Part shown: positions 1-31,695 of the stretch, piece after piece
How the letters are laid out: each line of letters starts with the position of its first letter
How positions within the stretch are numbered: position 1 is the stretch's first letter
NCBI GenBank assembly: GCA_002713205.1
Contig: PAVW01000005.1
Span: 1-31,695, forward strand
Length of the DNA: 31,695 nucleotides
Direction: 5' to 3'
DNA from: Nitrososphaerota archaeon
GTDB taxonomy: Archaea; Thermoproteota; Nitrososphaeria; Nitrososphaerales; UBA57
The notes under the pieces: generated by a model
Told to the model about the DNA's origin: nothing
What the model saw: only the letters and a program-made list of their open reading frames with translations
Databases searched by the model: none
Program-made: the position numbers and the translations under genes

Positions 1-96
1 CGCACCTGCAGCACCCGCACCTGCAGCACCCGCACCTGCAGCACCCGCACCTGCAGCACCCGCACCTGCAGCACCCGCACCTGCAGCACCCGCACC
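1..96 (+). repeat. Perfect 15-bp tandem repeat (CGCACCTGCAGCACC), 6 full copies plus a 6-nt partial copy, cut by the window edge. It is in frame and encodes an (APAAP)n linker.
   Basis: Positions 1-90 are six identical 15-mers. Positions 91-96 (CGCACC) start a seventh, then the sequence diverges to AGAA. The unit length is a multiple of 3. Confidence 0.95.
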
Positions 97-460
97 AGAA
101 ATAAATATGTTTCTCGTATTAGGTGAAATTCAACTATATTATGGTACAGGACTTATCCCAGTACCAGACCCTATTACATCCTTTGACACAATAAATATAG
201 AAACCAATGTAACAAATACAACTGATGACATGATTTCAGCTACTTGGATACTAACAATAACAGATAGCGATGGAAATATTGTACACGAAGGTCTTGTGAT
301 TTATCCATTAAATCCTAATCAACAAAATGTAAAATTATCAAACAGTTGGACTCCTACTACCTCAGGAGAATTTGTTATTGAAGTAGTTATTGTAGACAAT
401 TATACAGATAGAAATCTTATTTCCGAAACTCAAACTAAAACAATTACTATTTCTGCATAA
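2..460 (+). CDS. 3' part of a larger, probably secreted or surface protein: a Pro/Ala-rich (APAAP)n linker followed by a roughly 115-aa Thr/Asn-rich C-terminal domain. The 5' end lies outside the window.
   Basis: The frame is open from position 2 and is the same frame as track ORF 107..460. It reads GCA CCT GCA GCA CCC repeats, then APEIN-MFLVLGEIQ, with no stop until 458-460. Confidence 0.7.
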   Translation, partial: APAAPAPAAPAPAAPAPAAPAPAAPAPAAPAPEINMFLVLGEIQLYYGTGLIPVPDPITSFDTINIETNVTNTTDDMISATWILTITDSDGNIVHEGLVIYPLNPNQQNVKLSNSWTPTTSGEFVIEVVIVDNYTDRNLISETQTKTITISA

Positions 461-479
461 TTTTTTCTATGTTGAGATC

Positions 480-902
480 ATGAAAATAATCAATAAAACA
501 ATTCAAATTCAAACAAAATGCGAAAACGATATAATAAATATATCTGATTTAGTTGAAAAAGAGATTCGTTCAACTGATATAAAAAACGGTTCTGTTACAG
601 TATTTATCAAACATTCTACTGCAGCTATAACTACTATCGAATTAGATGCAGGATTGGAGAAAGATTTTCCAAATATGTTGAAACGAATTGCACCTGATGA
701 TCTTTCATATGAACATGAAAAAAAATGGCATGATGGAAATGGCAAATCTCATGTTAAAGCATCTTTAATTGGCCCTAGCTTAACCATTCCTTTTAACAAT
801 CAAAAACTATTACTTGGTACTTGGCAACAGTTGATAGTCTTGGAATGTGATATTAAAGGAAGACCAAGGGATATTGTTCTACAAATATTTGGCGAAACTT
901 AA
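480..902 (+). CDS. YjbQ/UPF0047 family protein (secondary thiamine-phosphate synthase-like)
   Basis: About 140 aa with family-typical blocks: SVTVFIKHSTAAITTIE, WHDGNGKSHVKASLIGPSLTIP and LGTWQQLIVLE. Confidence 0.85.
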   Translation: MKIINKTIQIQTKCENDIINISDLVEKEIRSTDIKNGSVTVFIKHSTAAITTIELDAGLEKDFPNMLKRIAPDDLSYEHEKKWHDGNGKSHVKASLIGPSLTIPFNNQKLLLGTWQQLIVLECDIKGRPRDIVLQIFGET

Positions 903-911
903 TAGTTTACA

Positions 912-1925
912 TTACTTTTTTAATTCATTTTTTAATTTTTTTGCAGCAAATTCCGGCGATGTTCTATTAACGAATATTTTTGTACCTATTTCTAAATTCT
1001 TTTCATCATTTATTCTTGGATATATTTCAATACGCCAATGAATTTGTTTTGAGGTTTTCTTTTCTGGTGATGTATAAATAATCAAATTAAATGGCACATT
1101 TCCAATCGTTTTTACCATGGTTTTAAGACTTAATTGCAAGACTTCTGATAAATCTGCAATTTGTTTCTGACTAGCACGAAACACACTCACCTCATGATTT
1201 TTTGGACTTATCCAAAATTCATAAGGATAAAATGATGCCCATGGTGTAAAAACTACAAAATTGTTTTTTGTTATAATATGCCTAGGGCTATTTTCTTCTT
1301 TTTTAATAATATCACACATTGTACATATGCCTTTTTCACGTAATGCTTTCTGTATAAATTTCGCTTCAGAATTAATTATTGGAGGCAGGATGGGTAAACT
1401 TACCATTTGTAAATGTGGATGTTCAAATTTTGCACCTGCATTATCACCATGATTCATAAAAACTGCAACATATGATACATTCTTTTGAGTATATAGCCAC
1501 CTAGCTTTATCCTGTACGGTTGTTAGAATATTTACCCACTGTTCCTTGTTAATTTGTGATATATCCATTGCATGTTTCTGACTCATAACTACAGTATAAT
1601 AATATCCTATAGCAGGTTCACTATATTGTGGATGATCATTATATTTTCTTGGTTCATTAGGACTAACAATACTATTATTTGCAAATGCTCTTACAGTCCA
1701 ATCTTTAACATAATTATCTGGTTCATCAGCACGTTTTGATAACGTACCTGTTTTACTTACTAATACTAGATCTGCAATTTCTGTAAGATGTTCATTTCCT
1801 GGACATAAAGTACAATCTTCAATTTTAATTAATTGTTTCATATTTTTTTTTTTGAATTTACTTTTTTTATTTTCAGATATAAAAACCACTTCATTAGAAA
1901 AATAATGCTTACGTTTCTCAGACAA
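912..1925 (-). CDS. GalT-like HIT-family nucleotidyltransferase (galactose-1-phosphate uridylyltransferase / ADP-glucose phosphorylase family)
   Basis: Has a CxxC zinc motif (CTLCPGNEH) and an HxHxQ active-site motif (FEHPHLQM). The N-terminal RKHYFSNEVVFISENKKSK resembles the conserved GalT N-terminus, so I keep the long form with its TTG start at 1925. Confidence 0.75.
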   Translation of the reverse strand: MSEKRKHYFSNEVVFISENKKSKFKKKNMKQLIKIEDCTLCPGNEHLTEIADLVLVSKTGTLSKRADEPDNYVKDWTVRAFANNSIVSPNEPRKYNDHPQYSEPAIGYYYTVVMSQKHAMDISQINKEQWVNILTTVQDKARWLYTQKNVSYVAVFMNHGDNAGAKFEHPHLQMVSLPILPPIINSEAKFIQKALREKGICTMCDIIKKEENSPRHIITKNNFVVFTPWASFYPYEFWISPKNHEVSVFRASQKQIADLSEVLQLSLKTMVKTIGNVPFNLIIYTSPEKKTSKQIHWRIEIYPRINDEKNLEIGTKIFVNRTSPEFAAKKLKNELKK

Positions 1926-1966
1926 AACAATAACCTATCTTGTTAATTTTTTATTGAATAACCCAA

Positions 1967-2926
1967 TTACACTATCTCCAACATTTTCAAAATCGGTTTT
2001 CGTGCTTTCTCAGCTATTTTTTTTGGAACTTTAACTTCATATATTAATTCATTCAAAGATTTGTATACCTTGTCCACATTTATCATTTTCATATATTCAC
2101 AAACTGCATCTTTTTGTGCTGGATAAAATGTCTTTGTAGGATTTTCTTTTCTCAACGGATATAATATTCCAGTTTCAGTTGCAACAATGAAATCTTTTGC
2201 TGTAGAAGATTTTGCATATTTTATCATTCCGCCAGTAGATAGAATTTTAGTTTTTTTTGCTGATATGTTATTTTCTGCCAAATTATACATCGTATTAGAA
2301 ACACATCCACATTCAGGATGAATGAGAAACTCAGCATTAGGTTGTGATTCTCTTAACTCATTAATTTTTTGTGCAGTTAACTGGACATGAACATGACATT
2401 CTCCTGGCCAAATACGCATGCTCCTGCTAGTTATTTTTTCTACATAAGCACCCAAAAATAAATCTGGTAAAAACAATATTTCTTTATTTGCTGGAATTGA
2501 TTCAACAATTTTAACTGCATTTGTCGATGTGCAACAAATATCACTTTCAGCTTTTACAGCTGCTGATGTATTGATATATGAAATTACAATTGAATTAGGG
2601 TGTTTTCTCTTCCACTCTTGTAATTGTTCTACATTTATAGATGATGCTAATGAACATCCAGCATCTAAATCAGGCAATAGTATTTTTTTTTGTGGCGCAA
2701 GTATAGATAATGTTTCTGCCATAAAATGAACGCCACAAAATATAATTAATTTATTATCTGATTTTTCCGTTTCCAATGCTAATTCCAAAGAATCTCCTAC
2801 AAAATCTGATAAATCTTGAACTTCTGGAATTTGATAATTATGAGATAATATAATCGCTGATCGTAATTTTTTCATTTTTTCTATTTCTTCTACTAAATCT
2901 ATCTTTGGATATATTATTTGAGCCAC
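1967..2926 (-). CDS. nadA: Quinolinate synthase NadA
   Basis: 319 aa with typical NadA blocks: ILSHNYQIPEVQDLSDFVGDSLELA, FCGVHFMAET, HPECGC. GTG start. Confidence 0.9.
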   Translation of the reverse strand: MAQIIYPKIDLVEEIEKMKKLRSAIILSHNYQIPEVQDLSDFVGDSLELALETEKSDNKLIIFCGVHFMAETLSILAPQKKILLPDLDAGCSLASSINVEQLQEWKRKHPNSIVISYINTSAAVKAESDICCTSTNAVKIVESIPANKEILFLPDLFLGAYVEKITSRSMRIWPGECHVHVQLTAQKINELRESQPNAEFLIHPECGCVSNTMYNLAENNISAKKTKILSTGGMIKYAKSSTAKDFIVATETGILYPLRKENPTKTFYPAQKDAVCEYMKMINVDKVYKSLNELIYEVKVPKKIAEKARKPILKMLEIV

Positions 2927-3009
2927 TTAATCACATCTTTTATTATTACAACTATCAAGGATTTATTAGCTTGTTTTATATTTTATGTGAGTTTCTTAAT
3001 TGGGGACAA

Positions 3010-3840
3010 ATGAACTCTGATTTAACCCGCTTTTTAAAGGAAGATTATGGTCATGGGGACATAACTTCAGAATTACTTTTTCCAACTAATTTAAGAACCA
3101 AAGCTGTTATAATTACAAGAGAAACAGGAATTATTGCTGGATGTATATTAGTTAACGAATTATTTCAAGAACTTGATCTTGTTACTGATTGGCATTTTCA
3201 AGACGGAGATACCATTAAAGAAAATGATCGAATAGTTTCAATTGAAGGTTCAGCACGACATATATTAGCTTTAGAAAGGACATCATTAAACATATTAGGT
3301 CATATGAGTGGAATAGCTACTAACACGAAAAAAGCTGTAGATACTGTTAAAAAAATAAATCCATTTACTGATGTAGCTGCTACTCGAAAAACATTACCAG
3401 GTTTACGACAATTAGAAAAATATTCTGTAATTATTGGTGGTGGTTTATCTCATAGATATGATTTACATGATATGATAATTGTTAAAGATACTCATTTAAA
3501 ATTAGGAAAAAACATTGACAGCATAATTAAATTAATTAAAGAAAAAACCAATTCCAGTCAGAAAATTGAAATTGAAACAACGACTATTAAAGATGCAATT
3601 AAAGCTGCACAATTAGGTGCTGACATAATCATGCTTGATAACATGACTGTTGACGATGTTAAAAAAACTATCAGTACAATTAAACAGCTACATTTATCTC
3701 ATAAAATTATTTTTGAAGTATCTGGTGGAATTAATTTTTCGAATTTAAAAAATTATGCTTCAACCAATGTTGATATTATATCAATGGGATATCTTACTCA
3801 TTCAAGTAAATCATTGGATTTCTCTTTAAAGATTATCTAA
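3010..3840 (+). CDS. nadC: Nicotinate-nucleotide pyrophosphorylase (quinolinate phosphoribosyltransferase) NadC
   Basis: Family blocks: EDYGHGDITSE, ERTSLNILGHMSGIAT, TRKTLPGLR, IMLDNM, EVSGGIN. I prefer the ATG at 3010 (MNSDLTRFLKED). The track start at 2905 adds a hydrophobic, non-homologous 35 aa overlapping nadA. Confidence 0.9.
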   Translation: MNSDLTRFLKEDYGHGDITSELLFPTNLRTKAVIITRETGIIAGCILVNELFQELDLVTDWHFQDGDTIKENDRIVSIEGSARHILALERTSLNILGHMSGIATNTKKAVDTVKKINPFTDVAATRKTLPGLRQLEKYSVIIGGGLSHRYDLHDMIIVKDTHLKLGKNIDSIIKLIKEKTNSSQKIEIETTTIKDAIKAAQLGADIIMLDNMTVDDVKKTISTIKQLHLSHKIIFEVSGGINFSNLKNYASTNVDIISMGYLTHSSKSLDFSLKII

Positions 3841-3847
3841 TTCTGAT

Positions 3848-4345
3848 TTATTTTTTTTTTGAATTTATTATTCCAATAGATTGTACCCTATCTTTTATTA
3901 TTACTATTAATATAGAACCTAATACTCCAACTGATAGAAAAGTTCCAATAAATAAATCAGTTATTCCTACAATAATAGGTAAATTGAATAGATAAGCAAT
4001 ATACACACCTACAATCATTGAAACGATAACAATCTGGCAACCTATACCAACAATGAACGGAACTTTGTTATTTCTACATATCTTCCATGCTACATACGTT
4101 GCAATAAAATTCGCAACTGTTCCTCCTATAATGTCAATAAATCCTAATCCACCAAATACATTTGCAACAACTGTACCTAAAGACAATCCAATTATTACTG
4201 GCATGCCAAAAATAATTGAAAGTGGTAATAATGCGTCTGCAATTCTCACTTGTATAGGTAAAAAACTAAACGGAGCTAGAAAAACTACTCCAATTGCATA
4301 TAATGCTGCAAATATACATGTTAACGATATTTCTTTTGAATTCAA
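3848..4345 (-). CDS. queT: QueT-family transporter (queuosine/7-deazaguanine precursor transporter, ECF S-component-like membrane protein)
   Basis: 165 aa and polytopic. IFAALYAIGVVFLAPFSFLPIQVRIADALLPL and GLGFIDIIGGTVANFIATYVAWK match the QueT (COG4708) pattern. TTG start preceded by GAGGTGA. Confidence 0.8.
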   Translation of the reverse strand: MNSKEISLTCIFAALYAIGVVFLAPFSFLPIQVRIADALLPLSIIFGMPVIIGLSLGTVVANVFGGLGFIDIIGGTVANFIATYVAWKICRNNKVPFIVGIGCQIVIVSMIVGVYIAYLFNLPIIVGITDLFIGTFLSVGVLGSILIVIIKDRVQSIGIINSKKK

Positions 4346-4415
4346 CCTTTCACCTCTTTACCGGGATTTTTTTATTAGCGGAACGGACGGAGGTGTCCTC
4401 AATCACCCGCTATTA
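4346..4415 (-). promoter_or_regulatory. Structured GC-rich 5' leader of queT, a candidate riboswitch or translational control element, including the Shine-Dalgarno GAGGUGA (4350-4356)
   Basis: The mRNA sense reads AGCGG-GUGAUUGAGGACACCUCCGUCCGUU-CCGCU-AAUAAAAAAAUCCCGGUAAAGAGGUGAAAGG-UUG. Inverted repeats are 4377-4381/4407-4411 and 4351-4356/4390-4395. It is a GC island in AT-rich spacer. Confidence 0.5.
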
Positions 4416-4463
4416 ATTATTATATATTGATTTTATTAATAATCTTTTCTTCTTTCTATATTA

Positions 4464-5222
4464 TTATCTATCATCTACTCTAGGCGCCAAATAAAAATTC
4501 ATAAACCCGCCCGAATCACCGAGTTTACATTGTAGTTTAAATGGCATTCCATTTGAATATTCGGCATTAATTGTATCTGTTGTAGCTCCTATCGCTTTCA
4601 CAATATTTAACAAATATTGTAAACTATAAGTTGCTTTATTATTTTCTTCCGAATTAATTTCTAAAATTTCATTATCATTTTTTTCTAATATTATTGATGC
4701 TTGACCAGAATCACCTATTCCGACGAACTTTACATTATCTTGATTAGTTTCAATAGTTATATGATCTGCTATTGCAGCAACATCATTTAATGCATCAACA
4801 AATGCCGTTTTTGAAATTACAAATTTTGAATTTAATGATAATTTAGGAACAGGAGAGGGAGTATACGAACTTTCAATTAAACGTATTTTAAATTCTCTTT
4901 TATAACCGTTTTCTAATTTAATATTTAGATATTCATTATCAGTTGCAGAAATTGTTATACGATTTTTTGACGCTGCTCTTTTAATTAATTTTGATAATTC
5001 TTCAACCCGTACAGTTAGTTTGAAAGGTTTTTCACATTCATATTTTTCAAATGATGCATTTGGCCAATTTAAATCAATCATTGCCACATGAGATGGATCC
5101 ATCCCTCTAAATTGTATGCCTTCTGGTGTAGCTTCGAAACTTGCTTCCTCAACAAGAACAGAAATAGCATTTACTATAATCTTCCATTCATTTGCTGAAC
5201 TTGTTTGTGCAATAAATGACAT
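4464..5222 (-). CDS. pcn: DNA polymerase sliding clamp (PCNA)
   Basis: 252 aa with the archaeal PCNA pattern: FEATPEGIQFRGMDPSHVAMIDL, two-domain length, and C-terminal LAPRVDD. Confidence 0.9.
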   Translation of the reverse strand: MSFIAQTSSANEWKIIVNAISVLVEEASFEATPEGIQFRGMDPSHVAMIDLNWPNASFEKYECEKPFKLTVRVEELSKLIKRAASKNRITISATDNEYLNIKLENGYKREFKIRLIESSYTPSPVPKLSLNSKFVISKTAFVDALNDVAAIADHITIETNQDNVKFVGIGDSGQASIILEKNDNEILEINSEENNKATYSLQYLLNIVKAIGATTDTINAEYSNGMPFKLQCKLGDSGGFMNFYLAPRVDDR

Positions 5223-5285
5223 TTACTATAATTCTCCTTAATGTTTGTTATGAATAAGTTCTAAATAATAACTATTGTTAAGTAA

Positions 5286-5615
5286 TTAAGAATACTCTCT
5301 CCATGTCTTATTACATTTAACACAACGATAGAATCTAGTAGCCGGTTCATCTCCGCTTCTAGTTTGTCTCTGCCACGAATACGCTTCTTCATTTCCACAT
5401 TTTGGACATTTCTCTTTTTCTATTGGTAATGTACGCATATCGGATTTACTCTTTATTTTAATAGAATCTTTTTTTCCTATTGCTTCTACTGTTAAAATTG
5501 GTGATTCCAACTTCACAGCAAACGATTTATCACAATTTCTACAATATAATTGTACATTGCCATCGTCTTCCTTTCTTCGGATAGTTTTTTCTCCACATGA
5601 ATCACAAAATTGCAT
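5286..5615 (-). CDS. tfs: Transcription elongation/cleavage factor TFS (TFIIS/RpoM-like)
   Basis: N-terminal zinc ribbon (CDSCG...CRNC) and a C-terminal TFIIS-type ribbon: CPKCGNEEAYSWQRQTRSGDEPATRFYRCVKCNKTW. Confidence 0.9.
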   Translation of the reverse strand: MQFCDSCGEKTIRRKEDDGNVQLYCRNCDKSFAVKLESPILTVEAIGKKDSIKIKSKSDMRTLPIEKEKCPKCGNEEAYSWQRQTRSGDEPATRFYRCVKCNKTWREYS

Positions 5616-5658
5616 GAATATTACACCATAACTGTTTTCAATATAATAACTTGATTGT

Positions 5659-5931
5659 CTATTTTAATAGCTTTTTATATTTTTTTTGTAATTCTTCTGA
5701 CATCTTAATTGCATTATTTCCTCCTCGTATAAGCTCATCGATTGGTTTTTCTTCATTACTTTGTAAACTCAACTCGAACTTTGGAATTAAAGGATGTGGT
5801 TTTACTACACCTGCAAATAATACGTTTTTACTTTTAATCAATTCTTTACTCAAAATCTGACCAATAGATAAATCTTCATTTTCTATTTCCACTGTCATTT
5901 GTTTCTTTTTTTTTGCAATTTTCAGTTTCAA
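5659..5931 (-). CDS. rpoL: DNA-directed RNA polymerase subunit L (Rpo11)
   Basis: 90 aa. EIENEDLSIGQILSKELIKSKNVLFAGVVKPHPL matches the RpoL/Rpb11 signature. Confidence 0.85.
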   Translation of the reverse strand: MKLKIAKKKKQMTVEIENEDLSIGQILSKELIKSKNVLFAGVVKPHPLIPKFELSLQSNEEKPIDELIRGGNNAIKMSEELQKKYKKLLK

Positions 5932-5958
5932 TTATATCAACCTTAATGACGTTTACCA

Positions 5959-6795
5959 CTATTCAAGCTTATCCTTCGCTTTTGGATAAGAACCAAGTAT
6001 TTTTACTGTACTGCCAATATTTTTTAAACCTTCTATTGCAATGTTACATATTTCATCATCAATATGACCTTCAAAATCTAAGTAAAAATTATATTCCCAT
6101 GCTTTTTTTCTAGTTGGACGTGACTCAATTTTACAAAGATTTATTTCTCGTTCTGCAAATTCCCTAAGAGCCTTATACAAAGCTCCAGAAACATGTCCAG
6201 ACGAAAAAATTATTGAGGTTTTATCATTTCCTGTGGACTCTGTTTTTTTATTTGATAAACAAAAAAATCTCGTGAAATTATCTTCATTATCCTGAATTTG
6301 TTCATCAATTATTGTCATATCATATAATTTTGCTGTTTCACGACTCGCTATTGCAGCAGCATTTTTTAATTTTTTTTCCTTTATCATTTTTACACTCCCT
6401 GCAGTATCATATGTGGCTATAGTTTCACGACCATATCCTCGTAGATAATCTCTACATTGTCCTAGTGCTTGTGGATGTGAATATACTAAATTGATATCAT
6501 TTTTTATTACTCCAGAGTGTGCTATAAGACAATGATTAATTTTAACATTAATTTCACCACTTACACGAACAGAAGAACGTAATAATAGATCATATGTTTC
6601 CGTAATGCTACCTTGGATTGAATTCTCTACTGGTACAATTGCATACTCAATTTCTCCATTTTCTAAAGAAAGAAACAAACCGGAAAGATTTCTATATGGT
6701 TTCGAAACTGCATTTACAAAAAACTTATGAACAGCCTCTTCACTATAAGATCCTATTTCTCCTTGAAATCCTACTTTTTCATTATTGATATCCAA
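5959..6795 (-). CDS. pheA: Prephenate dehydratase
   Basis: VGFQGEIGSYSEEA at the N-terminus, and an ACT domain with the IESRPTRKKAWEYNFYLDFEGH motif. Confidence 0.85.
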   Translation of the reverse strand: MDINNEKVGFQGEIGSYSEEAVHKFFVNAVSKPYRNLSGLFLSLENGEIEYAIVPVENSIQGSITETYDLLLRSSVRVSGEINVKINHCLIAHSGVIKNDINLVYSHPQALGQCRDYLRGYGRETIATYDTAGSVKMIKEKKLKNAAAIASRETAKLYDMTIIDEQIQDNEDNFTRFFCLSNKKTESTGNDKTSIIFSSGHVSGALYKALREFAEREINLCKIESRPTRKKAWEYNFYLDFEGHIDDEICNIAIEGLKNIGSTVKILGSYPKAKDKLE

Positions 6796-6800
6796 AAAAA

Positions 6801-7715
6801 TTAATAAACCTCTGTTGTCCAGTGCTTGTACATTTCTTCTTTTCCATATACAGCTCCAGAGTACTTTTCTCTAATTTTTGTCGTTAATTCTCCAATTCTC
6901 CCTGTACCGATTTTTCTATTATCAATTTCAATTATAGAGGTGACTTCAGCAGCTGTTCCGGTAAAAAACACTTCATCAGCCTGATAAAGTTCTATTCTTG
7001 ATATTTCTCTTTCATTAACTTCAGTTCCTAAATCTTTTGATATCTGAATTACAGAATCTCTTGTAATTCCAACTAATATTGATGAGCTAGTTGGCGGTGT
7101 GGATATTTGTCCATTTTTCACCACAAAAATATTTTCCCCCGTACCTTCACTAACTGTGGAATTTTTATCTAACATAATCGCATCATCAAAACCTGCCTTT
7201 AAAGCATCTAATTTTGCCATTACTGAATTTAGATAATTTCCGCTTGCTTTTGCTTGTGGAGGCATGGATTCATCTGAAATTCTTTTCCAATTCGATATAC
7301 AAACCTTAATTTCAGGATTTTCAAAATATTTACCAAAAGGAAATGCTATTATTGCTGTATCAATTGGAAAACCAGTAAAATTTAATCCAATACCACCATA
7401 ACCAACAAAAATTAATGGCCTGATATAACTGGATTCTTTCAACTTGTTGATTTTCAATAGCTCTATTATTGCATTTTCTAATTTTGTTACAGATTGAGAA
7501 TGTTCCAAAGGTAATACTTTTGCTGATTCTATTAATCGTTCTAAATGATCTTTAAGTCTAAATATTAATAAATTATTTTCAGATGGATATGCTCGAATTC
7601 CTTCAAACACAGCTGTTCCATAATGTAAAGCATGGGTTAGGATTGGAACTTTCGCTTTATTCCACTTAATAAACTCCCCATTCATCCAAATATATTCTAC
7701 TTCTTGTATAGGCAA
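6801..7715 (-). CDS. ilvE: Branched-chain amino acid aminotransferase
   Basis: Class IV aminotransferase blocks: IWMNGEFIKW, HALHYGTAVFEGIRAY, GENIFVVKNG, ITRDSV, ADEVFFTGTAAEVT. TTG start in the track. Confidence 0.85.
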   Translation of the reverse strand: MPIQEVEYIWMNGEFIKWNKAKVPILTHALHYGTAVFEGIRAYPSENNLLIFRLKDHLERLIESAKVLPLEHSQSVTKLENAIIELLKINKLKESSYIRPLIFVGYGGIGLNFTGFPIDTAIIAFPFGKYFENPEIKVCISNWKRISDESMPPQAKASGNYLNSVMAKLDALKAGFDDAIMLDKNSTVSEGTGENIFVVKNGQISTPPTSSSILVGITRDSVIQISKDLGTEVNEREISRIELYQADEVFFTGTAAEVTSIIEIDNRKIGTGRIGELTTKIREKYSGAVYGKEEMYKHWTTEVY

Positions 7716-7835
7716 ACAGACATCGTCCGGTTACTCACAAAATTCTATAAAAACTTATAATATTAATAAATATTCTATTTCGATTTATTCTAAATTAGCT
7801 GTCATAATTAAACAATTTTTATAAAAATGCATAAT

Positions 7836-8381
7836 TTATTTAAAATCTAATGCAAGTTTTTTAAATCTTTCCAAACCACATTCCACACACTTTACACCTC
7901 TATCAACCTTAACAACTTGACTACAACATTCTATACATTTAGAACTAACAACTCCATCATTTTGTTCCCGTATATTCAAGTAGATATTTCCATCAACAAC
8001 TGAAAAAACCGTTGCTCTAACACGATCAGTTACATCCACTCCTGATTCCCTTTGACCTCTGCTTCTTCTTATCTCAATTACCCCACTTAAAAATTCAAAA
8101 TTTTCCTTTTCATTTACTTTAATAATTTTTAAAATAGCTCCAGGTCCAATAATATTTTCTATAATGCCTTCAACTTTATCATTGGGTTTTGGCATGTCAT
8201 TTTTTTTAACATGAGTTTCTATTGTAATTAATTTGTTTTTATTATCGATATTGATTTTTCCTAGAATTGACGCTCGAATTTCACCATTAACTTCATATGT
8301 TCCTTCACCAGGTTCAAATTCTTCAACGACTGCTAATTTATCTCCAGGTATTGCTTTTTCTTTTCGGCTATTATTTTCCAT
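7836..8381 (-). CDS. csl4: Exosome complex RNA-binding subunit Csl4
   Basis: N-terminal PGDKLAVVEEFEPGEGTY, a central S1-like region, and a C-terminal Cys4 zinc ribbon (CIECCS...CVECG). Confidence 0.85.
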   Translation of the reverse strand: MENNSRKEKAIPGDKLAVVEEFEPGEGTYEVNGEIRASILGKINIDNKNKLITIETHVKKNDMPKPNDKVEGIIENIIGPGAILKIIKVNEKENFEFLSGVIEIRRSRGQRESGVDVTDRVRATVFSVVDGNIYLNIREQNDGVVSSKCIECCSQVVKVDRGVKCVECGLERFKKLALDFK

Positions 8382-8416
8382 AATTTGTTTCTAATGAGAA
8401 GATATATAACTTCATA

Positions 8417-9418
8417 TTATAACCAATGCGGCTTAACTAAAAATTCGTCTAATTCTTTTCCATCTAATAAATCTAATAATGCTTCAGCTTGAGGTGCAGA
8501 TAACACCGGCTTTTTAAAAGTATATCCATCTATAGACACCCTTGGACAAGATGTTTGAATAAAAGCATCTATCGACTTAAAATAAGCAATTCTTTCACTT
8601 GTTACTTCTCTCATAGCAATTAATTGCACTTCTTTTCCTTTCTCTTCTAGTCTTTTTTTTATTGATAATAATTTCTTTGTATCAAATTGCCCTTCTTTTA
8701 AACCTAAAACCAATCCAAATTTTTCCGCATATCTTGCTTTTGAAATTGATAGAATAGCCTTTTTCTTTCTATCTTTTGATACTTCTTCTAAATTAATTAT
8801 TTCTTCAGTATGAGGATCAATCATTAGTGTTGGCTTTCCTGAAGATAACGAAACTCCTATTCCATGAAAATTACTATTGCCTAGTACAATAAATGCATCA
8901 ACATCTTTACGAATATAAAATGCAGGATAAAATTCACAACCAAAAATTTGTCCATCTCTTAATTGACCTCCACCTTTTCCAATAATTACTCTTATTCCTT
9001 TCTCTTCTAGTTTTCTTTTTACAAATTCAATTTGATGTAAATATTGACTAAATGTCACTAAACCAATAGTCTTAAACTGCTTAAGATCATTGATTGTTTT
9101 TTCTATAGCTCCTTTAAAACTAATATCATCAAATGCATCAATCATAATTGTTCTATCACCCAATTTTTCAAAAGAAATTGTATGACCTATGTTAAATGCT
9201 AATTCAGCTCCAATTCTTTTTGCGTCAAAATTTGTAGTATCACAACTACCATAACATGAATCTCCCATGATGAATACATCAATTCCAAATTCTTTTGTTA
9301 TTCGTGTAGATATATCTTCTAGATACATCATTAATCCATCAGGTGCACTTATGCATATTTTTTTTGGTTTATGCGTTCGTATTTCATTAAATATTTTTAA
9401 TTCATCAATTTTAATCAT
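8417..9418 (-). CDS. dph2: Diphthamide biosynthesis enzyme Dph2 (2-(3-amino-3-carboxypropyl)histidine synthase)
   Basis: 333 aa with archaeal Dph2 architecture. Conserved Cys-containing blocks are YGSCDT and QTSCPR, and the C-terminus is typical of the family. Confidence 0.8.
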   Translation of the reverse strand: MIKIDELKIFNEIRTHKPKKICISAPDGLMMYLEDISTRITKEFGIDVFIMGDSCYGSCDTTNFDAKRIGAELAFNIGHTISFEKLGDRTIMIDAFDDISFKGAIEKTINDLKQFKTIGLVTFSQYLHQIEFVKRKLEEKGIRVIIGKGGGQLRDGQIFGCEFYPAFYIRKDVDAFIVLGNSNFHGIGVSLSSGKPTLMIDPHTEEIINLEEVSKDRKKKAILSISKARYAEKFGLVLGLKEGQFDTKKLLSIKKRLEEKGKEVQLIAMREVTSERIAYFKSIDAFIQTSCPRVSIDGYTFKKPVLSAPQAEALLDLLDGKELDEFLVKPHWL

Positions 9419-9462
9419 TTTTAATATATTGATGTTATGGATAGTTATATTATAATTTTATT

Positions 9463-10677
9463 CTAATTGCTAATACTATTTTTTACATAGTTATTTACAA
9501 CATAATCTGCAAATGGTAAACTACAAGTCATTCCAGGTGAAACTGCATTTAATATATGAGTGATATTGTTTTGATTTTTTATTATTAAATCATCAACTAA
9601 CTCACCATTTCTATCTACTAATTGTGCTCTAATTCCAGAATAACCTTCTTGAAAATCTGCGCTTTTTAAATTTGGAATAAGATTTTGTGCCTGTTCCACA
9701 AATTTACCTTTAGAAAACGATTGGATAAACTCGTTTTTCATTTTTACCGAATTCAATAACATCATTTTCCAAAACCCATCATACGAGATAATATCTTTTA
9801 TATCTGAAATACTAAATTGTTTATTGCTATACGCTTCTCTTCCAAACGCTAAAACTGCATTTGGCCCAACAATTATATTATTATCTATAGTTCTCGTGAT
9901 ATGAATTCCTAAGAATGGTAGATTAGGATCAGGTATAGGATAAACCATTGATTTAATTAAGAATGATTTTTCCTTAATTAATTGATAATATTTTCCACGA
10001 AATGGTATAATTCGATAATTTAATTTCAATCCAGTTAAATTTGCTATTCTATCCGCATAAATTCCAGCACAATTAATTAGATATTTTGATTTAATTTCAT
10101 AATTTTTTGTATTTACAAGAATTTGACCGTTTTTTTGGGTTATTTTTAGAACTTTCTCCCCCAATAAAAAATTAACACCATTATTCTTCGTTTCTGCCGC
10201 CATGGTTTTTACTAATATTTTTGAATTTACAATAGACCCAGTAGGAGAGTATAATCCTTTTTTCCCCTTTACATATGGCTCTATTTTCCTTAATTCATCA
10301 TTGTTAACTATCTTAATTCCAGGCACATTGTTAATCTTTCCTCTATCTAACAGCTTGTATAACGTCTCTGAATCATGTTCATTTTTTGCTACAACTAATG
10401 TACCAGTTTTTTTATATGGAACATTATTTAATAAACAATATTCTAACAGTTTTTTATTTCCTTCAACACAGAACCTTGCTTTTAATGAATTTGGTTTATA
10501 GTAAAATCCAGAATGAATAACTCCACTATTTCTACTACTAGCATGTTCTCCCACATGATTTTCTTTTTCTAAAACCACAACTTTTTTCTTAGTTTTCGAA
10601 ATTATTGATTTTGCTATTGCACAACCAATTATTCCTCCGCCTATTATTATTATATCATATTCTTTCATAATCATCAC
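9463..10677 (-). CDS. FAD-dependent oxidoreductase, L-2-hydroxyglutarate oxidase/dehydrogenase (LhgO)-like
   Basis: Rossmann motif DIIIIGGGIIGCA, then HASSRNSGVIHSGFYYKPNSLKARFC, which is typical of the LhgO family. Confidence 0.7.
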   Translation of the reverse strand: MMIMKEYDIIIIGGGIIGCAIAKSIISKTKKKVVVLEKENHVGEHASSRNSGVIHSGFYYKPNSLKARFCVEGNKKLLEYCLLNNVPYKKTGTLVVAKNEHDSETLYKLLDRGKINNVPGIKIVNNDELRKIEPYVKGKKGLYSPTGSIVNSKILVKTMAAETKNNGVNFLLGEKVLKITQKNGQILVNTKNYEIKSKYLINCAGIYADRIANLTGLKLNYRIIPFRGKYYQLIKEKSFLIKSMVYPIPDPNLPFLGIHITRTIDNNIIVGPNAVLAFGREAYSNKQFSISDIKDIISYDGFWKMMLLNSVKMKNEFIQSFSKGKFVEQAQNLIPNLKSADFQEGYSGIRAQLVDRNGELVDDLIIKNQNNITHILNAVSPGMTCSLPFADYVVNNYVKNSISN

Positions 10678-10744
10678 AATAATTTCTAAATATTATTTAT
10701 TAATAGAAATCTAGAACAAACCAATTGAAAAACATATTATTAGA

Positions 10745-10778
10745 AATTGATGGCAAAGACATAACTTCGCCATCAATT
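10745..10778 (-). other. Perfect 10-bp inverted repeat (AATTGATGGC / GCCATCAATT) with a 14-nt loop, abutting the predicted 3' end of RNase P RNA
   Basis: 10745-10754 is the exact reverse complement of 10769-10778. It sits between rnpB and the start of the downstream minus-strand gene. Confidence 0.6.
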
Positions 10779-11110
10779 AGGCGCGTCTTAGTAGTTTAAG
10801 GAATAACAAAAATTCCAATCAATTATTGCTACTTAACCCTCTTTTTGTTTCAGGTAGGATTTAGCTTAGCGGCCTACCCAAGTCTCAATCAGGAAATCTT
10901 TGACTCTGTTTGGCCTTGCTCCATGTGGGACGGCCGTTTCATTCCATCACTTGAAACCTCAGATTTTCATCCTCATCGTATTAACAAGCTTGGATATCGT
11001 TTCTGCTCCGGTGCCATCCATCTCTGAATATGTCTCTCGACATCACATTCCTGATAGGAGAGAGGAGTTTCCTCAGTTATACCGAAACCTACCCTCTAAC
11101 TCACGCCACT
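10778..11110 (-). ncRNA. rnpB: RNase P RNA (archaeal type A-like); boundaries are approximate
   Basis: GC-rich island. The minus strand carries CUGAGGAAACUCC (CR-I, cf. GAGGAAAGUCC), GGAGCAAGGCCAAACAGAG (cf. E. coli GGAGCAAGGCCAAAUAGGG), UUGGGUAGGCCGCUAAGC (cf. GGGUAGGCUGCUUGAGC) and ACAAAAAGAGGGUUAAG (CR-V, cf. ACAGAAnnCGGCUUA). AGAGG-GUU can pair with AAACUCCUCU as P4. Terminal pairing GGCGUG/CGCGCC plus UUAG/CUAA could form P1. Confidence 0.85.
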
Positions 11111-11157
11111 AAATTGTATGATAAAGTAATTGATAAACTATGACTTTAGTATCTTAA

Positions 11158-11778
11158 CTACGGAAAGAATTTTTTATATTGAAGAATCCCTATTTCATGA
11201 TAAAATTCAAATTTTAATTTCGTGGATTTTCTATTAAACATTCCTGCTAGTCCTTTTTTCTCTTCTGCTGTAAAAATCCCATCAACACTCATACCTTGAA
11301 TATTTTTTATATTATTTAGTAGATCTTCGTTGAATTCAATTGATGATATATAATATACTTGACTTAGTTTTGGCTGATTATTCTTTAATTTTCTTATTTT
11401 CTCTACAAAATCATTAACAGCTTCAAAATTCAAGTTATCGTTAATACATTCTGCTACACAAATAATTTCGTCTTCTTCACGTGCTACTATATTAAAATCA
11501 CCAATATTTGCAATCTGATTTTCAATAACAATATTTGTAGTGTTTAATTGTTTACATATCCATTGAGCACTTCTTAATAGTAAAAATTCATTTCTTCCCT
11601 TATTCCCCTCAACTAATGATGAATGCAAACTTCGTACTGCGCCATCATTCATCTTTTTTAAACTATTTATCATGCCCTCTCCTAAACTTGACCTTTCTTT
11701 TTTTGCAATATATTCAATTAAACCATAAGGAATTTTTATTTTTAATAATTCGTGAATCATTTCTTCCTTTGTTTTCAT
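11158..11778 (-). CDS. Hypothetical protein (206 aa), possibly with a degenerate PD-(D/E)xK nuclease-like core
   Basis: Long ORF with normal local codon composition. The segment GDFNIVAREEDEIICVAECIND resembles the G-x-D...E-x-K strand pattern of restriction-endonuclease-fold proteins, but Ile replaces the Lys. I recognise no family. Confidence 0.5.
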   Translation of the reverse strand: MKTKEEMIHELLKIKIPYGLIEYIAKKERSSLGEGMINSLKKMNDGAVRSLHSSLVEGNKGRNEFLLLRSAQWICKQLNTTNIVIENQIANIGDFNIVAREEDEIICVAECINDNLNFEAVNDFVEKIRKLKNNQPKLSQVYYISSIEFNEDLLNNIKNIQGMSVDGIFTAEEKKGLAGMFNRKSTKLKFEFYHEIGILQYKKFFP

Positions 11779-11877
11779 TTTTTATTTATTGATTTATGTA
11801 TTATTAATCATTTTGTATAAATACAAATAATCATTCAAATAGAAATATAAATTAATGTATACATTATATTATTATTT

Positions 11878-12123
11878 ATGGGTAAAAAAATCGCTACAAT
11901 ATTATTAAGTCATGTTTGTGATGAAGAACCATGTCACCTTACTAATGAAGATCAACGCAAATGGATTACCAATATTCTTCCAAAAGATAAACTCGGTTGG
12001 AATTGGAAAATTGACACTGTTAACGTTTTTGATATTACTACATCATCTAACGAACAGGATACAAACTCATTTATAACCAGAACATTTGAAAAATCAAATA
12101 CTAAAGAAAAATCAGAATTATAA
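11878..12123 (+). CDS. Hypothetical small protein (81 aa)
   Basis: ATG-initiated ORF in an otherwise unassigned gap, divergent from 11158..11778. I recognise no motif. Confidence 0.4.
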   Translation: MGKKIATILLSHVCDEEPCHLTNEDQRKWITNILPKDKLGWNWKIDTVNVFDITTSSNEQDTNSFITRTFEKSNTKEKSEL

Positions 12124-12140
12124 CTATATGACGATCTTAA

Positions 12141-12214
12141 TGCGGGATCCGGGATTTGAACCCGAGACCCTCAGCTTGGGAAGCTGATATCCTACCAGAC
12201 TAGACGAATCCCGC
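12141..12214 (-). tRNA. tRNA-Gly (anticodon CCC); 74 nt, no encoded CCA, no intron
   Basis: The minus strand reads GCGGGAU-UC-GUCU-AGUCUGGUA-GGAU-A-UCAGC-UUCCCAA-GCUGA-GGGUC-UCGGG-UUCAAAU-CCCGG-AUCCCGC-A. This folds as a cloverleaf with U33 and A37, and the T-loop is UUCAAAU. Confidence 0.9.
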
Positions 12215-12256
12215 ATTTTTAATAATCTATAAAGATATTTTTTTTATTTATTAAAT

Positions 12257-12604
12257 TTATGTTCCTTCGGTTGCTCTTTTCAACATGAAAGCACCATCTT
12301 TCAGAATTAATTCAAATATATCATTAACTTCAAAGCGAATTGCTAACATATCATATTCAGATTCTGACAAAAACAATGTCATTTTTGGTAAAACTATTCC
12401 CCTTGAATTGATTGGAAACATTCCTATTGATTGAAATTGTGAAATTATATCCCTTACTATTTTAGTTTCCTCTTTTGATCCCATTGATCCTACCATATTG
12501 TTGTTGTTTCTATTTCTAACCTCAACTAATTCAATTTGCTTACCTAGTTGAGATGTTTCTGGATCCGAAACACTGCTTATTTTGTTAACTTTTATTTTTA
12601 CCAT
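12257..12604 (-). CDS. Hypothetical protein (115 aa)
   Basis: ATG ORF filling the gap next to the tRNA. No recognisable motif. Confidence 0.45.
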   Translation of the reverse strand: MVKIKVNKISSVSDPETSQLGKQIELVEVRNRNNNNMVGSMGSKEETKIVRDIISQFQSIGMFPINSRGIVLPKMTLFLSESEYDMLAIRFEVNDIFELILKDGAFMLKRATEGT

Positions 12605-12707
12605 AATCTTAATATTTTTTATATTATATTTATATTTATTAAAATAAATATTTTGATAACCAAAATTAAATAACCTTTATAATCTATTTTTATAATTAGC
12701 AACACAA

Positions 12708-13910
12708 TTGACCAAATTTCTTCATCCATCAATTAATGATTTTTCAATTAACCTAAAACCCGAACATCAAGAAATACAAGAATTAGCACGAATATTTGCT
12801 GCTAATGAAATTGCTCCCATTGCAAATAAAATTGATCAAGAGGATAAAATTCCTGATACATTGATTAAAAAAATGTCTGAGCTTGGGTTTTTTGGTGTTC
12901 CTTATCCAACTGAATATGGTGGTGCAGGATATGATTATCTTTCTATGGCTTTAGTTATTGAGGAACTAGCTCGTGTAAGTTGTGCTGTATCCGTAATACC
13001 TGTTGCTCATACATTAATTGCAATGCCACTCACAAGTTTTGGTACAAAAGAACAAAAAACTCAATATTTAATCCCACTAGCAAAAGGCGATAAAATTGGA
13101 GCTCATGCGATGACAGAACCAGGTGCTGGCTCTGATGTTGCAGGTATAACCACAACTGCAGTTAAGGATGGAGATAGTTGGATTATTAATGGAACTAAGA
13201 CATTCTGTACGAATGGAGACATAGCAGACATTTTCCTCATTTTTGCACGAACATCTAATATACAAAATAAACGTCATCTTGGACTATCTGCTTTTATTAT
13301 TGAACGTAATACTGATGGATTTACAATTGGAAACCCAATTTCTAAAACTGGTATACGTGGTTCTAAATCTGTAGAATTAATTTTAGAAGATGTTAAAATC
13401 CCTGATTCTAACATATTGGGTGGAGAAGGAAAAGGTTTCTACGTAGCAATGGATTGTTATGATCATGGGAGAATTGAAATAGCTGCACAAGGTGTTGGTA
13501 TAGGTCAAGCAGCAATTGAATCCGCTGCAAAATATATTACCCAGAGAATTGCATTTGGCAAACCAATTATGGAATTTCAAGGTCCTCAGTTTCTTTTAGC
13601 GGAAGCTTCTTCTGAATTACAAGCCTCTCGACTTCTTACTTATTGGGCAGCTTCACTCCGAGATCAAGATAAAGACTTTGTCTCTGCCGCGTGTATGGCA
13701 AAGATGTATGCAACAGAAGCCGCAGAAAGAGCGGCTTTAACCGCTATTAAATTAGGCGGTTCAGCTGGTGTTGCCACTGAATATCCTATGGAAAGATATC
13801 TTAGAGATATACAAGTTACAAAAATTTATGAAGGTACAAATGATATACAACGTGTTACTTTAGGTCGATTATTGTACAAAGAAACAAAAAATGAATTAGG
13901 ATTGACATAG
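12708..13910 (+). CDS. Acyl-CoA dehydrogenase (short/medium-chain type)
   Basis: ACAD blocks: GAHAMTEPGAGSDVAG, WIINGTKTFCTNG, RIAFGKPI, IYEGTNDIQR. TTG start in the track. Confidence 0.85.
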   Translation: MTKFLHPSINDFSINLKPEHQEIQELARIFAANEIAPIANKIDQEDKIPDTLIKKMSELGFFGVPYPTEYGGAGYDYLSMALVIEELARVSCAVSVIPVAHTLIAMPLTSFGTKEQKTQYLIPLAKGDKIGAHAMTEPGAGSDVAGITTTAVKDGDSWIINGTKTFCTNGDIADIFLIFARTSNIQNKRHLGLSAFIIERNTDGFTIGNPISKTGIRGSKSVELILEDVKIPDSNILGGEGKGFYVAMDCYDHGRIEIAAQGVGIGQAAIESAAKYITQRIAFGKPIMEFQGPQFLLAEASSELQASRLLTYWAASLRDQDKDFVSAACMAKMYATEAAERAALTAIKLGGSAGVATEYPMERYLRDIQVTKIYEGTNDIQRVTLGRLLYKETKNELGLT

Positions 13911-13943
13911 TTCAATATTATTAATTATTAGGTATTGTGTTAT

Positions 13944-14357
13944 TTATTCAGTAGACTCGTTAGATACTACATTTGTTTCCACTTCAGCTAATACATTCGC
14001 ATAATCTTGATCAATTACTCTTGCTGTTATTAGATTTACTAATGAGTTAGTAGATGATTCACCAGTAACTTTTCCACCCCTTCCACGAATTTGCCTCCAC
14101 TTAATGTTTGTATTTCCACTTTTTGATTGATATATAATGCCAAGAACATCTCTAACATTTATGAAGGTGATATCTCGTTCCTTTTTTAATGTGACTTTAT
14201 CTGCTGCCTCTATATATATCGAACCAGTTTCTCCATCCTTTTCTGGAAACACCTCAGGATCATGAAGATAACTTTCAGGCATATACGACAAACAAGTACT
14301 ATTTATTAAAAATCGACGAAAACTTTCTAAACTTGATGTTGTATCTATGCTTACCAT
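13944..14357 (-). CDS. Hypothetical protein (137 aa)
   Basis: ATG ORF, convergent with the acyl-CoA dehydrogenase gene. No recognisable motif. Confidence 0.45.
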   Translation of the reverse strand: MVSIDTTSSLESFRRFLINSTCLSYMPESYLHDPEVFPEKDGETGSIYIEAADKVTLKKERDITFINVRDVLGIIYQSKSGNTNIKWRQIRGRGGKVTGESSTNSLVNLITARVIDQDYANVLAEVETNVVSNESTE

Positions 14358-14425
14358 ATTATATTACTCACCTTTATGATTAATTTAAGTTATTCTGATT
14401 GCAATATTCCGATAACAATTACCTG

Positions 14426-14986
14426 TTATTTGAAATCTTCTACAAACTTTCTAACAAATAATATTACATCAAACAAATTTTTAACCCTAATTATGTTGTT
14501 GTTTTCCTTAATCTCTCGATTCCATGGTTGATTATATACCAATGCTATTTTTTTTGAATGGGCAATTTGTTTTACTTGAATCGGCGAATCATCCAAAAAA
14601 ATATTATAATCCAGAATTGCTTTTGATTCATTTGCATCAACAACTATTACATTGTCCAATTGAATTTTTTTATACTCTAGCCATTTATTGACAAAACCCA
14701 TTGTTTTTTTATTTCTTGCTGTAACCAAATCGACTTGACCAAAATTTCTTAATTGTATAATTTTCTCTGAAATATTATTCTCAGTTTCTTTTACATTCTG
14801 CCAATCTGCCCATGCCTCATCAAAAACTTCTTCAAAATCATTATATTGTAAACCAAATTGTTCCCAAAAATTCCAAGAATTTATTTGATTTTTTAAAATT
14901 TGAATATTGAATTTTTTTTGAAAAATTGGAATCCATATCTCACTTGCATCTGCAAGTACTCCATCTAGATCAATTGCAAGTTTCAA
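14426..14986 (-). CDS. HAD-superfamily phosphatase, 5'(3')-deoxyribonucleotidase (NT5C)-like
   Basis: HAD motif I at the N-terminus (AIDLDGVLAD), a later VTAR (motif II-like) and a FLDDSP (motif IV-like) block, and the size typical of the NT5C family. Confidence 0.7.
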   Translation of the reverse strand: MKLAIDLDGVLADASEIWIPIFQKKFNIQILKNQINSWNFWEQFGLQYNDFEEVFDEAWADWQNVKETENNISEKIIQLRNFGQVDLVTARNKKTMGFVNKWLEYKKIQLDNVIVVDANESKAILDYNIFLDDSPIQVKQIAHSKKIALVYNQPWNREIKENNNIIRVKNLFDVILFVRKFVEDFK

Positions 14987-15073
14987 TATACATCCCTTTT
15001 ATATTTCTTTAAAATATGTGTTATTATAAAAAAATATTAAATAATAACATAATCGTTTACTATTATTAAATTC

Positions 15074-15592
15074 ATGAACCATGATAAATTATTTGTGTAT
15101 CATCTTCATCAAGATGATCCTAAGAAATGCACAGCTTCAAAATTACTCCGTTTTAATTTAATTAAACCAATTCAACGTAGACATATAATTAACACTTGGA
15201 TAGTCCTTAATCCATTTTCAGATGATATTATCTCAAAAGCTGATCAACAACGAATTTCAAACGGACTAGTAGTTATAGATTGTTCATGGAAAAAAGGAAC
15301 TTCTATATTTTCTAAAAGTTTTCGTGGAAGAAACAAACGATTACCAATACTACAAGCAGGAAATCCTATAAATTATGCAAAACTTTTTACTCTTTCATCT
15401 GCTGAGGCGCTTGCCGCTTGTTTATTTATTATTGGATTTAGAGATGACGCTGAATTAATTCTCTCAAAATTTAAATGGGGACACACTTTTTTTGATTTAA
15501 ATTATGATATACTTGAACAATATTCTTCAGCAAATAATTCAGAAGAAATTTCTATTATTGAGCGTAAATATTATAGTAAATTTTTTCCATAA
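15074..15592 (+). CDS. tsr3: Tsr3 family 16S/18S rRNA aminocarboxypropyltransferase
   Basis: HQDDPKKCTASKL, VIDCSW, RLPILQAGNPINYAKLFTLSSAEALAACLFIIG and KFKWGHTFFDLN are the Tsr3 (DUF367) signatures. Confidence 0.85.
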   Translation: MNHDKLFVYHLHQDDPKKCTASKLLRFNLIKPIQRRHIINTWIVLNPFSDDIISKADQQRISNGLVVIDCSWKKGTSIFSKSFRGRNKRLPILQAGNPINYAKLFTLSSAEALAACLFIIGFRDDAELILSKFKWGHTFFDLNYDILEQYSSANNSEEISIIERKYYSKFFP

Positions 15593-15664
15593 TTACTTTT
15601 TACATTTCTAGTTTTAGCTATTTTAGTCATTATCTTTAAGTATTATAGAACAATATATTTTATA

Positions 15665-16096
15665 ATGCTGCTACCTGCAGAAATTGAAACTAAAACATCT
15701 GTACCTGCTTTACGTGCTTTAGTAGCTAAGAAATTAATTCAAGATCATGCTTTTAGCCAAAAAGAAACTGCTGAATTAATTGGTGTTACACAAGCTGCAA
15801 TAAGTAATTATTTACGGGGTACACGAGGCAATCTTACTTCATTAGGCGATGATGAAAGAATCAAGAATATTGTTTCTCAAATTACTATAATGATGGTTGA
15901 AAAACATGATTTAAGTGATATTATAAGTAAATTTAATGAAGCATGTTTGATTATCAGAAGTAGTCGACTGTTATGTGATATTCATAAAAAATTAGAACCA
16001 TCTCTTGATGTTGATAATTGCCATGTCTGTGAAATCGATTATAATGAAAGTGATTATGAAACATCTAATATGGTGTTTAAAACTAATAATAAATAA
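15665..16096 (+). CDS. Helix-turn-helix transcriptional regulator (COG2522-like) with a Cys/His-containing C-terminal region
   Basis: HTH block FSQKETAELIGVTQAAISNYLRG, preceded by the LLPAEIETKTSVPALRALVAKKL segment typical of this archaeal regulator family. The C-terminus has CDIH...CHVC. Confidence 0.65.
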   Translation: MLLPAEIETKTSVPALRALVAKKLIQDHAFSQKETAELIGVTQAAISNYLRGTRGNLTSLGDDERIKNIVSQITIMMVEKHDLSDIISKFNEACLIIRSSRLLCDIHKKLEPSLDVDNCHVCEIDYNESDYETSNMVFKTNNK

Positions 16097-16145
16097 TAAA
16101 TTATATTAATTATAAATATAGCATTCTTTTGCACAAATAATAACT

Positions 16146-16862
16146 ATGAAAATAATTATGTTAGGAACGGGTGACGCTTTTTCTACAGGTGGTAGAGCTA
16201 GCATATCAATTTTTCTAGACGGTACTTACAAAATTCTTTTAGATTGTTCTCCTCATGCTGTTTATTCACTGAGAAAATGTGGATATTCACCTAATCAAAT
16301 ACAATATGCATTCATAACACACCTTCATGGTGATCACGTAGGTGGTCTTCCATTTCTTTTACTTAATTTAATTCACAAAGAAAAAGGTAAAATCATTGTA
16401 TCTGGCCCCCCGGGCCTATCTAATCTAGTTAACTCTGTTTATTCGGAATTATTTGGCCAAACCAATTATACAGATTATCTAGATATAAGACCTCTAAATA
16501 AAAATTTTCCATTTCAAATTGATTACATACAGGGTAATCACTCAATTCTTGATTTTATTTACAAAATTGAAATGGATGGTATTAAAATAGTATATACAGG
16601 AGATACTAGAAAAGTAGATCTATCCAAATTTGCTTTTCAAGCTGATTATTTGTTTCACGAAGCAGCTGAAGTTGATGAAAAAAATGCAGAAAAATCTGGT
16701 CATACAACTCCTCTACAAGCAGCTAAAATAGCTAAAGAAGCTCAGGTTAAAAATTTAGTTTTAATTCATAGACCAGAATTTGATACTGATCTAATTAATA
16801 ATATTAAAAATATTTTTCCTAATACTATTTTCCCTAATGATTTTGATATAATTGAACAATAA
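16146..16862 (+). CDS. MBL-fold metallo-hydrolase (short RNase Z/phosphodiesterase-like), specific function unknown
   Basis: IIMLGTGDAF...LLDCSP...FITHLHGDHVGGLPFLL (HxHxDH motif), and later GDT and HEA blocks. Its 3' end overlaps the queD start by 11 nt. Confidence 0.75.
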   Translation: MKIIMLGTGDAFSTGGRASISIFLDGTYKILLDCSPHAVYSLRKCGYSPNQIQYAFITHLHGDHVGGLPFLLLNLIHKEKGKIIVSGPPGLSNLVNSVYSELFGQTNYTDYLDIRPLNKNFPFQIDYIQGNHSILDFIYKIEMDGIKIVYTGDTRKVDLSKFAFQADYLFHEAAEVDEKNAEKSGHTTPLQAAKIAKEAQVKNLVLIHRPEFDTDLINNIKNIFPNTIFPNDFDIIEQ

Positions 16863-17352
16863 TTTAAAAAATGATAATGACCCTAGTAAAAGTATTATTT
16901 TGAATTATTATTCGACCAAAAAATTTGGACCAATAACAACTAGTCACAGACAGTGGAGAGATAAAGGAAGTTGTAAATTTATACATGGTTATGCAAGATA
17001 TATTGAGGTTACATTTGCATGTAGCTCTTTAAATGAACAACAATGGGTCATGGATTTTGGTGGCTTAAATAAGCTTAATGATTGGCTTCATCAACAATGG
17101 GATCATAGATTGCTAATATCTAGTGACGATCCTTTGTTACAAGATTTCAAAATGCTTCATGATAAAGATGGATGTAATTTGAATATAATGGATATTAATA
17201 AAGGCTGGGGACCTGGTATTGAATCTTCATGTAAATTCGTGTTCGATTATGCTGATAATTGGATTAAACAATTAACATCAAATCGTGTCTGGATTTCTAA
17301 AATACAAATCTGGGAACATGAAAAAAATTCTGCAATTTTATCTATAGAGTAA
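16852..17352 (+). CDS. queD: 6-carboxy-5,6,7,8-tetrahydropterin synthase (QueD/PTPS family)
   Basis: PTPS-fold blocks: TSHRQWRDKGSCKFIHGYARYIEVTF, VMDFGGLNKL, WDHRLLI. Track start is TTG, overlapping the upstream stop. Confidence 0.75.
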   Translation: MNNNLKNDNDPSKSIILNYYSTKKFGPITTSHRQWRDKGSCKFIHGYARYIEVTFACSSLNEQQWVMDFGGLNKLNDWLHQQWDHRLLISSDDPLLQDFKMLHDKDGCNLNIMDINKGWGPGIESSCKFVFDYADNWIKQLTSNRVWISKIQIWEHEKNSAILSIE

Positions 17353-17367
17353 TACTCGTGAAATTCT

Positions 17368-18036
17368 ATGAACCAAAAGGAAAAAGTAATAGTTCTTTTA
17401 TCAGGTGGTTTAGATTCTACAGTTTGTCTATGGTTAATGAAAGAAAAAGATTTTGAACTTTATACTATTACTTTCAATTACTTCAAACGATTTAAAAAAG
17501 AAATTCAATCTTGTTTACAAATTGCTACTTTTGCACAAGTTAAAGAACATAAAACTATAGATTTATCATTCCTTTCTGAATTTGAAGATGAAAAATATCC
17601 TGATTCAAGTCCTTTATTAAATACTAAAAAATTAATTCCGCCTAATTATATCTCTTCCAGAAACTTAATTTATTATTCAATTGCCGCTTGGTGGGCAGAA
17701 AAAATTGGCGCAAGTAAAATAATTGGTGGGCATAATAAAGATGATATAATTTATTTTCCTGATACAACCACTGAATTTTTTTCCTTATTGACAAAATCAA
17801 TAAATCTGGGAAATTATGGTTCAAGTTCTCATAAATATCAAATTATTATTCCCTTGCATAATTATACAAAGTTAAATGTTTTAGAAGAAGCAATTCGTCT
17901 TGATTTACCAATAAACCTTACTTGGAGCTGTCAACGTCGAGAAGATATCGCATGTGGAATTTGTTATTCTTGTAAATCTAGACTAGAATCTTTTCGTCAA
18001 ATTGGTAAAACTGATCCATTAGTATATGCTTTTTAA
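17368..18036 (+). CDS. queC: 7-cyano-7-deazaguanine (preQ0) synthase QueC
   Basis: PP-loop VLLSGGLDSTVCL, and a C-terminal zinc cluster: WSCQ...CGICYSCKSR. Confidence 0.9.
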   Translation: MNQKEKVIVLLSGGLDSTVCLWLMKEKDFELYTITFNYFKRFKKEIQSCLQIATFAQVKEHKTIDLSFLSEFEDEKYPDSSPLLNTKKLIPPNYISSRNLIYYSIAAWWAEKIGASKIIGGHNKDDIIYFPDTTTEFFSLLTKSINLGNYGSSSHKYQIIIPLHNYTKLNVLEEAIRLDLPINLTWSCQRREDIACGICYSCKSRLESFRQIGKTDPLVYAF

Positions 18037-18094
18037 ATTAGCACTAGTAATTTATAGGGATATTTTTATTATATGATGACCATTTTTTAGTTAT

Positions 18095-18826
18095 ATGTTC
18101 AAACACACTAATTTTCGAAAAAATTTCCCAGTTTCTGATTTACCAGATATTCAAAATGAAAAATCACGTTTAAATGTTCATGCAGGAATTTCTAATTTTA
18201 AAACCATTTTTTATGGGTTTGGCTGGCAACTTCCAATAGATATCTCTGTAATAGTTTCTACAGATAATACTCGTGGAGTGCATATGAGTAGATTAGTAAA
18301 AACAACAAAAAAATTTATGAATACAAAATATATTGAAGAATCTCTAATTAATATCCAAAAAGAAGCCAATACCACACAACAAAACTGTAAAGTTATTGTT
18401 AACTTTCAATACCCATTCGAAGATCAATTCTTAGATATATCCATAACACTTGATGAAAAATGTAAATTTAATTATTTATTTTCACTATCTGGTATTACGT
18501 CATGTCCTTGCAGTAAAGCTATTGTTGGAATAGGACATATGCAACGTACCGTTTTGACACTTGAACTTTATGATACTATGGTGAATTTTGATGAAACTGC
18601 TCTAGATTTGTCGAATTGTTTTTCAGCTAAGTTAGAAGAATTTCTTAATCGTCCAGACGAAGCAAAAAAGATAATTGAAGCTCAAGAAAATTCAAAATTT
18701 GTTGAAGATGTGGTACGAGATTGTAAAAAACGATTTCCTCATGCAAAATACATAAATGTTACGAGCCTCGAATCAATTCACTCTCATAATGCAATAGCGT
18801 ATTGGGATTCAAATAATCAAATCTAA
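18095..18826 (+). CDS. folE2: GTP cyclohydrolase, FolE2/MptA family (type IB/IV)
   Basis: DLPDIQNEKS near the N-terminus, GVHMSR and SGITSCPCSKA (metal-binding CPCS), and the size typical of the DUF198/FolE2-MptA family. Confidence 0.8.
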   Translation: MFKHTNFRKNFPVSDLPDIQNEKSRLNVHAGISNFKTIFYGFGWQLPIDISVIVSTDNTRGVHMSRLVKTTKKFMNTKYIEESLINIQKEANTTQQNCKVIVNFQYPFEDQFLDISITLDEKCKFNYLFSLSGITSCPCSKAIVGIGHMQRTVLTLELYDTMVNFDETALDLSNCFSAKLEEFLNRPDEAKKIIEAQENSKFVEDVVRDCKKRFPHAKYINVTSLESIHSHNAIAYWDSNNQI

Positions 18827-18836
18827 TAAAATAATA

Positions 18837-19505
18837 TTAAGCTCTACTTGCGGATTTCATAACCGCTAAGAATTCTTGTTTATTTGTAAAATTAAGATAC
18901 ATATTGTGTCTTTTTTCATATCTAATACTTGAAATAAGTCTTGAACCATAATCATGCCCAGGACAGATTTTTACATGATCATCTAATTTCATTATCTTTT
19001 TAAAACTTTCATACAGATCACTTTCTTTTCCACCAGGAAGATCTGTCCTTCCACAAGTTCCCACAAACAAAGTATCTCCAGTGAAAAGAAAGTTCTTTTT
19101 CTTCTCATTTTTATTCGTAACTAGAAAACAAACACTATCTGGCGTATGACCTGGAGTATGGATTACCTTGATAGACTGTTGACCTAATTTTAGTACATCT
19201 CCACCCTTTAATCCTATATCTTTCTGGATTGGGGCACTTTCATGGATTGCAATTTGCGCACCTGTTCTTTGTGCGGTCTCTTTATTTCCCATTGCATGAT
19301 CCCAATGACTGTGGGTATTCAAAATATATTTAATTTCTATATCCATTATTCGAACTTTTGTAATGATTTTATCTATATCTCTACCAGGATCAATTATTAC
19401 TCCTGTTTTTGTATCAGTATCTCCGACAATATACGAAAAATTCTTCATATTGCCAACAATAATTTGCGCAAATTCCATTTCGTCTAATAAAACATGTACA
19501 TTCAA
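18837..19505 (-). CDS. MBL-fold metallo-hydrolase, hydroxyacylglutathione hydrolase (glyoxalase II)/ETHE1-like
   Basis: NTHSHWDHAMGN (THxHxDH), HTPGHTPDS, FTGDTLFVGTCGRTDLPGG, CPGHDY. Confidence 0.8.
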   Translation of the reverse strand: MNVHVLLDEMEFAQIIVGNMKNFSYIVGDTDTKTGVIIDPGRDIDKIITKVRIMDIEIKYILNTHSHWDHAMGNKETAQRTGAQIAIHESAPIQKDIGLKGGDVLKLGQQSIKVIHTPGHTPDSVCFLVTNKNEKKKNFLFTGDTLFVGTCGRTDLPGGKESDLYESFKKIMKLDDHVKICPGHDYGSRLISSIRYEKRHNMYLNFTNKQEFLAVMKSASRA

Positions 19506-19516
19506 CTAATATAATG

Positions 19517-20209
19517 CTATAGTTGATTTTCAAGTTCTGGAGGTATCCCAATTTGTACTACAATTACTTCTCCTGTAATGTTGATTTTATTTTTAATACC
19601 GGGTTTTGATTTATGAAAAGTTACTGTCATATTTGCTTTCACGCATTTATCTTGAATATTTCCATTATTTGGATCGATTCCAGATGGAATGTCTACTGCC
19701 ACCTTAAATGAATTTGATTTATTTATTATTTCAATAATCTGTGAAGCTGGATTTTTTATACTTCCTTTCAATCCAGTTCCAAATATTGAATCTATAATAA
19801 TATCTGCAGATTCACTTACTTCTCTAAATTTATTAAAAAATTTTTCATCGTCAATATATTCGTAAATTGAAATACTTTTAATTTGTTTGATTATTTGCCA
19901 ATTTGTTTTGTTTTCTTTGGTTTTTATTAATTCACCAGAAGTTAATAAAAAGAGAGAAATTGATTTTGAAAAATTACAAAGATGCCTTGCACACACCATG
20001 CCATCGCCTCCATTATTACCACTTCCACAAACTATGATTATATTCTTATTTTTTATATCTTTGAATTTTTTAATTATTTCAACTGCAAGTTTTGCTCCTG
20101 CATTTTCCATTAATAATAATTTTGAAATACCACTTTTCTCCGCTTTATTTTCAAGCGCTTTCATTTTCATTGGATCTATTTCATCCAAATTTTCTTCAAT
20201 ATAATCCAT
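19517..20209 (-). CDS. nnrE: NAD(P)H-hydrate epimerase (YjeF N-terminal domain only)
   Basis: MENAG..., IIVCGSGNNGGDGMVCARHL, AVDIPSG. 230 aa with no carbohydrate-kinase (dehydratase) domain. Confidence 0.85.
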   Translation of the reverse strand: MDYIEENLDEIDPMKMKALENKAEKSGISKLLLMENAGAKLAVEIIKKFKDIKNKNIIIVCGSGNNGGDGMVCARHLCNFSKSISLFLLTSGELIKTKENKTNWQIIKQIKSISIYEYIDDEKFFNKFREVSESADIIIDSIFGTGLKGSIKNPASQIIEIINKSNSFKVAVDIPSGIDPNNGNIQDKCVKANMTVTFHKSKPGIKNKINITGEVIVVQIGIPPELENQL

Positions 20210-20266
20210 GTAAGACTTATATTAATACAAGTATAAAATGAACTTCTAAATATGATTTTTTTATAT

Positions 20267-20860
20267 TTATTTGTAATGTTTACCTTGCCGAAATGCAATA
20301 ATATCTGCTGATTTAATATCACGTAAACCTCTTCTGTTTGGACGACTCTTACTTAATGATGATGTTCCAAACTCATCCACTATTTCAATTATTGAATGTT
20401 CATCAAGTTGTAATTTTAATATACGTGCTAAATTGTTTGAAACTTTCTTATTACCATTTCCAATTCTAATAATTTTTTTTATATTTATAAAAACTTTAGA
20501 TATTTCATTAATGATTTTTTGTAATTCATTTATAGATGATAAAACATTCCAGTAGATTTTTTTTCTTCCATTATATACAGTTATTCCTATTCTCAAACCA
20601 GGATCTATTCCGATTATTATTAAATCAGATTTTACATGATTTATTTTATTCATGATTAAACAAAGAAATGTCTCAGAATATTCAATCTCTTCTAAAGTTA
20701 AATAATTCAATTTATTTACATAGTGTTTTTCTGAATTAGTCGTTATAATTAAATTCACAGTCTGAGGTATTTTATTATCTGGAATTAAACTGAGAAAAGG
20801 AAAATTGTATTGTTTTAATAATTGAGTGATTTTATAATATGATTTAATATCAGATGTCAT
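20267..20860 (-). CDS. Putative RNase H-fold nuclease (YqgF/RuvX/RuvC-like C-terminal half) with an uncharacterised N-terminal ~80 aa
   Basis: LIIIGIDPGLRIGITVY (first catalytic-Asp strand pattern) ... IIRIGNGN ... IIEIVDEFGTS (DE-x-x-T/S pattern) follow the YqgF/RuvC order. Confidence 0.5.
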   Translation of the reverse strand: MTSDIKSYYKITQLLKQYNFPFLSLIPDNKIPQTVNLIITTNSEKHYVNKLNYLTLEEIEYSETFLCLIMNKINHVKSDLIIIGIDPGLRIGITVYNGRKKIYWNVLSSINELQKIINEISKVFINIKKIIRIGNGNKKVSNNLARILKLQLDEHSIIEIVDEFGTSSLSKSRPNRRGLRDIKSADIIAFRQGKHYK

Positions 20861-20984
20861 TACGGCAATTTCATCAGATTGCTTAACTTGTTGCTGTAAT
20901 TATACCACCAATGATAATGTATTTTCTTCTTTCTTAACTCTTAATCAGTAGTATATATTTCACGGGGGTCTAAATACATTAAAT

Positions 20985-21614
20985 ATGCCTATCAATGAAA
21001 ACACTAACCATTTCATAGATACAAACGATTTTTTCGAATTATTGAATTCTAATTCAAATTCAATATTAATGGAGACTGAAATACTTAGAGATGAAATCTT
21101 TCCTTTACTTTTGAATTATATTCCAAAACACGCTCACATTATATATTTTGACTTTGATGCCTGGCTAAGGACTTATTCCACTTTTCATAAATTAGATCAA
21201 AAAATCACCTTAATTAATCCTAATTCTATGGATTTAGAACAGTCTTTATTGTCTTTTCTCTCTTGGACATCTCCATCTTTTGATTTCTTGATATTGGATT
21301 CACTTACAACTCTTTATCAAATGCTTGATAAATCCTCAGATTACAACGTAGCAAATCAGAAATTTGGTTATTATTTTGCTAATATGATTAATTTTGCAAA
21401 TCGAATAAATGCTAAAATATTTCTTTCTAGTTTTCCCACTAAAAAAAATAATTCTCCTTGGTATAAAAATTATCTTGGTAGTAAATTAATGAAACACATG
21501 ACTGATAATATAGTTATTATGGATTACAAAAATACTGTTATTCATTGTAAATTTATTCAAACAATTAAACCTATATCCAGAATGGATTTTTGCTTAAGGA
21601 TTAATTCCCCTTAA
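20985..21614 (+). CDS. Hypothetical protein, possibly a degenerate RecA/KaiC-like fold lacking a P-loop
   Basis: FDFLILDSLTTLYQM resembles a RecA/KaiC/RadB Walker-B strand plus the following helix. No GxxxxGK[ST] occurs anywhere in the 209 aa. Confidence 0.4.
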   Translation: MPINENTNHFIDTNDFFELLNSNSNSILMETEILRDEIFPLLLNYIPKHAHIIYFDFDAWLRTYSTFHKLDQKITLINPNSMDLEQSLLSFLSWTSPSFDFLILDSLTTLYQMLDKSSDYNVANQKFGYYFANMINFANRINAKIFLSSFPTKKNNSPWYKNYLGSKLMKHMTDNIVIMDYKNTVIHCKFIQTIKPISRMDFCLRINSP

Positions 21615-22023
21615 CCGCATATACAAAAAATCCAATCAACATTCCCATTAATAATAAAACTAAACCCATTGTAATAAATCCAGTTGTGCTTCTACCCTTA
21701 ACTGCTTGTTTGGTTCCTCTATTAATTAATTGTAACCCAAATAGACCTGCAAATATATAAGAACCCCAGAGAACTACTTCAGCATTTGATTGTAATACAT
21801 ATCCAGGTAAAATTGGTAATGAAGTACTAATTGAACCCCCTTCTAATAGAGCGTTTACAATACCTGATGCTAGAAGACCAAACGCTATTAAATAAAAAAC
21901 AATTATTGCCCTACCACGAATAAAAAATGATGCACCTTGAATGGTTTTATTGGCAATTTTTAAACGGCGAAGTCTATAACTAAGATTACGACTAATCGAA
22001 TCGATTTTATTCTTTATTACCAT
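21601..22023 (-). CDS. Small integral membrane protein (about 3-4 TM helices)
   Basis: Hydrophobic stretches: IIVFYLIAFGLLASGIV, VVLWGSYIFAGLFGLQLI, GFITMGLVLLLMGMLIGFFVYAV. Its start overlaps the upstream ORF by 17 nt. Confidence 0.6.
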   Translation of the reverse strand: MVIKNKIDSISRNLSYRLRRLKIANKTIQGASFFIRGRAIIVFYLIAFGLLASGIVNALLEGGSISTSLPILPGYVLQSNAEVVLWGSYIFAGLFGLQLINRGTKQAVKGRSTTGFITMGLVLLLMGMLIGFFVYAVKGN

Positions 22024-22237
22024 GGTTTTCTTTTTCCTCCATTATTACCTGTTTTACGAATTTTCCTGTTGTAGATAATTCTAATAACTTTCTTAAGTAG
22101 TTTTTCCAATCTAAATTATCGTATCTATCAGTCCAAATCTTATAACCTGATTTTAGATTATTATAAGCAATTTCATGATAAATACAAAAAATACTTGAAC
22201 TTAATGGTTCGCCATTACATAATTTACAGCTTTTCAT
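22007..22237 (-). CDS. Small Cys/His zinc-knuckle-like protein (76 aa)
   Basis: N-terminal CKLC-x10-CIYH. Its ATG overlaps the topA stop (ATGA, 22234-22237), which suggests translational coupling. Confidence 0.5.
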   Translation of the reverse strand: MKSCKLCNGEPLSSSIFCIYHEIAYNNLKSGYKIWTDRYDNLDWKNYLRKLLELSTTGKFVKQVIMEEKENHGNKE

Positions 22238-24366
22238 AGTTTTCTCTTCCTTTTACTAGGACAATCTGGATTTATACAAAAAATCCACGGATTACCTTTA
22301 AATACAGTTTTGATTTTTGGCCATAAACAAGTCATACAACTTTTTTTATAAATTTTTATCAATCCAAACCTGGGTAATGACGCTTTTACAATACAACTTT
22401 CATTAACACTATTTGAACATATTAAAGCTCTATTTCTAGAATTTGATGTAATTATTAAATCCCCTTTTTTACAAATTGTACATTTTGCTAAACTATTATT
22501 AGTTGATTGAATTACTAAATTTTTTGTAGCCGAAAATAATTTTTTACCTATTAATATATTATTTTTTTGAATTTCTTTAATTATTAACCTAAGATTTTTA
22601 CTTGATATAGTTAACACCTTTTCTTGTGTTGTTTTTCTATTCTCTATTTCTTCAAGTTGTTTTTCCATTTTTCTAGTCATTTCAGATGATAAAATTAATG
22701 GAGAATAAATTTGTAGAACTTCAACTAACGCTCTTGCTAAATGCGTCGACTTTAATTTAGTACCTTTAATATAAGCCCGATCTATAATTGTTTGTATTAT
22801 ATTTGCACGTGTTGATTTAGTTCCTACGTTCTCTTTTTCCATCTTTTCTATTAATGTAATTTGATTAAACGGACGTGGAGCAGTTTCAAAATTTTCTTCC
22901 ATTCTGATTCTTTTAACATTAAATTTTTCTGCAATTTGGAAATTTACGTGTTTTTTATTTTCTTTATTATGTTTGCTATTGGTTTCTTTTTTAATTTTTT
23001 TTGACGAACTTAAAAATATATATTTTCCAATATTAAAATGAATTAAATTAATTTTTCCTATGATGGGTTTTTCAAATAATTCGAGAAATCTCGTTACAAT
23101 TAAATTAAATATTTTTTTTTCGGTATTTGATAATTGAAATTTAGTCATTTTACCTGTAGGATATATTGACGGATGAGCATTATCAGACATTTTACCTTGT
23201 GTTGGTGTCAGTTTTTTCTTTTTTAATAAATTATTTGTTATTCTGGTAAATTCTGGTAGTTTACTTAAATTTGAAATTATTTTTCTATAATTTATTGAGG
23301 TTGGTAATTTTTGACTTGCAGTTCTTGGATATGAAATTAACGCTTTTAGATATAATTTTTCAGCTATATTTAATGTCTGATATGGATTTAATTTATATAA
23401 TTTGAATGCTTTTTTTTGTAATTCACTTAAATTAAAAGGCACTGGAGGATTTATTTTAAAATTATTTTTATTAATTTTTGATATAATTGCCTTTTCACCT
23501 TTGCAATTCTTAATAATATTATTTGCTTCTTTTTTTTCGATTATTTTTTCCTTTTTATATTTAATTTTTAACCATGTTGTTTTTCCATTTTCTGTTGTTT
23601 CAATATATGCATTTATACTCCAAAATGGTAATGGCACATGAGTTTCAATTTGTAAATCATTTTCTACGACATATGCAATAGTTGGCCCTTGAACTCTCCC
23701 AATGCTTAATGTTCTGTATTTGTTACTATATGACATGAAAGCCAATGATAACGCCTTAGATATGTTTATTCCATACATACAATCTATTACATGACGAGTT
23801 CTACCTGCAATAGCTAAATCTATATCAATATGTTTTTCCATGTTTGAAAATGCATTTTTAATATCTTTCTCTGTTAGAGTAGAGAATTTCACTCGTTTTG
23901 CAATTTTCTGTTTTTCATTACATGCATATTTTAAAATATTATATCCTATTGTTTCTCCTTCTTGGTCAAGATCACACGCAAGAATAAATTCTTTAGCATC
24001 TTTTGATAATAGTTTTATTAAATTAATTTTTGAATTAATAATTACTGCTTTATTTTTTGGTTTATTAATTGGAGTCCATGAATAATCAAATCTAGGCAAT
24101 TTTGATTGTGTTTTTGCTAAGTTTATTTTGTATAAATGCCCTAAAGCTGAGCAAATTACAAGTTCTTTGCCTTTATAATTTAAATTAAATACAATAGAAT
24201 CTGTGACTTTTTGAGTTCTGTATGTGTTATTTGATAATGCCTCAGCTATTTTTCTTGCCGCTTCTGGCTTTTCACAAATAACTAAAGAATAATCTTTTTT
24301 GATTATTTTATTATTTTCATATAAATATGTATTTTTCATCTTTAGAAATATGCAATTCTTATACAA
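22234..24366 (-). CDS. topA: DNA topoisomerase, type IA (TopA/Topo III-like) with C-terminal zinc-ribbon repeats
   Basis: Toprim start LVICEKPEAARKIAEAL, DLDQEGE, active-site ISYPRTASQ (catalytic Tyr), and C-terminal CTIC...C..., C..C...CINPDC. The true start may be an internal Met (e.g. MKNTYLY). Confidence 0.85.
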   Translation of the reverse strand: MYKNCIFLKMKNTYLYENNKIIKKDYSLVICEKPEAARKIAEALSNNTYRTQKVTDSIVFNLNYKGKELVICSALGHLYKINLAKTQSKLPRFDYSWTPINKPKNKAVIINSKINLIKLLSKDAKEFILACDLDQEGETIGYNILKYACNEKQKIAKRVKFSTLTEKDIKNAFSNMEKHIDIDLAIAGRTRHVIDCMYGINISKALSLAFMSYSNKYRTLSIGRVQGPTIAYVVENDLQIETHVPLPFWSINAYIETTENGKTTWLKIKYKKEKIIEKKEANNIIKNCKGEKAIISKINKNNFKINPPVPFNLSELQKKAFKLYKLNPYQTLNIAEKLYLKALISYPRTASQKLPTSINYRKIISNLSKLPEFTRITNNLLKKKKLTPTQGKMSDNAHPSIYPTGKMTKFQLSNTEKKIFNLIVTRFLELFEKPIIGKINLIHFNIGKYIFLSSSKKIKKETNSKHNKENKKHVNFQIAEKFNVKRIRMEENFETAPRPFNQITLIEKMEKENVGTKSTRANIIQTIIDRAYIKGTKLKSTHLARALVEVLQIYSPLILSSEMTRKMEKQLEEIENRKTTQEKVLTISSKNLRLIIKEIQKNNILIGKKLFSATKNLVIQSTNNSLAKCTICKKGDLIITSNSRNRALICSNSVNESCIVKASLPRFGLIKIYKKSCMTCLWPKIKTVFKGNPWIFCINPDCPSKRKRKL

Positions 24367-24445
24367 TTAACTATAAATTTGTTACTAAATGAGATTTTGA
24401 ATATTAGTTAAACTTCTATATCTGGATAATTTAATCCATGATATC

Positions 24446-26827
24446 TTGATTAAACAATTACTTGTTTTTAGCTTAATTATTCTCTTTATTTCTAGTAATA
24501 TGTTCATACCACACTCATCATCTCAACAACGAATAATTATTTATGTCTCAGATGATTCCGTTTCTCAAATAAGTAATGAATTCCAATCTAATTCATTAAT
24601 AAATTCTCAACTGCAGAACCAGTTAAAATTAGAGGCTCTTGATGTTCTAAATTATATTCATAATTCTGGTATAAAATATCAACTAGTAGATATCCTAGTC
24701 TTCGGTATTCATGCAATTATTCTAGATATAGATTCTTCTGACCTCCAAAAAATTATTACTCTTTTCCCTGACAAAAAAATCTTTACTGATGAAATATTGA
24801 ATATAAAACTCGATAAAAGTTTCGAATTAATTAAAGCAACATATGTACAGAATTTTACTTTTGATAATGGAAAAAAACTAACTGGAAATAATATTACAAT
24901 TGCTATTATTGATACTGGAATTAATTATAATCATTCTTCTCTAGGTGGTGGCTTTGGACCAGGCTACAAAGTTATTGGGGGATATGATTTTGTTGACAAT
25001 GATGATGATCCATTCGATGAACATGGTCATGGTACTCATATAGCAGGGATAATTGCAAGTACTGTTTCTATTAAAGGAATTTCTCCTAATGTTAATCTTC
25101 TTGCTTATCGAGTTGTAGGTTATAATGGTTTAGTTCAGGCAAGTGATGTTATAATAGCTATGAATCGTGCAGTAATTGACGGTTCTGATATTATTAATCT
25201 AAGTTTAGGCAGCATGACTGAATCTAATAATCTACGTAAAACTACTAAAGAAATAGCCAAATCTGGTACAATTATTGTAACTGCAGTAGGTAATAGTGGT
25301 CCTATTTCTGGTAGTATAGGAGACCCAGCAAAGTATGAAGATGTAATTTCAGTTGGTTCTCAATATAACACACGTAATTCAACTCTTGGTGTGGTTCAAT
25401 TACCTGACATTAACGAAGAAATATTTGGTTTACCAATGAAAGATTCTGTTCTACCTAACACGCCTTTGACTGGAGAATTTGTCTTTGTTAATTATGCAAG
25501 ATTACAAGATGTATTAGATATAGATCTCAACGGAAAAATAGCTATTGCACTACGTCGAGGAGCTGAACCAAATGAAATTGTATACTTCTCGACAAAAGAA
25601 GCTATTGTCTCATCAAAAGGTGCACAGGGATTGATAATAATTAATACCTTACCTGGTATCGTTCATGGACAATTAATTCATCCAAATTCACCTCCAGAAT
25701 ACAAACCAACCATACCGACTATTTTGATTACTCAAGAAGATGGTCAAATAATATTAAACGCACTACAAAATCGACAACTTTTAGGAACTGTTGACATAAA
25801 AACAGGATTGTTTACAAATTTAATTTCTCTATTTAGTTCTCGAGGTCCTATTTCTTCATTTTATATTAAACCAGATATTATTGCCCCTGGTGAAAACATT
25901 AACTCAACATGGCTTCAGAATTCATTTATGATTCAGAATGGTACAAGTTTTGCTACGCCCCATGTTACTGCAGCAATTGCTTTATTATTAGAACTTCATG
26001 GTCCACTTTCTAAAGATGAGATTTTGGGAATTTTAGGACCTTCTTCTACAACTTTGACAAACTCTTTTGATCAACCATGGTCTGTAAATATACAAGGTTC
26101 AGGAAGCTTAAATCTTCAAACTGCTTTACAAAATCCTGTAATTATCTCCCCTTCAAAATTATCATTTAATCTTGCTAATCAAAACAAAGAATATACAAAA
26201 ATTATCAAAATTAAATCACTTATTGATGAACCATTAGATATTTTTATTGATGATAATATATCTCTTGGTTCTAATGTTGATTTTATATTTAATTCATCAC
26301 ACGTTAATCTAACTAATGACCAAGAAATCGCAATAGAACTTCATGTCAAATTAAACAATGACATAATTGAACCTCATAGCTCTGAAACTCGATTAATAAT
26401 TACCACTAATTCTACAAAACTAATGAAATTGACTATACCGATTATTGTTCATTTTAATGATATCTCAGTTAATATTATCAAATTAGACGATAATTATGAA
26501 ATTACACCTAATGGTATAGACGCCTATGATGAAATATTTTATCAAATATATAGACTAGAAGATGGTCACCGCTTTGACAAAACATTTTCGTCTGATGAAC
26601 CTACTATATTTACATTAGAACAAGGTCATTATTTGATTGATGTTATTATCTCTCATAACAATACTTTCTCATATGGCGGCATTGAATTTGACACCTCTCA
26701 ACATGTAAATCCAATTACTACTGATTTTCAACAACCATTTAATGATGTTATATTTCGTAATTTGATAATTCCAGCCTTGATATTTGGTCTTGTTTTCTTA
26801 TTTATTTTAATATTAATTAAAAAATAA
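24446..26827 (+). CDS. Secreted, membrane-anchored subtilisin-like serine protease (S8 family) with an inserted PA domain and a C-terminal TM anchor
   Basis: Signal-like N-terminus LLVFSLIILFISS. Catalytic triad blocks are IIDTGINYNH (D), HGHGTHIAG (H) and GTSFATPHVTAA (S). The C-terminus has LIIPALIFGLVFLFILILIKK. Confidence 0.9.
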   Translation: MIKQLLVFSLIILFISSNMFIPHSSSQQRIIIYVSDDSVSQISNEFQSNSLINSQLQNQLKLEALDVLNYIHNSGIKYQLVDILVFGIHAIILDIDSSDLQKIITLFPDKKIFTDEILNIKLDKSFELIKATYVQNFTFDNGKKLTGNNITIAIIDTGINYNHSSLGGGFGPGYKVIGGYDFVDNDDDPFDEHGHGTHIAGIIASTVSIKGISPNVNLLAYRVVGYNGLVQASDVIIAMNRAVIDGSDIINLSLGSMTESNNLRKTTKEIAKSGTIIVTAVGNSGPISGSIGDPAKYEDVISVGSQYNTRNSTLGVVQLPDINEEIFGLPMKDSVLPNTPLTGEFVFVNYARLQDVLDIDLNGKIAIALRRGAEPNEIVYFSTKEAIVSSKGAQGLIIINTLPGIVHGQLIHPNSPPEYKPTIPTILITQEDGQIILNALQNRQLLGTVDIKTGLFTNLISLFSSRGPISSFYIKPDIIAPGENINSTWLQNSFMIQNGTSFATPHVTAAIALLLELHGPLSKDEILGILGPSSTTLTNSFDQPWSVNIQGSGSLNLQTALQNPVIISPSKLSFNLANQNKEYTKIIKIKSLIDEPLDIFIDDNISLGSNVDFIFNSSHVNLTNDQEIAIELHVKLNNDIIEPHSSETRLIITTNSTKLMKLTIPIIVHFNDISVNIIKLDDNYEITPNGIDAYDEIFYQIYRLEDGHRFDKTFSSDEPTIFTLEQGHYLIDVIISHNNTFSYGGIEFDTSQHVNPITTDFQQPFNDVIFRNLIIPALIFGLVFLFILILIKK

Positions 26828-26828
26828 T

Positions 26829-29147
26829 TTAATTTATTTTGTGCATTGCAATAAGATCATTTTTAAATAAATTCAATTCTTCAGGAATATTTATTGATAT
26901 TGGATCTCTTAACGAAATTCCTTTCTTCTGTTTTTCATTCCATACTTTTGAATTAAAATCGATTATATTTTGTGTATACTTAATATACCCAAAGTTCCAT
27001 TTCGCGAGTGGAAAAATTTGTTTATGGATGCTTTCATTTGAATAAACTTCTCTCCAGATTTTGTCTGTAATAAATGGCATTATTGGTGCAAGTAATAACA
27101 AAGATGTTTTAAGACATGTATGTAATGTTGACCAAGCTGCTAGTTTTGAATTTTCATCTACACCTATACCATAAGCTCTTTGCTTAACTATTTCCATATA
27201 ATGCGGAGCAAATACATTCCATATGAATTCTCTTACTTTGTTTGCTGGAATAAAGAAGTTAAAATCATTATATCCACTCACTGATTCCTTAACAACTTTG
27301 GATAGCTCATCCAATATCCATTTATCTGTGCCCAGTGGTGTTGATTCAACTAAAGGAAACATTGATATAAATTTAGAAATATTCCATAATTTAGTTAAGA
27401 ATTTTCCCATTCCATTAATTTTTGTTTCTGATATTCTAAAATCTGAACCTAAATTGACTTCTGATGCAGACCATAACCTAAATGTATCTGCACCGTTTTT
27501 TTCAAGGATTGGAATAGGATCAATTACATTGCCCTTACTCTTGCTCATTCTTTCACCTTTTTCATCTACTCCATATCCCATAATCCACGCATGAGTAAAT
27601 GGTAATTCATCCGTTAATTGAATACATCTTAATATTGTATAATGAAGCCACGTTCTGATTATGTCTTTAGATTGAGGCCTTAGTTGTGTTGGATACGTTT
27701 TATTGAAAAAAGAATCATCTCTATTATATTTACTAATAAAAAGTGGTGAAATACTAGAATCCATCCAAGTATCAAAAGTTCTTTCATCACCACTGAATTC
27801 TTCTTTATCACACTCCTTACATTTTTTAAATGGTGGAGATTCTATCCATGGTCTATAATATTTCCCAGGTTTTGGTAGATTCGGTGTCTTGCAAGCATTA
27901 CAATACCAAACAGGTATTTCAGTTGCATTATATCTGCGTCTAGATATTGGCCAATCAATTGTAATAGCTTCAATCCAATCTAGTAATCTTCGTCTATGTT
28001 CTTCTGGATGGAATTTTATTTTTTTGACTTGTTCTAATAAAGATTGTTTAAAATCAATTTGTTTTAGATAAAATTCTTCCATGGGTATTATCTCTATTGG
28101 AGTTTTACTTCTCTCACAAATTGGTGTTCTATGGTTAATTTCTTCAATTTTGGTTATTAGATTTAATCCTTTTAGATCTTCAATTATCCTATCTCTCGCC
28201 TCTTTTATTTTCAAACCATTATACTTGTTTGCATTTTCAGTCATTCGTCCTGCTGTATCAATACTGATTTTTTCCTGTAATTTTAATTCACGAAATAATA
28301 ACACATCTGTGTAATCACCATAACTACAAATCATAACTGCTCCAGACCCAAATTCCATTTTCGCACTTGGATGTGATTTTACCTTTACTATATTTCCAAA
28401 AATTGGAATTTCTACTTCTTGATTTATTACATCTTTAAATCTTTCATCTTCTGGATTAACTAATATTACTTGACAACTTGATAGTAATTCAGGCCTTGTA
28501 GTGGCAATTAACAGATGACCTTTTTCATTCTTCAATTTAAATTTAATAAATACTAATTTTGAAGGTAATTCCATATAATAAATTTCTGCATCAGCAATAG
28601 TGGTTCTACATTTAGAACAATAATTATTGGGTCTCATAGCTTGGTAAATTAAACCCTTTTCCCATAATTTGATAAATGTAGTCTGCGTTAATGCTCTATA
28701 GTCTTCTGAATCAGTCCTATAATATTGTTTAAATAACCCAGAAAGACCCATTTTCTTCATGGTGGCTATCATTTCAACCTCTAAATCATCCAGCGCAATT
28801 TTACATAATTTCATGAATTCCTCTCTTGGTGTTGAGATCATACTAATTTTGAATTTTTTTTCAGTGTAAATTTCAACAGGTAAGCCATTCCTGTCTATTC
28901 CTATTGGAAATAGCACATTATAATTCATCATTCGTGCAGTCCGTGCAATCATATCTATTTGCGAATAATGAGCAGCTGCACCTGTATGCCATGGCCTTCC
29001 CGATGGATATGGTGGTGGAGTATCTATAGTGAATATTTCTCTTTTATCTTCTATAGAAAAATCATATAATGATTCATTTTCCCACATTTCTGATATTTCT
29101 TTTTCTAAAGATACACTCCAATTCTTTTCTTTTAATTTTGAATTCAT
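26829..29147 (-). CDS. valS: Valine--tRNA ligase (class I; assignment among Val/Ile/Leu rests on length and motifs)
   Basis: TPPPYPSG...H.G, editing-domain ATTRPELL, KMSKS-type ERMSKSKGN, WISR(R/Q), Zn-binding CxxC pairs. 772 aa fits the compact archaeal ValRS. Confidence 0.7.
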   Translation of the reverse strand: MNSKLKEKNWSVSLEKEISEMWENESLYDFSIEDKREIFTIDTPPPYPSGRPWHTGAAAHYSQIDMIARTARMMNYNVLFPIGIDRNGLPVEIYTEKKFKISMISTPREEFMKLCKIALDDLEVEMIATMKKMGLSGLFKQYYRTDSEDYRALTQTTFIKLWEKGLIYQAMRPNNYCSKCRTTIADAEIYYMELPSKLVFIKFKLKNEKGHLLIATTRPELLSSCQVILVNPEDERFKDVINQEVEIPIFGNIVKVKSHPSAKMEFGSGAVMICSYGDYTDVLLFRELKLQEKISIDTAGRMTENANKYNGLKIKEARDRIIEDLKGLNLITKIEEINHRTPICERSKTPIEIIPMEEFYLKQIDFKQSLLEQVKKIKFHPEEHRRRLLDWIEAITIDWPISRRRYNATEIPVWYCNACKTPNLPKPGKYYRPWIESPPFKKCKECDKEEFSGDERTFDTWMDSSISPLFISKYNRDDSFFNKTYPTQLRPQSKDIIRTWLHYTILRCIQLTDELPFTHAWIMGYGVDEKGERMSKSKGNVIDPIPILEKNGADTFRLWSASEVNLGSDFRISETKINGMGKFLTKLWNISKFISMFPLVESTPLGTDKWILDELSKVVKESVSGYNDFNFFIPANKVREFIWNVFAPHYMEIVKQRAYGIGVDENSKLAAWSTLHTCLKTSLLLLAPIMPFITDKIWREVYSNESIHKQIFPLAKWNFGYIKYTQNIIDFNSKVWNEKQKKGISLRDPISINIPEELNLFKNDLIAMHKIN

Positions 29148-29193
29148 TTCATTCTCATCTCCTAAATTTTTGATTAGATGTTCTTCTCACATT

Positions 29194-29799
29194 TTAACTA
29201 ATGTTGTATCTTAATATTGCTCCTAGCCCACCAAAACTTAATAACATTTTTCCTTCTTCTGAATTACTTGATAAAACTTCTATTTTTGTTCCTGATTCTA
29301 CAGCTAAATCTTCTATAACCTCAATCAAATCTGTTTTAGTTAAAATAAAATCTTGTGCATCACATGCATGACATGATTTTTGTAAAAATTCCTGAATTTC
29401 TTTTACCATGTTTGTTCTTTTTATAATTTTTCCTTTATCAATTGAACATCTATTACATTTTTTTACAATCTTAAACATATCCAAATCTTCAGATACTAGA
29501 ATAACATCTGCCGCACCTTTTGTTATTACATCTATTACTTCTCTAACTCCATAAGCAACAAGAGGTTTTTCTTTATGCATCTCTGATAAAAATCGTTGTA
29601 TCAATTTCTTTTCTTCTATAATTCTCATATCCTTTAAAATATCTGCAGATTTATCTATTGCTTCTCTCACTCCTTCTGCTCCAGAATATGCCCCATCTAC
29701 CTCAGTTAAAATTTTTTCCTTTAATCTATAATCTAAATAATCACTTTTTAGGAATGACTCTTTTGTTGGTCCTGGCCCACTTAATATAATTCCTTTTAT
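29194..29799 (-). CDS. prf1: Peptide chain release factor aRF1, C-terminal fragment, in the -1 frame relative to the N-terminal fragment
   Basis: The frame is open from 29799. It reads IKGIILSGPGPTKESFLKSDYLDYRLKEKILTEVDGAYSGAEGVREAIDKS..., continuing aRF1 domains 2-3 without a gap. Joined length is 416 aa, the normal aRF1 size. Confidence 0.85.
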   Translation of the reverse strand: MKGIILSGPGPTKESFLKSDYLDYRLKEKILTEVDGAYSGAEGVREAIDKSADILKDMRIIEEKKLIQRFLSEMHKEKPLVAYGVREVIDVITKGAADVILVSEDLDMFKIVKKCNRCSIDKGKIIKRTNMVKEIQEFLQKSCHACDAQDFILTKTDLIEVIEDLAVESGTKIEVLSSNSEEGKMLLSFGGLGAILRYNIS

Positions 29800-30443
29800 T
29801 TTATTCCTTTCAAGAAATATTTTTTTGCATGATTTGCTACTCTTCTATAATAACCTGATAAGTTCTGTTCTCGTAATCTTTCGTATCTTCTAGCTGATTG
29901 CCCACCAGCTCTGGTTTTACCCCCAACTCCTGATGTAATTACTTCATCTATGTCTATTTTATTACCAGTTAGAATACCAAAACCTGTTTCAGTAGAATCT
30001 ATTGAAATTATTCCTATTATGTCTACATCTTTAATCATCTCCATTAAGTGTTCTAAATGAAAATGATCATCACATCTATACAGATATGTTTGAACAGGTT
30101 TTGGCGGAATGATTTCATTTACAAATATTTCCTCACTACCGGGTCCATTCGTCATTAAAGCTCCGACAAATAAAACCAATCCATTGTCGGGAGTTCTTTT
30201 AAAAAGTTTCAACTTTTGTTGTGTTTTTGTCAATGCATCCTGAACATGATTTCTGGTTAAATCTGATTTTATATTAGTTGCAGTTCCATATTCCTCTCTT
30301 AAATTTGCTATTACATCATGAAGTGCTTTTTTCGCTGGAATGTATAAAGAAATTAACTCAGTACCTCTGCCTGTTTTTGCAGATAACTCTTTCAATATCC
30401 TTCTAGTTTTGTATAATGCTAAAGAATCAATATTACTTGGCAA
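29796..30443 (-). CDS. prf1: Peptide chain release factor aRF1, N-terminal fragment (domains 1-2 with the GGQ motif), ending at an in-frame TAA
   Basis: TGRGTELISLYIP, NIKS-like ATNIKS, and GGKTRAGGQSARRYERLRE (GGQ). TTG start preceded by AAGGUGA. Confidence 0.85.
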   Translation of the reverse strand: MPSNIDSLALYKTRRILKELSAKTGRGTELISLYIPAKKALHDVIANLREEYGTATNIKSDLTRNHVQDALTKTQQKLKLFKRTPDNGLVLFVGALMTNGPGSEEIFVNEIIPPKPVQTYLYRCDDHFHLEHLMEMIKDVDIIGIISIDSTETGFGILTGNKIDIDEVITSGVGGKTRAGGQSARRYERLREQNLSGYYRRVANHAKKYFLKGIK

Positions 30444-30544
30444 AAATTCACCTTTATGATTATTCTACGAAGTCTAGATGTTATATTACATTTATTAATA
30501 AATGAAAATTAATAAGACATTTACTTGTAGACATAAGTGGTTAA

Positions 30545-31222
30545 ATGAAAACCGTAGTAATTAAATTAAGTGGCAGTTTATTCACATTCGATAATGGTAT
30601 GTCTAATATTGAGAAAATAATAAAAACACTTGAGGAAATTACTATAAACCCGTATAATTTTCGAGTTGTTGCGGTAGCAGGCGGAGGAAAACTGGCTAGA
30701 ACTATCCAAGATGTATCTAGATCATTCAATGCCGACGAAGCTTTTCTAGATCAACTAGGAATAGATATTTCTCGTGTTCATGCAAAATTACTTACTTGTA
30801 CAACTAATTCATACCATGATGTTCCACAAACTTTAGATGAAGTTATTCACAGTATTTCTTCTTCAAAACTTGTGTTTAGCGGAGGTTTGTCTCCAGGACA
30901 AAGTACTAATGCCACTGCTGCATTAATTGCCGAAAGAACAAAAGCAGAATTATTTATCAATACTACTGACGTAGATGGTGTTTTTACATCTGATCCAAGA
31001 AAAGATAATACTGCCAAATTAGTTGAATCAATTACTATACATGACTTACTGTCTAAAATCATTGGTGATAAAATGAATGCAGGTGCTTATGACTTGATGG
31101 ATTTGCTTTCTCTAAAAATTATTGAACGTTCAAAAATTCCAACCGTAATAACAAAATGTGATAGTGAATGTATTAAATCTGTAATTTCTGGCAACTCTAC
31201 TGGAACAAAAATTACATTTTAA
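30545..31222 (+). CDS. pyrH: UMP kinase (archaeal type)
   Basis: VVIKLSGSLF, VAVAGGGKLAR, FSGGLSPGQSTNATAALIAE, TDVDGVFTSDPRKD. Confidence 0.85.
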   Translation: MKTVVIKLSGSLFTFDNGMSNIEKIIKTLEEITINPYNFRVVAVAGGGKLARTIQDVSRSFNADEAFLDQLGIDISRVHAKLLTCTTNSYHDVPQTLDEVIHSISSSKLVFSGGLSPGQSTNATAALIAERTKAELFINTTDVDGVFTSDPRKDNTAKLVESITIHDLLSKIIGDKMNAGAYDLMDLLSLKIIERSKIPTVITKCDSECIKSVISGNSTGTKITF

Positions 31223-31552
31223 TTATAACAAATCTCTTTGAAAACATGTTTTTGTATTTTTATGACAAGCATTACCTGTTTGTTCTACAAGATAAATTAA
31301 AGTGTCTTCATCACAATCTACTTTTATTTCTAATACTTTTTGTACATTGCCTGACTCTTCACCTTTCTTCCAAAGCTTATCACGTGATCTGCTCCAATAA
31401 TAACCATAACCTGTTTTGATTGTTTCCTGTACTGCCAAACGATTCGTATAAGCCAACATTAGTATCTCTTTTGATTGATTATCTTGCACAATCACTGGAA
31501 CTAATCCCTGACCCTTATCAAAATTTATATCGTTTGTTGATAACTTTGTCAT
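31223..31552 (-). CDS. hisI: Phosphoribosyl-AMP cyclohydrolase
   Basis: [57 protein letters not shown]. Confidence 0.9.
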
Positions 31553-31695
31553 GTTCTTACTAAGACCTGATTTTCTAATAAAAATTGCTTTACTGTAGAT
31601 ATAGAAAATTCATTATAATGAAAAATTGATGCTGCTAATGCTGCATCAGCTTTACCTTCTTGAAACACAGTTACAAAATGTTCTAACTTTCCACA
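31549..31695 (-). CDS. hisF: Imidazole glycerol phosphate synthase cyclase subunit HisF, C-terminal 48 codons. The 5' end lies outside the window and the ORF is not in the track.
   Basis: My minus-strand translation is [48 protein letters not shown], matching the HisF C-terminus ([13 protein letters not shown]....K.YL). The stop overlaps the hisI ATG (ATGA). Confidence 0.8.

Follow-up and report, generated by a model that had tools for sequence, protein, structure and literature searches.

A conserved leader upstream of archaeal queT genes, a candidate preQ0-sensing riboswitch

Introduction

What is the role of a short GC-rich leader in front of an archaeal queT gene? The question arose from a 31,695-nucleotide stretch of a Nitrososphaerota genome (contig PAVW01000005.1; referred to as the window). 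A preliminary description of this stretch had pointed out a riboswitch-like leader upstream of queT and suggested that it could be a divergent or new sensor of 7-deazaguanines. 7-deazaguanine riboswitches are a textbook case of convergent aptamer evolution. To our knowledge, validated archaeal riboswitches are few, and all belong to classes that are shared with bacteria. A 2024 review of the preQ1 riboswitch family describes three classes and does not mention archaea. Likewise, we found no description of an archaeal queT motif, a preQ0 riboswitch or a fourth preQ1 class in the full-text literature searched, which covers few subscription journals.

Results and Discussion

The queT leader in the window

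The leader (4346-4411, minus strand) occupies part of the intergenic region that separates PCNA (4464-5222) from queT (3848-4345, minus strand), with PCNA, nadC and nadA as the neighbours of queT. The queT gene encodes 165 amino acids from a UUG start codon at 4343-4345 (PF06177 QueT, E = 3e-26). When checked against the sequence, the coordinates given for the leader in the preliminary description were all correct on the minus strand, and its impression of a GC-enriched element was accurate: GC content is 0.45 at 4360-4419 versus 0.15 elsewhere in the spacer.

Read in the direction of the RNA, the leader begins with the 5' strand of a 5-bp helix, P1 (AGCGG, 4407-4411), which pairs with 4377-4381. 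It continues with a GUGA junction (4403-4406), a variable 5' part of the loop (UUGAGGA, 4396-4402) and the segment CACCUC (4390-4395), which is complementary to the Shine-Dalgarno (SD) core at 4351-4356 and is referred to here as the anti-SD. A CCGUU stretch (4382-4386) directly precedes the 3' strand of P1 (CCGCU, 4377-4381). Downstream of P1, an A-rich linker (AAUAAAA) and AAAU-CCCGG together span 4361-4376, with the A-rich tract proper at 4376-4366, and are followed by a UAAA spacer and the SD sequence GAGGUGA (4350-4360). The SD indeed sits 4 nt before the UUG start (4345-4343), as had been claimed, and its GAGGUG (4351-4356) forms the 3' strand of a potential pseudoknot with the anti-SD. 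The anti-SD has a second, local partner, as GAGG at 4397-4400 can pair with CCUC at 4390-4393.

On its own, the leader is unremarkable. Its nested fold is not significant (z = -1.17), and the Rfam models of preQ1-I (RF00522), preQ1-II (RF01054) and preQ1-III (RF02680) had no match at E<=10 in window positions 4250-4550, nor at E<=1 in 14 other loci with the motif described below. No Rfam 15 family matches the motif. A whole-window Rfam scan at the gathering threshold had two matches only, a tRNA and an RNase P RNA of the archaeal type, the latter marking the window as archaeal. With an unremarkable fold and no Rfam match, the case had to be decided by comparing the leader with its relatives.

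Distribution of the motif in archaea

We found 360 QueT homologues, and PF06177 was present in all of those listed. A protein-based genome scan for QueT by peptide patterns found three loci only, two of them in Thaumarchaeota MAGs and the third in a Bathyarchaeota MAG whose QueT is 46% identical. The same leader was found directly before the start codon in all three. Exact protein look-up of seven more QueT homologues added eleven further loci, every one of which had the leader. In total, the protein route led to 14 queT loci in MAGs of Thaumarchaeota and Bathyarchaeota, and the motif was present at all 14, in 11 distinct versions of the leader. It was also present at four of four protein-fetched loci of an unrelated membrane protein family of 233 amino acids. 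Conservation upstream of queT orthologues, on which the preliminary proposal depended, therefore extends to 46% protein identity and to two archaeal classes.

Metagenomic DNA was scanned with the reverse complement of the pattern GCGS-GUGA-N10-22-CCGUU-SCGC-N0-10-AAAY-CCCGG, which identified the motif in at least 120 contigs beyond the protein-derived loci. The metagenome matches listed and the protein-derived loci together contain at least 126 distinct motif sequences. A looser first pattern without AAAY had 25 matches in viral contigs. All of these had arisen by chance in GC-rich phage genes and lacked SD pairing, and the pattern was tightened with AAAY after they were found. The final pattern had 0 matches in 2.9 million viral contigs. 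Covariance-model scores separate the two groups, with at most 24 bits for the viral chance matches versus 42-86 bits for real copies.

Among the matches listed, the motif was seen in archaeal sequences only, from two archaeal classes. AT-rich copies are linked to QueT proteins named Thaumarchaeota or Nitrososphaerales, and the GC-rich majority to QueT proteins whose source names are Candidatus Bathyarchaeota or Bathyarchaeia, including Ca. Termiticorpusculum. The window leader is the most divergent copy found of this motif of about 65 nt. The pattern occurs once in the window (0.00 expected), and covariance-model searches detected no copy at the window's own queD-queC-folE2 cluster or anywhere else in the window. 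Related contigs totalling about 0.8 Mb likewise had no second copy, the sole extra match there being a truncated half-copy at locus L103.

Conserved architecture

The consensus of the 5' half reads R-GCGS / GUGA / GUGG(G)n / anti-SD / AC / CCGUU / SCGC-Y, and that of the 3' half reads A-rich linker / AAAY-CCCGG / NGUA / SD (GGGAGG or GGAGGUG) / 5-9 nt / start codon. The 5-bp P1 (RGCGS/SCGCY) encloses a loop that holds GUGA, the anti-SD and CCGUU. The GCG and CGC of P1, GUGA, CCGUU, AAAY and CCCGG are invariant in the protein-derived leaders (n = 14-15), the only set in which invariance is unbiased, as GCG, GUGA, CCGUU, CGC and AAAYCCCGG were fixed by the search in the pattern-collected copies. 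The two U residues just before the 3' strand of P1 (CCGUU|SCGC) are invariant in 122 of 122 aligned sequences, and each of 128 instances examined has a GGAGG-type SD within a helix of 5-9 bp.

Other parts of the motif are more flexible. In all copies, P1 is followed by an A-rich linker and then by AAAY, with a variable linker length that gives a span of 8-17 nt from P1 to CCCGG and a motif length of 44-54 nt from P1 through CCCGG. GC-rich relatives have a conserved NGUA spacer after CCCGG, where the window has UAAA. Neither the alignment nor mutual information showed a conserved hairpin between the two pseudoknot strands.

Covariation and competing pairings

A covariance model was built and 102 matches were aligned. 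P1, the pseudoknot and a potential CCG/CGG helix formed standard pairs in 96.4% of cells, compared with 85.0% in shuffles (0 of 500 shuffles reached 96.4%), in an alignment that was itself fitted to the pseudoknot. When the 3' partners were slid by 1-3 columns as a control, 43-62% of cells were paired. Ten pairs changed on both sides, compared with 6.3 in shuffles. In a mutual information scan, the P1 and pseudoknot pairs alone stood out, and no additional tertiary covariation was detected.

The proposed pairing of AGCGG with CCGCU, i.e., P1, covaries in the relatives. Position 5 of P1 is G-C in 69 and C-G in 29 of the 102 aligned matches and unpaired in none, while the search pattern had left positions 1 and 5 free, allowing G or C independently on each side of position 5. 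Position 1 includes GC, GU, AU, CG and UA pairs. The swap between G-C and C-G in P1 may reflect few evolutionary events.

Covariation was also found for the pairing between CACCUC and GAGGUG. Eight of the nine positions of the pseudoknot helix vary on both sides, with up to six pair types in the flanks, and there are about 40 distinct helices of 5-9 bp, including CAUCUC/GAGAUG, GCCUCCC/GGGAGGC and UCUCC/GGAGA. In the protein-derived leaders, the anti-SD and SD change together (CACCUC/GAGGUG, CAUCUC/GAGAUG and CCUCCC/GGGAGG). A CCUCC/GGAGG core is common to nearly all copies, so the covariation signal of the pseudoknot rests on the helix flanks and on few core variants. Swapping partners between copies lowers the mean helix from 6.62 to 6.15 bp. 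The anti-SD mimics the 3' end of 16S rRNA, which constrains both strands.

The remaining pairings fared differently. CCG of CCGUU could pair with CGG of CCCGG as a possible third helix (P3), judging from base complementarity; all three pairs are invariant, so they carry no covariation information. An alternative pairing of CGGG in the 5' arm of P1 with CCCG in the tail, which had also been put forward, is lost in all 38 instances that have GCGC in P1. The small GAGG-ACA-CCUC hairpin of the preliminary description does appear in the nested minimum free energy fold of the window, but is not conserved in that register among the relatives. In its place, most relatives can form a comparable local hairpin, GUGG(G)/(C)CCAC, that also overlaps the anti-SD; as GUGGG/CCCAC it is paired in 96.8%, with few compensatory changes. 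The local hairpin and the pseudoknot are mutually exclusive. Nested energy minimisation yields P1 and the local hairpin with the SD free. The pseudoknot by itself is less stable than this fold, so that ligand binding could shift the equilibrium.

Promoter position and 5' UTR status

Taken together, the 126 distinct upstream regions show a signal in their base composition. Relative to the first base of P1, the frequency of A is 0.41-0.49 at -40..-35, and an AT-rich box lies at -34..-27 (AT content 0.79-0.91 at -32..-27). Position -1 is preferentially T or A, and position 0, the first P1 base, preferentially G. This is probably the layout of an archaeal BRE/TATA promoter, with the RNA predicted to start at or a few bases from P1. 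The preliminary description had named a transcription start downstream of the element as evidence against it; across the 126 regions, the promoter signal lies upstream of the element and not downstream.

In the window, a purine-rich BRE-like AGAAAAG followed by a TATA-like ATTATTA (4438-4451, minus strand), 27-40 nt upstream of P1, forms a putative promoter, the AT-rich surroundings being such that the exact TATA/BRE box cannot be fixed. Transcription is predicted to start at or just before 4411. Two observations indicate that the leader is a 5' UTR and not coding sequence: the copies differ in length by amounts that are not divisible by three, and the window has an in-frame stop between GUGA and the start codon. 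Gene callers often take a GUG or AUG within the leader as the queT start codon, and many database QueT entries are thus 13-20 residues too long. The motif exposes this systematic miscalling of queT starts.

Genes downstream of the motif

The downstream genes were examined for 133 motif instances, comprising the metagenome matches listed and the protein-derived loci. About 113 of the 133 precede queT, several divergent QueT clades included. At 17 loci, queT is followed by queC in an operon, with queC on the same strand and beginning 430-540 nt after the motif. At one locus (L125), the motif precedes a QueT::QueC fusion (PF06177, E = 5e-19; PF06508, E = 2.5e-62). At another (L045), the gene after the motif encodes a queE-like radical-SAM protein, with QueE models as all of its top five NCBIfam matches (E = 2e-31). 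Here queC comes after queE (E = 9.6e-36), and priX, the gene for an archaeal primase subunit, lies upstream. Locus L156 is a second, partial queE case. The presence of queC, queE and the QueT::QueC fusion in addition to queT points to preQ0 metabolism. The queT-queC modules are a likely salvage route for precursors of the archaeosine modification of tRNA.

About 12 further instances precede the membrane protein family of about 233 amino acids, which had no Pfam or NCBIfam match. Its 190 members in the database are without a name or annotated as "hypothetical protein", and the one for which a source organism is given comes from Bathyarchaeota. Energy-coupling factor (ECF) transporters bind their substrates through subunits known as S-components. 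The best matches of an AlphaFold model of the 233-aa protein (pLDDT 79) were the ECF S-components FolT, RibU, BioY, PanT and ThiT, with probabilities up to 1.0, TM-scores up to 0.67 and weak E-values (0.08-0.5). A search for kinship with QueT itself gave no support, as hhalign aligned the first transmembrane helix only (44% probability). Its place in the regulon makes this uncharacterised Bathyarchaeia family a likely 7-deazaguanine transporter. The identified products downstream of the motif are either enzymes of preQ0 synthesis or vitamin-type membrane binding proteins.

Proposed ligand and mechanism

Conservation, covariation, promoter position and the set of downstream genes all support the original view of a riboswitch-like leader that may sense a 7-deazaguanine. 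Covarying helices, conserved unpaired nucleotides and an association with several genes of one pathway, which are the general marks of a riboswitch, are all present. We have hardly any doubt that the leader is a real cis-regulatory RNA. From the comparative evidence, we further consider it probable that the motif represents a new archaeal riboswitch class that senses preQ0 and switches translation off by SD sequestration. In the proposed mechanism, the loop segment would pair with the SD, and the resulting H-type pseudoknot would make the ribosome-binding site inaccessible. As long as ligand is absent, the local hairpin would engage part of the anti-SD, leaving the SD accessible for the synthesis of QueT. 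With preQ0, the free 7-deazaguanine base of archaea, the invariant unpaired nucleotides would bind the ligand and the pseudoknot would be locked, turning translation off. Several elements of this scheme are inferences: that a ligand binds directly and is preQ0, that its binding represses translation, that the local hairpin corresponds to the ON state, and that CCG pairs with CGG.

The same architecture might read a different ligand, such as 7-carboxy-7-deazaguanine (CDG), preQ1, the archaeosine base, queuine or guanine. That queT so often shares an operon with queC, and in one case is fused to it, suggests that some of the transporters import CDG, the substrate of QueC, and not preQ0. Moreover, the motif has no conserved C 5' of the P1 3' strand, where preQ1-I reads its ligand, but the invariant UU instead. 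As for preQ1, we know of no report of the free base as an archaeal metabolite. Riboswitches on biosynthesis and salvage genes usually mediate feedback by the end product, and preQ0 is the product of QueC as well as the base that archaeal tRNA-guanine transglycosylase inserts into tRNA on the way to archaeosine (PMC5372724, PMC11298593). On these two properties of preQ0, the gene context points to it as the most likely ligand, and we regard another ligand as unlikely. Bacterial preQ1 riboswitches control queT and queCDEF by the same logic (PMC11625349).

A protein or tRNA could also read the leader, for example if ArcTGT, QueC or a dedicated repressor stabilised the SD-sequestering pseudoknot. 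Such a macromolecular partner is compatible with all of the sequence data, and protein-bound 5' UTR elements do occur in archaea. However, the motif has about 25 invariant unpaired nucleotides in about 65 nt, conserved across two archaeal classes and upstream of at least four unrelated gene products, which is the usual signature of a metabolite aptamer. In the protein-fetched loci, no candidate regulator gene is conserved beside the motif. Nor do GUGA and GUUCC read as a K-turn or a T-loop on inspection: the GA that a K-turn would need across from GUGA is absent, and the GCGC variants break the T-loop consensus. We therefore think that recognition by a macromolecule is rather improbable.

Comparison with known riboswitch classes

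If the leader is a preQ0 riboswitch, is it a divergent form of a known preQ1 class? The most plausible candidate is class I with an enlarged loop. The motif shares with preQ1-I an H-type pseudoknot with a 5-bp P1, an A-rich strand and a loop-to-tail helix over the SD, as well as an association with queT and que biosynthesis genes. Many preQ1-I members switch the translation of such genes off (PMC11625349), as proposed here for the motif. The differences are nonetheless considerable. The preQ1-I element is about 34 nt long versus about 65 nt for the motif, i.e., roughly half its size. Its loop 1 has 2 nt, versus 14-26 nt in the motif, where GUGA and 3-9 nt precede the anti-SD, and its P2 has 3-4 bp, whereas the SD helix of the motif has 5-9 bp and covers the whole SD. 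The ligand-pairing C of preQ1-I, in an AC or UC before the P1 3' strand (PMC11625349), is replaced by the invariant UU. The motif also has the additional invariant CCGUU and AAAYCCCGG, an archaeal promoter and archaeal hosts. Given these differences and the lack of matches to RF00522, RF01054 and RF02680 reported above, a divergent class I seems very improbable. Of the two options in the preliminary description, a divergent or a new sensor, the results thus favour the new class and not the divergent one.

The other two classes differ more in their fold. Like the motif, preQ1-II lies upstream of queT and pairs the whole SD in a pseudoknot helix, and it acts on translation only, but its fold is an HLout pseudoknot (P1-P4) in which the P3 strands flank an embedded P4 hairpin, and it occurs in Bacillota only (PMC11625349). 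In the motif, the P1 3' strand and the A-rich linker lie between the pseudoknot strands, without a hairpin. PreQ1-III is likewise found upstream of queT, is pseudoknotted and has anti-SD:SD pairing in its expression platform, but it is about 100 nt long, with an HLout aptamer apart from a distal P4/P5 platform, and occurs mostly in Ruminococcaceae (PMC11625349). The aptamer and platform of the motif would instead form one compact unit of about 65 nt, with the SD helix within the conserved core. The archaeal TPP and fluoride/crcB riboswitches resemble the motif as cis-acting 5' leaders right after a TATA/BRE promoter; unlike the motif, they are shared with bacteria and present in Rfam.

Finally, a constitutive translational attenuator or mRNA-stability element that tunes membrane protein expression without sensing is scarcely credible: anti-SD/SD pairing alone can fix a translation level, and the helix is largely a universal CCUCC/GGAGG, but the invariant GUGA, CCGUU and AAAYCCCGG, the restriction to one pathway that includes the soluble QueE and QueC, and the conserved competing hairpin would all be left unexplained.

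Implications

A new class that senses preQ0 would have consequences beyond the queT leader. If confirmed, it would mean that archaea evolved metabolite-sensing RNAs of their own, acting on mRNAs with TATA/BRE promoters and SD-dependent initiation. It would also add a further independent RNA architecture for the recognition of 7-deazaguanines, and offer archaeal genetics a native and compact translational switch of about 65 nt. The regulon can serve as a tool for function prediction, as it flags the 233-aa family as a likely transporter of 7-deazaguanines and the queT-queC modules as a likely means of salvaging archaeosine precursors.

Bathyarchaeia and ammonia-oxidising Thaumarchaeota are globally abundant. 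The broadest form of our proposal, to which we give even weight on the present comparative evidence, is that the motif would represent the first archaea-only riboswitch class and, for 7-deazaguanines, a fourth class with a distinct structure, one that reads preQ0 and not preQ1. The Bathyarchaeia and ammonia-oxidising Thaumarchaeota would then share an archaeal preQ0 regulon, which would include a new family of S-component-like transporters and queT-queC modules that hint at the salvage of 7-carboxy-7-deazaguanine.

Genes associated with the motif

Among the 133 motif instances examined for downstream genes, 17 precede queT-queC operons, including those at related loci L041, L043, L056, L059, L064, L067, L080, L091, L099, L106, L127, L130, L137, L148 and L154. 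In one case, the gene under the motif encodes a QueT::QueC fusion (L125:4175-5344). QueC converts 7-carboxy-7-deazaguanine (CDG) to preQ0. Because the transporter is coupled to the enzyme catalysing this conversion, the QueC-linked QueT clade may import CDG and not preQ0. At L049, the motif (1366-1428) is followed by a queT broken off after 71 codons and a queC spread across two frames, and this locus looks like a queT-queC operon in decay whose leader is still intact.

The motif is also regularly found upstream of a family of unannotated Bathyarchaeia membrane proteins of about 233 aa (L046, L047, L057, L069, L076, L098, L123, L135, L144, L151 and L160-L163). The family has 190 database members, no Pfam or NCBIfam match, and a predicted fold similar to that of ECF S-components. 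For the four members that were looked up by protein (L160-L163, gene at 3001-3711), a conserved zinc-ribbon protein of 63-66 aa (CxxC...CxxC) is encoded downstream. This family is a candidate for a new 7-deazaguanine transporter.

queT start codons and a partial motif copy

Public gene calls often place the queT start within the leader, which turns the RNA element into coding sequence in the annotation. Examples include starts at the GUG of the invariant GUGA (L012:1201), the GUG of GUGG (L008:1201) and an AUG in the loop (L004:1201). Such starts add 13-20 spurious N-terminal residues (cf. database protein lengths). Several Bathyarchaeia loci have ACG (L116, L136 and L155), CTG (L053, L066 and L088) or ATC (L121) as the codon homologous to the queT start, in place of ATG, GTG or TTG. 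The usual Shine-Dalgarno distance is kept at these loci. The codons could reflect either non-canonical initiation or gene decay.

Contig L103 carries a complete motif copy alongside a half-copy (3856-3944, minus strand), which consists of GGCGCGUGAGUGGGGCCUCCCAC followed by unrelated sequence. The half-copy has its own TATA-like box about 28 nt upstream and is probably a decayed duplicate.

Genomic context in the window

The gene order TFS - PCNA - queT - nadC - nadA is common to the window (3848-5615) and other thaumarchaeal contigs (L004 and L013), while in the soil and sediment clade (L006 and L008-L012) queT is followed by a Macro-domain gene instead. An Rfam scan of the window at gathering thresholds yielded archaeal RNase P RNA (10828-11100, minus strand, 187 bits) and one tRNA (12141-12214, minus strand), and nothing else.

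Elsewhere in the window, at 16852-18826 on the plus strand, lies a preQ0-synthesis cluster. It encodes a QueD-like PTPS (16852-17352), QueC (17368-18036; PF06508, E-value of 3.9e-48) and FolE2 (18095-18826). A covariance-model search found no motif copy at this cluster, and control by the element in this organism appears to be limited to the salvage transporter.
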